Positions 1 through 64,000 are shown, numbered from the stretch's first letter. The stretch is DNA of 64,000 nucleotides from Minutocellus sp. GHC0000111 (GCA_977018835.1 OZ361256.1:3348001-3412000), one strand, 5' to 3'. The notes: generated from the sequence alone by a model not told the origin. Made by a program: numbers and translations.

Positions 1-223
1 CTTGGGTGCGAACCCTTCGCTTCTGTGTCGATTGAGTCGACAACGTGGCCGGCTGGCATGGCTGGAGCATCGCTCCCGCCAATGGTCTTGGATCACCCAT
101 TCTCATCATGTGTTGGTGGATCTTGACATGGTAATGAATACCTAATGGTTACGGTGGCGAGTTACTACGCACTTGCGCTCTTTCTTAACCAACGCGACCA
201 GAAAATTAATTCAGCTACCGAGC

Positions 224-2257
224 ATGTTCTCATCCGCTACTTCGAAGGCTACTTTGGCCCTTCTGGCACTTCTGATCTTCCTTACACTTATTGCATCCAT
301 GTGGCATGTGGCGCCTCTGGTTCACAATCTTCCGCCATCCTTTGATCTGTATTCTACTGAATATGACGCTGCTGATATCCGAGCGCCGACTGCTGTCGGT
401 TGGAGACTCCGTCTAATAACCAGAATCATCGTCTCCAGTCCCCTCGGCGACTTCTTGGCTCGGGCACTGTTGGTAAAGAATGGCGTGCCACAGCTCGTGG
501 ACTTTGCAGAGGAAATATCAAAGGATCTAGAAAACGACCACCCCAACGGAAAGGAATACATCATTGGCGAGCCACCCCTAATCCGACTGTCACCTGCCGA
601 CTATGCATGGCACGACGACGCAGCAAGGGCAGAGCCAAAAGAGGCAGCAAAGCGGTTGGAGGCCCACAGTATCCAAAACAACGAGACGTGTGACTCCAAT
701 ACCAAAAAGAAGTACAATTCCATTTACGACTATCATCGAGCATATGCAGGAAACATCACAACTCCGTCGAAAGTGATTGCCAAACTGTTGGCTTTTATCA
801 ACAAGACGGATTCAATATTGAGATGTGTTGAGAGCACGGACGTTGATGGTGCGACATTGGCCGCAGAGGCATCCTTAAAGAGATGGAGAGATGGAGAACA
901 ACGGGGCATTTGGGACGGAGTACCTGTTATGGTGAAGCCTGAAGTAATGGTTCAAGCTTTGCCGTATACATCGGGGAAACAATTCCGGGACGACAACTCG
1001 GACGTTGCGGCATATGATGATATAAATATCAAACGGTTAAAGGACGCAGGTGCAATTGTTGTCGCTTACACGACGATGCACGAGCTTGGAGTTCAACCCA
1101 CGGGCTACAGCCCATGGCATGGAGGTCCTAACAACCCACATGCTCTAAATCACTTTTCTGGTGGGTCTTCGAGTGGCTCGGCGGTGGCAGTGGCGACTGG
1201 CATGGTCCCCATAGCCCTGGGTCAGGATGGCGGTGGCAGTATTCGGATACCAGCAGCTTGGTCTGGCACAGTCGGTCTAGCCGCTGGGTATGGTCGCATA
1301 CCGTTTCGCAAGGGCAAGGAAAATATATATATTCACAGTCGCCAAGGCAGGTGTTCTGACTGCTACTGTCGATGACTCGCTGGAAGCTCTGCTTCTTATT
1401 GGACAGGATGTATCGGAGGAAGAAGGTGCTGACAACCATCCCATCCATGTCTCATACGGAGGCAACGGTATACCGCCTCCCCATTCTCGACCTCGATGGT
1501 CGAATGCACTTATGGATCGTCCGATTCGGATTGGAATATACTGGGACTGGGTAAGACACCGCCCTTCCGTGGCGTATGCTGGGACTACAGGCAGAGACGA
1601 CGCGGTTTATAAATCGTTCGTTGAAATGATCGACACACTAAAGGAAAACGGTGCTGGCAACGGTAGGAGTTTGAGGTAGTTAAGATCACTCTTCACCACC
1701 TGAGCACACAGGCCTTGGTCCGCGGTATACTCATTACAAGCATGTTTAGTTTCGCTCAAGTCAATGAGCTCTATCGAGGCAAGAACAGAAGGCAAAGTGC
1801 TCGATTGGACGACGACTTGCAACCTGCGACGGAAGTTCAGATCAAACTTGGTAGTCAGATCACAGCCCTGGAGATTATGGCCAGTTATCGGATTAGAAAT
1901 TGGGCGTTGGCTCAATGGAGGGCTGTTCTACAAGACGTGGACGTGATACTGGCGCCTACAACGCCGATGACGGCACTGGTTCGACCACCCAGTAGCGATG
2001 TGATCGGATTGTCTGATACCGGCCTTTTTGTCCAAATGATGAGATTTATATGGCCAGGGAATCTTGTTGGATTGCCTGGTCTCGCAGTTCCCATCGGCAC
2101 AGATTCCGATGGCCTCCCTCTTTCAATACAGGTGCTTTGTAATCACTGGCATGAAGCAGAGTGCATATCGGTAGGTGGCGTTATCGAGAGCTTGAGTGCT
2201 GTTTCCAAGCCGATGCCTCCCGAGAAATTATTTGTTGACTTGCTCGGAAATAATTGA
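224..2257 (+). CDS. Amidase-signature family enzyme (fatty acid amide hydrolase-like), N-terminal TM anchor
   Basis: Amidase signature SGGSSSGSAVAVATG...GQDGGGSIRIPAAWSG, plus VPVMVK and C-terminal GNLVGLPGLAVPIG. Split over three ORFs by apparent indels near 1325 (ATATAT run) and 1665. Confidence 0.85.
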
Positions 2258-2604
2258 GCCCAATGCATATCGATAAGTAGATATGTCTATAAATGTTATC
2301 ATTTCAACAAAATGCCATACATGTAAGATAATTGATACGTTGTACGGCTGAAAAAAAAACATCAGGGCGATTCATGCCTCAAAACTTTTTTGTCACTACG
2401 ATCTCATCCACCCAACGAATGACTTCTTGAATGGAGGCCACAATGTTCTCACAAAGTCACTACATTGCAACTATAGTCTTTGTGGCTCGGGCTGGTCGAT
2501 CTTTGCGCCAATCATCGCCAGTCATCAGAATGCCTCAGCGTCAATTCCAACCTACAAAACTTTTCCGATCATGTTTTATCCAACGTACATACACCTCACT
2601 CCTT

Positions 2605-3870
2605 TTACTCATACTTGAAGGATTCCTCCTCACCGGCAATGTATCGGTTGGCAACAATGTTGCACAGCTCGGCCATGCGCTTGGAATATCCAGCCTCATT
2701 GTCATACCAGGCATAGATCTTCACCAGCGTACCGTCAATGACCTGCGTACTGAGCGCATCGATGATGGAACTGCGGGTGTCGTTGGTGTAGTCCGTCGAC
2801 ACGAGGGGCTTCTCCTCGTAGCCCAGAATGCCCTTGAGCGGACCGGACTCACTGGCCGCCTTGAGGGCGGCATTGACCTCCTCCTTGGTGGTGGGCTTCT
2901 CGACCTCAAAGACGCAGTCGGTGAGACTGGCGTTGAGGAGGGGGACACGGATGGCCAAGCCGTTGAGCTTGCCCTTGAGCTCGGGATAGATCTCGACGAT
3001 GGCAGTGGCAGAGCCGGTGGAGGTCGGGCAGAGGTTGAGCATGCCCGACCGAGCACGACGGAGGTCGGACTTTTTGGTTTTGGGCATGTCGACCAGCTAT
3101 GTGCGGAGGCGGAGGAACAATCAATTGGTGCGGTGCAATTGCAAGATTTGCAGAAGAGAACACAAGATGTGCCGGAAATGGAATGAGATTGTGATGACGA
3201 AAGATACGACCAAAATCATATCGGGTGCGCCTTGTATATGCCGCAAGAAAGCAGTGCGCCAAAGTAAACATCGTGCATATATACAAATAAGGTCAACTGA
3301 ACTCACCGTCTGGGTACCGGTAACGTCATGGACGGTGGTAATGCATCCGTGCTTGATGCCAAAGTTCTCCTTGACGACCTTGACGACGGGAGCCAGGCAG
3401 TTGGTAGTGCAACTGGCATTGGTCACGAGCTTCTGCTCCTCCTTGAGGAGACCGTGGTTGCACCCCAGCACGACGTTGAGGGCCTCGGGTTCCTTGACGG
3501 GGGCCGAAACGACGACGCGCTTCACACCGCATTCGGTGAAGTACGGCTCGAGCGTCTTGACCTTGAGGAACTTGCCGGTGCATTCCATCACCATGTCGAC
3601 GCCCATGGCGGCCCAGTCGACCTTGGTGAAGTCGGCCTCCTGGGAGAAGGTGACGGTCTTGTCATCGACGGTGAAGGAATTGCCGTCGACCTGGTCGACC
3701 TTGTGATTCCACGTGCCATGAACAGAGTCGTACTGGACGAGGTACGAGGCCGATTCGCAGGAGCAGAGGTCGTTGACGTGGACGATTTCCAGGGAGGGAT
3801 CGTCCCATGCGTAGCGGAACACGAGACCGCCGATGCGGCCGAAGCCATTGACTGCACACTTGATGGGCAT
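2605..3870 (-). CDS. Glyceraldehyde-3-phosphate dehydrogenase, ArsJ-associated type; 2 exons (3870-3307, 3096-2605), about 351 aa
   Basis: NGFGRIG, catalytic [10 protein letters not shown]. Subfamily-type motifs [49 protein letters not shown] and WYDNEAGY. Intron 3306-3097 (GTGAGT...ATAG) joins the exons in frame. No targeting peptide. Confidence 0.9.
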
Positions 3871-4378
3871 GGTTGGAGCAGGAGAGGTGAGGCCGAGGGG
3901 TGGTAAAGTGAAAGTAGAAAGTGACGAATGAGGATGACAGATTTAGCGGCTGGCGGCGAATCTCGAATCTCGGCACTCGGGACGAATCTCGAACTGTGAA
4001 GGTAATATATTTGTAACAAGACCTTGTAGTCTAATTATTTCCCTTTCTCCCCATTGTGATTAGGGTATTTCGTTTGACAATATTTGTAATGCATCCCCTC
4101 CACGAGTTTCGCTGAAGGCGCAAATGAGGTCGCATCAGCCCAGCTGGCTGGCAGTCGCAGCTCTGCAGTTGGAGACAAGTCACATTGAGTTGACGATTGT
4201 TCGTGGCGATTGCTGCAGCTCTGCGCTCACCTTCTGAGCAGCTTCAATCACCCCGTATCTTTCTTTCTGGCGCAGAAGTCTCCTATCAGGGCAGCACGCA
4301 TTCTCTACTGACTTGCCGTTGATCAAGAACGATCATACGAAAACACAGTCCGGCAAAGACGAGGAGCGAGCAACAAAC
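3871..4378. promoter_or_regulatory. Divergent (bidirectional) promoter region between GAPDH and arsJ, with 3x CGAATCTC(G) at 3957, 3964 and 3983
   Basis: ATGs at 3870 (-) and 4379 (+) point away from each other. Three copies of a 9-mer lie within 35 bp. Confidence 0.6.
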
Positions 4379-6344
4379 ATGACCAAGGCATTGTATGACA
4401 AGTTTGAAGATGGTGGCGACAATGAAGATCAATTCGCGGACGAGGTCGTTGCCGCTAACAATGAGGATCAACAGCAGCAAGATGAAGAGTCGCCCGAGGC
4501 CGCGGCAGCTCCTCAGTTTGAACCAACCGCCGAGCAGGCCGTCAGTGCCAGCAGCAGCGGCACGACCCCAGCCTCGTCCAAAAAGAAGGGGGGAGACTCC
4601 AACACGGGCAACATTTCCTTCAAGGATCTGACGTCCGACCACCTCCGCCCGTTCGCCATCATCTCCACGTCGTATCTGCTCTTTACGGTGACCGACGGTG
4701 CCATCCGCATGATTGTCCTGCTCCATGCGTACAATCTCAACTTTTCCGCGTTGGAGGTGGCCATCATGTTTACCTTGTATGAGCTGGCGGGCGCCGTCAC
4801 CAACCTGCTGGCGGGTGTCATGGGTGCCAAGTGGGGCATCAAGCTGACGCTAATTACCGGCCTCACGTTGCAGTTGGCCGCCTACGGCATGTTGTTTGGG
4901 TGGAATCCTGACTGGTCCAAGGGTCAGGCCACCTTGTTTGTTACCTTTGCCCAAATGTTGGCGGGTATTGCCAAGGATTTGACCAAATTGGGCGGCAAGA
5001 CGGTGACCAAGCTGGTCACACCGGAAGAACAAAACACCCGGCTGTTCAAGCTCGTCAGTCTCATCACAGGTTGGAAGAACAGCCTCAAGGGCGTCGGTTA
5101 CTTTCTGGGAAGTGCCCTCATCGGTGTATCGTACGAGTTGGCGCTGGGCTTCATGATGGGCCTCATCGTTTTGGCCATGCCGTGGGCAATCCTTGGGCTG
5201 GACAGCAAACTGGGCACGGCCAAGAAGAAGAATTCGACGCTGAAGGAAATTTTTGTCATGGACAATCAGCAGCTCAACGTGCTGAGTTTGGCACGGTTGT
5301 TTCTGTTTGCGTCGCGTGATTTTTGGTTCGAGGTGCCGTTGCCGTTTTATCTGCGAAGTCCAGGCTGCGAAGGGCTGGGCACCGACCCATGTATGGACAA
5401 TTCGGACTGTACTCGAGGTGCCGCCTGTGGCATGGAGAGTGGAGTTTGTGAGAATTTCAATGATGGCGGCGGATGTGGCGGACTGGGTGTTCAGAGTGTT
5501 GTTGGTGAGTATATTGCACATGACGAATGACAAATATCAAGTACAACTACCCCCTTGAATACTATTTTCCTCTCGTCGTTTGTCTCATTAATTTGTCATA
5601 TCCTCAAATATTCTCACCTCTTAAATCAGTCGGCGCCTTCCTTGGAGGATACATCATCCTTTATGGTCAGGTGCAGAGCTGGACTCCGCAACTGGTCACT
5701 GGACCATTGGGCCAAACACCACCCAATAAGCTCACGGAAGTGCTTTGGGGAATCATCAACTGCATCCCAACCCTTGTAATGGGGTTAGTGATGTCGTTTT
5801 CACCCGTATTCTTGGAATACAACGTCAGTGGAATGATCGGGTGGCTAATCTCGTCCATCGTTGCGTTTGCCATCATTTTCGCCATCAATTCCAGCATCCA
5901 TTCCTATCTCGTTGTGAAGTATGCCAAATCTGACAAGGTGGCGGTCAGTGTTGGCTTTTACTATATGAGTAACGCCCTTGGCCGATTGATGGGTACCATT
6001 GGATCTGGTCTGATCTTTACTTATGTTGGCGAATATTTTGGAGAATTTGTTGGTCATGATGGTACTGCGGGATTGGCTGCGTCTACTTGGCTGGAACCCT
6101 TTCGAGTGCAGCGGCTGCATTCATCACCACCTTCATTGATGACGATGAGGGTGGCTTGAAATGTGGAAATATGACTTGTGTTCATGCTGAGATAGAAGAA
6201 AACGAAGATGCTGAGAATGAATCAGGCGGCGATGGCAAAGCAAACGGAACGAAGGAGACCGATGAGAAAAAGATGTCGCAAGCGCAGGAGATGTCGCAAG
6301 CGCAGGAGTCTACCCTAAGTGCCTCTGCAGTATCATCAGCATGA
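4379..6344 (+). CDS. arsJ: ArsJ-like MFS transporter (organoarsenical efflux permease); intron 5505-5629; probable 1-nt indel near 6083
   Basis: Motifs FTVTDGAIRMIVLLH, YELAGAVTNL, AQMLAGIAKDLTKLGGK, TGWKNSLKGVGYFLG, RLFLFASRDFWF, FAINSSIHSYL and VGFYYMSNALGRLMGT match bacterial ArsJ as I recall it. The GTGAGT...TCAG intron restores V|VGAFLGGYIILYGQVQ. Confidence 0.85.
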
Positions 6345-6397
6345 CACGCGTAGTAACCGTGAATTATAGTTGTTCATTAATTTTCGATCGATATTTT

Positions 6398-7979
6398 CTA
6401 CGCTGCTACAGATGATCTTACCCTTCGGCGAACGTTTCGTTTCTTGAGGGGAATGTGCAAATCTTCGGGGTCTCGGCCGTGGCAAAATGGAGCCTGGCTC
6501 TTCATACAGACACGGTGTTTGGCCCGAGCAAAGGCCCGTGCTGTCCGGCCGGTCGTGCTGATGGCATGACGAAGAGGCCTGGGGATAGAGCCGTTGTTCG
6601 CAAGCAAAATCGAGTTTATGTCGAGATACCGGTTGAGGGAGTAGGGATTACGCTCCTGTAATGCCATGGTTTTCTTTTGTGGGAGGATCGACTGCGAGGA
6701 GAAGTACACCATTTCCTCGTATTCGAATTCATCCTCTTTCCATGGTTCATCCAACAAAGCTAGGGCAATGGCTTCAATGTAATTGCCAAGGATGTCAAGA
6801 TTATAGCCTCCTTCCAGGGCCACGACGAGGGGGGTGTTTCGGCCAGCGGCGTCCAACAGAGAATTTGTAATAGCATAGTATGCGTCCGGCGTCAATTTGC
6901 AGTCCCCAAGCAAATCACCCTCGGCTGCATCGAGGCCTGCCGACACGAGTATCAAGTCGGGCTTGAAGGCTCTTATGGCTGGCTCAACCACCTGTGTCAT
7001 GGCCACTGCATACTCCGAGTTGCCCATACCGCTCTGTTCCCACACGATATTTAGATTGGTTCCCAACGCATCTCCCTTGCCAACATCGTTCACGGATCCT
7101 GTACCGGGATAGAACCAGGAGGACCGCTCAGCGTCATCACTATGGACCGAGTTGCTTGCTCGATGTATTGACAAATAGAATATGTTTGGGTCGTCGTAAG
7201 TCAACCCCTGCGTTCCGTTCCCGTGATGGATATCTAAATCAAATATAATCACCCGCGAGGCTCTTTTGGTTGCAATTGCATGCTTTGCCGCGATTGCTAC
7301 ATTGCCAAAGTAGCAGAATCCTACGAAATGACATGCAGTTGATGGTGGGAGGGCATGAATGTGAATTAGGGTTCTCATTGGTGACATATACTGTTTTTGG
7401 CCATTCGTGAGGATCGACTCGACTTACCCATAGGCTTATTGCGCAATGCGTGATGACCCGGTGGACGGACCAAGGCCAGCGACCTCGTTACTTGAGAATT
7501 TGACTCGGTACAGGCATTTACACACTCGACGACACCCCCAGCAGCCAATGATGCGGCCTCGAATGTGTGTGAATTATAATATAGATCGCTCGGATCGGTC
7601 AGGTTCACATGCTCATCGTTGGTCATAAGAGCCGTGCTTTGAATGAAATTGTAATGGTCTGGACTGTGCGCGAGGAGGATCGTATCTCGCGACGCAGGAC
7701 GGCAGGGGAGCGATATGAGTCGTCTAGTTGTGGGCGAAGTGGAATGGCGCGAAAGATATTCGGCAAGACTCGTTTGCGACATCCAAGGATACTGACGCTG
7801 CAGGAGCGTCCATTCCATCTCCTGCAGGCGTTCCAACAGAGCTGTCAATCTAGGCGCGGTTTCGACGTATTGTTCTGCATCGTCGGCGTACCTAGGTAGT
7901 CTGTATCATTGATTTTTGGCTGTTCGGGAGGCGCATGGAGGCTCATTCGAGCGTCGGTGCATACATAGATGGAAGTCAT
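6398..7979 (-). CDS. Histone deacetylase, class II-like; intron 7427-7321
   Basis: RPPGHHA, G|FCYFGNVAIAA, DLDIHHGNGTQ, SAGLDAAEGDLLG and LEGGY motifs. The 5' end needs one frameshift near 7890. Confidence 0.85.
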
Positions 7980-8383
7980 TTTGGATAATTAGATATTGTT
8001 GTTAGCGTTCTCTTTGTGAATGGTTGTGATGTTTGGATTGTGAGAGCAGTTCAGTTGTCGATGCCGTCCTCGCCCCTTTGCTTGTCGCTCTCTGTCGGGA
8101 GAGCGTTTTCGAAGCAGTCCTCATCTTGTGATGCTTGGAGTTCTTCGAATGATGACTTGACTTGTTCGACTGACTCTCAAGAAATTCTGCCCCTCCAGAC
8201 AAGGCCTTTGCTTCGGCCAGTCGCTCTTTGCTTGTCCCGCTTGACTCATCCGACTAAGAATCCCGCCGATGTCGTGGTGCCGTCAAAAATCTGCGCTGGT
8301 CTTTTTGCTTCGTTCTCGTTCCAGCACATCCCACAATTTCAAGCAATAGCACATTACCATCCCTCTCTCTCCATCGATATCGA

Positions 8384-9100
8384 ATGAACTCACAGAGAAT
8401 ACGCAACAGAGCAACCATGCCTCCATCCATAAAGGAAGACATCATCATGGGAAACACAGAGCCAAGCGAGCACGACGACCTGGACGACTTCTTCGCCTCT
8501 GACTCATTAGAGCGCTCATCGACAGTAAAAGCCGTGACCAAATCACACAAAACAGCCATTTCCACCAACGACCGCACGGCTGAACTGGCCAAGCTTCCCA
8601 CGAAACGGCCGAGGCGATCCAACACTCCCTCGCAGGGCGTTCGGTTCTCCAACGTCGAAACGCGAGAGTACGAACGCATCGTCGGCGATCACGACGATCT
8701 GCTCGGTCCGCCCCTCGCCATCGGTTGGTCCTACAATGTGCACGACGCGGTCGATCTGGACAAGTACGAGGAGGACCGGACCAACACCCGCAAGCCCGAA
8801 TACGAGCTCATCCTCACCCCCAACGGCCGACGACATTTGTTGATGAATGAATTTGGCATCAGCGCCGATCACATCACCCAGGCCGAGCGCATGCTGGCCG
8901 AACAACGACGCACGAACGAGCTGGCGGCTAGTGCCTCAGAGGCTTCCGAGAGGAAGAAGAAGGAGCGCAGCGGCAGCATCCTCAAGAGAGCCCGACGGAA
9001 GATTGCCAAGCGACTGAGTTTGGAACGGGCCACCGACATTGGTTCCAGCTTGATTGCCATGTCCAGCCCGTTCAGTTCCGTGTATGCCAGTGCCAGATAA
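8384..9100 (+). CDS. Hypothetical protein of a family common in diatoms (VRFSNVETREYERIVGD...GPPLAIGW motif)
   Basis: 238-aa ORF with coding-like codon bias and a recognisable V.F..V..REY.R..GD..GPP..IGW block. Confidence 0.65.
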   Translation: MNSQRIRNRATMPPSIKEDIIMGNTEPSEHDDLDDFFASDSLERSSTVKAVTKSHKTAISTNDRTAELAKLPTKRPRRSNTPSQGVRFSNVETREYERIVGDHDDLLGPPLAIGWSYNVHDAVDLDKYEEDRTNTRKPEYELILTPNGRRHLLMNEFGISADHITQAERMLAEQRRTNELAASASEASERKKKERSGSILKRARRKIAKRLSLERATDIGSSLIAMSSPFSSVYASAR

Positions 9101-9759
9101 ATGGTGTGATGGTTCCTACAAAAAAGGCCTGCTTTCGGAAGAATGACTCAGGAAAAAGTACCGGTACATCATGTGCAGAAAACCATAGAGACAATTTAGA
9201 TTGAACATAATCACTTTATAGCTAGAACATTTGCGATCGATACATTGCATTAGGTAGAGTTTGGTTGGGCGTGCATCGGTTCCATTCGTTGCCGAACTTG
9301 GTGCATTGGCCATAACACACTTGGCTGGAGCCGCACAACAAGAAAAGGAAAGCCGCACACAACTGCGGACGCTTGGATGACGCCGACGGCGAGGTTTGAA
9401 AGGGTTCAAAGAAATTAGAAACTTTTAACGCGCAACGTATATTAATACTGACAAAGTGAAAATAATTATTTAACATGTAATTACTTGATAACTAATTCAT
9501 CCGAACTCCAACGATGGCATCAGATGATGTGCTCGACGACGTCCTTTGTTCCCCACCAGCCAGCCAGCCAGCCAGCCACCACTCTGTGTGCGACGAAATC
9601 AAAAACGGCGTGCCCTGCCCTCTGCTTTGCTCCCGCTCAGTCCCTTTGGCCCTTACCAGATACCAGATACAAGGCAATAGGCGGCTGGATTGGACACTCG
9701 AAGCAGTTATCATGTCTCTTGTCCATCCCATCAATCCATAGCTGAGCAGATATTGAAAC

Positions 9760-10695
9760 ATGGTGGTCTACCGCCACGACAAGCGAGCGGGCAATTTTGG
9801 TGACGTTCACAAACACATCGCTCTGCTCTCTGCCCTGTCGGCGACCACTGCAGCAGCATCAAATCGAAAAGTATTGTACATCGAAACTCATGCCGCATCT
9901 GGTTCGTACGAGAGTACGTCAAGCAAGTCCGAGGACACGGGAGTCGGCCGAGTGCTGGCCGCCGATGAGTCACATGCTATTTTGTCACAAGACATCCAGG
10001 CATATGCGGATGCGATCAAAAGATATCGTAATGGCGGGGCAAAATCAAAGCATCGATATCCAGGTTCGCCAGTGCTGGCCCTCTCGTGCTTGCGGTCAGG
10101 AAGAGATGAAGAAATGTGCGCGGAATATCAGCAAGACGTTGCAAATGAATTGTCACATACTCTCACTACATATCAAGAGGAAAATGACACATCGGTAGCG
10201 ACGACAGTAGAAGTAGGAGATGGATACGCTGCCATGCGAAGGAAGATGGCCAGCCTGACCAAAAATGACGAAGACGCAAAGAGCACGGTGCCGTTTATTC
10301 TTATCGACCCGCCATATACGGACCTACAAAGTGAGCTGGACGATGTACCAATGGCAACCAGAGATTGTATCGCTGCGTCATCGGAGTCCATCATAATGAT
10401 ATGGTATCCAATCAAGAAGGGTCGTGACGACATCCTCTTGTCGTGGAAGGGAGACCTCGCGTCAGCTATCCGGGGAAAGCCGCATCGTCTCGTGCTTAGT
10501 GAAATCTGGACCAGTTCGCGAACAAACCAATCAAATGGATGCAAAGAGGACGCTCTGGTGGGATCAGGGATAGCACTAATTCATCGCCATGACGACGTGA
10601 CTGATAAATTGATGTATTTGACCAAGGGGCTCAACGATATTCTGTCTTCTGATGATAAGCAAAGAATTGGGAGCTGGAGTGTGTTGGAATGCTAG
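9760..10695 (+). CDS. rlmJ: RlmJ-like (23S rRNA m6A2030) adenine methyltransferase
   Basis: N-terminal YRHDKRAGNFGDVHKH, then YIETHAASGSY, YPGSP, catalytic LIDPPY and IWYPI. Intronless. Confidence 0.8.
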   Translation: MVVYRHDKRAGNFGDVHKHIALLSALSATTAAASNRKVLYIETHAASGSYESTSSKSEDTGVGRVLAADESHAILSQDIQAYADAIKRYRNGGAKSKHRYPGSPVLALSCLRSGRDEEMCAEYQQDVANELSHTLTTYQEENDTSVATTVEVGDGYAAMRRKMASLTKNDEDAKSTVPFILIDPPYTDLQSELDDVPMATRDCIAASSESIIMIWYPIKKGRDDILLSWKGDLASAIRGKPHRLVLSEIWTSSRTNQSNGCKEDALVGSGIALIHRHDDVTDKLMYLTKGLNDILSSDDKQRIGSWSVLEC

Positions 10696-10866
10696 CTCGA
10701 GTATCTACATCTATGCTTTGCTCTACAGAATGATTTGCAATATGCTAGCTCCAGGGCATCATATGCGAAGTTTTCGGTGCGATGAAGGTGCTATTCAGTA
10801 CATGATCGATGCGAGGCGATCTCGTTAGGTAATTACTACGTAGTATGTAAAATATAGACTTTTTCA

Positions 10867-11505
10867 TTAGAAAATGTAGACCGAACCGTCCGCTGTTTTG
10901 CAGCTAAGGTTGTCTTCTAGGCATGTTCCACAGCATGGCCAGTAGTAATCGAAGTCAAAGTTTTCCGGGACGGTGCATGTTGGGTCAACTGGAATCGACT
11001 GGCAAGTTTTTGGTCCGCATATGTCGCACGTTGCCACGTTGCCGTCGGTATCCGTCCGGCCTTCGCAGTCACGGTCGCTCTGGCATCCAGAGTCGAAGAG
11101 ATCACCGATCGGCTCGCCACATCGGCTTGTGACGCACTGAGGAGGTAGTGCTGCGTCGCCTGTTGGTTCACTCAGGTCCTCATCCGGTGGGACACAGACT
11201 CCTGCCATGCACGTGAGGCCTGGAACATACGAAGAGTCGCAGGAAATGATTGTTTTACCCCTGAATTTTGTCTCACAGCACGCGCTACCGACGGCAGCAC
11301 AGGTGCTTCCAGCAGACGCAGTTCCGTCATTTCCACCGCCGCCGTTTGGGTTGCCGCCGTCGTTGCCACCGCCGTTGCCTCCCCTGGCGAGGGCCCTGGC
11401 AATGGAGCGAAGATGATGACGGATTGCCGGCTCGTCCGAATGAGCAGCAGCAATGCCGGTAACCGACAAGCCTGAAAGCATAAGGGCTACTTTCGAAAGA
11501 TTCAT
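10867..11505 (-). CDS. Secreted cysteine-rich protein
   Basis: Signal peptide MNLSKVALMLSGLSVTGIAAA, a Gly/Asn linker and many Cys residues. Confidence 0.7.
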   Translation of the reverse strand: MNLSKVALMLSGLSVTGIAAAHSDEPAIRHHLRSIARALARGGNGGGNDGGNPNGGGGNDGTASAGSTCAAVGSACCETKFRGKTIISCDSSYVPGLTCMAGVCVPPDEDLSEPTGDAALPPQCVTSRCGEPIGDLFDSGCQSDRDCEGRTDTDGNVATCDICGPKTCQSIPVDPTCTVPENFDFDYYWPCCGTCLEDNLSCKTADGSVYIF

Positions 11506-11994
11506 CTGGTTGAAAGTGAATGAAAAACAGTAGCGTTGCTTTTTGGGACTTGCTATGAATGGGTGAGAGCTCTCGTCCCGCTTTATGCTTTGGTAATGGA
11601 ATAATTACGAGTATCCGCCAATTCGATTGTGCTTTGACTGCCAACCTTCAGCTTTCTGCCAACCCATTTTATTCACGGGTCAACAAAGTAGGGTTTGAGG
11701 AGAGAAGCGATGATTTCAAAAAGAAAGATGCCTTTGCCTGGTCCCGAATCTGCCAAACTCGGGATCAAATCCCAGACCGCCACCCATACAAATTGCCCTC
11801 CCAATCGACCATTATGCCCCTTGCAATGGCACCAAACACCGTATCTCCCTGCAATCTCACACATAATCAGCCTTCTATGGTCCCAAGGTAACGTGGTGTC
11901 ACCCCGATAAACACCAACTTGCAAAGATGGGCACATGCGCTCACAAAAACCGTTGCGGTGGGCGGGAGAAATGGTCAAGTCGGAAATGTCGTCA

Positions 11995-12300
11995 AAAATG
12001 AGGTATTTGGCTAATATCTCGTGAGATACACCTTCGTGCCCCGGAAAAGTCGTGCTCATTCGATCGGCATAGTTCATGGGTAGACTGTTGTCGAGGAACC
12101 AACACTCGATTGGCAAGGTGTGTCGCGAATTCGCATGCTTGACTGCCGAAATTGGGCCCAAATCCGACATTTGCCGCAAAAAGAGGTATTTGGCGTTTAT
12201 CTCGTGAGATACAGCTTCATGCCCCGGAAAAGTGATGATCGTTCGATCCACATAGTGTGTGGGTGAACCGCTGTCAAGAAACCAACACTCAACTTGCAAC
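11995..12300. repeat. Degenerate direct repeat with ~183-bp period, in a gene-poor, TE-like tract
   Basis: GAGGTATTTGGC...ATCTCGTGAGATACA...CCCCGGAAAAGT...AACCAACACTC occurs at 12000 and 12183. Confidence 0.7.
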
Positions 12301-13747
12301 CAGTGTCAAGAACTCGCATGTTCCATCCCTGATAATCGTCAAATTGCCCGCCAAAACAGTTTTTGGTGTCTATTTCTTCAGATAAACCTTCCAGCCCCCA
12401 GTTCAACCATATCATTCGTTATATTTGGCCTATGGGTGGAGTTTGATGTGGTGGTTTGAACGGAATTCGTTGTGAGTGTCGAGAATTCGATCACGACAAG
12501 CATGAAATATCGTCGGAAACCGAAAAATACGGTATTTGCGGTATGTTTCATGTTTTAGGCCTCGAGACCAGGATTTTATCCTATCAATCGTCGGTTTGGG
12601 TTCATGGGTGGAGGTTTGTGCGGTGGTTTGAAGGGAATTCATCGGCTGTGTCGAAAATGAGCGTGCTACACGCCCAGAAATGAGCTGGGTGGGCTTTGGG
12701 GCCAGTTTGGGGCGTAATTCTTGCCAAATAGGCCTCGAGACCAGGATTACACCTTTCAGATCTTTTATGTTGGTATAGGAGTTAGTATAGATGCGGTAGT
12801 TTGCTGGCAGTTGGCCAGTGGGATGGAGGATTGTCGAGTAAGATGCCCAAAAATGGCTCGAAACGAGATTTTTGGGGTTGTCGGAGAGGTGGTGGGGGCG
12901 ATATCTGGACAATCAAGCGAGAAGACCAGCACAAACTGGCTTCATTATATTGATATGATCCCATGCCAGTATACCGAGCCTTTGGCGAAGCTTTGGTTGG
13001 CGGCTTGGCCACTAACTGTGTCCAGAACAGCTCGTGGAGGTCGGTGACAACGGATTTGGGGTATTCTAAGAGGAGTGATTGGGTTCAATTCTCGGCCTTA
13101 TGGGCAAGATTTACTGTGCACTTTCCTTCCGCTACATGCGGATATACCAAAAGGGTGATGTGAGCGCTTGGGCAGAGGTTTGGGCAATGGACTTGTGCTC
13201 AACGCTGAGTATTTCTGCTTGTTGGGGTCAGCGCGGCGTGGCAGGAGAGCCAACCTTGCCAAGGGAGAGTGGTGATAGATTGGCATGCCGACGCAACCAA
13301 GAGTGTTCTATTAGCTTTAGTTGCACTATATATGCATGTAAGAAGTTAGTTTTTCATAAATGATCTTAACCTGTTTACTCTATGAAACTCAGTAGTCGTA
13401 ATCATCTGTAGTAGTTGCAACGGGGCTATCAGGGCCCGGCCCGACCTTGCTCTCTGACATTGGTAACGTCTGAAAATAAATAGCCAATCAAGCAATTCTA
13501 CTGCAGCTACTACCGATAGAATCCCACTAGATTTATATGCGGATGGGGCGCTACGCGAATAAACAATATTGAGGTCGTGATTATTTGTTGCGCTATAAGC
13601 CCTGACTCTTCGTCGAGGTCGATGGCCATCGAGATTTACCTACTAGCTAGGTACGATAAAATCGTCGAATTTTCACATCGATTTGCCTCATTACTTTCTA
13701 CACCAGTACTAAGAAGCTTTTGTGATCATTTTGATCGCTCAGGTATG

Positions 13748-14632
13748 TCAAGAGACGCAGTTTGCTGCCCCCCCCCATTGAGTCAGGCGTTTCATGAAGT
13801 CATGTTCTCGATGATGCTGACAACCAAGGTGGAATGGAAGGCGTGCGCTGTTGTCTTTCATAATCATCAGCGCTTGGCCTTGGAGCAAGAGCATTTCGAT
13901 GATTTCAGGACGAGCACCATTCTGGAAAGCGAGATGCAAGGGCGTTTTTCCTTCCTGATCTTTTTCGCTCACTGCACCGGGGTATTTACTTACCAAGTCT
14001 TCAACAAATTCCACATTAAGATCGTGTGGCACAGCGAGATGGAGTGGCAAGCGGCCGTGATTGTCTTTTGTTTCAATGATGGGGCGTTCTTTGTCCCCAA
14101 AACTCGAATCGTCATAAATGTAGATGCACTCTCGACGGAAATGATCAAGCTGAACGACTTCTGTCGAAAGGCTTTCTTTCCGGTCAATTTTATCATCAAC
14201 AAGGAGAGTATGTAGAAGAAAATTGCCGTGATTTTCAACGTATGACTCATATCGTTTCTCCAGCAAGTACTGGAATGCATCTTTATTATCACTCCTGGTT
14301 GAACAGTGCAAGGGCAGCCCGAGGACGCTGTGGCGATGATCAATCGATCCCGGATAGCTCTATCAGATGCTTCAAAAGGTTTGTACTGCATCCAGCCTTA
14401 CAAGCGCAATGTATCGGCAGCCCAAACTCGCTCGATACATGCCGAATGGCGTCTGCGTTGAGTTGGTTTAACTTTGAAAGCGTTTCTTTGGCTTCGTCGC
14501 AAGAGTACTCGCGCGACCAATCGTGTTGGCAAAAAATATGCATAACTTTTCGTTCTTCCGCATCCAGGCGACTTATTGAGTACGGCAATTGTTCAGAACA
14601 TTTTGGCAAAAACTGCTGATCTCAGGGGTCAT
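13748..14632 (-). pseudogene. Ankyrin-repeat-like protein, fragmented
   Basis: GLPIHCAC, DNHGRLPLHLA, DQEGKTPLHLA and DNSARLPFHLG blocks are spread across different frames with stops. Confidence 0.6.
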
Positions 14633-14862
14633 AAAAAGAATAAAATGCCGCGCTTTGTTAGACGCTGGCTCCTCGCAGTCATGACTATCGCACCTCGTGT
14701 TGCTGCTTGCGCTCGCTGCATGATGCTGATGCGATGATGATGGGCGACAGACAGACCATTTTTTCTGAGCCGTCCGTCTCGCTAAGCAACTTGCTCTATT
14801 CTCAACTGCCACTCAATCGTCGCTGGTGTGTGTTCTTGCTGAAGAAGAGCACCAAAGAAGTC

Positions 14863-16146
14863 ATGAGGGCATTTGCCTTATCCTCATTGGTATGCGCTGG
14901 CATCGCTTCTTTGCCAGAAGATGCCCAGGCGTTCGTTTCCAGCACATTGCCAGCAGCCATCGTAAGTAGCGGACGCAGCCTTCGTGACCATGCAGATGTA
15001 GGAAGCTCGATAGGCGTATGCAACAATGTGCAGAGAGATAGAATATATGGCGCCAAACATTTAAAGCGCAGTTTAGTGCTGTATGCCGCCAAACGAGGTG
15101 GGGCCATGGCACGGAAGAAGAGCAAGGAACAGGGCGGCAAAACCGGCACAAGCTCGGGCAGTAGCGGAGGAGGCTTCGGCGGCACCAGCAGCAAGCCCAC
15201 GGACGCATCCATGAGCGGACTTCAGGGCAGCCGAACTCAACAGGGTGAAGGCGGACGAGAAATCTACTCCCTTCCAGCATTGTACGATTTGGCCTTTGGT
15301 TATCGCAACTACGAGGAGGAGGTGGACTTCTTGTTGAACGCCCATCGGAAGTATTCGGGACAGGAAAGCACGAATGGGCCAAGCGACATTTTGGAATTGG
15401 CGGCAGGTCCTGCGCGTCATTCCATAAGTTGTTTGAGAGAGAATGGAGGAAAGATCAAATCAGTAACTGCCGTAGATTTGTCCTCTGATATGGTTCAATA
15501 TGGCAAGGAGAATGCTGATCAGGAGCTCGGCGATGCCGGAACCGGTGGACTTCGAGATGCCTTCAGCTATTTGCAGGAGGACATGAGATCCTACTGTCTT
15601 GGCGACGGAAAAGAGTCTCGAAGGGAGTCTTTGGACTCTGCATGGATATTGCTAGGATCGATGCAGCACTTAGTGACCAACGATGATGTCATCGATTGTT
15701 TCCAATCTACTGCCAACGCCCTTCGTCCAGGAGGGACGCTGATCATCGAGCTTCCTCATCCGAGAGAAACCTTTACCATGGTAGAGTGCACTCGCAATGG
15801 ATGGGAGGTGCCCCTGGAAGATGACGAGGGGACCGAGTATGGCGAGCTCAAGGTGATTTGGGGCGACGACGATGATCCGTTCGACCCCATCCGTCAGGTG
15901 CGCGACTTTACCGTGGCGTTGGAGCTGACTGGAGTTGATGAGAATGATACCAGCGGTGAAATGAAGAAGTTGCAGAGCGTGAAAGAGGTGGTTCCCATGC
16001 GATTGTTCACTGCTCAGGAAATGGATGCCCTGGCGAGATGCGCTGGACTTCGTGTGGTGGCCATGTATGGCGCCCTTAGCGAGGAGGTTGCCGTTGACAG
16101 TGACAACGAGGCATTCAGATTGGTGTGCATCATGAGAAAGGAATAG
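14863..16146 (+). CDS. SAM-dependent methyltransferase, predicted plastid-targeted
   Basis: Signal peptide ending AQA-F; YDLAFGYRNYEEEVDFL, ILELAAGPARH, AVDLSSDM and LRPGG motifs. Confidence 0.8.
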   Translation: MRAFALSSLVCAGIASLPEDAQAFVSSTLPAAIVSSGRSLRDHADVGSSIGVCNNVQRDRIYGAKHLKRSLVLYAAKRGGAMARKKSKEQGGKTGTSSGSSGGGFGGTSSKPTDASMSGLQGSRTQQGEGGREIYSLPALYDLAFGYRNYEEEVDFLLNAHRKYSGQESTNGPSDILELAAGPARHSISCLRENGGKIKSVTAVDLSSDMVQYGKENADQELGDAGTGGLRDAFSYLQEDMRSYCLGDGKESRRESLDSAWILLGSMQHLVTNDDVIDCFQSTANALRPGGTLIIELPHPRETFTMVECTRNGWEVPLEDDEGTEYGELKVIWGDDDDPFDPIRQVRDFTVALELTGVDENDTSGEMKKLQSVKEVVPMRLFTAQEMDALARCAGLRVVAMYGALSEEVAVDSDNEAFRLVCIMRKE

Positions 16147-16584
16147 GAATCCTAGACAATAAGATACTACGGTATAATACATGTTAGAATCTTTGCAATA
16201 CGGTCCTTCGAATGTTATTTCTACCGGTAGATCAGGTCGGTCAGATGTGTGTCGTCTCTCGGCAGGTCCACAACACAAGGTCTTTCTAAACACGTGGCAC
16301 AACCAGCCAAGCTGCCGACTTCTACGTACGGTACAAATACGTACGTTGTACCACCCGGGCGGCCAAGCAAAAAATGCGCCAACGTGCACCCCCTTTGTTG
16401 GCAATGACGGCCACAGAAATGACTGCATGAGCCGCTCAATCGCCCGAGCCTGAACAGACAACACAGAACAAGAACCAGGAGCCAAGCGAGTCAAGAAGTA
16501 GTTGGCTCGTTGCCTTGGCCATCAGACCAGCGAACTGCTTTTCTCAAGGCGCACATCGTCATTCCAATCGAAGTAGGAATTCCT

Positions 16585-18051
16585 ATGCAGCACGAACACG
16601 AGCAACAGGAGCAGCAAGGCCACAGTCCCCTCCGCTTTGGAGGCAAAGCCTCGCATTACCACGCGGCCGCATTATCGTCCGCCGAGGCTGACGACAATGA
16701 CGAAGAAGCCTTCGGCAGGGGTGGCGGCGACGCGTGCAATCGGAGCGTCGACTCGGTGTCGTGATGGTCCGAGTCCCAACTGTCTTCGGCGGCGTACCCC
16801 CCGCTAAGTCCGCAGGCGCAGAGCGCGATACAAGCGTCGAGGCGAAGATTTTTCATAACGGTCGCCTTGCTGGTGCTAGGAGCGATGGGGCTGTATGTCA
16901 GCGGGTATCAGGCGGGGGAGCGGCACGAGCACGAACAGATGGTAGCGGCACTGGGTGCTAGCGGTACTGGCATTGATGCCGATGGGTCGATAGTAGCTGA
17001 TGAAAGTCTCCTCGATGCTGACGACGATACCATCGAAGAATTGACGGTGGAAGAAACGAATGATTTGGACATGGACGAGATAATAGAAGAAGCCGAGGAG
17101 GAGGCCGAAGAAGAGCTAGCACTGGAGACGACGAAACAGCAGCAAGAGGGCAATGGCAATTACAATGACAATGGCAACCTTCCACAAAACTATCAAAGAT
17201 TCCTGATCTTTGCCGAACAACGGAGCGGGTCGCGATTCCTAACCGACCTGTTGGACGATCACGACCAAATAATATGCGGAAACGAAGAATTGAACCACAA
17301 GGACACGTCCATGAATCTGAAGCACATGTCCATCGAGGAGTACATGAAGCTGCTGGAGAAAACCTATGACGACGTATTTCAGAGCAAGGCAACGGCGTCG
17401 CCGGCAAATACTAATGATGGCAACCTCGTCGTTGGCTGCAAGGTCATGTACAACCAGGGTGTGACGCACTTTGGCAAGGATCTGATGGCTAGACTCGACA
17501 AGGCGGGAATCAAGGTGATCCATCTGATCCGTCGGAACAAATTGCTCCAGTACATAAGCTTTGCATCCAATGAGAAGGACAAGCATCTGATGGCCGATAA
17601 GGAGAAGGCGGCGGAGCTTGCCGCTGCTGCCGCTGCGGCATCAGCGGAGGGAGGTGGGGTTCCGTTGAAGCACCAGGCTCATCCCAAGACCAAGGAGGAT
17701 GCACAGAGGATACGAGACGAGCTTACCATCAGCGGGAAGCATCCCGATAAAATCCTTAGCTTCATGAAAGCCCGGGAGACCGACGACAAGGCAGTTTCCA
17801 ACTTGGTATCGACGTATTTGGACACGGCAAATTATGCTTTTGTCGATTATGAAGATTTGAGCCGTGAGACAGAGGTGCAGATGGAGAGTCTGTTTGAGCT
17901 GCTCGGGGTGGAGAAGCGAAAGGTGGAGAGCCAGATGGAGAAGATTCACGAGGGGAAGCTCACCAGAGATTACTTCAAGAAGGGACAACAAGATGCAGTA
18001 AAGGAGGCGCTGGAGAAGTCAGAATTCCGTTGGATGCTTGATGGCTGGTGA
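16585..18051 (+). CDS. Type II membrane sulfotransferase (Stf0/NodH-like); in-frame TGA at 16762-16764
   Basis: PAPS-binding loop IFAEQRSGSRFLTDLL, plus KVIHLIRRNKLLQYIS and VDYEDL. TM segment FFITVALLVLGAMGLY. Confidence 0.7.
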
Positions 18052-18480
18052 ATTTTACATGTACTCGTCTACGACATGTACATGTACCGGTAGAGCTACT
18101 GGTGAATATATAGATTGCTTAACGCATTGCTTAATTGCTCAATAGGAGGGTATCGTATAAGAGTGTCTAGTGTTAGCAGATCTCGGCGATCCGGATATCG
18201 GCGATGATACAGCTGTAGATCTAGGTCAGAATTTAGAATTTTTGCCTGCCTCCGTCGAAGGTTCGCACCCATTCATGCGAACCCTTGGTCTTGACACGCT
18301 CAAAAGTCGCATGTTCCTCGACGAAGAATCCAGGCTTCCACTTTGAGCCCCATCACTGCTCTCACTCTTTATTCGCGCTCTGTCTCCTGATTCTCTCACC
18401 AGTCCAAATGTTTATCTTACTGCCTCGATCCCAATTCCTTGCCTCTGGCTCCTTATCACACATCAGATATTCCCACCAAG

Positions 18481-18804
18481 ATGAACCTTTCTAACATACT
18501 CCTCTTTCTTGCTCTCTACTTGCGCGTATCGGCATTTTCGCCAAGCCTGAAGAAGACACGATCTACTCATCTGAGTTACAATATCGTCATGCCCCCCGAA
18601 GATGACACCGAGAACGAGGAGTCTGTCTTTGAGCGCAAAAGAAAGGAGAAGGCCGACGAGGATGCCCACTTTCGCGAGAGATGCGACGCCGAGGGAATAA
18701 ACCTGAGCGAAATCGATCGGGCAGTGACTCCCGATATGCATAACAACCCCATGGGCAGCCTTATGCCTGGTGTCCATCTCACTGCGTTGTGTGGAGACGA
18801 TTAG
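18481..18804 (+). CDS. Small predicted plastid-targeted protein, unknown function
   Basis: MNLSNILLFLALYLRVSA-FSP bipartite presequence; 107 aa. Confidence 0.6.
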   Translation: MNLSNILLFLALYLRVSAFSPSLKKTRSTHLSYNIVMPPEDDTENEESVFERKRKEKADEDAHFRERCDAEGINLSEIDRAVTPDMHNNPMGSLMPGVHLTALCGDD

Positions 18805-18986
18805 ACGTTGTCATTTTAAAGGTTTGTCAACGACACAAGCAGGCTACTTTCCCCAGTAGGAGAAGGGGATCGATGGCTGCAAATTCCGTAGCTTTATATA
18901 TTTCGAGAGCGTTTTGCTTTGTAAATTAGATATGCATGCAGATACATGTGCATTGTTGGTTATTCTTTTGAGTTACATGGTGTGAG

Positions 18987-20012
18987 TTATAGCAAGACCG
19001 CCAAAAAGACGACGCAAAGAGCAGCATAGCCTCGGGACGAGCCACCACTTTCGTCGCGACGTTCAAGGATATCGGATCCATTCGTTTCAAGCACATCATT
19101 TCCTTCTACTGTTGCGATGGCAAAACTTTCCATACCTGCCGAGACACCATGCACAGCCTGTGTAAAACCAGTGTCGCATGGGTTGGTAGCATCATGTGGG
19201 GTCTCTCCCGCCATATAAAACTTTCCGGTATCGTCGTAGTAAAGCGTAACCGGGCCCTCAGGGTTTGCCGAAGAAGCATTCTCAACTTCGTTGACGTTAA
19301 CTCCGTTACCTACGATGTGAGCCACAGACTCATCTTCTTGACCATACTGCAATATAACGCCATGGGTCGAAGCGAGGGTACTATCGATTGCATTTGCCTC
19401 GTCGTTCGATGTCAGAGAGGACGATCCAAACAATTCTGTTTTACTTTCGTTGGGACTATCCACACCAATGCCATTTTCGAGACCAGCCTCGTCGCGATTG
19501 GCACCAATATCTTCGGCAATCATTGACTCCTCTCCATCAACATGCAACATATCAACGCCCTCCTTGACCACATTGTCTCCATTGATGGTGAGATCGACCG
19601 CACCAGACACTTCGCTGATGTTGTCATTTGCCGAAGCATTTATCTTATGCTTGCGCTTCTTGACGCCGGGCGCAGATCCTTCTCTGCACTTAGTCACTTT
19701 AGGTTTCTCTCGAATGCCATTTAGAGGTTTGGTTGATCCCTTCAATCCAGGTACAGGCACGTGCCTATCTGCTGGTTCATCACCCAACCCATCTCTGGGT
19801 TGTGTCCGAGGAAGTGGTGGGGAAGGAGTGCAGGTTGGTGCAAAGAATTCGGCCTCGGGATTTTCGTCTCGCAGAGGAAATATATGAACCAATGAGCGCA
19901 TACGAGAAGCTCGCGTTCCTTTCTTATGGGATTGGGCTTCAGCGACGCGCAAGCTAATCGGTCCAAGAATAAGGAAAAAGACAAGCAAGTTGTCACGCTT
20001 GACCAGGACCAT
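18987..20012 (-). CDS. Secreted or GPI-anchored low-complexity protein
   Basis: N-terminal hydrophobic signal and C-terminal hydrophobic tail after SGGSS. Confidence 0.55.
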   Translation of the reverse strand: MVLVKRDNLLVFFLILGPISLRVAEAQSHKKGTRASRMRSLVHIFPLRDENPEAEFFAPTCTPSPPLPRTQPRDGLGDEPADRHVPVPGLKGSTKPLNGIREKPKVTKCREGSAPGVKKRKHKINASANDNISEVSGAVDLTINGDNVVKEGVDMLHVDGEESMIAEDIGANRDEAGLENGIGVDSPNESKTELFGSSSLTSNDEANAIDSTLASTHGVILQYGQEDESVAHIVGNGVNVNEVENASSANPEGPVTLYYDDTGKFYMAGETPHDATNPCDTGFTQAVHGVSAGMESFAIATVEGNDVLETNGSDILERRDESGGSSRGYAALCVVFLAVLL

Positions 20013-20575
20013 CGTGGTGGAAGCTTTGTTCAAATGTATGGTTATTCTTTGATTTTTGCACACCAGCTCCGCCGCGACTGAACCTGGTCACAAGAAAATA
20101 TTGTATCGTAACAGTGCAACAGCAAACATTCATTTGAATTCTCTCTCAAAGCACAAAGTAGGCGTCAACTTTTGCATCGCGTCACAATGTCTCCACTCAA
20201 TCAGTCTAAAAAGGACCACAGAAGGTAGATCGGCCTCTGGAAAGCAAATGATATGACTTTTTGATACACTAACCAAGCGACGCTGCTGTCACAGGCACTG
20301 CTTCGCCTTCGTCCACACCATAGCATCATCCATCGCCGCCATCGCCGTCAAGCAATCGATCAGATGCAGAAGAGCTATGATCCACGTATCAAGGTCCCTT
20401 GTACGTATTACGCACGTTGCCACGTGCGTACGTAAGAATGAAAAATTGGGAAGCTCTGGCCGTCGTACGAAAGATACGCCAACGTCAATTGTTCGTCAAA
20501 TCAATCAAATCTCGTGCCGATGCACCGTGCCGACAGAGTTCATTAGTAGAAGCCACCCCCCAACTCAACTTTCAT

Positions 20576-20779
20576 ATGTCTCGCAGTCGACAGGAGCAGC
20601 CCATAAACTGGGGACGAAAGTTCCAGGGCGCGGCGGCTGGCTTCGCATGCGGTTCCGTGATTGGCATGTTCGCTAGCACATTGCACTCGGGCAGAATTCG
20701 ACCGACTCCGCAATCGCTCTCGGCCGCCTTATTTATGGGGACAGTGCTTGGAATTGGAGGGGCGATCAAAACAAACTGA
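20576..20779 (+). CDS. Small membrane protein, Romo1/Mgr2-like
   Basis: 67 aa with two Gly-rich hydrophobic helices (GAAAGFACGSVIG; FMGTVLGIGGAI). Confidence 0.45.
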   Translation: MSRSRQEQPINWGRKFQGAAAGFACGSVIGMFASTLHSGRIRPTPQSLSAALFMGTVLGIGGAIKTN

Positions 20780-20984
20780 TGGAACTCTGTGTCGCAGTGC
20801 AAGCTATGAAATATGCAAAAATTATTCGTCTGATCGCCTTGAGGAAGCACTCTCGACACTCTTCTCTAGAGACTAGTCTAGTCTGTAGCTAGGACCTAGT
20901 AGGCACACTTGAAAGATTTATTTATCCCACCATGATCATGTATCAAAACATCATAACGTTCAGTTTGCCAATTGCTATGTGTTG

Positions 20985-23566
20985 TTATCTACCCAACAAT
21001 GACGTTTCGCTGAACCATTTTCGCACCGTGTACACTTGTAGAGAGTGATTTCACGAGAGAGCAGACACCCCCTCCGCGATGTTTCGTAAACATTGTACCA
21101 ACTTCCTTTTATTGATGATCCTTACTCAGAAGGGTATTGCAGACCATAATCAACAATAAAAGGAAGTTGGTACAATGATCTTGGTGCTCTTTTAGCACAT
21201 GATATAGATACGGTATTAGAGTGTTTCTTTTGGTAAACTATTGTTTGAAAATTTATTTTTATGTCGTAGAATACACTTGTGCTGTTTCAAGAAAGAAAAA
21301 ATACATCGAACTTTATAACGAAACAAAACCCATTTCGTTCAACGAATGGGGCCACAACATGTGTCGCCGACGTGCCTCCCATTGAGAACAATCAAGACTA
21401 CGGGGCACCATACCCTTGTAATAGCCTTTCACAACACTGTGGTGCAGCAGGAGACTTGCAATTACTTTTTTGAGCCTTGAAAAATTCGTTCGCGTTAGAC
21501 CCGATTTTTTCGACAGTTTCCGACGTTCCATCACGACCATGTTCGCCCGATGTACAGCACCACCCCGGCCATCGCATACACTCTGACCACCTAGATGCCT
21601 TCCTGAATATTACTGGAAGGGATTTTTGGGCGATAGCGGTGCGTCGGTGCGTGCCTGTACCGCGAAATGTGGCCCAGCGCCATTACCACCCCCATTACAC
21701 CACCCATCCGAAAGTTGGTCCGGATGCTTTTATGCGGTCCATGCACCACTTCCGTTGCACTGAGCCGTCGACGCTTCACCCATATATATACCAAGCGCAT
21801 TTGAGTGGGGGGTGGTGGCATTTCTTGACAATTCATAGAGAAAACTATTCCCAAAGTCCCGTGTCTGATGTCGGCACCAGATTTCACCTTCATTGCTTCT
21901 GCCGCCCGAGAGGAACGAAACCGGAGAAAGCGGCCAAACCAACACGTGAGATCGATGGATGTAATATAGAATGAGCATCGTGCGTGCTGATATTGCGTGA
22001 AGGAACAGTGGTTGAGGCTTGAAGGGGGTTGTAGTTGGGGATTTGCTACTTTCAGATGTTTTTGCTTTCCATGGTGACGGCCACAATGATACAAAGATGG
22101 GGCCCAATATCGACCCTCTGGCGCAAACTTGCTCCCAATATTACCCAAGTGAAAGTAATGCCGGTCAGGGAGGATTGAAATGGATGTAGACAAGCATCAG
22201 CCATCATTCTTTGCCATTTTGAGGGTAAAAAAATATTGAAAATTTCTGGGCATGAGGAGATGTTGCTAAAATAGCACATGATGTACGAATGAGTTTGCTT
22301 TCAAGTATGCAATACTCACCTAACGCATGTAGTTGGCGTATACATCGGTTGGCTTGGAGTTATTTATCGTTATACCATCATTTGGTGGCCTTCTTGTGGA
22401 GATGAATTCTCCTTGCTTTCGCCGTGTTGAGAGAGGCCATTTAGTGGGTTCATTTTTGCGCTGCATAAAGTATCGCACAAAAAAATTTCCTAGTGCCTTA
22501 CTATTTACGGCGATTTTGTCGGCGGTCTCGTGGAATCACTCTGTACGCCCGTCACTACGCAAAAGATGACAGTCTGCAACAAACTGCTCAATACCATCCT
22601 GGAATGCGAATGCTCGTTGACGGCGGCATGGACCGTATTCCGATGCTGCTCCTTTTGTTGGTACTCCTTAATTTCTCCCAATAAACGGTTCAATCGCTTC
22701 AACTGATCATGCGTCGTCTTCAAATCCTCATCCTGCAATCCCTCTGGTGTCAGGTCCTCCATGTCTTTTTCCTCCTCCAACATATGCCGACGCTGGTACG
22801 TGTACACATGTCCCGTGCGCTTATCGATCCCACCCAAGTCCGATGCTTTGCGCAGTTCCATTTCCACCGTAATGGGATACCACGAACTCTTGACACACAG
22901 GCGATACCACCCCGGGGCAACAATCGGTCCAAACGTCCTCTCCACGGCATCGCCCTCACTGGCCCGCTGATGCTTGTCAATCTTCTTCTGCCGCTTGGCA
23001 TCAATGGCCGCCCGGCGGTTGTTGATCTTTTGCTTTCGCTTCTCCGACCTTTTCACAGCCACGGGGTGGTCATCGTCCAACACGTAGTCGTCGTCGTACT
23101 CATCGTCGTCATCGGCCCGATCGAACGCGGCATCGTCATCATCCACGGCATCGTCGTCCCAATTGGCATCGTACTCAAATTCAATGGCCATGTAGTCGAG
23201 AATGTTGTCGCCCTGCCCAGCCGGGCCGGTGCCGAAGCGTCGGCCCTGGCCGTATCGGCCAATGCTGGCCTTGAGGTCGTGGGCGGTATCGCTACCGGGT
23301 GGGGCGACGGGACCCTCGAAGATGCCAGTGGCTTTGAGCTCGGCACCGGACGTGATGAAGACGGAGGCCGTGACGGATTCGTCATTCTCAAGAAACTCAT
23401 GCAGACATTCCGAACCTCGTTGCGGGATCTTGTATTGGAGGGGAATGTGGGCCGATACCAGCAGCAAAGCGGGTTGGCCAAGCACGAGCAAGAACAGTGC
23501 TGATATGCAGGAACCGCACGACGATGCCCCGTGGCTCGCTCGCGTTGGTAATGCAGCGCCTCTCAT
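20985..23566 (-). CDS. p24/emp24/GOLD family protein, interrupted near its C-terminus by a 1.5-kb insertion
   Basis: Signal peptide, GOLD motifs (ECLHEFL, GWYRLCV), coiled coil and TM ending TGV at 22544. The missing tail QVYTVRKWFSETSLLGR* lies in frame at 21038-20985. Confidence 0.85.
21041..22543. mobile_element. Non-autonomous DNA transposon (Tc1/mariner-like: TA target duplication, imperfect TIRs), 1503 bp
   Basis: Left end GAGAGTGATTTCACGAGA versus reverse complement of right end CAGAGTGATTCCACGAGA (16/18, extending to about 22/27). TA at 21039-21040 and 22544-22545. Removing the element plus one TA restores the p24 reading frame. No transposase recognised inside. Confidence 0.85.
21091..21177. 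repeat. Perfect 24-bp inverted repeat (hairpin) inside the transposon
   Basis: CATTGTACCAACTTCCTTTTATTG (21091-21114) pairs with CAATAAAAGGAAGTTGGTACAATG (21154-21177). Confidence 0.9.
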
Positions 23567-23882
23567 TTTGATGCTAAAATATAAATATGTTGGTACCACA
23601 AAGGAGATGTACACGTAGATTCATGCAAGTGCTGCAGCGGCGCTTCCAGCCGATACTTCCCAACGGATGCCCGACTTCGCAACTTTTGTCTTCGTCATTG
23701 TTGCTCTTTTTCGTCTTACCTTCGTCCGTCACGTCGACGCCTGTTGTTTTCGTGCCAGCTGTTCGGCAGACGCAAAACCAGAACTTGCCCATCACTCGAA
23801 AGATATCTGCCCAGTCCAACAATTTGCCGAATAACATACCATCTTGCTCATAAAAGCCGCCAAGAGTTACAGAGAGTGCGAA

Positions 23883-24713
23883 ATGAAACTTTGTGTGGCC
23901 TCCGCCATCATTTTTGGTACGTCTTGTGCCGGCTTTCACTTGCGGCCAGCCGACGCCTTCATTTTCGGCCAAGCAACTGTCCCACTAAGGCGGATAAATA
24001 ATGCGAATCTTGCGATCCAATCATCGGCATCTCAGCAATGTTCTCGTAGCGCGGCTCGAATGCCCCCATTGTATTATGGGTCAGTGGAAAGGCACGACGA
24101 ATTTGCTGAAGAGGATAACAATTCTGTTCGCAATGAACAGAATTCCGATTCCGCCGAGGACGAGAAAGATACGGTTTCTCCCGAGGCAATAATGAATGCC
24201 GACGATGCACCAAACTCCCAGATTGTTGAGGATGTCGATTGCTATGATCTATGCGATGCATTTGGTGGGGAGGAAGTTGCAGAAGATAAGGTTGTCTTTG
24301 GCCCTCAGCAGAACTCGGCAGCTCCCACAAAAGATACCCCTGCTGCCGCTGAAGCAGTCCCCTCCGCACAACAACAGCAAGAGGAGGCACCGGCAACGCC
24401 GACCAAGGATGTCAAGACAATGCGTCAAAATTTGGAGTTGCACTGGCAAATCACCTCCTCGTCCTCGGAGTGCGACCTCGAGGCGGATATACGGTCCTGC
24501 AGCGATCCCTGCCCAACTTGCCATGGAACCGGAAAGGTGGAGTGTCGTTTCTGTGGTGGGACGGGATTCTTCACACTGGGCGAAATGGTCATGGGCGGTG
24601 GAAAGGTGTGTCCGATTTGCAATCATGATGGAGAGGAGGAGTGTGTCCAGTGTCGTGGCAGTGGATGGGTTGCCAATTGGAGGCAGACAAATCTGACTGG
24701 CCTTGAGCCTTGA
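23883..24713 (+). CDS. Plastid-targeted DnaJ-type zinc-finger protein (no J domain)
   Basis: Presequence ending ADA-F; CPTCHGTG, CRFCGGTG, CPICNHDG and CVQCRGSG repeats. Confidence 0.8.
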   Translation: MKLCVASAIIFGTSCAGFHLRPADAFIFGQATVPLRRINNANLAIQSSASQQCSRSAARMPPLYYGSVERHDEFAEEDNNSVRNEQNSDSAEDEKDTVSPEAIMNADDAPNSQIVEDVDCYDLCDAFGGEEVAEDKVVFGPQQNSAAPTKDTPAAAEAVPSAQQQQEEAPATPTKDVKTMRQNLELHWQITSSSSECDLEADIRSCSDPCPTCHGTGKVECRFCGGTGFFTLGEMVMGGGKVCPICNHDGEEECVQCRGSGWVANWRQTNLTGLEP

Positions 24714-24846
24714 CTCTAGTAAGCAAAGTGGACGTCGTGTCAGTTGACCGCCGGCCAGCACATGGCCGACTCTCCGGTACTGTACCTTCGTACAGTCTTT
24801 ACCTTGGGCTCAACAATATGTAAAAATGTAATTTAGTATGCTTGGT

Positions 24847-27106
24847 TTACATGATCTTCTCGACGTTGCCATCCTTGTCTACGACGTACTTGCCGGGCTC
24901 GTCGATGATGATTTCCATCGCCTCGTGCTTCTTCATGGTGTAGCCACGGATGCCAACCTCCTCGGGGACGTCGGCGCCCTCGGGAATCTCTTCGACTTCG
25001 TATCCCTTGTTTCGCACCACGAGGCCATCAACCAGAACACTGCAATCATGTCCTGTTCGGATTATCAGAGCACCATCGAGATCGAGATTCTTCACCGTCA
25101 GGCCTTCGCCCTCCAACACGAGTGATGATCGCTCGGTGATCTTGCAGCCCTCAATCTTGTTCATAATCTCCTCCTGGCTAATGGCAAAGCCGGGGCAAAT
25201 GATAATGCGAGGTCCGGGAGTGACAGGAATTCCAGCAATGGGGACCAAATCCTCTTCCTCCGATACCTTCAAGTCGACACCGGCAAATTTGAGCTTGCGT
25301 TGGTTTTGAATGTACTTGTCGGATTCTGCACTGGACATGGTACCAGGAGCATTGCTACCACCCTGCACGGCCTCGATGCCCGACTCCAGCGAATTCTTGG
25401 CCGGGCTGAACGAGAACCATCGATCAAAGTTGGTAAATCCAATGTTGACGTCGCTGCCCATCTCCTTTTGGAACAGCTTGGGAATGTCCTGCATCATGCA
25501 TTCCAACCGGGTGGGCTTCTTGAATTCCGTTCGGGTACTGTCTTTGTATTTTGGATTCACAAACTCTACTACGACGCCCTGGTCCTCTCCGCGCAAAGTC
25601 TTGGCATAGGCATCCATGCCAATAACGAGAATGTTGCTATTGCCTGGGTAGGGAGAGTATCCCGTCGCTGGATCGGCAACGTCACCCTTGCGATCACCCT
25701 GCGTCTTGAGCAGGGGATCGAGCTGATTGTATTCCACATTGATCGTCAGACTCTTTTCAGGATCAGAGTTGTGCCTGAGAAAAGAAATGGATGAAAAGGT
25801 AAGGTTTATCATAGTTGAAAAGCAAATGCACGTTGCAAAGTAACCAAAGAACAAAGCCATCGCGCAAAACTCACTCCAATCTCGTAATGGCACCGGCCGC
25901 CTCCCCCGCAAGTCGAGGGATGGTAATGCTATTCATATCAAACTTCTTGGCAATACTGACGCCCAAGGCGGGCAACACACTGTTGATAATCAAGGCGTTG
26001 GTATCCTGCAGAAACACCACGTGCTTCTTCCCCTCCTTCTCCCACCTGTCAATATGGCCCTCCCTCAACAGCAAATGATGCACGTCGCCGTGACCATGGG
26101 GCTTGGTCTCGACATCCCACCGGCTGTCGCCCAGACTCAATCCCGCCATGGAATCCTTGAGGGCCGCCACCTTGTCCTGGCAGACGATGGAGATCTGGCC
26201 GGCTTCGAAGCCAAAGTTGTCGTTGTCCTCCAACAGCTTGCGAGTGGGTGCGTCGGTATCGCCACTGGTCATGATCACGAGAGGGATGCGCACCTCCTTT
26301 CGGCCGGTCTTGACGTGGGCCATGCGCTGCATCGCCTGAATGTATCGGGCGTACATGGCCAGGTAGCTCTTGTTGGTGACCAGATTGGTCTCCAAGCTGA
26401 GCTTGATGCCCGAGTAGCCCAACCGCTCGCCGAGTCCGCCGGCCACCAACACAAAGGCCACGGAATCGATGCCCGTCAATCCCGTCTGCTCGGCCTCGGT
26501 AAAGGTCATGCCGGTGTGATCGTCGGGTTCGAGGGTGTCGTACACCAAATTTTCTCCCTCGGGGACCGACGCCTCAAAGTCCGAAAAGGGGTTGGTCCCG
26601 TCGGCACTCTCCTTGAGGAGGACGCGGGCCTTGCCCAGATAGGCGGTGAGGCCACCGGGATAGGAGGCGTCGAGATCGGCCAGCTTTTCCGTGAGGCGGA
26701 TCTTGCCGTCGTCGTCGGTGCCGGCGGCGGGCCAGTCGGCGTAGACGTGGGTTTGGGCGTTGATTCCGGCGTCGCCCTCGATGAGGTTTTGGAGGGCGGC
26801 TTGGCCGCGAGGGGAGAGGAGGGCCCAGTTGTCAGCGCTGATGATTCCCTCGAGGGCGGAGGGAAGGGCGGTATCGGCACCCGCCGAGGCTGTGGAGGAG
26901 GAGAGAGCACCTCCTCGCGGAAGGCTGGCAATTGGATTCAGCCGATTTTGAACTGCATGTTTAGGAACGAAAGCAGGCAAGGCGATGCCACTCTGTGGGG
27001 CAGTTCGAGACGACGCAGCCATGGACGACGACGTCCCAAAGGCCGACGCCGAGCAGCCGGAGGTGGCGGCAAGGACGAGGAGGGAGGCGGCACCGCTGAG
27101 CTTCAT
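24847..27106 (-). CDS. UDP-sugar pyrophosphorylase, predicted plastid-targeted; intron 25874-25775
   Basis: FVLVAGGLGERLGYSGIK, TKPHGHGDVH, TINVEYNQLDPLL, PYPGNSN, EFVNPKY and TRLECMMQD motifs. Presequence ending SASA-F. Confidence 0.9.
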
Positions 27107-27975
27107 GGCTACTAGTATGGCCTGGGCTTTTTGAAGAAATACCGGTAAGTCAAAAAGATCCGATCGAGCACGGGCAGACGAAGACGGCAACGCGCTCTGA
27201 TGCGATGTATCTTCCGCTCTGACAGCGAGATGATGTGATGATGGTGGCCGGAAGATTCGACCGGCCGCTGTGGAAGAACAGGCACATCATTGTTGAAGCG
27301 GGGCCGAGATCAAAACACGTACTTCAGCGAGTCGAACGAGTCACATTATGTATTGGGTCATTGGTAAGCTCGCCAGCATAGCATAGCAGCAGCAGAGCAC
27401 AACTTGCGGCGGCGCGGGCCAAGTGGCGACGATGTCAGATATGTGCCAATGCTGGAAGGAGTAGATCAGGCTCAGAACGACTAGATCTACTATTCCGATC
27501 TATTTGGATCTGGTATCGCCGACCTACTTCCTGAAGAGAGCGATGCCGACGATCATGGCGATGAAGAAGACCATGCCCATGACTCCCACGACGATCCCCG
27601 TGATTCCCACGACGATGTCGACAAAGACTCCGATGGTACCACCAGCCCTGCCGGAAAAAAATGGGTGAGAGCCCATCGGTTCCAAGGCCCGTTCTTGCCG
27701 CTGTTGCATTTGCCGTGTTTGTGTAATTTTCTTATATATGTGTGGTATTTACGATAACTAGAGCTTGCTAGCATCGATAATCTTTGGGTGTACGTGTCTT
27801 TTTATGAGTGAATTCACATCTTTTCTCAGCATTTTGGAATACCAGTGATCAAGCGATAAAGAGCACACAGGCATCATGAGTTGAGTTGCGTATTCTTCCT
27901 CTAATTCACATCTTTTCTCCACGACATCTATCTCGTTTCTGGACCAATCATCAACGTTGAAATTACCCGCGATAT

Positions 27976-29292
27976 CTAAGCATTGCAGGCCGGGTTGCCC
28001 CATTCCTTGCAGGTCTTACCCAGATGAATAGACGAGCAGAAAGCTTGAAGGCCAGATCCAGAGCAACTCGCGATGCCACTGGGACAGTCCGGGCCATCGC
28101 AACAGCTGCATGGGTCGAAGGTGGAGTAAAAGCAGCTGTTACTGCCATTATTGTTCTCACAAACGACGGCCGACGCAAGGAAGTCACTGTATTTACAAGG
28201 CCAGTCCTTCTCCTTGAGGCAAGACACTTCGCTGCGATGGAACTCAGCTCCGTAGCACGAGCTACCGCCATAGCAAGAGACAACCGAGTCGGCGAACTCG
28301 GCAGATTTGCAAGCTTGCTCGTCTTGGCAGTACACCGTGCATTCCTCTACCTCAAGCTCGACGCAGCTATCATCGGCAGTGCAGTAGTGGTGGTCGGATC
28401 TAAGGGAGCATGTAGCATCAGACGTAACAATAGTAGGAAAATTGGGCTCAGAAGATGGTTCCTGGTTGTCGGTGGTAGGTGTGGTCGGGGTAGTACTGGC
28501 AGGTGTGCTTGGAGTAGTACTGGCAGGCGTGTCAGGTTGAACGTAAACGGAAGTTTCTTTCTGTGGCTCTTGTGGTTTGGCAGTATTACCGCCATCACTG
28601 GTGGGGGCGGAAGGCGTGCCGCCTTGAGGGAGGACTTCAGATCCGGTGTTGGGTTCGGTAGCAACAACATCGGGGGTATCTTCATCCTCAGCTACGGGAC
28701 AATCACCTCCATCCCAGTCGCACTGCTCGGTGCTATATTCATCTCCATCGCACTTCCCGTCCCCAATCAACGACGGATTGGGCACGTGGCAATTGGGATA
28801 CATCGTATTGTAATAAATACAATCGCCTGCATCCCACAGACATTCTGCAGTGTTGTACAGCCCTCCGTTGCACATGCCATCACCGACGAGAGATGGATTA
28901 GGAACCTTGCAGTCTGGCAAAAGAGGATGGGCCTTGACGTTTGCAGTACTGGAGCGAGCACTGTCATCCTCCCCGCAACAGGATTTTGGTGTAAGAAGAA
29001 TCGCCAGAACAACGCCGACTGCAGCGACGACAAGTACCGCAAGCGATACGAGGAGGACCTTCTTGCGGGTGCAGCACTTGCCAGAGCCGTCCTCTGACTT
29101 TGACTTGGCTCCAGCCGAATCGATGACGATACCACCAACTTTGGCGTCACGAACGATGGGGACGGCGCTGGTAACTGGCATGGTATCCAAATCGATGGCG
29201 ACACTGCCGTTGTTGGCGGCAGGCTCGTCAGGTGGGGCAAGGTCGACCTTCGCCTGAGGCGGGGCCGACGGGCTGGGCTGCGTGTTGACCAT
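27976..29292 (-). CDS. Type II membrane protein with two LNR (Lin-12/Notch)-like repeats and a Cys-rich C-terminal domain
   Basis: TM VLLVSLAVLVVAAVGVVLAIL; two C.V..P...GDG.C.G..Y.T..C.WD.GDC units. Confidence 0.75.
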   Translation of the reverse strand: MVNTQPSPSAPPQAKVDLAPPDEPAANNGSVAIDLDTMPVTSAVPIVRDAKVGGIVIDSAGAKSKSEDGSGKCCTRKKVLLVSLAVLVVAAVGVVLAILLTPKSCCGEDDSARSSTANVKAHPLLPDCKVPNPSLVGDGMCNGGLYNTAECLWDAGDCIYYNTMYPNCHVPNPSLIGDGKCDGDEYSTEQCDWDGGDCPVAEDEDTPDVVATEPNTGSEVLPQGGTPSAPTSDGGNTAKPQEPQKETSVYVQPDTPASTTPSTPASTTPTTPTTDNQEPSSEPNFPTIVTSDATCSLRSDHHYCTADDSCVELEVEECTVYCQDEQACKSAEFADSVVSCYGGSSCYGAEFHRSEVSCLKEKDWPCKYSDFLASAVVCENNNGSNSCFYSTFDPCSCCDGPDCPSGIASCSGSGLQAFCSSIHLGKTCKEWGNPACNA

Positions 29293-30927
29293 CGTTGCTT
29301 ATACTCTACGGCCGCGGTGTTGAACAAGCAAGAAGAACATATGAGAATCAATCAGAACGAAATCACTGGTGGGCATACAGATTTTGATCCGAGAGTTGTG
29401 CAATGCATTCAGGACACGATACGATGTGGATTCTTGTCATAACATTCAGTACTTCTTCAAATGCTGCATATGATCGCAGCCAACTCACCAATTTGATTGC
29501 TTTGCTTTTTGTTTGATTCGCTTCGTTCGTTTGTTGGACTTCTCAAAGTCGAATCAAAAGAAGAGCCGTCCAAGACCTCATTCGGTCGGTCGAGCAGCAA
29601 GCCAACCTCGCCGCCGTCGGTGCCAGCCCGGCCTCCACGCGACCCGAGGAAGACCTTGGATGGAACCTGCGATGTTGGCCCATTGGACCGCTAAGATACC
29701 GGAAACATTGCCCGAAACATAAGTAGAATTGCATAGTGCGTCGTCCCTGCGCTGGTCTAGTCCCTAGCCATGCTGGCTGCACCGATGACGGCTTCAAAGC
29801 ACATCATGTGCCATGCGGTCCGCTGGTCGGCATCAAGGCCTCGCATGCCCAGACACCCGATGGACCCAGGCCAACGTCCAAACTTTCACCACCTGATTAC
29901 CTTCAGTTCCTTGCTACAGGTGCATGTTCAGGACGATGGTGCTACCGAAAAGCATCACTAATTCCCCTCAAATAGTCACACTCCACGCCGAGGGAGAGGC
30001 CGGGTGCCGTCCATCGCATGCGGTGGATGTTGGAGCAGCCTGTCATCCGCTGGTCTGCCAAATCGACCAAACACAGCTCAGGTGTATGCCCACGTTGAGG
30101 GATCGTATAATACCGCCAATGGCATCATTTCCAACCAACGGTGGAGGCAGCATCACGCCGCTTCGACACCTCATCTTCGTCATGGCAATCCACCCAAAAC
30201 GAGCCTGCCCGCCAATTGGAATGGCAGGCTCGATGCGAAGCCAAAAATTCAAACCAGGTTTGGCGGGAGCGGAAGAGCCGTCGTCGGCCGACCTGCCTCG
30301 AAACCGGAGGAAGGTTCATAAATCGAATCAGAACACTGATGTCAACTCAAAGTGAAGGTACGCAAACCATGTCGACAGAGTCTGTGATTAGTATGGTGCT
30401 TTCGATGGAACAACGGAATGAAATCTCACATTATGCGTCTACTTTGCGAATCCGCTCCTCCTACTTTCGTCTCTCACACTCTCGTGTGCGACAGACAGCA
30501 GAACATACATTGCCAACACAATCGACCTGAATCAACGATCACCACCAGCTTTAACGGCCGAAGAGGTGAGAAGCAGAGGCAGTGTCGTTTCGTTTTAATT
30601 GCTCACTTTTGAGTGATCATACTGTAGACGATGGACAGCGGTCGTTTGGACCGAGATACTACGCAGTAAAAGTAGTCCATGCACATCAGGGTCGGCGAAG
30701 ATGATACATGGAAATGATCCTCTTTGTACTATTGTAATTTGACGCAAGATTTACCCATTCAGAACGAATCTTCTCATGCACTCTCACATTACATTACATC
30801 TAGGTATTCCAACTCGCGACTCTACAATTATACATCTGATACAAAAAACTGTCAACTCAATCGACGATCTAGGATTCCAAATTCATATTGAAAGCCAATC
30901 GTTAGATCAAATCATCAGCAAATCACA

Positions 30928-32976
30928 ATGGATCCCGACGGAGACTACGAGAGCCGCCACAGCACCCGATCAATCGGCGGCATACTTTCGAAAGACGCCA
31001 AACTTGACGACGTCGATGAGAGCAACAAGAAGTGTGATGAGGATGGATTTTATGACTGCCAGGGAAACGACGAGGAAATGGGCCTCAAGCCAAGTCCGAA
31101 AGGCAATATATCCAAGGTAATTCTGTCCGATGAAAAGGAGGGTAGTAGCGACTTGAAAGCGTCAGCCCCATCAGCAGTCGATCTAGGATGCCTTCCCTCG
31201 GCCCCGCCACTTGAATCATCGCTGCATCCATCTCCAGAGGACGATGCAACTGCTCCTACCACCCCCGAAAGCAGCCACCCTCCCGAGCCTCCTGGCTTCA
31301 AAGAAGATCCGACTGAGGGAAGCAATACTATCCCCGGTAGCGTTGCTCTCCCTATTGGTCTGGACAACGCCGATAGGACACTGCCTGTTGCATCGGTGGT
31401 TCCTATCATCACAGACGCGACGGGTGCTGAAAATGCGACTCCTCCAACCCAGCCGACGGTGTCTTCTTCAACAAGAAATCATAATGATTCTGCAAATGCT
31501 CCACCTCAGGAACAGTCTACTAGTCCCACCAACTACACCGCCGATCGAGCTCCCTCTCGCCGCGTCCTGCCGTATCTCCGCCCAGTGCCGACTCACCCAG
31601 CTCATGACGAGCGAGAGAAGAAAGGTAGTCAAGGCTGGAAATGCACGCCGTGCAAAAAAGCTTTATGCCTTGCTGTCATAATCATAGTCGCAGTGGTTGC
31701 TGTCGGCCTAACAATCGCCCTCAAGCCAAAAGAAGCCGAGCCCTCCTTTGCGTCACTTTATCCAAACTGCCATGTGCTTCATAAGGAGTGGATTGGGGAT
31801 GGTGAATGCAATGGTGGAAATTACAACAAACGCGGTTGTGGGTGGGACGGTGGCGACTGCATAAAGGAAGACTGGCCTTACTGTCATGCCAATACTCCAA
31901 AAGCGTTTCGCGGACTTGGAAATGGAAAGTGCAATACTGCATTCAACGTGGTTGAGTGTGGTTTCGATTTAGGAGACTGTAAGCCGTACTGGAGCAAAGA
32001 AGATGTCGAAAAACTAAAAGACTTGGAGAATACCTACCCTAGATGCTACTTTGATGGCATGGTCATGGGCTGGTTTGGTGATGGAGTTTGCGATGGTGGA
32101 TTGTACGATCGCGAAGTTTGTGGCCACGATGGAGGCGACTGCATCGTTCAAGGCTACCCTGACTGTCAAGTCGACGACCCACCCTATATTGGCGACGATG
32201 AATGCGACGGAAGGCAATACAACACCGAGGAGTGTGGCTGGGATGGCGGTGATTGCGTAGACTTCAATCGGCAGTATCCCAACTGCGAAGTTGAAACTCC
32301 CTATTATCTTGCAGACGAATTTTGTCACGGTGGTCGTTACAACACCGAGGAGTGTGGTTGGGACGGAGGCGACTGCGTTGAGGGCTACCCCAATTGTCAA
32401 GTTACGGACCCAAATAAAGTTGGCGACGGAAGCTGTGACGGCGGAGAGTACAACACCGAAGAGTGCGGCTGGGACGGAGGTGACTGCCTGATTGCCGAGT
32501 GGCCCAACTGCCACATTGACAACCCAGGTGGTCTGGGCAATGGCCTATGTAACAAAGGATCCAAGGCCGACGTCGTGGAGTGTGGGTTTGATGGGGGAGA
32601 CTGTACAAATTTAGGCATTGACGACATCAAGGAACTGCTGAGAAGATATCCCAATTGTCGTGGCGACAATGCGCGTGTGGCTGGAATGAACGATGGCTGG
32701 TGCATGAACAGCAATGATAATGCCGAGTGCGGCTGGGATGGGGGAGACTGTCTCTTCGAAAGGAAAAACAACAAGTTCAATGGATCAGTCCGCTCCACAT
32801 GGTCCAACAAAAGTCGCGCCTGGTGCCAGAATAAATGCCTTGACGAAGGCAGCAGCTGCAAAGCTTACGATATAGGCGCCTACTCGGAGGGTGAAACGGG
32901 AAGGTGCAGGATCTTCAGCAGGTACTCTTCCAGTTCTTATAAATACGATTCCAAATGTTACAAGAAGAAGAAGTAG
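30928..32976 (+). CDS. Type II membrane protein with 8 LNR-like repeats and a C-terminal PAN/apple-like domain
   Basis: TM LCLAVIIIVAVVAVGLTIAL; eight ...CG(W/F/H)D(G/L)GDC units; WCQNKC...CKAYD...CRIF. Confidence 0.8.
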   Translation: MDPDGDYESRHSTRSIGGILSKDAKLDDVDESNKKCDEDGFYDCQGNDEEMGLKPSPKGNISKVILSDEKEGSSDLKASAPSAVDLGCLPSAPPLESSLHPSPEDDATAPTTPESSHPPEPPGFKEDPTEGSNTIPGSVALPIGLDNADRTLPVASVVPIITDATGAENATPPTQPTVSSSTRNHNDSANAPPQEQSTSPTNYTADRAPSRRVLPYLRPVPTHPAHDEREKKGSQGWKCTPCKKALCLAVIIIVAVVAVGLTIALKPKEAEPSFASLYPNCHVLHKEWIGDGECNGGNYNKRGCGWDGGDCIKEDWPYCHANTPKAFRGLGNGKCNTAFNVVECGFDLGDCKPYWSKEDVEKLKDLENTYPRCYFDGMVMGWFGDGVCDGGLYDREVCGHDGGDCIVQGYPDCQVDDPPYIGDDECDGRQYNTEECGWDGGDCVDFNRQYPNCEVETPYYLADEFCHGGRYNTEECGWDGGDCVEGYPNCQVTDPNKVGDGSCDGGEYNTEECGWDGGDCLIAEWPNCHIDNPGGLGNGLCNKGSKADVVECGFDGGDCTNLGIDDIKELLRRYPNCRGDNARVAGMNDGWCMNSNDNAECGWDGGDCLFERKNNKFNGSVRSTWSNKSRAWCQNKCLDEGSSCKAYDIGAYSEGETGRCRIFSRYSSSSYKYDSKCYKKKK

Positions 32977-33171
32977 ACGGTGATCGAGGGCGGTGAGACA
33001 AAGATTGAGAGAAAATTATTACTAGTACACGCGGAATGTCCGATTGCACAAAGCAAGAATAAAATAAATAAATCCTATCCGAAAGAGAAAAGATCGCCAA
33101 ACAGCACTCACACTTTTTGCATTGAATAAAAATTTCAGTTTGCCCGCTGAAATAAAGGACTCTCAAACAAA

Positions 33172-33921
33172 CTAAGCATTCGGATCCATGACGTTGCCCT
33201 CCTTGTCGTACAGTATCGGTACCAATCGTTCCTGATCCACATCCAACGTGGCGCCCAGCACCTTGAGCACGGCATCACGATGAACATATAACTTTGGCAG
33301 ACCATCCTCCAACGCCTCAGCCGGTGGCTTGGGAGTCTCACCATCCTCCAATACTTCCAACGATACCGCCTCGTCATTGGGATGGAGGGCCGAAGCCCGA
33401 AGGAACGAAAATCCAAATACCATCCGAGGTTCGCCCGTCGTGGACTGGCTGTAGGTCAGCTGGATGCCAATGATTGCATCGTCTGACTGCTTGCTCTCTC
33501 CGTCACTCTGGATAGAGGTAACATTCTCCAACAACGATCTGAAGAAGGTTCGAGCCTTGGGAGTCAAGGCAACCGCCGCCTTGCGTGGTATGAACCTTCG
33601 CCTGCGATTGCCTTTTCGTGCGGTGCTTGGGCTGCTAAAATGATTGTCTCCAATGCCTCCACTGAATGGCGACGACGAAACAGAAGTCGACATCGAATAA
33701 GATCGAGCTTGTCTGGGATTGTACTGCCGGCGTTGGTCAAACGTCGAGCAAGAGACCGATGGTGCAGATGCCGAAACCGAGGAATACGAAGAATGAGGGC
33801 AGGGCAATTCGCGCCGGCAAGACACTGCCCTGGCCGCAAGAGCTGGCAGATGTCCGCCTGATCTAGCCACATCCAGAAACGATAGCTTACGTCCAATAAT
33901 CTGCCTCGAGCGAATCATCAT
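33172..33921 (-). CDS. HesB/IscA-like (A-type carrier fold) protein lacking the Fe-S cysteines; mitochondrial-type presequence; copy 1
   Basis: KAAVALTPKA, GIQL and KLYVHRDAVLKVLGATLDV motifs, ending DPNA*. Arg/Ser-rich N-terminus. Confidence 0.6.
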   Translation of the reverse strand: MMIRSRQIIGRKLSFLDVARSGGHLPALAARAVSCRRELPCPHSSYSSVSASAPSVSCSTFDQRRQYNPRQARSYSMSTSVSSSPFSGGIGDNHFSSPSTARKGNRRRRFIPRKAAVALTPKARTFFRSLLENVTSIQSDGESKQSDDAIIGIQLTYSQSTTGEPRMVFGFSFLRASALHPNDEAVSLEVLEDGETPKPPAEALEDGLPKLYVHRDAVLKVLGATLDVDQERLVPILYDKEGNVMDPNA

Positions 33922-34547
33922 CAACGCAGTATCGAAAGCGGGAGCGAACGGCACCAGCGGTCGGTACCGAGGAATGAGGTCGGAGGTCGGCCATGGTTGC
34001 CTCATTTTTTGCGATGGAAAGACCTGATGATGGAGAGTGGTTGAGGGGGGAAACGGTCATCAGCCAACCAAAGCAGAACACAAATCAACGGAACCATGAC
34101 GACGACGACGGTCGTGGGTGGCAGCACTACTGTGGCGGTGCACTGTCTTGCTGTTCAGGACCGACAAATGCAACATGTGGAGTCATATCGGCCCCTGATT
34201 TGAGCTCGAAACTGCAAAAAAAAAATGACGCGACAATGCCGTGGCGAAATTGGTCGAAGCAGCCAAAGTAGCGTTCCTCTGTGCCATTCGACGGTTTGCC
34301 ATAATCAGCTGTTGCAGGATATCTGGTGTGATATGGTGGTTGGCTATTGGTCTACCATTCGCTATTGTTTGCATCTCGAAATGATCAAGTTGCGATTTGC
34401 AGATTTTTTTCTCAGAAAATTGTTGCTTGAAAAATATTTTCCAGTTTTTTTCGCCGTTTGGATTTTTCCGTCGTTGGCTTCATTTTTCAGTCCTGCTCGC
34501 AAACCAAAAGAAGAGAACAAACCGACAGAGAAGAAACCAAACAAACG

Positions 34548-37048
34548 ATGGACGAGCCTGCTCAAGAGAACCAGGTCGATGCTGAAGGTGGTGGCGTTGT
34601 GGTAGCTGCGGCTGCGGCTGCAGGCGGCGGCGACGAGGCCGGCAATGTAGCTGCAGCGGGAGCAATTCAAGAAGGCAACGACGGCAGCAATGTCGAGGCA
34701 TCTTCGGAGAATTCAAACGGCAACCAGAACGGCGAGGAAGCGATGGACGTCGAAACTGGAGCTACTGCAGCTCCGTCCTCTCGCTACTCCCTTCGCAAGA
34801 GGAAGCCACTGCTGGCCATTCAGGGCAGCAATTCGACTTCTGCTGCTGCCGGCGGTAATTCCAATTCCAATGCAGCCGTGCATTCAGCTGCCGACCCCTT
34901 CGGCTACGTCAACACGGCAGCCCTCACCGATCGCCAGTTCGAGAAGATGCTGGCCAAATACGAGGAGGACGGCGTCCGCGAACGGGCCCAGAAGAAGCTG
35001 CGACTGGTGCGGGGATACGGCGATGACGACTACCCGTACGAGGCGCCGCCCGAGGGCTGTCCTCCCTTCAGTTCGTTGCCCAAGGAGGCCATCCAGCTGG
35101 TATTTGAGCTGCTGCCCAGTGTCCGGTCGGTCTTCAACCTGGCCTTTCAGTCCAAGTACATGCTGTCCTTCGTGGAGGAGAGGGTAAGTCGGATTGCTTA
35201 TAAGTTCATCACTATATTTATCGTCATCTTGCCATTGCTCAGTCCTCACCATTTCTCCTTCATTGTCATACATTATCCACCTCCTACCCACATTATCCAC
35301 GTTCTACCCTTATTGCTAGACCGACATCATCATTCGGGCTGCCATCCACGAAAATGCCGGCAATGGCAATAAGAACCAGCTTCGGTATGCCATGGAGCGT
35401 ATGAACAAACTTGTCAACGATCGTGCCATCCACGTTCCAAGTCCCATTCGTTTACTTCGCCTTCTCTGTGCCAAGCGGTGCGAACGTGGTTCGAACTGTT
35501 GGTGCTACGACCTCAAGACCGAGCAATCATCGTCCAAGAATGTGGAAACTTCGTGTGTGTGGCTTTTCGGCTTTGCTCTTTGTTCTCAGTGCTCATCTGA
35601 TGTTGGTGTTCCGCTCACAAATTGGTGGAACCACTGGGCTCGACTCGAGGACAAGATTGCCGGGGCGAATTGGAACCAGCTCCTCAACCCCAACAATGCT
35701 GCTGATCTAGTCATTGGACCCAACGGCGAGAATATCGGTCCTCGGTTCAATGCGCTGCAAGTAATCCAGATTTGCGCGACGCATGTTGGGGATCGTGACA
35801 AACAGAAGGAGGTCTTCGAAGCACTTGTCAAAAGGATGTATGGAGAGGAAGGCAGCGACGAGTTGGTCGCGTACGAGCAGACGTGCGGAGAGTTTGTGCA
35901 AATTATTGAAACGGCACAGAGTGATCTCAAGGCATGGGAAAGAGCAAAGGAAAATCGAGAGCGCGAAGAACGCAAGCGTCGCAATGAGGAGGCTATTGCG
36001 AAAAAGAAGAAAAATCTCCTGCCCCTAATCTCGGCCCTCGAGGAAGCTGTCGCCGACGAGCCACTGAAGGATCTTGCTCTTGACTTTGAATGGCAAAATT
36101 CACAAAGTGATCCGATCAAATTCGCCTGCTCTTTCGTATCTGGGCCGTTTGGTAGAATGTTCGAGGCCCCTTCTTCCTCCACGAAGAAGAAGCTCAAAGC
36201 TGCCTTGACCACGGTTAGGGAGCGGCTTCAAATCCTCTCAGATAACGAAGACTTTACTTCTCTCGCCTTTCTGACGCCTTTGATTGACTCCAACGTAACT
36301 TGGAAAAAGAGATTCCTTCAGAAAGTGCTGGCCCACTGCCAGGAAAAGAATGTGAACAGCCTTCAGGGTCTTGTTAAGAGTCCGCGCACTTGGAGGAGTG
36401 GGCGCCACACTGACCGCCATAATCTCAATGACGACTTTTTCCGCATGCTCGACGAGAAGAAATACTTCGATGCAAGTAAGTGAAAGGGCTATGATTGGAA
36501 ACTTAGCTTATCTTTTGTGGCGTTCTTTTCTCATCTCATCCGCATCTTTTCTTACCTTTGTAGTCCTTCACATCCTTATGAATCGCAACGATTTGAACGA
36601 CCTTGTTGCTGATACCTTCGTGTTTTCAGATTCTCCGAATGCTGGCAAGCGCCGCGATCTCGCCAGAAAAGTATGGCGCAAGGTCAAGAAAGGAAGGTGT
36701 TACCTGACAGAGCAGTCCTTCACCGAGACGTTGAAGCGATGCCGTCGAGAATTCACGACAATGGCGAACAATATGTCTTTCTTCCTCGAGCGGCAGTCGG
36801 TGAAGGACTACATTGCAGCGGATCCAGCACCCAGCTGGCGTACCTCACGAAAGTACTCCGTGGAGTCTCTATGGAATCCCTTTACATCCCGATTTCGTCG
36901 ATTGCGTAATATCAACGTTCCTCAGGCCCTTGCCCAGGTTACTCCGTACGAATTGCTTTTGAATAGGGAATATGATCTCTTGCTGCAGGCTGCGCAATAC
37001 TACGAGAGTGTACTCAGTATCTGCCCTCATGAATACGAGAATCTTTGA
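34548..37048 (+). CDS. Unknown protein (possible F-box-like motif and Cys cluster), copy 1; introns 35184-35319 and 36476-36563
   Basis: GTAAGT...TAG introns join three ORFs in frame. FSSLPKEAIQLVFELLP is F-box-like; LCAKRCERG..C...C..C cluster. Confidence 0.7.
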
Positions 37049-37139
37049 ATGCAGGACTTCGTTGCCATTGACTCGCAAACATATTTCATAGTGAGAAGAT
37101 AATTGCCTTCGCGTTCATTCTCGTTCTTTATCTATGTAG

Positions 37140-38541
37140 CTAACCACAGCCCGAATTTAGAGACAGAGACATTTCAAGGCTCTTGAATGTCATTATGCGT
37201 TGCGTACAATCATCACCTTCCACCTGAAGCAGACATCCACCAAGGTCCATCTCAAAATATTCCGCTCCTCCTTCATCGTCCTCTTTATCTCCATCGGTCG
37301 CCTTTACGACCTTGCTCAATCTAGCATCAATCTCAAGCCTCGCATCATTCGGCCTCTCCAAACGGTATCCCAATCGCTCTGTCTTGGCTTGACGATACAG
37401 ACGCTTACTCCTCCGTTTAGCCCTGCCGACATCCACCAACGGATCGGGAACTCTGACTGTTATTCCTCTTGCCCCAGCCTTCTCCCAAAGCTGGATATTC
37501 CCAAATTGGCGCAAATGACCTGCGACGATACCGGTTGGAGGCAACGGCGGTGGTGATCTTTCCCAATCAGTACCGGCATCATCGCCATCATCCTCGGGAA
37601 TCTCGTGAAGAAGCTCCTTGTCCAATTTCCTTTGCTCTTCCTTGCTCAACTCGCAGCTTGTCCATTCCAGCTCGGAATAAGGGCACGGTGGCCGCGGTAT
37701 CATTCGAGCCTCGCCCTCAGTCCTTGCATTCATATCTGATCTCTGTCTCTTGCGACCAGCCAAGGTTTCAGAATCCGATTCTTCGTTGGTTTCCGCAGAA
37801 GCTTCAACAGCACTGCTTGGTAGTTTTCTTCCCGAGGCGATTTCCGCCGTGGTGCTAGCCCCAACACGGCTACTGGCCATCCGTTCGCAATTGTACTGCA
37901 CCGTCTTCTCCAGCAAGCTCTTCATCGGACGCGTCGGCAAGGTCGGCCAATATCGACGCTGACTCCGAAGCTGCGGCAGCTGTGCTATCTCCGACTTCCT
38001 CCCCATCTTGTTGATCGGCGGCTGCAGATTCGTTTACTTCTCTGCTCGTATCTTCTTGATCGGCGTCATCTAACTCTGCTGCTTCGCCATCTTCCAAGAA
38101 CTTGCCAGCCTGAATGACCTCCAGTGCAATGTCGGCAGACGATGGAAAACCGTCGTGACCCTCCTGTCCCCGCCTCAAACATTCCGCCCACTTTCGCCCT
38201 ACTCGCTCCGCAAACGCATACGCCGCGTCAATATCCGCCTGCATTACTTCAATCTCCTCATCATTGCTTGCATTTGCAGCAGCAGATCGGCCGGCACTCT
38301 CGGTCGGCTCGTCTTCGATGCTGCTGATGCTTCCATCGTCGTACTGGTGGGTCTGCGCAAGTTCCTGCCGCTGTTGTAGGGTCCGCTCTACCACAGTCTT
38401 TCGCAGGGCGCTAGCAGCTGCTTCGCGGAGGACGGAGCGGATCCAGCATCGTTGGATGGCATGTGACGACTGATGCGCCTGTTGGAGGTAGCTTGGTGCT
38501 TCGATGTTCGTCGTGGTGGCGGTGGTCGGCGGGTCGGTCAT
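37140..38541 (-). CDS. Hypothetical acidic protein; two overlapping ORFs probably joined by an indel near 37890
   Basis: ORFs 38553-37870 and 38006-37140 both have protein-like composition; no family recognised. Confidence 0.5.
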
Positions 38542-39206
38542 GTTTCGTCGCACAAGATGTGCTAGTTTCGGGCGTTAAAAAGATACCTCAAAAAGAGGGC
38601 TGCAGCACATTCACAAACACTTATTCGGTATTGATGGAGCGGACTGTCGAATCCTGGTGCCTTCACTCAACACAATCGACCGCGACGGTATCTGCCGCCT
38701 CCTCGGCTGCAAGGATGTTGGATGGGCGACTGACTGTCAACTGACCGCCGGGCTCATCTTATCTTCGCCGACTTCGCCGACCCGGGCCGCGCCATAATTC
38801 AAGACTGCGGAAGTCGTTGATCCTCACTTTACCTTGAGACGGATCATGTTAGTTCGTGCGTGGAGATGCACCTAAAGGCGGAATTTGTAGCACATACCCT
38901 TGTCTTTATTATATCATTTCACCGTTATGTATGCTACCTGCGCCATGTTGCTTGTACTCCATCGGACCAACGGCCACTTCGAGCAAAATTTCGAGACACC
39001 ATGTCTTTCGCAATGTAGTTGTGTGCAATTTTTTATGATATAAAGATTCGGCCTGACGATACAGTGACGAGAAAGTGCCCGAAGAGGCAAGCATGTGATT
39101 GAGACTTGCCCTAACCATACTTAAATATATGTCAAATTCTACAAGTCTATGTCTATGTAAGATCCATACGAAAAACACTCACCAACTCTGTCGAATCAGA
39201 TCTTAT

Positions 39207-40784
39207 CTACTTTTTGCTATTCTCGAGAGCGGCAAGCTCTGCTTCAATCTCCTTGAGTCGCTCTTCAGCAGCCTTTCGGAGCTCACTCAGAGACTCGGCG
39301 ACATCCTCCTTGTCGTCTACTTCGACAGTCTTGGGAGCTTCTGCCTTGGCGGGAAGAGGAGCAGGAACCGTTTCTGCTGGCTTCGCGTACTGATTCGTTG
39401 CCGTTGATGGCGGAACGTCCGTCCACTCTCCATACAATCCGCGCTCGGCAATGTACCCGAGTGGCTTTTCAAGCGGCTTTTCTCCGGCATCGGCCGCAGC
39501 CTTTTCAATTGCATAAATGCACTCGCCGAGATTGCCGCCCCGTTCCAGAGCGTCGACGAGTGCGTCGTAGCTGGCCTTGTACGTTCTCAATAATAGTACG
39601 GCCTGAAGAGCACCCCATCGAGCCTGATTCTTGATGCGCTCGGCATCCCAGGAAACGGCCCCACCGCCCCGAGGGTTGATGCTCGATAAGAATCTAACCA
39701 AGGCCATCTCGTCACCGGCACCGCCGTCGGCTCTGCCAAAGTTGATCGCTTCAGCAGCGATACCACCCATGACAATCACCGAATACCGGTCGATGCTGGT
39801 TCGGCTTAGTGGCCTCTGCCCATTCATCTCCTCGCTCAGATCTCTGTCGAAGAAAGAAGTGCCGGCCGATACCGTTGTAGACCGGCCTCCGAATCGAGCA
39901 TCTTGAAGAGCTGCCCAGCTCGAGAGGACACATCCTTCAACCGGACAACCCAATAAATATGCGCATAGAAAGTGCCCTGCTTCGTGCCGGAGAATCTTCT
40001 TTCTGTATTCCGGCATGACGGTCCTGATCGCTGTATCAAAAACAGCGCCATTTACCAGAAGCTTGTCAAAAAAAGCCAAAGTGATGGTACTCAGGACCAA
40101 GAAATTGAGATCAATTCCAGTCGAAAGGGAAACAAATCCTTCCGTGATGGCCAGTATGATTCCACCGATGAGGAACGTGTTGGTCGGCTTGGGCGTCAGA
40201 CTGAGCATTTCCATTTCTGTAATTTGCTCCAAGAGGGTTGGCGTCACCATTTTTGAGCCCATTGCCGGAAGAGGATGGTCCTTTCGCCCAGCAGCACCAA
40301 ACAGCTTCAAATGTCCGGCATCGGCCAGTGCTGTGTACAGCTCCGTCATTTCATTTCGCGACGGTGATATCGGCGGGTACTGCGCCGTCATCATATCCAG
40401 CGTCGCACGGTTGTTCACTGTGTTCTCCTCGGCTTCCGACGTTCGTACTTCAATCGCATCAAAGATTCGTTGGAATCGATCCCGCGGAATGGACATGTCG
40501 GGATGATTCTTGAGCGTGCGGGTTGCTGCTCGCAGATTTGGCTGCTTGTCGCCCTGGTCGATTGATATGTACTCATCAAACAACTTCTCGTCGGGAGAGG
40601 TTTGGTCGGTGTCTCCGTTTACTGCCATTTGTAGCTGATGTGATGCTCTCTGAGGAGCTATTGAATGCATACTGCGCAATTGATTTGCTCTCTGGCCTTG
40701 TCTTGGCAGTGCTGACGATCGTGGCGGAACAACAAAGGCATCGGCGGTAAATGTCGAAGAAAGAAGCAAAGCAAGGACCGACAT
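39207..40784 (-). CDS. Plastid-targeted M41-like zinc metalloprotease-domain protein without an AAA domain (VIR3-like family)
   Basis: Presequence ending ADA-FV; RHEAGHFLCAYLLG and MGGIAAEAINFGRADGGAGD motifs. Confidence 0.8.
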   Translation of the reverse strand: MSVLALLLSSTFTADAFVVPPRSSALPRQGQRANQLRSMHSIAPQRASHQLQMAVNGDTDQTSPDEKLFDEYISIDQGDKQPNLRAATRTLKNHPDMSIPRDRFQRIFDAIEVRTSEAEENTVNNRATLDMMTAQYPPISPSRNEMTELYTALADAGHLKLFGAAGRKDHPLPAMGSKMVTPTLLEQITEMEMLSLTPKPTNTFLIGGIILAITEGFVSLSTGIDLNFLVLSTITLAFFDKLLVNGAVFDTAIRTVMPEYRKKILRHEAGHFLCAYLLGCPVEGCVLSSWAALQDARFGGRSTTVSAGTSFFDRDLSEEMNGQRPLSRTSIDRYSVIVMGGIAAEAINFGRADGGAGDEMALVRFLSSINPRGGGAVSWDAERIKNQARWGALQAVLLLRTYKASYDALVDALERGGNLGECIYAIEKAAADAGEKPLEKPLGYIAERGLYGEWTDVPPSTATNQYAKPAETVPAPLPAKAEAPKTVEVDDKEDVAESLSELRKAAEERLKEIEAELAALENSKK

Positions 40785-42266
40785 AGCTGATGCCGACGTT
40801 GCTGAAGTCCGGCACGGTCGAATGCGACTACAACTATATTTTCATTTTGAATATGTTGTAAATGAAGAGAATATCAGGATTATCAGTGAGCAAAAGAGGA
40901 TTATAAAAAAGAACACCGCATGCATCATTTCCTTTCAGTATGTGATTGTAACAGAATCAATAAAGCGATTGGAGGTGGATGATATCTCCAATCACAAGCG
41001 GAATCTGCAGTATACGCGTCTATTCTTGCATCTTGTATGTAATTTACACCCTCGCATAACAACGGAATTGTGTTCGGGGATGCTCTAGAGATGCTTGGCT
41101 TCTAGAAATGCTCAGCCGAAAGGAAAATTCGAACGGCGGAAATGCTCCGCCGATTGGGGCGCAAGTTAAGTTCCTTGAAACTCCCGAGTGTATACGTGGA
41201 GAGATGTGCTCACCTCATGGACTGACGCATGATTCTTTCTTCACGGATGATTACTTCAGTTTCAATTTATGAATCAGTGCAGCTCGAGAACAATATGGTG
41301 ATCTTGTGAGCTGGTTCTCCCCAAGAGTCAGTCAGCTGGTTGTCTTGTATCGTGCCTTCTTCGACCTTCCACGAGATGCGATGGAATGAGTCAGAGGGGA
41401 GAGGTCGGTGTTGGAGAATATGTCAACGACGTGAAAGTGGAGATTCTGAATCGAATCGACTGATGCACGAGCAAACCAAACAATTCTGCGCTGACTGGTT
41501 GTCTGCGTCGATGAGTTGGCTGGCAGCGTTGTGTGCGTCAGGCGAGCCCACTGATTCGATACGCCATCTACTGATGCACACCGAACACCTCGCGCTCGGC
41601 TCGGCCTCGTCATCGTCGTGGATTTCGGCTTCTCGTGTTTTTTTAGGTTCACTTCGAACGTCATCACTTTCTTCCTGAGACAGTTTCGACGCTTGTTGCG
41701 ATATTTGTAGCCAGCTCAGTTGACGAAGTTTGAGACGAAGCAACCGAGAGGAGGACAAGTGGTTGCCGCCTTTGCATTGCCATACTGGCCAGAGGATCGG
41801 ACTGTCGTGGCGCATTTTGCATGCTCCTTTCAGAGCTGATCAGTCAGGAAAACTCGCTTCAATTAGTTACCGCGCTCTCTCGAGGAGGGTCGGGAGCTTC
41901 TGCCCGCCCTCACGTTTTCGTCACGAACGCTTTGCGCTCGTCCTCGTCCCCAAGTAAAGCGTCTGCGCTTGGCAGGGCCTTGGATAAGCGTGCGTTGGGC
42001 GCATCTATCTCTGAATCGTCTGAGAAGTATCTACGTCACAGTTTTCGACAGCACATCTTGTGCTCGAAATTTTCGGACTGATTACAGTACTCGTAAGCCG
42101 TCGGCCAAGCAGGGGGCGGCCCCACGAGAGAACTGTTCTAGCTAGAGGCCAGGCAAGAAATAGAGTTTGTTCGTTGAGACGCACTTTCGCTCTTTGAGGC
42201 CTACCCTGGTGAACTTGGCTATAGCACGTGATTCTCAAGTACAGGTCAGCTCATCTCAGTCCGAAC

Positions 42267-45200
42267 ATGTCGTACGACGGTGACATTCCCGACATGAATG
42301 GAAACCCGGACGAGGCACCGGATATTCCCAAGCATGGATTTGGCCTGGCTGATGATTCTGCCAACGTGGAAACGGCCAACGTTGTCACCCAGCCGTCTCC
42401 TGTCTTGGCCGCCGCAGCAGCCGCCGCGGCCGCCGATGGAGAGCCGGTAGACGCTCCGGTAGCTCTGGCGGCTGCCCTGGCATTCAATATGGCGGCCCTT
42501 GACGGACGTCCTTTGGGTGGCTTGGACAGCTCGGGTGGTACTACCCCGACTGATAATGGGGTTGCATCGGTCACTGGATCGGGCATGGTTGCAAGTCCGA
42601 GAGCACAGAAGATGGTAGGTTTTCGTATGGATGATCATAGCATTGACTCGACCTGTCGATTTTTTGCTCTACCTTAGCATATCAAACAATACATGGTTCT
42701 CACCTGACTCTCCCTTTTCTCCCTATCCAGTTCATGGGTGGTATTACGCCGTCCAAAAAGGCCAAGGCGAAAAAGGGCAAGTCCAAACCCAAACCGAAGC
42801 TCCCCATGAGGGCCAACGCCCCCGGACGTGTCGTACCGATGATGCCCTCTCTTCCCGGTACCGTCGGTCCTGTCACTCCCATCAGGGGAAAGAAACAGGC
42901 CACCTCGACTTCGGCATCCAATGCTCTTCCGGATGAGGATGCCTTGGCCGCCAAAGTTGCCGCCGATGCCGTTACCGCATCCGATGCCGCCAAACGCAAG
43001 ATGAAGAATCGGGAGCGCAAGATGAAGCTGCAGAAGTTGGAGAAGGCAAAGAGGATCGCTCTCGAGCAATATGCCAAAATGAAGGCCAAGGAACAGCTCA
43101 AGGCAAAGGCAAATGCCAGGGCGAAGGCCGATGTTAATGCAAAAGCCCATGCCAAGGCGGAGGCCGATGCTTTGGCAAAGTGTGCGGCCTTAGCCCAACC
43201 TGTCGATACGGCTGCTACTGCGCAAGCGGCCACGGCAGGAACGGAGCCTCAGGCCGTGGCTGATAAGGTTCCACGTACGAATGCTGCATCCAATCCGGTA
43301 GATACTTCACCGCCCGCCGCCGCCTCAACGGCAACAGATGCCCATGCTACGGATGACCACCCAATGTCACCCACTGCCGCCATCCCTCCGCTCGATTTGG
43401 CGCATCCATCTCCAGGCACCCCTCTACCTCCGCTGCCCGCGGTTCCGCAGGTTCCGCAGCCGATGGAGGTCGAGAAAGCTGAGGTCGAGAAAGCTGAGGT
43501 GGAGGAGAAGAAGCAAGAGGCCGACGATGCTGTTCTCAACCATGCCCTCGCTGCTGCCAATGCCGCTGCCGTGGTAGATAATACGCTCAATACGGCCAGC
43601 GGTCAGCAGACGCATGAGCTATGTGCGGCGTCGGCCTTGGCGGTCGCCGCAGCCGCGGCTGAGGAACCGCGAGGTGACGATCGTATGAACGATTTCCACA
43701 CCGCCGTCGGTGGTGAACGGACAAACCCGCCGACAAAAGGAGGACCAAGACGGCGCGGTCTTGGATCAACCAGTGGTTCCGAGGGAGCAGGAGAGGAGCA
43801 GTTCGATAAGCTGCCAGAAGAAGTACCGAAAAAGAGGGGCCCTGGAAGGCCGAAAAAGAAGCGGTCAGGTACTCCCAGATCAGCGGCGGAATCGGATAAG
43901 CCTTCTATTGATAGTGATAAATCAAAAGAAAAGAAGAAGTTGAAAACTCCAAGGAAGAAAAAGGATCCACCGCCGCCAAGGAGTAGCTCAACCCGGCAAC
44001 GGAAGCAGCCTGGGCTGTACTCTGATGATCGACCTGGCACTGTAACGTACGAGGAGCAATTTGGGGACGGGAAGGACAAGGGCGGGAAGAAGGAAATGAT
44101 GGAGGATCCGGAAACAGGCGAATATATCATGAAGAAGATGACCGCGAAGGAGGCCTTGGCCGTGGAAGGATTGATTGATAATGCTGACGCCAACGACGAT
44201 ATGGATGTTGATGGTGACCGGCGCGTAGTCGACGAAGAGGATGAAGATCCTGTTGAACATGAAGCTGAGTCTATGAAACCTGTTGGCCGAAAAGCAGGGC
44301 GCAAGAATGCCGCAGCGGGAGAGCGAGGCAAGAAACGGTCGGCAAGCAAAAGCGCCGGGGGGTCTAGTAACTCTGAACCCGCAAAGAAGCGTGGGCGAGG
44401 TCGGCCACGGAAAAATGTAGACCTTTTCGAAGAAACTGATACTGCCCAAGCTGATTCGTCATCTAAAGGGAAGCGTACCAGAGGTGGAGAAGGCAAAAAG
44501 GCTAGAAAGCGAACGGCCGGCGCGAGCGTTGCTGCCGAGAATTCTTCGAAAGAGCTTGAGAAAGATTTGGCAGATGAAACGGCAGAGTCCAATGCTATTC
44601 CTTCCGAAGTCTCAACCAAGGCTCCGGAAAAAGACAAAGGTAATGACACGGTGGAAGCCAACGCTGTTGCGGACGCAAAAAAGGCTGCTGACGCGGAAAA
44701 GGTACACAATCTTTTCATTTCGCGGGAGGGTAAGAACGCGTACTTTCGTGTCGAGCTTTTGATTGGCCCGCCTGAAAATCGTGTGAGGATGGTGCCGTTT
44801 AGTGAAGTGCTGTGCGAAGACGGCGACCTATCCATCGATTCGTACGTCGCAACCGAGGGGCAGCCTTTTGCGCTTCGGGTCAAGATTGCCCGGCCTCGAA
44901 CTGACAACGCTGTGTATGGCGGTAGCGTCTACATTGACAAACCTTGCAGCTGTAAGCATCACGAACGCACCGAGAGGCTCGGCGAGCAGCATGTTTGCGG
45001 GAAGAAGAACGCTGTGACCAAGCAGCTCAACGAGGGAATGGATCACTTCTTCTGGATCGGTCCCGGTGAGACCGAATATATGATTGAAGGGTTCTACAAG
45101 AATCAGGCCACGTCCCAGCAGTTCGTTTTTGCGAAACCAACGCAAGACCTTGATCTTGCTGAAGGGTTTGAACAAAACGACGATAGACTTCAGAACGAGC

Positions 45201-46078
45201 GTATGATGAACATCTTCCGGTCGATCGGTGGAATTCGCATCTCGTTTTCGCTCCTCAAGAAGTGGAAGAAACGCGCTCCCAATCATAGTTTTAATCCAAA
45301 GCAAGCTGCCATCGATACCGAGGCCTTTGTTGAGCGCAAGGGTAAGGAACTGTCGGCCCAGCCGGGCGAAATCGTCGAGGATAGAGTCCCCGAGACAGAT
45401 CGCGAGGCGGTCCTTTCCGACACGATTGTCTTTGAGAAGCGAATCGACTACAACACATTTTGCGGGTATAAGGCCAGCCAATCGATGGTAAAATACACCA
45501 ATACCATCGGGCTGTACAAGGGCCTGCCCGTTGATATTCTCAAGCAGGAAGACGTGCGGAAGCAGTGCGTCAATATGTACATGACGCAGGTCCCCCTGGA
45601 TCGGATGCGGAACAAGTTCCTGGACAACCTCGAGGAGACCTTCAAGCAGACCCATTCCTCGGCGGGTCAGTCGTCCTCGGAGGGAGCTGCGTCGCGGTCG
45701 GCTGCCGACGACAACGACGAGCCAAATCCATACAGCAAGCCCGACAAGTGGGTGCCGGTCCAGGCCATTGTGCGTGCCATCTGCCGCGATCTGTCTCCCG
45801 CCGGATCCTACCTGATCTGCACCGACGAATATCACGTCGACGAAAAGACCGGGATTCGCAACTACGGCGAGACGGTCGTTCAGAACACCGAGGCATCCGC
45901 TGAAGAGAGGTATGTCGACATGGAATACAAGACGTCCAAGCTGGCTGACTACTTCACCAAGGACCCTCATATTTACGACAGCAGGGACAGTGGAACGGAC
46001 GCTGATGGCACCATCCGCTATGAAGTCTGTGCTGCCGTGGTCGATTTGACGGGCAACAGTGATGATGAGTTTGGATAA
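42267..46078 (+). CDS. Large nuclear protein with AT-hook motifs and a globular C-terminal region; intron 42615-42730
   Basis: KKRGPGRPKK and KKRGRGRPRK motifs and many basic clusters. A GTAGGT...CCAG intron joins an upstream exon in frame. Confidence 0.7.
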
Positions 46079-46533
46079 ATTAGGGCCGGTTATACCGCTG
46101 GAGTAACGTAGATAGTCTAAATAAGCACCCGCCGGTCTGAGAGAAGATGGATGGACAGTCGGGCATGGACGGGTGACTGACTTCTGTTGTGTTTTCATTG
46201 CATTGAATCAAATAAAAATGTACAATTCTAATTAGATCTAGTACCAGTATAAAATCAAGTAAGTGTCGATAACTTCAAGGTAGAGACTGTATCAGAACGC
46301 GTTGGTTGCTTCTTATAGATCTAGTATGAGCCGCGAAGGTTTCTTCCTCTCCAGGCTGGCTTTGCTTTTTGGCCGTGAAAGAATCCCTACGTGTACGTGT
46401 ACGTGCTACGTAGTACAGATGCACACGAGAAGAAGGACAGACCATTGCCATGTTGGGGAGTGCCCCGCTCGATGACGCGGAAAATCGAGCAGGAAACCGA
46501 CACAACTAACTCAACTCAACTCAATCCGCAACG

Positions 46534-49506
46534 ATGGCGAGCACGATCGCCGCCGCCTCCTCCGCCGGACGGCGCTCCCTGTCGGCCGGAGCCGCCGCCG
46601 CGTGGCGCCGGCGATGGCGGTACGACACCACCGCCGCCTCCAATACTTCCTTGCTAGGCGCCGTATCTACTGACTATACGAGCTCGGCGCATCCTCGCCG
46701 GTACGCGTCGTCGTCATCGTCATCGTCACCGAATTCGGCAGGTGGTCGTGCCGCTGCTGCGTCAGTGGACGACTGCCGGCGGAACAACAATGGTCAATAT
46801 GATGCCAATGGCAACACTTGTAACCACTACAACCACAACCAACAACCCGAGGCGGGCAGCATCGCCATCCCTCTCGATCCCTCTGCGTTTCAAACAACAA
46901 CAACGTCGGCCCTCGGCCTTGCCGATCTGCTCCTGCCGCACTCGCTGTCGGCGAGTCTAGATTCGCTGGGCCTGTGGAACGCCCGCGTGCCCAGGGGATT
47001 CGAGAACTTTGTCCCCAAGAAGGACCTGAAGAAAGGCGGTGCCGGTGGTGGTGCGTCGGAAGACGGAGGCAAGGATGGCAGTACCGAGAGCGGTGATGAT
47101 GGCAATAGCGGCAAGGACGCCGACAAGTCTACTCCCAACAAGGAAGATGAAAAGGAGGGCTCCCCCTTCGGCAACGTCTTTGGCTCCCACTCCTCCAACA
47201 ACAACGGCGATAAGAAGAAGCAATCCTCCTCCGGAAGTGAAGGATCCGGCGGAGATCCCAACGGCGGAGGACCCTCGCAGCAATCCCTGGCCGCGTCCTT
47301 CCTCCTCCTCGCCATCGTTTACCTCCTGCTCCAACTCACCGACGACGAGAATTCCCAATCCGGCGGAGGAGGCGACGCGCGAGAGATCACGTGGAGCGAA
47401 TTCTACAACCACCTGCTCGAACCCGGCCAGGTGGAGAAGATTGTGGTGACCAACAAGGGGACGGTGGCGAGGGTGTTTTTGAAGCCCGGTGCCAGGGGGT
47501 TGCCCGCGGGATATGCCGGTAGGGGTGGGGCGTTTGCGGGTCTGACCGGAGGTGGTAGAGGTAGAGGTGGTATGGGCCAAGGCGGTGGTGCTGGTTCGAC
47601 GTCCGGGTCGGCCGGGCACTTTGACGACGACACCGTCATGGAGATGGGGGCCGGCAGCGGTGCCAATGGCACCACCACCTCCTCCACCCCCCTCAATGGC
47701 CTCGGCGGCATCCTGTCCAACCGCGGCGGTCAGCTCCCCACCGCCCACCAACCCCAGCTCGTCTACCGCTTCGCCATCGGCTCGGTCGATTCCTTCGAGC
47801 GCAAGCTCGACGAGGCCCAGCGCGAGCTCAACGTCGATCCGCGCGACTTTGTCCCGGTCCAGTACGCCGCCGATTCCACCGTGGCCACGGAACTTCTCGG
47901 CGTCGTCCCCAGTTTGCTGTTGGTGGGGGTCATGTTTGCCATGCTCCGCGGTGCGGCCGGTGCCGCCGGCGGTGGACCGGGGGGACCCGGCGGCATGTTC
48001 AAGTTTGGCAAGTCCAACGCCAAGAAGATCAGCAAGGAGGACGTCCACGTCAACTTTCGCGACGTGGCGGGATGTCAGGAGGCCAAGAAAGAGATTATGG
48101 AATTTGTCGACTTTTTGCAGGATTCCACCAGGTTTACGAAACTCGGTGCCAAGATCCCCAAGGGGGCGCTGCTGTGCGGTCCGCCGGGTACGGGTAAGAC
48201 GCTTCTGGCCAAGGCCGTGGCAGGTGAGGCCGGTGTGCCTTTCTTTTCCATTTCGGGTTCGGACTTTATCGAGATGTTTGTCGGTGTCGGTCCCTCCCGC
48301 GTCCGTGATTTGTTCAAGGAGGCCCGTTCCTCGGCACCGTGCATCATCTTTATTGATGAGATCGACGCCATCGGTCGAAAACGTGGCCGTGGTGCTGCCG
48401 GTGGCAATGACGAGAGAGAAAATACTTTGAACCAATTGCTGGTGGAGATGGATGGCTTCAATCCTTCGTCGGGAGTTGTTGTTCTTGCCGGTACCAACCG
48501 AGTGGACATCCTGGACGAGGCCCTGACCCGACCGGGACGATTTGATAGGCAAGTTGTGGTGGACAAGCCCGATTTGCAGGGTCGCAAGGAGATTTTCCTT
48601 GTGCATTTGCAAGGCATCACTCTCGATGGGGAGCCAGAAGACGTTGCCGGTCGGTTGGCTGGTCTCACACCTGGCTTTGCCGGAGCTGACATTGCCAATA
48701 TCTGTAACGAGGCCGCAATTGTAGCTGCCAGGCGCAAGGCCGACACGGTCGCCATTGAGGACTTTGAGAAGGCCACTGATCGAGTCATTGGCGGTCTCGA
48801 GAGCAACAAGATCATCTCCAAGCAAGAAAGAGAAATTGTGGCGCATCACGAGGCCGGACACGCCGTCGCTGGCTGGTTCCTCGAGCATGCCGACCCTCTG
48901 CTCAAGGTGACTATCATTCCTCGAAGTAGTGGAGCACTCGGCTTTGCGCAATACCTCCCCAAGGAAGTCTTTCTGCGAACAGAAGAGCAAATCATGGACA
49001 TTGTCTCGATGGCACTCGCCGGTCGGGCAGCTGAGGAGGTATTCTTTGGTGATGTCACGACCGGCGCTAGTGATGATCTGCGAAGAGTCACCGATCTCGT
49101 CTACTCAACCATCCAAATGTACGGCATGAACCCCAACGTTGGACAGCTTGCCTTCCCCAAGGACCCCAACGCCTTCTTTGATGAGAAGCCCTACTCGGCC
49201 AAGACGGCCAAGATCATGGACGAGCAGGCCCGTGAGATTGTCGACAAGGCTTACGAGCGAACGGTCAATCTCATCCGAGAGAAGAAGGCCGAGGTCGAGG
49301 CTGTCGCCAAGAGCCTTCTGGAGAAGGAGACGATCGTGCACGACGATATCATTGAGCTGATTGGACCTCGACCATTTAAGGCAGATCCCGCGTACGAAGA
49401 ATTCATCAAGAGAAGACAAGCCGACAAGGAAGCTCACAAGGATGACGACAAGAAATCCGAGGAAGATTCTGAGTCGAGTGAAGATGAATTGAGGATGCTG
49501 GTCTGA
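46534..49506 (+). CDS. AFG3: Mitochondrial m-AAA protease (AFG3/paraplegin-type FtsH)
   Basis: FtsH_ext domain between two TMs, Walker A GPPGTGKT, Walker B IIFIDEID, SRH TNR...RPGRFDR, and HEAGH. Confidence 0.92.
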   Translation: MASTIAAASSAGRRSLSAGAAAAWRRRWRYDTTAASNTSLLGAVSTDYTSSAHPRRYASSSSSSSPNSAGGRAAAASVDDCRRNNNGQYDANGNTCNHYNHNQQPEAGSIAIPLDPSAFQTTTTSALGLADLLLPHSLSASLDSLGLWNARVPRGFENFVPKKDLKKGGAGGGASEDGGKDGSTESGDDGNSGKDADKSTPNKEDEKEGSPFGNVFGSHSSNNNGDKKKQSSSGSEGSGGDPNGGGPSQQSLAASFLLLAIVYLLLQLTDDENSQSGGGGDAREITWSEFYNHLLEPGQVEKIVVTNKGTVARVFLKPGARGLPAGYAGRGGAFAGLTGGGRGRGGMGQGGGAGSTSGSAGHFDDDTVMEMGAGSGANGTTTSSTPLNGLGGILSNRGGQLPTAHQPQLVYRFAIGSVDSFERKLDEAQRELNVDPRDFVPVQYAADSTVATELLGVVPSLLLVGVMFAMLRGAAGAAGGGPGGPGGMFKFGKSNAKKISKEDVHVNFRDVAGCQEAKKEIMEFVDFLQDSTRFTKLGAKIPKGALLCGPPGTGKTLLAKAVAGEAGVPFFSISGSDFIEMFVGVGPSRVRDLFKEARSSAPCIIFIDEIDAIGRKRGRGAAGGNDERENTLNQLLVEMDGFNPSSGVVVLAGTNRVDILDEALTRPGRFDRQVVVDKPDLQGRKEIFLVHLQGITLDGEPEDVAGRLAGLTPGFAGADIANICNEAAIVAARRKADTVAIEDFEKATDRVIGGLESNKIISKQEREIVAHHEAGHAVAGWFLEHADPLLKVTIIPRSSGALGFAQYLPKEVFLRTEEQIMDIVSMALAGRAAEEVFFGDVTTGASDDLRRVTDLVYSTIQMYGMNPNVGQLAFPKDPNAFFDEKPYSAKTAKIMDEQAREIVDKAYERTVNLIREKKAEVEAVAKSLLEKETIVHDDIIELIGPRPFKADPAYEEFIKRRQADKEAHKDDDKKSEEDSESSEDELRMLV

Positions 49507-49607
49507 CTCCTGGCATGGCGTAAACCTTCTGGACTGTGCATACTCGCGTAGCTAACTACTGTATAGACATTGTGCAATATTTACAGTATGCTTACAACTA
49601 CCTCTAC

Positions 49608-50855
49608 TCACTTTCTGGAATATGTGAATACGCTTCTCCAACTATTGCTTGGCTGGGCTTTCGTCCAAGATGTTGGTAATCTCGTAAGAAGGGGTACCAT
49701 GGCAACGCCGAGTGCCTTCATTCGTCGAAGTTGAGCCAATGATGTTCCGAGGCTGCTATTGGCAACTATGCCAAGTGAAGAGCCAAGCTCGGCACTACTT
49801 CCCAGGCCAGCCCCGGGCTGCTTGGTGATGATTCTGATCATTCCTGACACAACACCAATAAGGGCAATTCGTGCAGCGGCCGTCAATACTGGGGATTCAT
49901 CGGTCGTATTGCCAGGACGATATTCCACAGGAATGAAGTTACTTCTGTCTCGGCCATATTTCCGCTGGACGTCTTCCAGCTTGCGTTCGAAGGATGCATC
50001 TATGGAAAGGCGGTATACTTTTTGTGGTTGGCCGTGTGAACTCCTGCTGGGTGCTTCGATGCCATCATGATGAAAGTTGGTGGAGCTCCAGGGGATGCTG
50101 CCTGTTTTTGTCGACTCTTCGTCGTCAGGTTTGGCATCTCCAAATTGCATTTGTGTTGTATTGTTATCAATAATATTGTTTCGTTGGTCTTGCTCCGATT
50201 TCTGGGCATTGCCGCGTGCCTTCTCCTTACCATCTTCATTGCTAGTTTCCTCCAAAACATAAATTCTAGCCGCCGTATTGTTATCGGTAACAACAATTCT
50301 TTCCACCTTGCCGTCATGTACGAGCTGTAGCAGATCCACCCACGTAGTCTCCGTGGACATTACCGCATGTTCGGCCTCGTCATCGATATGGCTGAGGACG
50401 TACAGGCCCATAATGGCGGCAAGGGCCGAAATGTAGGCGCAGGTTGGTACCTCGTGATTGTTGCGATTGTTGTTGTTTCCGCCACGACCAAAGTTGCCGC
50501 CGCCGCCGCCGCCACTGTGGCCACTTGAATTATTTTTGTGATTTGATTGCCGACCATCGCTCGCGGCCGATATGACAGGGGCGCTTGTGGAGTGCGAACT
50601 TGCCACGAAAGAACGGATCTGCCTCCTTTGTCCACCCAGTATGTTCTGAGAATGTTCTCGCTTGAGAACAAGACATGAGAATGAGCGGCTGCTGCAGCTC
50701 GCAGGAGAGGCATTCGAGAGAGATGAAGAAACAGTCGCCAGCGCCGCTGGTCGACGGGCTGCAGCTGAACGTAGCATTGCTGTCAAGGGTCTGCTCACGG
50801 TAGTGGCTCTTGGGACGAGCGAGAACGCAAATGTGGACGGCGTCATTGCTGCCAT
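49608..50855 (-). CDS. AFG3-derived protein with only presequence + TM + FtsH_ext domain + TM (no AAA or protease domain)
   Basis: TTWVDLLQLVHDGKVERIVV and VYRLSIDASFERKLEDVQ...FIPVEY align with ITWSEF..GQVEKIVV and VYRFAIGSVDSFERKLDEAQ...FVPVQY of the neighbouring AFG3. Confidence 0.7.
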   Translation of the reverse strand: MAAMTPSTFAFSLVPRATTVSRPLTAMLRSAAARRPAALATVSSSLSNASPASCSSRSFSCLVLKREHSQNILGGQRRQIRSFVASSHSTSAPVISAASDGRQSNHKNNSSGHSGGGGGGNFGRGGNNNNRNNHEVPTCAYISALAAIMGLYVLSHIDDEAEHAVMSTETTWVDLLQLVHDGKVERIVVTDNNTAARIYVLEETSNEDGKEKARGNAQKSEQDQRNNIIDNNTTQMQFGDAKPDDEESTKTGSIPWSSTNFHHDGIEAPSRSSHGQPQKVYRLSIDASFERKLEDVQRKYGRDRSNFIPVEYRPGNTTDESPVLTAAARIALIGVVSGMIRIITKQPGAGLGSSAELGSSLGIVANSSLGTSLAQLRRMKALGVAMVPLLTRLPTSWTKAQPSNSWRSVFTYSRK

Positions 50856-51008
50856 TCTTGACTTCGCTTCGACTTGTCCGTGTCACTTTTATTTTTCATG
50901 GTGCGTGGCGCCAAAAAGGATGACGCCGATGGTCGCGACTAAGGTATACAAAGCGTGAAAAGCCCCCCGCGTATTCAGCAGATCCAAGGCGCGTCGCTCA
51001 GGACCTCA

Positions 51009-53670
51009 GGAAACCAGACTTTTTCCGAAGGCGAAACGGCGTTTTTGGGCCTTTTTCCGAAGATTTCCTTCGGAAATCGTCCAGGGACACGGATCTCGCC
51101 TCGTACATTCTACGTAGGAATCAGTATGTCGAGAGGTGCACGCAGTGTCTCCTTGCGTTTTCCGAAGATCATTTTCGGAAAACGAGGACCTCTTAGAGAT
51201 GTTTCGGGGTTTTAGGGCGCTTCGCGCAGCTCTGTTGCTTTGGGCCTTTGGCTTTTTGGCGCAAGCGCATCGCAGAGGTCAAAATGATCGTCGCATCCGC
51301 AGCCGAACCATGAGGTTGAGATAGCGACCGAAAAACGAGAGTTTTCAGGGCTGTGTTGTCACCTGGGTTGCTAGGCTCTATGTAACGTGGAATCGTCTGT
51401 TCAAACAAGCCGGCAAGCCACATCAAGCAATCTGCCCGCGACCCACATGACCGTGGTGCCACCTTGGTGGAACATTTTTTTGCGAAGCCGGCCCACCTCT
51501 TCTTGCATGTGCTTCGTTTTGAATCTCTCTGGCGTGTCGGAGCTACTGTCGTCGTCACCGTCGTTCGAGATGATTATCAGCCGTCGATTGATGGCTCTGG
51601 CCGCCGACTCTGGCGCGTCCTTGTCGATTTCGAGGGAGTCCATTCCCGCCCTTCGCATCTCGGTCGTTTCGCCCGTCCACTCATCTCCGCGCCCCTTATC
51701 AGCAGATAGAGATGCTCCCAGCAAGCACCACGAGCTTTTCGGAGCGGCGGATGACATGTGTCGAAGAGCTACTGCCTGCGACATGCCATGTTGTTGGTGG
51801 AGAACATGATGAGATGTTGTGTGAGGGCCACCATTTTAGAATGTGACATGTTATGAAAGACATAGGGGGGAAGAATCAAAGATACGGTGTAGAATAGACA
51901 TATATAACGCTAGTGATAGGCATGTAGGCTCATCTTTAAGTAGATACTTGGCATGTCGACTTTACCAGTAGATAGATCAAACCCGATCTCTGTTGATTTT
52001 TAGCAACGCTGCATTTTTTTCCAAGTTTTTCGCTTCTGTATGACGTGTCTCTTCGGAAAGCTCCTTCGGAAAAACCTTCGGAAAACGTCCTTGACACGCG
52101 GAAACCAGACTTTTTCCGAAGGCGAAACGGCGTTTTTGGGCCTTTTTCCGAAGATTTCCTTCGGAAATCGTCCAGGGACACGGATCTCGCCTCGTACATT
52201 CTACGTAGGAATCAGTATGTCGAGAGGTGCACGCAGTGTCTCCTTGCGTTTTCCGAAGATCATTTTCGGAAAACGAGGACCTCTTAGAGATGTTTCGGGG
52301 TTTTAGGGCGCTTCGCGCAGCTCTGTTGCTTTGGGCCTTTGGCTTTTTGGCGCAAGCGCATCGCAGAGGTCAAAATGATCGTCGCATCCGCAGCCGAACC
52401 ATGAGGTTGAGATAGCGACCGAAAAACGAGAGTTTTCAGGGCTGTGTTATCACCTGGGTTGCTAGGCTCTATGTAACGTGGAATCGTCTGTTCAAACAAG
52501 CCGGCAAGCCACATCAGGCGATCTCCCCCCGCGACCCACATGACCGTGGTGCCCCACCGTGGAACATTCTTTTGCGAAGCCGGCCCACCTCTTCTTGCAT
52601 GTGCTTCGTTTTGAATCTCTCTGGCGTGTCGGAGCTACTGTCGTCGTCACCGTCGTTCGAGATGATTATCAGCCGTCGATTGATGGCTCTGGCCGCCGAT
52701 TCTGGCGCGTCCTTGTCGATTTCGAGGGAGTCCATTCCCGCCCTTCGTATCTCGGTCGTTTCGCCCGTCCACTCATCTCCGCGCCCCTTATCAGCAGATA
52801 GAGATGCTCCCAGCAAGCACCACGAGCTTTTCGGAGCGGCGGATGACATGTGTCGAAGAGCTACTGCCTCCGACATGCCATGTTGTTGGTGGAGAACATG
52901 ATGAGATGTGAGAGGGCCATTTTAGATAATGTGACATGTTATGAAAGACATAGGGGGGAAGAATCAAAGATACGGTGTAGAATAGACATATATAACGCTA
53001 GTGATAGGCATGTAGGCTCATCTTTAAGTAGATACTTGGCATATCGATTTTACCAGTAGATAGATCTAACCCGATCTCTGTTGATTTTTAGCAATGCTGC
53101 ATTTTTTTCCAAGTTTTTCGCTTCTGTATGACGTGTCTCTTCGGAAAGCTCCTTCGGAAAAACCTTCGGAAAACGTCCTTGACACGCGGAAACCAGACTT
53201 TTTCCGAAGGCGAAACGGCGTTTTTGGGCCTTTTTCCGAAGATTTCCTTCGGAAATCGTCCAGGGACACGGATCTCGCCTCGTACATTCTACGTAGGAAT
53301 CAGCATGTCGAGAGGTGCACGCAGTGTCTCCTTGCGTTTTCCGAAGATCATTTTCGGAAAACGAGGACCTCTTAGAGATGTTTCGGGGTTTTAGGGCGCT
53401 TCGCGCAGCTCTGTTGCTTTGGGCCTTTGGCTTTTTGGCGCAAGCGCATCGCAGAGGTCAAAATGATCGTCGTATCCGCAGCCGAACCATGAGGTTGAGA
53501 CAGCGACCGAAAAACGAGAGTTTTCAGGGCTGTGTTGTCACACCTGGGTTGCTAGGCTCTGTGTAACACGTGGAATCGTCTGTTCAAACAAGCCGCCGGC
53601 AAGCCACACATCAGGCGATCCCCGCGACCCACATGTGACCGTGGTGCCACCGTGGAACAATTTTTTGCGA
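51009..53670. repeat. Tandem repeat, ~1090-bp unit, about 2.4 near-identical copies
   Basis: GGAAACCAGACTTTTTCCGAAGG recurs at 51009, 52100 and 53188, and the same short ORF translations recur in each unit. Confidence 0.92.
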
Positions 53671-54429
53671 CGCTACCTTCGACGGTCGAGATCCTGTTCT
53701 AGCGCATACCAGCATCACTCTCTCGCAACGCATGTGTTCGTCTTCTTTCTTGGCATCCTTGCAATGGTGTACCAAGACTTTCCAGGGCGCATTGGGCCAT
53801 TCTTTGGGCACCGGTAATCATTTTGGTTTCGCTCGTCACTGCTGGTGTGCTTGGTCTGCACGGACATTTCCCTCCTCTCGGCCTTGGCGGGGCATTCGGC
53901 GTTGCCGTGTCGGTTGTTGGATGATGTTTTTACTACGTCCAACTCTTTGCTCCCCCCTGATTATGAGAAATGACAGGAGGAACATCACACCGAGACATCT
54001 TGAGTTTCAGTTGCAAACCTTGGTGGTCGTGTACAACATAGTGTGTTTGTCGGTAGATCTCATTGCATCATTCTGGGCTGCGCCTGCTGCGATTGCATTC
54101 TTGAAGCGCGCATGCAGAGAAAGTTGTGAAGAGGTGTACGTTGGCGTTTCTTGTACATTTTGAAGCTTCGGCGGTTATAACCATTGACGGTAAAGCTGAA
54201 AGAAAACGTTTATTAAAGGGACTGTACCGGCACATATATGTACCTAGGTAGTTGCATGATGGCGTGTGGGTGCTGTTTGACTTTTTTGAGCTCTTTTCCA
54301 GCAAGCTTCATATACCAAAACATCAAGAGGTTCCTTGTACTTTCTACCGCGAATCTTGCTGATGACTGCGCATGGCTCTTTTATCTTAAAGGGCACATGC
54401 TCCTCGCCTGCCTCGTCAAGTTCCAGTAA

Positions 54430-55970
54430 ATGCTACCACTTGCGATCATGATTGCCCGTTTGTCCATTATTGTTGCCCTTTACCTAGTGACCGCCCGTGC
54501 TGAAGCCGTCGCCGAAGATGTGTCGCCTCTCAACGCAACCGATTGCGAAGGCGTGTCTTTCGAGGGTGACGTCGATTGTAGCATGGAACTTCCCAACGAG
54601 CCCATGACCAACGGCACCGAGTGCAATGGAACCTCATTCAACGCTCAGGTCGACTGTGACATGATAGGTTCGGCGGAGGACGCAGGCGGCGAAGAAGCCG
54701 GCGTCGAAATGACTGTGGGGACTATTCCCGGTCTCGAAAGTTCGGACGAGGACCTTCTCGTGCAAACTACCGCCTTTGAGCTGTTCTTCCGCCCTCCTTG
54801 GGCAGGTGCCCTTTCGCGAACGCTCATGGGGTGGAATTCGGGCATGCCAACGCAGCTGACATCGCATGTTCCGGGCGATACGTCATCGACGTACGATGCT
54901 AACTTATCCGATCTGTGCAAGGATGAGATCGGTGGGGAATACCTCACAAGCGGCAATGTCGGGTACTGCTATGTCGAAGACGAATGGACGCAGTTGGTCA
55001 GTGGTGTGCCTGGAATATCAGCATCCTTCCCTTCCATGGAATCGACGTGCCTCGAACTTGGAGGCCATCCCGTTGGCAGCAACAAGCAGTATTGTGCTCT
55101 CAAGGGGCCGTGGACTCAGCTTTACGAACGCGTCCCCGGCGCGTCATCTTGGACCGGCGGCCTCGACAGCATCTGCGATGAGATCGGCGGGACGAGATTT
55201 AGTGGTGCCAACAGCAACTTTTGCTTCGTCAAGGGGGACTATTCTCAGTTTTCGACGAGGATGGCTGGCGATTCGTCGTGGACTTCTTCGTTTCCTCAAT
55301 ATCTCTGTGATGAGATGAATGGGCATTCGTTTGGCACGATGTTCATCGTGGAAGGACTTTGGGCGCAGCTTACCACAAAGCTCCCATTCGAGACTAGTTG
55401 GATAACTTATTTTCCCTCGACTATTTGCGATGACTTGGAGGGAGTGTCTTTGCAGACCGATTTTGTGCAGTGGAGGGTCCTCATACGCAGCTCAGTACCA
55501 AGATGATTGGAGATACTCAGTGGCAGACTTACTTTCCCAGCTCGGTTTGTTCTGATCTCGAAGGCTCTGTATTCGCTGATAGGTATTGTGCTGTGAGTGG
55601 CCAGTTTGCTCAGCTCAGCACACGCCTTCCCGATGACAGTCGGTGGCCTACCTATTTCCCCTCTTCCACATGTGATGATTTTGTTGGACAAACCTTCGCC
55701 GATAGATACTGTGCTACCAAGGGCCCAGTAAGCCAGCTGACGACCAGATATCCTGGAGCCAATAGTTGGACGACTTATTTTCCTCAGTCAGTATGTGACA
55801 AGTTTCAGGGATCAAGATTCGCCGACAGGTACTGCGGTGCAAAAGGTCCAAGTCCAATGCCGGGCCCATCTCCATCTCCAACTTCAAGCGCGCCATTTGC
55901 GTTCCGCGGGAGATCGTCCTTTGTTGCACTCACTCTCATCGTCGCATCAAGTTTGACCTTCTTCTTGTAA
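54430..55970 (+). CDS. Secreted, probably GPI-anchored protein with eight ~41-aa Cys-containing repeats; probable indel near 55445
   Basis: Signal peptide; repeats of the form xQL...PG...W..YFP...CD...G..FADRYC...G; PSPSP stalk and hydrophobic C-terminus. Confidence 0.75.
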
Positions 55971-56124
55971 TTGCTGGAAACGATCGCACAAACAAGCATT
56001 TTCCATCTTTATCGATCCTATCGGTACCGTCGTACTAAAGTGAAGATCAATGTGAAGATTGAGTACATGTAGCTTTACATTGATGTATGAAGAGGTGCAC
56101 ATTGTAGCGATAATCTAATTTAAG

Positions 56125-56757
56125 TTAGGAATGATTAATGTAGGATGCCGCACCGATAATAGCAGCCATTCCTGTGGTAAAGGCAAAATGCATATTATTG
56201 TCAGCGCCGGCGGAGGTTGTTGTGTCACTCGTGGAAATGCAACTTGGCTCCCATTCCGCTTCACTGTATTGATCCAAATCATAGCACTCGGGTTCGTCCT
56301 CCGGGCAAGCTTGAATGTCCTCGCTGATATCTTCAGATACTCCATTGGTGCAGAGAACAGTAGTCCTCACGATGACGCTTGGTTCTTCTCCATCGGTGGC
56401 CTCGTAATTATGACGGCAGAATGCTTCTGTGGTGTAAGTATCTCCATCGGCTAAAATGACCACGTTGCCCCTCATGTCGCCGACTTCGCAGCTTGCGGGG
56501 TTGGATGCAGCCTCGCCAGGATCTCCACCTTCATTTGATGCCACATCATCGTCGCAACCAAATTGCAGCGGGCAAGACTCCATGATCGCGATGTTGGTGC
56601 AACCGCTCGCCTCGAGATCTTGGCATGCTTGGAGGTTCTCCTCATTCATGCAGGCTTCGTCGGTTGCTGCCACTCTGGCGCAGACGCCCTGCGCATTCGA
56701 CGGGGACGCGCGGGCCAGCAGGGCCGCGAGGAGGAACAGAGTGGAGAAAACCTGCAT
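56125..56757 (-). CDS. Secreted or GPI-anchored Cys-rich acidic protein
   Basis: Signal peptide, CMNEENLQACQDL...GC...ESCPLQFGC module and hydrophobic C-terminal tail. Confidence 0.7.
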   Translation of the reverse strand: MQVFSTLFLLAALLARASPSNAQGVCARVAATDEACMNEENLQACQDLEASGCTNIAIMESCPLQFGCDDDVASNEGGDPGEAASNPASCEVGDMRGNVVILADGDTYTTEAFCRHNYEATDGEEPSVIVRTTVLCTNGVSEDISEDIQACPEDEPECYDLDQYSEAEWEPSCISTSDTTTSAGADNNMHFAFTTGMAAIIGAASYINHS

Positions 56758-57096
56758 GACGGTATTATTACCTATTGGCTAGAATCAGAGTGGTAAACTT
56801 GTGCAGGATTTTGAAGAGTGATGCGGTGCTCATCATGAATACGAAAGCGACATCTTGGCTTCAACTCGGCCTGCATCCTGACAGCAGATATTGGGTATGC
56901 TGAAATAATGTTCTGATTACTAATAAGGCTTCCTGAAAAGAATTATATCCATGATTTATGGAGTCTAAATACTAATTGAATATATCTAATTATCGGGGGG
57001 CTTTTCTCTCCTCGCATTCATTCTACCGTGCCACCCATGCACTTGGCCAACTTACTCTGACTATTGTGATCGGCAGGCACATTACCACAATGAACA

Positions 57097-58822
57097 ATGA
57101 CTACGGCCACAGAGGAAACACCGTCCGGCCCAAGCATATTCGAGTTGGCTTCCAACTTGACCGTCGGTTGCATCGCCGTCTTCCTTTTGGCAGACCTGCG
57201 GAAGCTGGCCAAGAAGCGCGTCCTGCTGGTCGACGAAGAAGCCGGCATCGATGACAACGACCTCATGCTCCGTCTGCCGTTCAAGGCAGGGGATTCCATT
57301 GCCGATATATGGAGTCGCAATCAACAAATAATCAAGCGCAAGATGCGAGCAGATCAATACAAAACATTGGCATATTTTCTCGAGCGTCTGGCCGAGGAGC
57401 GTGATGCGTATCCCGAGCTGTGGGAGACGCAGTGCGAATATGTGGGAGATGAGAAGGCATCGAACGAATGTGTCTATTCCATCCACACCAATGCAGTTCG
57501 AAAACGCATCGTTGTGGTATTTCGGGGATCAATAACACTCAAGGATTGGTTTCAGGATTCCAAGAGTGCATTCGGCGAGATCAAGAATCCACTGTATGGC
57601 ATCGACCTCTCGTCGGGGGGAAGCAAGAGCGATGAAGGCATGGATGACATGGGGCAACCAGAGATGTTACCGCTGCATTTGGGATTTCTTGAATATTTGT
57701 ATGGGTCCAAATTTCCACTTTCCGTCCCGTTCAAGGACATATCATCGCACTTGTCCAGTTTTCCTGACACTGTGAGAGATATCGAGCTTCCAGATGTGTC
57801 GGAATTGCTTCCATCTCCTCCGACAATTCCAGTACGGGTAACTTTGCCGTTTGCCAAGAGCGGTGCCGGAGATACAATGCCGGGTGGTACCAAAGAAGAC
57901 AATGCGCGTGCTGAAGATGAAAACAATTGCAGAAACAAGCCCACAAAAGAGCTCACTCAAGTTGCGCAAGCCAAGGATGAGGAGCAAACCCAAAAGAAAT
58001 CAAAGATGGCAACAATTCTTGATCAAATCAGTGTGATATACGAAACAAAGCCTGATTATGAGCTCTACGTTACAGGTCATAGCCTCGGCGGTGCGTTAGC
58101 TTTGATCACAGCACTTGAGGCAGCGGCTCGTTTTACGGTTCACGGGGGAAAGAAGCCGGTCACTTGTGTCACGGTTGGTAATCCAAAGGCGGGAGGGCGC
58201 ACATTCCGTCAAGCTGTGCGGTCGCTAGAGAAGCGAGGGCATTTGCGTGTATTGGGAATTCATAGAATGGACGATTTGGTACCGCTATTACCAGGCACAA
58301 TCTGCACTTGCTCGGTGCTGAACTCGTTCTACCACGTCGGCATGCAGCTCAAGCTCAAGAGGGGTGATCGGTACACATCAAGATACCTTACGCTTCCAAC
58401 CCAGTGTAAGTACCTAGCTAGGAATTCGAAGCCATCTTTCCAGATTCAACATATTTGATTCTTTTGTGTTTCTTTTAAAACTCACCGCCCATCTCTGCCG
58501 ATCCTCATACCTAAAATTATGCCGCCACAGTACCGACGAAATCACCATCGCTTAGCCCATCTACTGCCCCTTCGACGCACCCCACTAATGAGCCAACATT
58601 TACTCAGGGTTAGGGTTAGGGTTAGGGGATCATGAAAAGGATTCCTTTTGGGTTAGTGCGCGGGAAAAGTGGCGACATCTTCGACTGATTCTGCCCTCAA
58701 TGCACAAGATCAAAGACCGCCATTTCTACAAGACCTATCTCGATGATTTGCAAACAAGAAAGGCTTCTCTCGGAGCAATAGCGCTGAATGATATGTATGC
58801 AGATTTGAGTAGTTGTAATTAG
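57097..58822 (+). CDS. Class 3 lipase; intron 58406-58607
   Basis: IVVVFRGS, YVTGHSLGGALA and DDLVP motifs. The last exon (DRHFYKTYLDDL, probable catalytic His) is in frame after a GTAAGT...TCAG intron. Confidence 0.85.
58606..58627 (+). repeat. Interstitial telomere-like (TTAGGG)3 tract
   Basis: AGGGTTAGGGTTAGGGTTAGGG. Confidence 0.8.
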
Positions 58823-58924
58823 TGCAGAGTTGCAATGTCGTTATTTATGAATCAAAATGATGGAAGGTGCCTTCTAGCCTAAGAATTCCAGGACTGAAGA
58901 CTGAAAGCTCGAGGTGAAAACATC

Positions 58925-61400
58925 TCAGTTGTTTGCGGTTGCCTGCACATGGTAATGATTCGGACGCGCCCCGCCCCAATTGTAGTAAAATTGGTGGACC
59001 ATTAGCAGACGATCAAAATTCTGATCCATCAGGAGCCGGTAAGGCGTTACTCCTCGGATTTCAGTCCATATGAAACCGGGGTTGTACCGCCTATTCAGAA
59101 CAGAGGAATGTGGGTACCACGCGTTATTGACAGCGTCCTGACGACGAGGTCGATAGTGAGCTTGATTCTCGTTACCCTGCACAAAGTTCAGAAAAGGTTG
59201 ATGATTGAGGTAATCCCGCACACGGGTCTTGAGGATGCGGAACTCTCTGCGAACGTCTGCCACAACGCTCTGAAAGGAAGACAAAGTGTACTCTGGCAAA
59301 GTACCGTTTGCGTTTCTACGTTCCGATTCAACCTTGACAAACACGGCGCGTGCCAACCTTTGGTGGTTATAGACATTGGCGGACGTAGACGAGACTAGAA
59401 CCGATGCAGCGACGTTTTTCAATAGGCCCCTGGCGTTCATCACATGTAGGACAGCAGTAGAGTAGTCCTGCTGCTCGAGGAGCTCGAAGAAACGATCGTT
59501 GGTCTTGTTCAAATCGCATTCAGCTCTTGGAGGCTGGTGGGTTCCAATGACTGATTCCATGTTGTAAAAGTATGGTCGCGCCTTTTCGAGCATCTTCTGC
59601 AAAGTTCTCTTCTCGCGGGAGCTTGTGCTGTTCTCGATAGCATTGGAGAGGAATGACAGGTTGAAGAAATCAGCACTCGACGACAGTATGGCCAGCTTCC
59701 TCTTTACCACAGTGAAGGCAGCTGCGAGCTTCTTTGGCGTGGCACTGGACGGGGCCTAAATGAGTTTGCCCATCGCATCGCGCATGAAGAAATAACTAAA
59801 TCGCACCGCTTCGGAGGAAACATATTGGCGTAAGAAGTCGAGGGCGAAATTCTTCAGCGGCGAGTCGGCGACGGCAGCCTCGAGGGCTGTGAGGATAGGC
59901 TCGATGCTAGACTTCTTCTTCGCTAGAGCCTCGTCGTGCTTCTCCTGGGCCTTCTCGCGCTTCTCGTTCTCGCGTCTGCACAGCCAGATCCGAAGCTTCT
60001 CTTCCGCGTTCTCGAAAAGGCCGACAAACTCGCTGCATTCTTCCTCATAGGAAGTGCGCTCCTCGCTACCCTCCTCGCCATAACACTCGATCAGGAGCTG
60101 GTTGTAGGCATTCTGACTCGCCGTTCCCTCGTCGTGGGAAACGTAAATTCGATTGAGATCCTTGGCCTCAATGATAGGGCCGACCAGCTCACCACGTGGA
60201 GTCGTAAGGATATCTGCCGCCCTGGCAAAGTTGATCACACGACTCCATCTATGGATGCAAATCTTGGACTTGTCTTCCCATTCACGCCACGGTTGGTTCC
60301 AGTACGTGAACTTGTGGCCGACATCCTTTCCACAGGTCTTGCAGAGAGCCAGGCCGTAGGGACGGACGCCGGCATTTACCCCTTCAGCACCGGACAGTTG
60401 CGCCTTGAGGTCGTACTCCCAGCAATTGGCCCCACGCTCGCATCGCTTGGCACAGAGGAGTCGGAGGAGGCGGAGGGGACTTGGAACGTGGATGGAACGA
60501 CAGCGGACCTCGTTCATGATGACTCGCAACGTCTTCTTCTCGTCGTTGTCGCTCCTGCTGGATAGGGCGTCACCACTAACGGCGGCTCGGACGATAATAT
60601 CGGTCTGGTCGCGGGAAGGAGGAGATATGAAAGTGGACAATATATCGAGGAGGAGGATATGCAGCTAGTGAGATAAGATGAAGTAAGGAGAAACAGTATT
60701 TTGATCGACCGCTCCCAACTCATCTATCCCCTGCACCACTCACCCTCTCCTCGACAAAGGACAGCATGAACTTGGACTCGAACGCTAGATTTAATACCGA
60801 TCGGACACTGGGCAGCAGTTCAAATACCAGCTGGATGGCCTCCTTGGGCAACGAACTGAACGGAGGACAGCCCTCGGGCGGTGCCTCGTAGGGATAGTCG
60901 TCGTCGCCGTACCCTCGCTCCAACCGCAGCTTCTTCTGGGCTCGTTCGCGCACGCCGTCCTCCTCGTATTTGGCCAGCATCTTCTCGAACTGCCGATCGG
61001 TGAGGGCGGCCGTGTTGACGTAGCCAAAGGGGTCGGCGGCTGGCATGGCTGAATTGGAATTGGAATTGGAGCTGGAATTCCCGCCGCAAGCAACTGAAGT
61101 CGAATTGCTGCCTTGGACTGCCAGTAGCGGCTTCCTCTTGCGGAGGGAATAGCGAGAGGACGGAGCCGCAGTAGCGGCAGTAGCTGCTGTATCGACGTCC
61201 ATCGCCTCCTCGCCGTTCTGGTTGCCGCTTGAATTCTCAGCCGAGGCCTCGATATTACTGCCGTCGTTGCCTTCTTGATTTGCTCCAGCCGCCGCTACAT
61301 TGACGGCCTCGTCACCGCCGCCAGCAGCAGCACCAGCCGCCGCTACCGCAACGCCACCAGCAGCAGCAACGGCCTGGTTCTCTTGAGCAGGCTCTTCCAT
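58925..61400 (-). pseudogene. Paralog of the 34548-37048 gene (copy 2); intron 60743-60605; in-frame TAG at 59758-59756
   Basis: Exon 1 is nearly identical to copy 1. TAG replaces the GAG (Glu) of copy 1 and the frame continues to 58925. Confidence 0.65.
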
Positions 61401-62039
61401 CGTTTGGGTGGGTTCTTCTCTATCGGGTCGTTTCTCTCTTCTCTTGGTTGAGTTATCGAGCAGGACTGGAAAAATGGGAGCCAACGACGAAAAAAATCCA
61501 AACTGCAATGCAAAACGGCGAAAAACTGAAAAATATTTTTCAAGCTGCGATTTTGCGAAATGTGCTAATTGCAACAACATAACCAATAACCGAAAGAAAG
61601 CCAAATACCACATCCCATCAGAGATATCCTTCAACAGCTGATTGTGGCAAACCGTCGAATGGCACAGAGGAACGCTACTTTGGCTCCTTCGACCAATTCC
61701 GCCTTGCCGCGTCATGGCATTGTTGCGTCATTTTTTCGCAGTCTTGAGCTCAAATCGTGGGTCGATATGACCTCACGACCTGCATTTGCCGGTCCCGGAG
61801 AGAAGAAAGGGTGCCGCCACAGCAGTGCTGCCACCAACGACCATCGTCGTCATGGTTCCGTTGATTTGTGTTCTGCTCTGGTTCGACGCCCGTTCGACCA
61901 TTCCACCTCAACCACTCTCCATCATCAGGTCTTTCCATCGCAACAAAAATGAGCCAGGACGACCTGCGATCTGCCGATCTGCCTCATTCCTCGGTACCGA
62001 CCGCTGGTGCCGTTCGTTCTCCCTTTCGATACTGCGTTG

Positions 62040-62786
62040 ATGATGATTCGATCAAGGCGACATGCAGTTGGTCGCCAGCTGGCATCTTTAGTTGTGGCTA
62101 GATCAGCCGGACATCTGCCAGCTGCTGCGGCCAGGGCAGTGTCTTGCCGGCACGAGTTGCTCTGCCCTCATTCTTCGTCGGCCTCGGCATCTGCACCATC
62201 GGTCTCTTATTCAACGTTTGAACATTATCGGCAGTGCAATCCCAGTCAAGTTCGTTCTTATTCAGCATCTGCCTCAGTTCTATCGTCGCCATTCAGTGGG
62301 GGTATTGGAGACAACCCATCAAGCAGCCCAAGCAGCCCACGAAAAGGCAATCGCAAGAGGAAATTCATACCACGCAAGGCGGCAGTTGCATTGACTCCCA
62401 AGGCTCGAACCTTCTTCAAGTCGTTGTTGGAGAATGTTACCTCTGAACACAACAGTGGAGTCGCAAACCAATCGGACGATGCAATCATTGGTATCCAGCT
62501 GACCTACAGCCAGTCCACGACGGGTGAGCCTCGGATGGTGTTTGGATTTTCGTTCCTTCGAGCCTCGGCACTGCACCAAAATGATGAGGCTGTATCACTG
62601 GAGGTATTGGAGGATGGTGAAACACCGAAGCCACCAGCGAATGCGTTGGAGGACGGTCTGCCGAAGTTGTATGTGCATCATGATGCTGTGCTGAAGGTGC
62701 TGGGAGCAACGTTGGATGTGGATCAGGAACGATTACTGCCCATACTGTACGACAAGGAGGGCAACGTTATGGATCCGAATGCATAG
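62040..62786 (+). CDS. Cys-less HesB/IscA-like protein, copy 2
   Basis: Near-identical to 33921-33172, in inverted orientation. Confidence 0.6.
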   Translation: MMIRSRRHAVGRQLASLVVARSAGHLPAAAARAVSCRHELLCPHSSSASASAPSVSYSTFEHYRQCNPSQVRSYSASASVLSSPFSGGIGDNPSSSPSSPRKGNRKRKFIPRKAAVALTPKARTFFKSLLENVTSEHNSGVANQSDDAIIGIQLTYSQSTTGEPRMVFGFSFLRASALHQNDEAVSLEVLEDGETPKPPANALEDGLPKLYVHHDAVLKVLGATLDVDQERLLPILYDKEGNVMDPNA

Positions 62787-62938
62787 TTATGGGGAGACTT
62801 CACCATATGATCTCAGAATTTGGTCTTCTGTTATGCTTATGGATCTGTGTAAGTAATCCAGCAGATTTGTTTCGTTGAAAGATCGCTATATTATGAACTC
62901 TTCGCCGTGTCTTGTGTCTTGTGCCTTGCTCCTCTTAG

Positions 62939-64000
62939 CTAGGTCCTCTTGAAACATATGGAATTGTTCCTATTTGTGTTGGAAGAATAGCGGCTGAAGA
63001 TCCTGCATCTTCCAGCGCCAGATAACCCACCATCTACATAACCAAAGTCATACGCCTTACAATTGTTTCCTTCTTCAATACACTTTTCCTGGCACCAAGT
63101 GCGCCTTTTATTCGTCCAGGTAGAGCGAATTGATCCAACGCAGGCTTTGCCGCTGTTTTTGTTGAAAAGGCAGTCCCCACCATCCCAACCGCACCCAGCA
63201 TTGTTATAGGAGCTACCATCGCACATACCATCGTTGAGCCAGTCCATGTTCTGAATTTTGCAGTCCGGGTTCTTTTTCTTCCAACAAATTGAATTGTTTC
63301 TGGCTGTCGGTGATGAAAAGCTTCTGAAGATTCGGCATCTACCATTGGCCGTTGAGAAATCATAAGCCTTGCAATTGCTACCTTCATCTACACACTTGGC
63401 TTGGCACCAGGGTCGATTCATTCCTGTCCATGTGGAGCTCGTTGAGCCATTACAAGCTTCACCGCAGTACCTACTAAAAAGGCAGTCTCCGCCATCCCAT
63501 TCACACGCTTGTGTATTTTCGGGAGAGTACCAATCGCAAAAGTCGTCGTTCATTTGATGCATACTCTTGCATACTCTTGGTATCACAATTTGGGTACCTC
63601 TCCTCTCTATTGAACTGCACAAAGTCTCCGCCGTCGTAGCCACATTCTGCAGTATTGCAGTCCCCTCCGTCACAACTGCCGTCCCCAATCCAGTGCGCAT
63701 AATCAACATGGCAGTCAGGATATCGGCTATTAAAGTCAAGGCAGTCTCCTCCGTCCCAGCCACACTCGGCGTTGTTGAGATCTCCGCAATTTCGGCAACA
63801 GGTGCCATCTTTGATCCACGAAAAGTATTCAGCATCAACTTGACAATTTGGATACTTTCCAAGAAATTCCTCTATCTCGGCGAGGCTTATATCACCACAG
63901 TCTCCATCATCAAAGCCACATTGCGCCGTGTTATATCCACCGTGATGATTACAGCGGCCGTTACCAAGGTTTTCGGGGCTATCGACATGGCAGTTTGGCC
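62939..64000 (-). pseudogene. 3' part of an LNR-repeat/PAN-domain gene (two PAN-like domains), frameshifted by a 10-bp tandem duplication at 63560-63579; runs off the window
   Basis: LNR units read in one frame upstream of about 63575 and in another frame downstream. CATACTCTTG occurs twice, and removing one copy gives in-frame CDTKSMHQMNDDFC. Confidence 0.65.

What the first reader, a model, noticed from the sequence alone, without database searches (positions are those of the whole stretch)
2605..6344. Eukaryotic gapdh-arsJ arsenate-efflux module as a head-to-head, intron-containing gene pair
Seen in sequence: a GAPDH carrying motifs of the ArsJ-associated subfamily ([30 protein letters not shown]) lies 508 bp from a divergently transcribed MFS permease with ArsJ motifs (TDGAIRM, GIAKDL, KNSLKGVG, FASRD, NSSIHSYL, VGFYYMSNA). 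Both genes have spliceosomal introns. Established knowledge: in bacteria such as Pseudomonas aeruginosa DK2, gapdh-arsJ are co-operonic; GAPDH converts arsenate plus G3P to unstable 1-arseno-3-phosphoglycerate, which ArsJ exports, giving arsenate resistance without reduction. Inference: this alga keeps the same two-gene pathway, rebuilt as a bidirectional eukaryotic cluster and probably of bacterial origin. I recall related neighbourhoods being proposed in green algae, so novelty for diatoms needs a literature check.
Basis: partly seen in the sequence, partly recalled or inferred. Interest (0 to 1): 0.93.

Follow-up and report, generated by a model that had tools for sequence, protein, structure and literature searches.

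The report
Diatom arsenate-export gene pair
A diatom carries, back to back, a special GAPDH enzyme and an ArsJ-like membrane pump that likely work together to expel arsenate taken up by mistake when phosphate is scarce; the same module is already published for bacteria and green algae.

Summary
An ArsJ-associated GAPDH (minus strand, 352 aa, intron seen spliced in RNA) and an ArsJ-like MFS gene start 508 bp apart, head to head. The host is a diatom. In trees the GAPDH joins green-algal GAPDH3 inside the bacterial ArsJ-linked clade, not GapC. The pump joins green- and red-algal ArsJ-like proteins but scores below the bacterial ArsJ cut-off, as they do. The pairing recurs in 4 of 11 distinct informative relatives, so it is shared but not universal. 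The spacer holds a conserved GAATCT cluster, recalled as the diatom phosphate-starvation motif. The Phaeodactylum orthologue of the GAPDH is induced about 50-fold by phosphate deprivation in published data. Arsenate export itself is inferred. The module is published for green algae (PMC7826186), and this scan noted it before in other diatoms. Verdict: a new member of a known kind, with no PGK neighbour and a six-cysteine loop; modest interest.

The parts
3307..3870 (-). GAPDH3 (ArsJ-associated GAPDH) exon 1, residues 1-188, with catalytic Cys154 and His181; no N-terminal extension
   Evidence: NF033735 best hit, 226.3 bits
3097..3306 (-). GAPDH3 intron, 210 nt, GT..AG, phase 0
   Evidence: spliced in RNA contig of run X9
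2605..3096 (-). GAPDH3 exon 2, residues 189-352 and stop
   Evidence: NF033735 best hit, 241.1 bits
3871..4378 (.). 508-bp spacer between the two start codons; likely holds both promoters. RNA contigs reach 3892 on one side and 4169/4179 on the other (weak hint of the transcript ends)
3957..3990 (+). three CGAATCTC copies (3957, 3964, 3983); candidate phosphate-starvation element (identity with the PtPSR motif is recalled, not read)
4379..5504 (+). ArsJ-like MFS exon 1: acidic disordered N-tail, helices 1-7, six-cysteine loop
   Evidence: NF033734 237 bits
5505..5629 (+). ArsJ-like intron, 125 nt, GT..AG, phase 1
   Evidence: relatives read across the junction; not bridged by an RNA contig
5630..6344 (+). 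ArsJ-like exon 2: helices 8-12 and acidic C-tail; one base missing near 6082 in this assembly (about 613 aa when read through)
   Evidence: NF033734 115.1 bits

Best explanation
The two genes are a diatom copy of the GAPDH-ArsJ pair and likely form a low-phosphate arsenate-disposal shunt. Phosphate-starved cells would import arsenate through their phosphate transporters (established for algae generally). The cytosolic GAPDH3 would join arsenate to glyceraldehyde-3-phosphate to give 1-arseno-3-phosphoglycerate (inferred from the bacterial pair). The ArsJ-like pump would export this compound, which falls apart outside, so arsenate leaves without being reduced (inferred). The GAATCT cluster in the shared spacer would switch the genes on in low phosphate (inferred). 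Shown here: gene structures, subfamilies, linkage in relatives, motif conservation.
For: GAPDH: NF033735 is the best of 12 and of 9 families for the two exons; 6 of 6 full-length diatom relatives pass its cut-off of 450 (474-488 bits). The tree puts window plus 11 diatoms (SH-aLRT 100) next to Chlorella GAPDH3 (99) inside the clade holding all 31 ArsJ-linked bacterial enzymes (100); joining them to GapC is rejected, p-AU 0.011; 16 of 21 ArsJ-type diagnostic columns match. Pump: NF033734 is the only strong family; it groups with green and red algal proteins (100); a model of relative P0006 shows 12 long helices and an MFS fold. Linkage: head to head in 5 of 16 loci with 850 or more bases upstream, 4 of 11 after merging near-copies, in three separate diatom lineages, with different flanking genes in L003. 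Motif: 2-3 copies in each of the 4 distinct other spacers (3 to 21 of 2000 shuffles reach it), first copy 87-88 bp from the GAPDH ATG in window, L001 and L003. Published: Chlamydomonas arsJ mutant is arsenate-sensitive (PMC7826186); Phaeodactylum GAPDH_3 (Phatr2_23598; matches P0179 but for 2 residues) rises log2 5.64 at 48 h and 4.19 at 72 h without P, against 1.32 without N (PMC5825098 supplements); the Nodularia pair also rises in low P (PMC9846622).
Against: No arsenate assay exists here or, in my searches, for any diatom copy. The pump misses the curated ArsJ cut-off of 400 (5 of 5 full-length diatom relatives score 344-352). 7 of 11 distinct informative loci lack the linkage, and Epithemia's two copies lie on different contigs. 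The motif cluster lies much closer to GAPDH (87-120 bp) than to the pump's ATG (about 390-420 bp). I could not identify the Phaeodactylum ArsJ row in the low-P data, nor read the motif in any paper. 5 of 21 diagnostic columns do not match. The pump's location in the cell is unknown. In this assembly the pump's last helix is frameshifted.
Confidence: 0.7

Rival explanations
1. The pair serves phosphate or carbon economy in P-starved cells rather than arsenic: GAPDH3 as a low-P glycolytic isoform and the pump moving a phosphorylated C3 acid or similar metabolite, possibly into the vacuole.
For: Strong low-P induction of the orthologue and the motif show a link to phosphate, not to arsenic as such. 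The literature lists Phatr2_23598 as a cytosolic glycolytic GAPDH. The pump falls below the ArsJ cut-off and has a diatom-type loop. Sugar-phosphate carriers (GlpT, G6PT1) appear among its structural neighbours, though at about the same scores as other MFS proteins.
Against: Bacterial relatives sit in ars operons; the Chlamydomonas arsJ mutant is arsenate-sensitive; low P is exactly when arsenate enters (PMC4864187 passage); diatoms have separate GapC enzymes for glycolysis.
Confidence: 0.17
2. The function is arsenate export, but the adjacency here is a passive relic: the motif cluster drives GAPDH3 only and the two genes are regulated independently.
For: 7 of 11 distinct informative diatom loci are unlinked; the cluster is fixed at 87-88 bp from the GAPDH start in 3 of 5 spacers.
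Against: The pair stays together while flanking genes differ; spacers stay short (255-579 bp); 6 of 8 other ArsJ upstream regions without an adjacent GAPDH also carry the motif, 9 copies against about 1.4 expected, which suggests the pump answers the same signal.
Confidence: 0.1
3. In this strain the pump gene is a broken allele that has lost helix 12, so the module is decaying.
For: The window's own sequence shifts frame near 6082. GAPDH residue 15 is Gly where relatives have Arg.
Against: Two independent runs carry the missing base at full depth; the downstream frame is still conserved against relatives; the amidase next door has similar frame changes; both genes are present in RNA runs.
Confidence: 0.03

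Closest known systems
Green-algal ArsJ-type arsenic-detoxification neighbourhood (ArsJ, GAPDH3, PGK3/PGK4A; Foflonker and Blaby-Haas, PMC7826186)
   Same: Same two gene families as nuclear neighbours; diatom GAPDH is sister to Chlorella GAPDH3 and the pump groups with green-algal ArsJ-like proteins; both lineages fall below the bacterial ArsJ cut-off.
   Different: No PGK among 42 window ORFs scanned; the diatom pump has a 50-59-aa loop with six cysteines (110 of 110 parsed among 120 relatives) where green algae have 14-15 aa and none; GAATCT cluster in the spacer. The main text holds no occurrence of 'diatom'; its figures were not seen and its supplement was cut when stored.
Bacterial gapdh-arsJ pair of ars operons (Pseudomonas aeruginosa; Chen et al. 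2016, not read, cited through PMC7826186; NCBIfam NF033735 and NF033734)
   Same: GAPDH subfamily and pump family; neighbours on the chromosome.
   Different: Tandem and co-oriented behind ArsR in bacteria; divergent, intron-bearing and without other ars genes here; pump has long acidic tails and the cysteine loop and misses the cut-off.
Phaeodactylum tricornutum GAPDH_3 / Gapdh3 (Phatr2_23598)
   Same: Same diatom clade; 78% identical over exon 1.
   Different: Described in print as a third cytosolic glycolytic GAPDH, with no arsenate role in the passages I saw; its linkage to ArsJ was not tested.
Stand-alone arsJ of Cyanidiales red algae (PMC9812998)
   Same: One eukaryotic ArsJ-like clade with green algae and other eukaryotes (my).
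   Different: Not clustered with GAPDH there.

Membership tests
ArsJ-associated GAPDH (NF033735; algal GAPDH3) | Best HMM match and score above the curated cut-off of 450 | tested here: met
   Exons score 226.3 and 241.1 separately (sum 467, not a joint score); 6 of 6 full-length diatom relatives 474-488.
ArsJ-associated GAPDH (NF033735; algal GAPDH3) | Falls in the ArsJ-linked clade, apart from GapC and glycolytic bacterial GAPDH | tested here: met
   (quick tree, LG+G4, 73 rows); union with GapC rejected, p-AU 0.011. Plastid GapA/B sequences were not in the tree; only one green-algal row.
ArsJ-associated GAPDH (NF033735; algal GAPDH3) | Forms 1-arseno-3-phosphoglycerate from arsenate and G3P | not testable with these tools
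   Catalytic Cys154 and His181 are present; activity needs an assay.
Bacterial ArsJ equivalog (NF033734) | Score above the curated cut-off of 400 | tested here: not met
   Exons 237 and 115.1; 5 of 5 full-length diatom relatives 344-352. All 8 members of the eukaryotic clade tested also miss it (189-389), including a green alga at 364; 9 of 9 from outside that clade pass (531-631). Filed as ArsJ-like, not as the bacterial equivalog.
Eukaryotic ArsJ-like clade | Groups with green-algal ArsJ-like proteins within the ArsJ family; 12-helix MFS fold | tested here: met
   (SH-aLRT 100 for diatoms plus green and red algae); model of P0006, pLDDT 82.3, MFS matches at TM 0.77. The Chlamydomonas protein itself was not in the tree; Edaphochlamys stood in.
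Green-algal ArsJ-type neighbourhood | ArsJ-like and GAPDH3 genes are neighbours | tested here: met
   508 bp apart; 4 of 11 distinct informative relatives.
Green-algal ArsJ-type neighbourhood | Non-canonical PGK next to the pair (in most but not all green algae, so not obligatory) | tested here: not met
   No PGK family among 42 window ORFs, 9 of L003 and 2 of L019 or the flanking ORFs; ORFs under about 170 aa and the rest of the genome were not searched.
Green-algal ArsJ-type neighbourhood | Loss of the genes makes cells arsenate-sensitive | not testable with these tools
   Shown for Chlamydomonas arsJ and pgk3 only.
PtPSR regulon | PtPSR-binding motif in the promoter and PSR-dependent induction | tested here: inconclusive
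   A conserved, enriched GAATCT cluster is shown; its identity with the PtPSR motif is recalled from Sharma et al. 2020, which is not held; low-P induction is shown only for the Phaeodactylum GAPDH orthologue.

The most novel reading that the evidence does not exclude
Diatoms wire the arsenate-export shunt directly into the phosphate-starvation regulon through one shared PSR-type promoter, using a pump with a diatom-type disulfide cap and no PGK helper. The strongly low-P-induced 'glycolytic' GAPDH_3 of Phaeodactylum is then an arsenate-handling enzyme, and a major ocean phytoplankton group removes arsenate without reducing or methylating it.
Probability: 0.45. Interest if true: 0.55.

Novelty: new member of a known kind. 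Interest (0 to 1): 0.36.

Why it matters
If true, it gives a function to a diatom GAPDH that is read as glycolytic in phosphate-stress transcriptomes, and it adds a non-reductive arsenate exit to a dominant phytoplankton group living where arsenate competes with scarce phosphate. It is directly testable in Phaeodactylum, where gene editing and a PSR mutant exist. The mechanism itself is known from bacteria and green algae, so this widens a known system rather than opening a new one.

Tried and rejected
Own-genome search: no genome is held, so copy number and a PGK3/4 elsewhere are untested. Viral carriage: no relative of the GAPDH in viral contigs (one scan, close relatives only). Solved ArsJ structure: 0 hits at E up to 1; GAPDH hits were ordinary enzymes. 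Eukaryotic GAPDH3-ArsJ fusion: the search of longer proteins gave 7 GAPDH+MFS records among the best 120; the two I read (P0438, P0444) look like bacterial read-throughs, and none is named as a eukaryote; weak evidence. Motif excess over the whole window: none (17 found, 16.3 expected); only the local cluster stands out, and the window's own p-value is post hoc because I chose the pattern after seeing the repeats. Literature: 'ArsJ GAPDH algae' gave 5 papers, 'ArsJ diatom' 2 irrelevant to diatom ArsJ (one read in passages, one seen as listing); searches showed no diatom ArsJ paper in their listings; the motif string was in no held paper. PMC12396336 and PMC3315573 had no hit for my terms. Two regular-expression checks of intron position failed for 3 of 4 loci and were redone by coordinates. 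The loop parser failed on 10 of 120 relatives and on most bacterial rows. RNA contigs leave 3893-4168 uncovered, which is only a weak hint of transcript ends. No complex prediction was run, as I do not claim that the two proteins bind.

Full report
Observation. The region holds two divergent genes. The GAPDH runs 3870-3307 and 3096-2605 on the minus strand (352 aa, 210-nt GT..AG intron); an RNA contig of run X9 joins 3096 to 3307. The MFS gene runs 4379-5504 and 5630-6344 on the plus strand (125-nt GT..AG intron). No RNA contig bridges that intron, but one stops at 5504 and relatives read across it. The ATGs are 508 bp apart and all quoted motifs are present. Runs X1 and X5 carry one more base there at full depth, and relatives P0005 and P0006 follow the longer frame. 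With two similar frame changes in the amidase next door, I read this as an assembly error.

Host. The named relatives among the best 120 hits of both proteins are diatoms such as Odontella, Eucampia, Nitzschia, Seminavis, Phaeodactylum and Thalassiosira. No whole genome is held.

The GAPDH. NF033735 (ArsJ-associated GAPDH) is the best NCBIfam match for both exons, 226.3 and 241.1 bits against 201.1 and 162.6 for general type I GAPDH. I could not score the spliced protein whole; 6 of 6 full-length diatom relatives pass the cut-off of 450. The tree had 73 rows: the window, 11 diatoms, Chlorella GAPDH3, 5 eukaryotic GapC, all 31 ArsJ-linked bacterial enzymes of 300 aa or more, and 24 of the 57 bacterial enzymes without adjacent ArsJ. 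The diatoms form one clade (SH-aLRT 100), sister to Chlorella (99), inside a long-stemmed clade (100) with all ArsJ-linked enzymes and 4 unlinked ones, some on cut contigs. Forcing the diatoms to join GapC costs 98 log-likelihood units, p-AU 0.011. The window matches 16 of 21 columns that separate ArsJ-linked from glycolytic enzymes. No bacterial donor is resolved. Cys154 and His181 are present and there is no targeting extension; the Phaeodactylum orthologue is labelled cytosolic (bioRxiv 10.1101/257790, passages).

The pump. NF033734 (ArsJ) is the only strong family, but 5 of 5 full-length diatom relatives score 344-352, under the cut-off of 400. So do all 8 tested members of the eukaryotic clade, including the green alga Edaphochlamys (364), while 9 of 9 from outside it pass. 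I therefore call it ArsJ-like. In an 81-row tree diatoms, green algae (Pedinophyceae, Edaphochlamys) and the red alga Compsopogon form one clade (100), within a wider clade (100) that also holds Synstelium, Chrysoparadoxa and unnamed records. This agrees with the eukaryotic monophyly stated in PMC9812998 (passage) and argues against a diatom-specific transfer from bacteria. A model of P0006 (pLDDT 82.3) shows 12 long helices and matches MFS structures at 10-16% identity. Between helices 7 and 8 lies a well-predicted loop; it is 50-59 aa with six cysteines in 110 of 110 parsed relatives (of 120), 14-15 aa without cysteine in the named green algae and 12 aa in parsed bacterial rows. By standard MFS topology (established knowledge) it faces outside or a lumen, so three disulfides are likely.

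Linkage. One metagenome scan gave 25 loci. Sixteen hold 850 or more bases upstream of the pump; 5 have the GAPDH head to head and 11 do not; after merging copies at 99% identity or more this is 4 of 11. Nine short loci were left out as uninformative. Spacers are 255-579 bp. The linked loci fall in three separate diatom lineages; unlinked ones lie near Seminavis, Epithemia and Thalassiosirales proteins; the backbone is unresolved, so gain and loss cannot be told apart. Epithemia's two named copies are on different contigs. Flanking genes differ between the window (amidase, histone deacetylase) and L003 (Cys/Met PLP enzyme, unknown). No PGK was found nearby.

The spacer. Three CGAATCTC copies lie at 3957, 3964 and 3983, the only cluster of three in the window. 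I chose the pattern YGAATCTH from memory of the PtPSR motif after seeing the repeats, so the other loci are the real test: L001 2 copies (6 of 2000 shuffles), L003 2 (7), L016 3 (3), L019 2 (21). The first copy is 87-88 bp from the GAPDH ATG in window, L001 and L003. GAATCT is also the second commonest 6-mer shared by 4 of 4 spacers tested, after a low-complexity CA run, and forms the longest conserved blocks near the GAPDH end between window and L001. Eight other ArsJ upstream regions hold 0, 1, 1, 0, 2, 2, 2, 1 copies against 0.08-0.26 expected each. Held papers confirm that a PtPSR motif exists (PMC13187674, passages) but none printed it, and Sharma et al. 2020 is not held.

Expression. Both genes are covered by contigs of two RNA runs from two studies, which shows presence, not level. 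In supplementary dataset S1 of PMC5825098 the Phaeodactylum orthologue Phatr2_23598 rises log2 5.64 at 48 h and 4.19 at 72 h without phosphate, against 1.11 and 2.46 for GapC2a, and 1.32 at 72 h without nitrogen. I could not tell which row is its ArsJ. In Nodularia the GAPDH rises log2 1.57 and 2.41 and ArsJ 0.29 and 1.20 under P limitation (PMC9846622, passage).

Mechanism. Best reading (0.7): low phosphate induces the pair; GAPDH3 arsenylates G3P; the pump exports the unstable product; arsenate leaves unreduced. Gene structure, families, linkage and motif conservation are shown. The chemistry is inferred from Chen et al. 2016 (not read; cited through PMC7826186) and from the arsenate-sensitive Chlamydomonas arsJ mutant. 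Rivals: a phosphate- or carbon-economy role (0.17), passive adjacency (0.10), a broken allele (0.03).

Novelty. The eukaryotic neighbourhood is published for green algae (PMC7826186: passages, section 5 and supplement searches seen; figures not seen). I found no paper on the diatom pair, but the library lacks most subscription journals. This scan already noted the pair, the motif and the cysteine loop in other diatoms; those notes are unchecked leads, and I tested the points myself. It is a new member of a known kind with a few diatom-type features.

Noticed in passing
window 3097-3306 versus L003, L016, L019: The GAPDH intron sits after Thr188 in the window and L001 but one codon earlier, after Gln187, in L003, L016 and L019: a likely 3-nt intron slide.
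   Followed up: partly
window 3826-3828: GAPDH residue 15 is Gly where relatives have Arg (GRIGR motif). Run X1 shows the Arg codon; RNA runs X6 and X9 agree with the window, so both alleles seem to exist.
   Followed up: partly
window 146-2257 (+): Amidase gene (PF01425) with two frame changes near 1320 and 1670 and no clear intron; probably assembly indels.
   Followed up: partly
window 6398-7905 (-): Histone deacetylase-domain gene convergent with the pump; not found beside ArsJ in any of the 25 related loci.
   Followed up: partly
window 9757-10695 (+): ORF matching RlmJ/RsmJ rRNA methyltransferase (PF04378, E 2.7e-20), a mostly bacterial family by my recall; possible organelle-targeted or transferred gene.
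   Followed up: no
proteins P0285, P0293, P0299: The eukaryotic ArsJ-like clade includes an amoebozoan (Synstelium), Chrysoparadoxa and a 'Clim' record (recalled as Corallochytrium, a holozoan), so the family reaches beyond algae.
   Followed up: partly
protein P0330 (Compsopogon cluster): 872-aa red-algal ArsJ-like protein with about 425 extra C-terminal residues that match no NCBIfam family.
   Followed up: no
window 46510-50882: FtsH/M41 AAA protease ORF (998 aa) facing a second ORF with a weak FtsH_ext match; also LNR/Notch-repeat ORFs at 27976-32976.
   Followed up: no
L027 1726-2823: In Leptolyngbya, as in the Nodularia table, a periplasmic phosphate-binding protein gene lies directly before gapdh-arsJ, another tie between this pair and phosphate uptake.
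   Followed up: no
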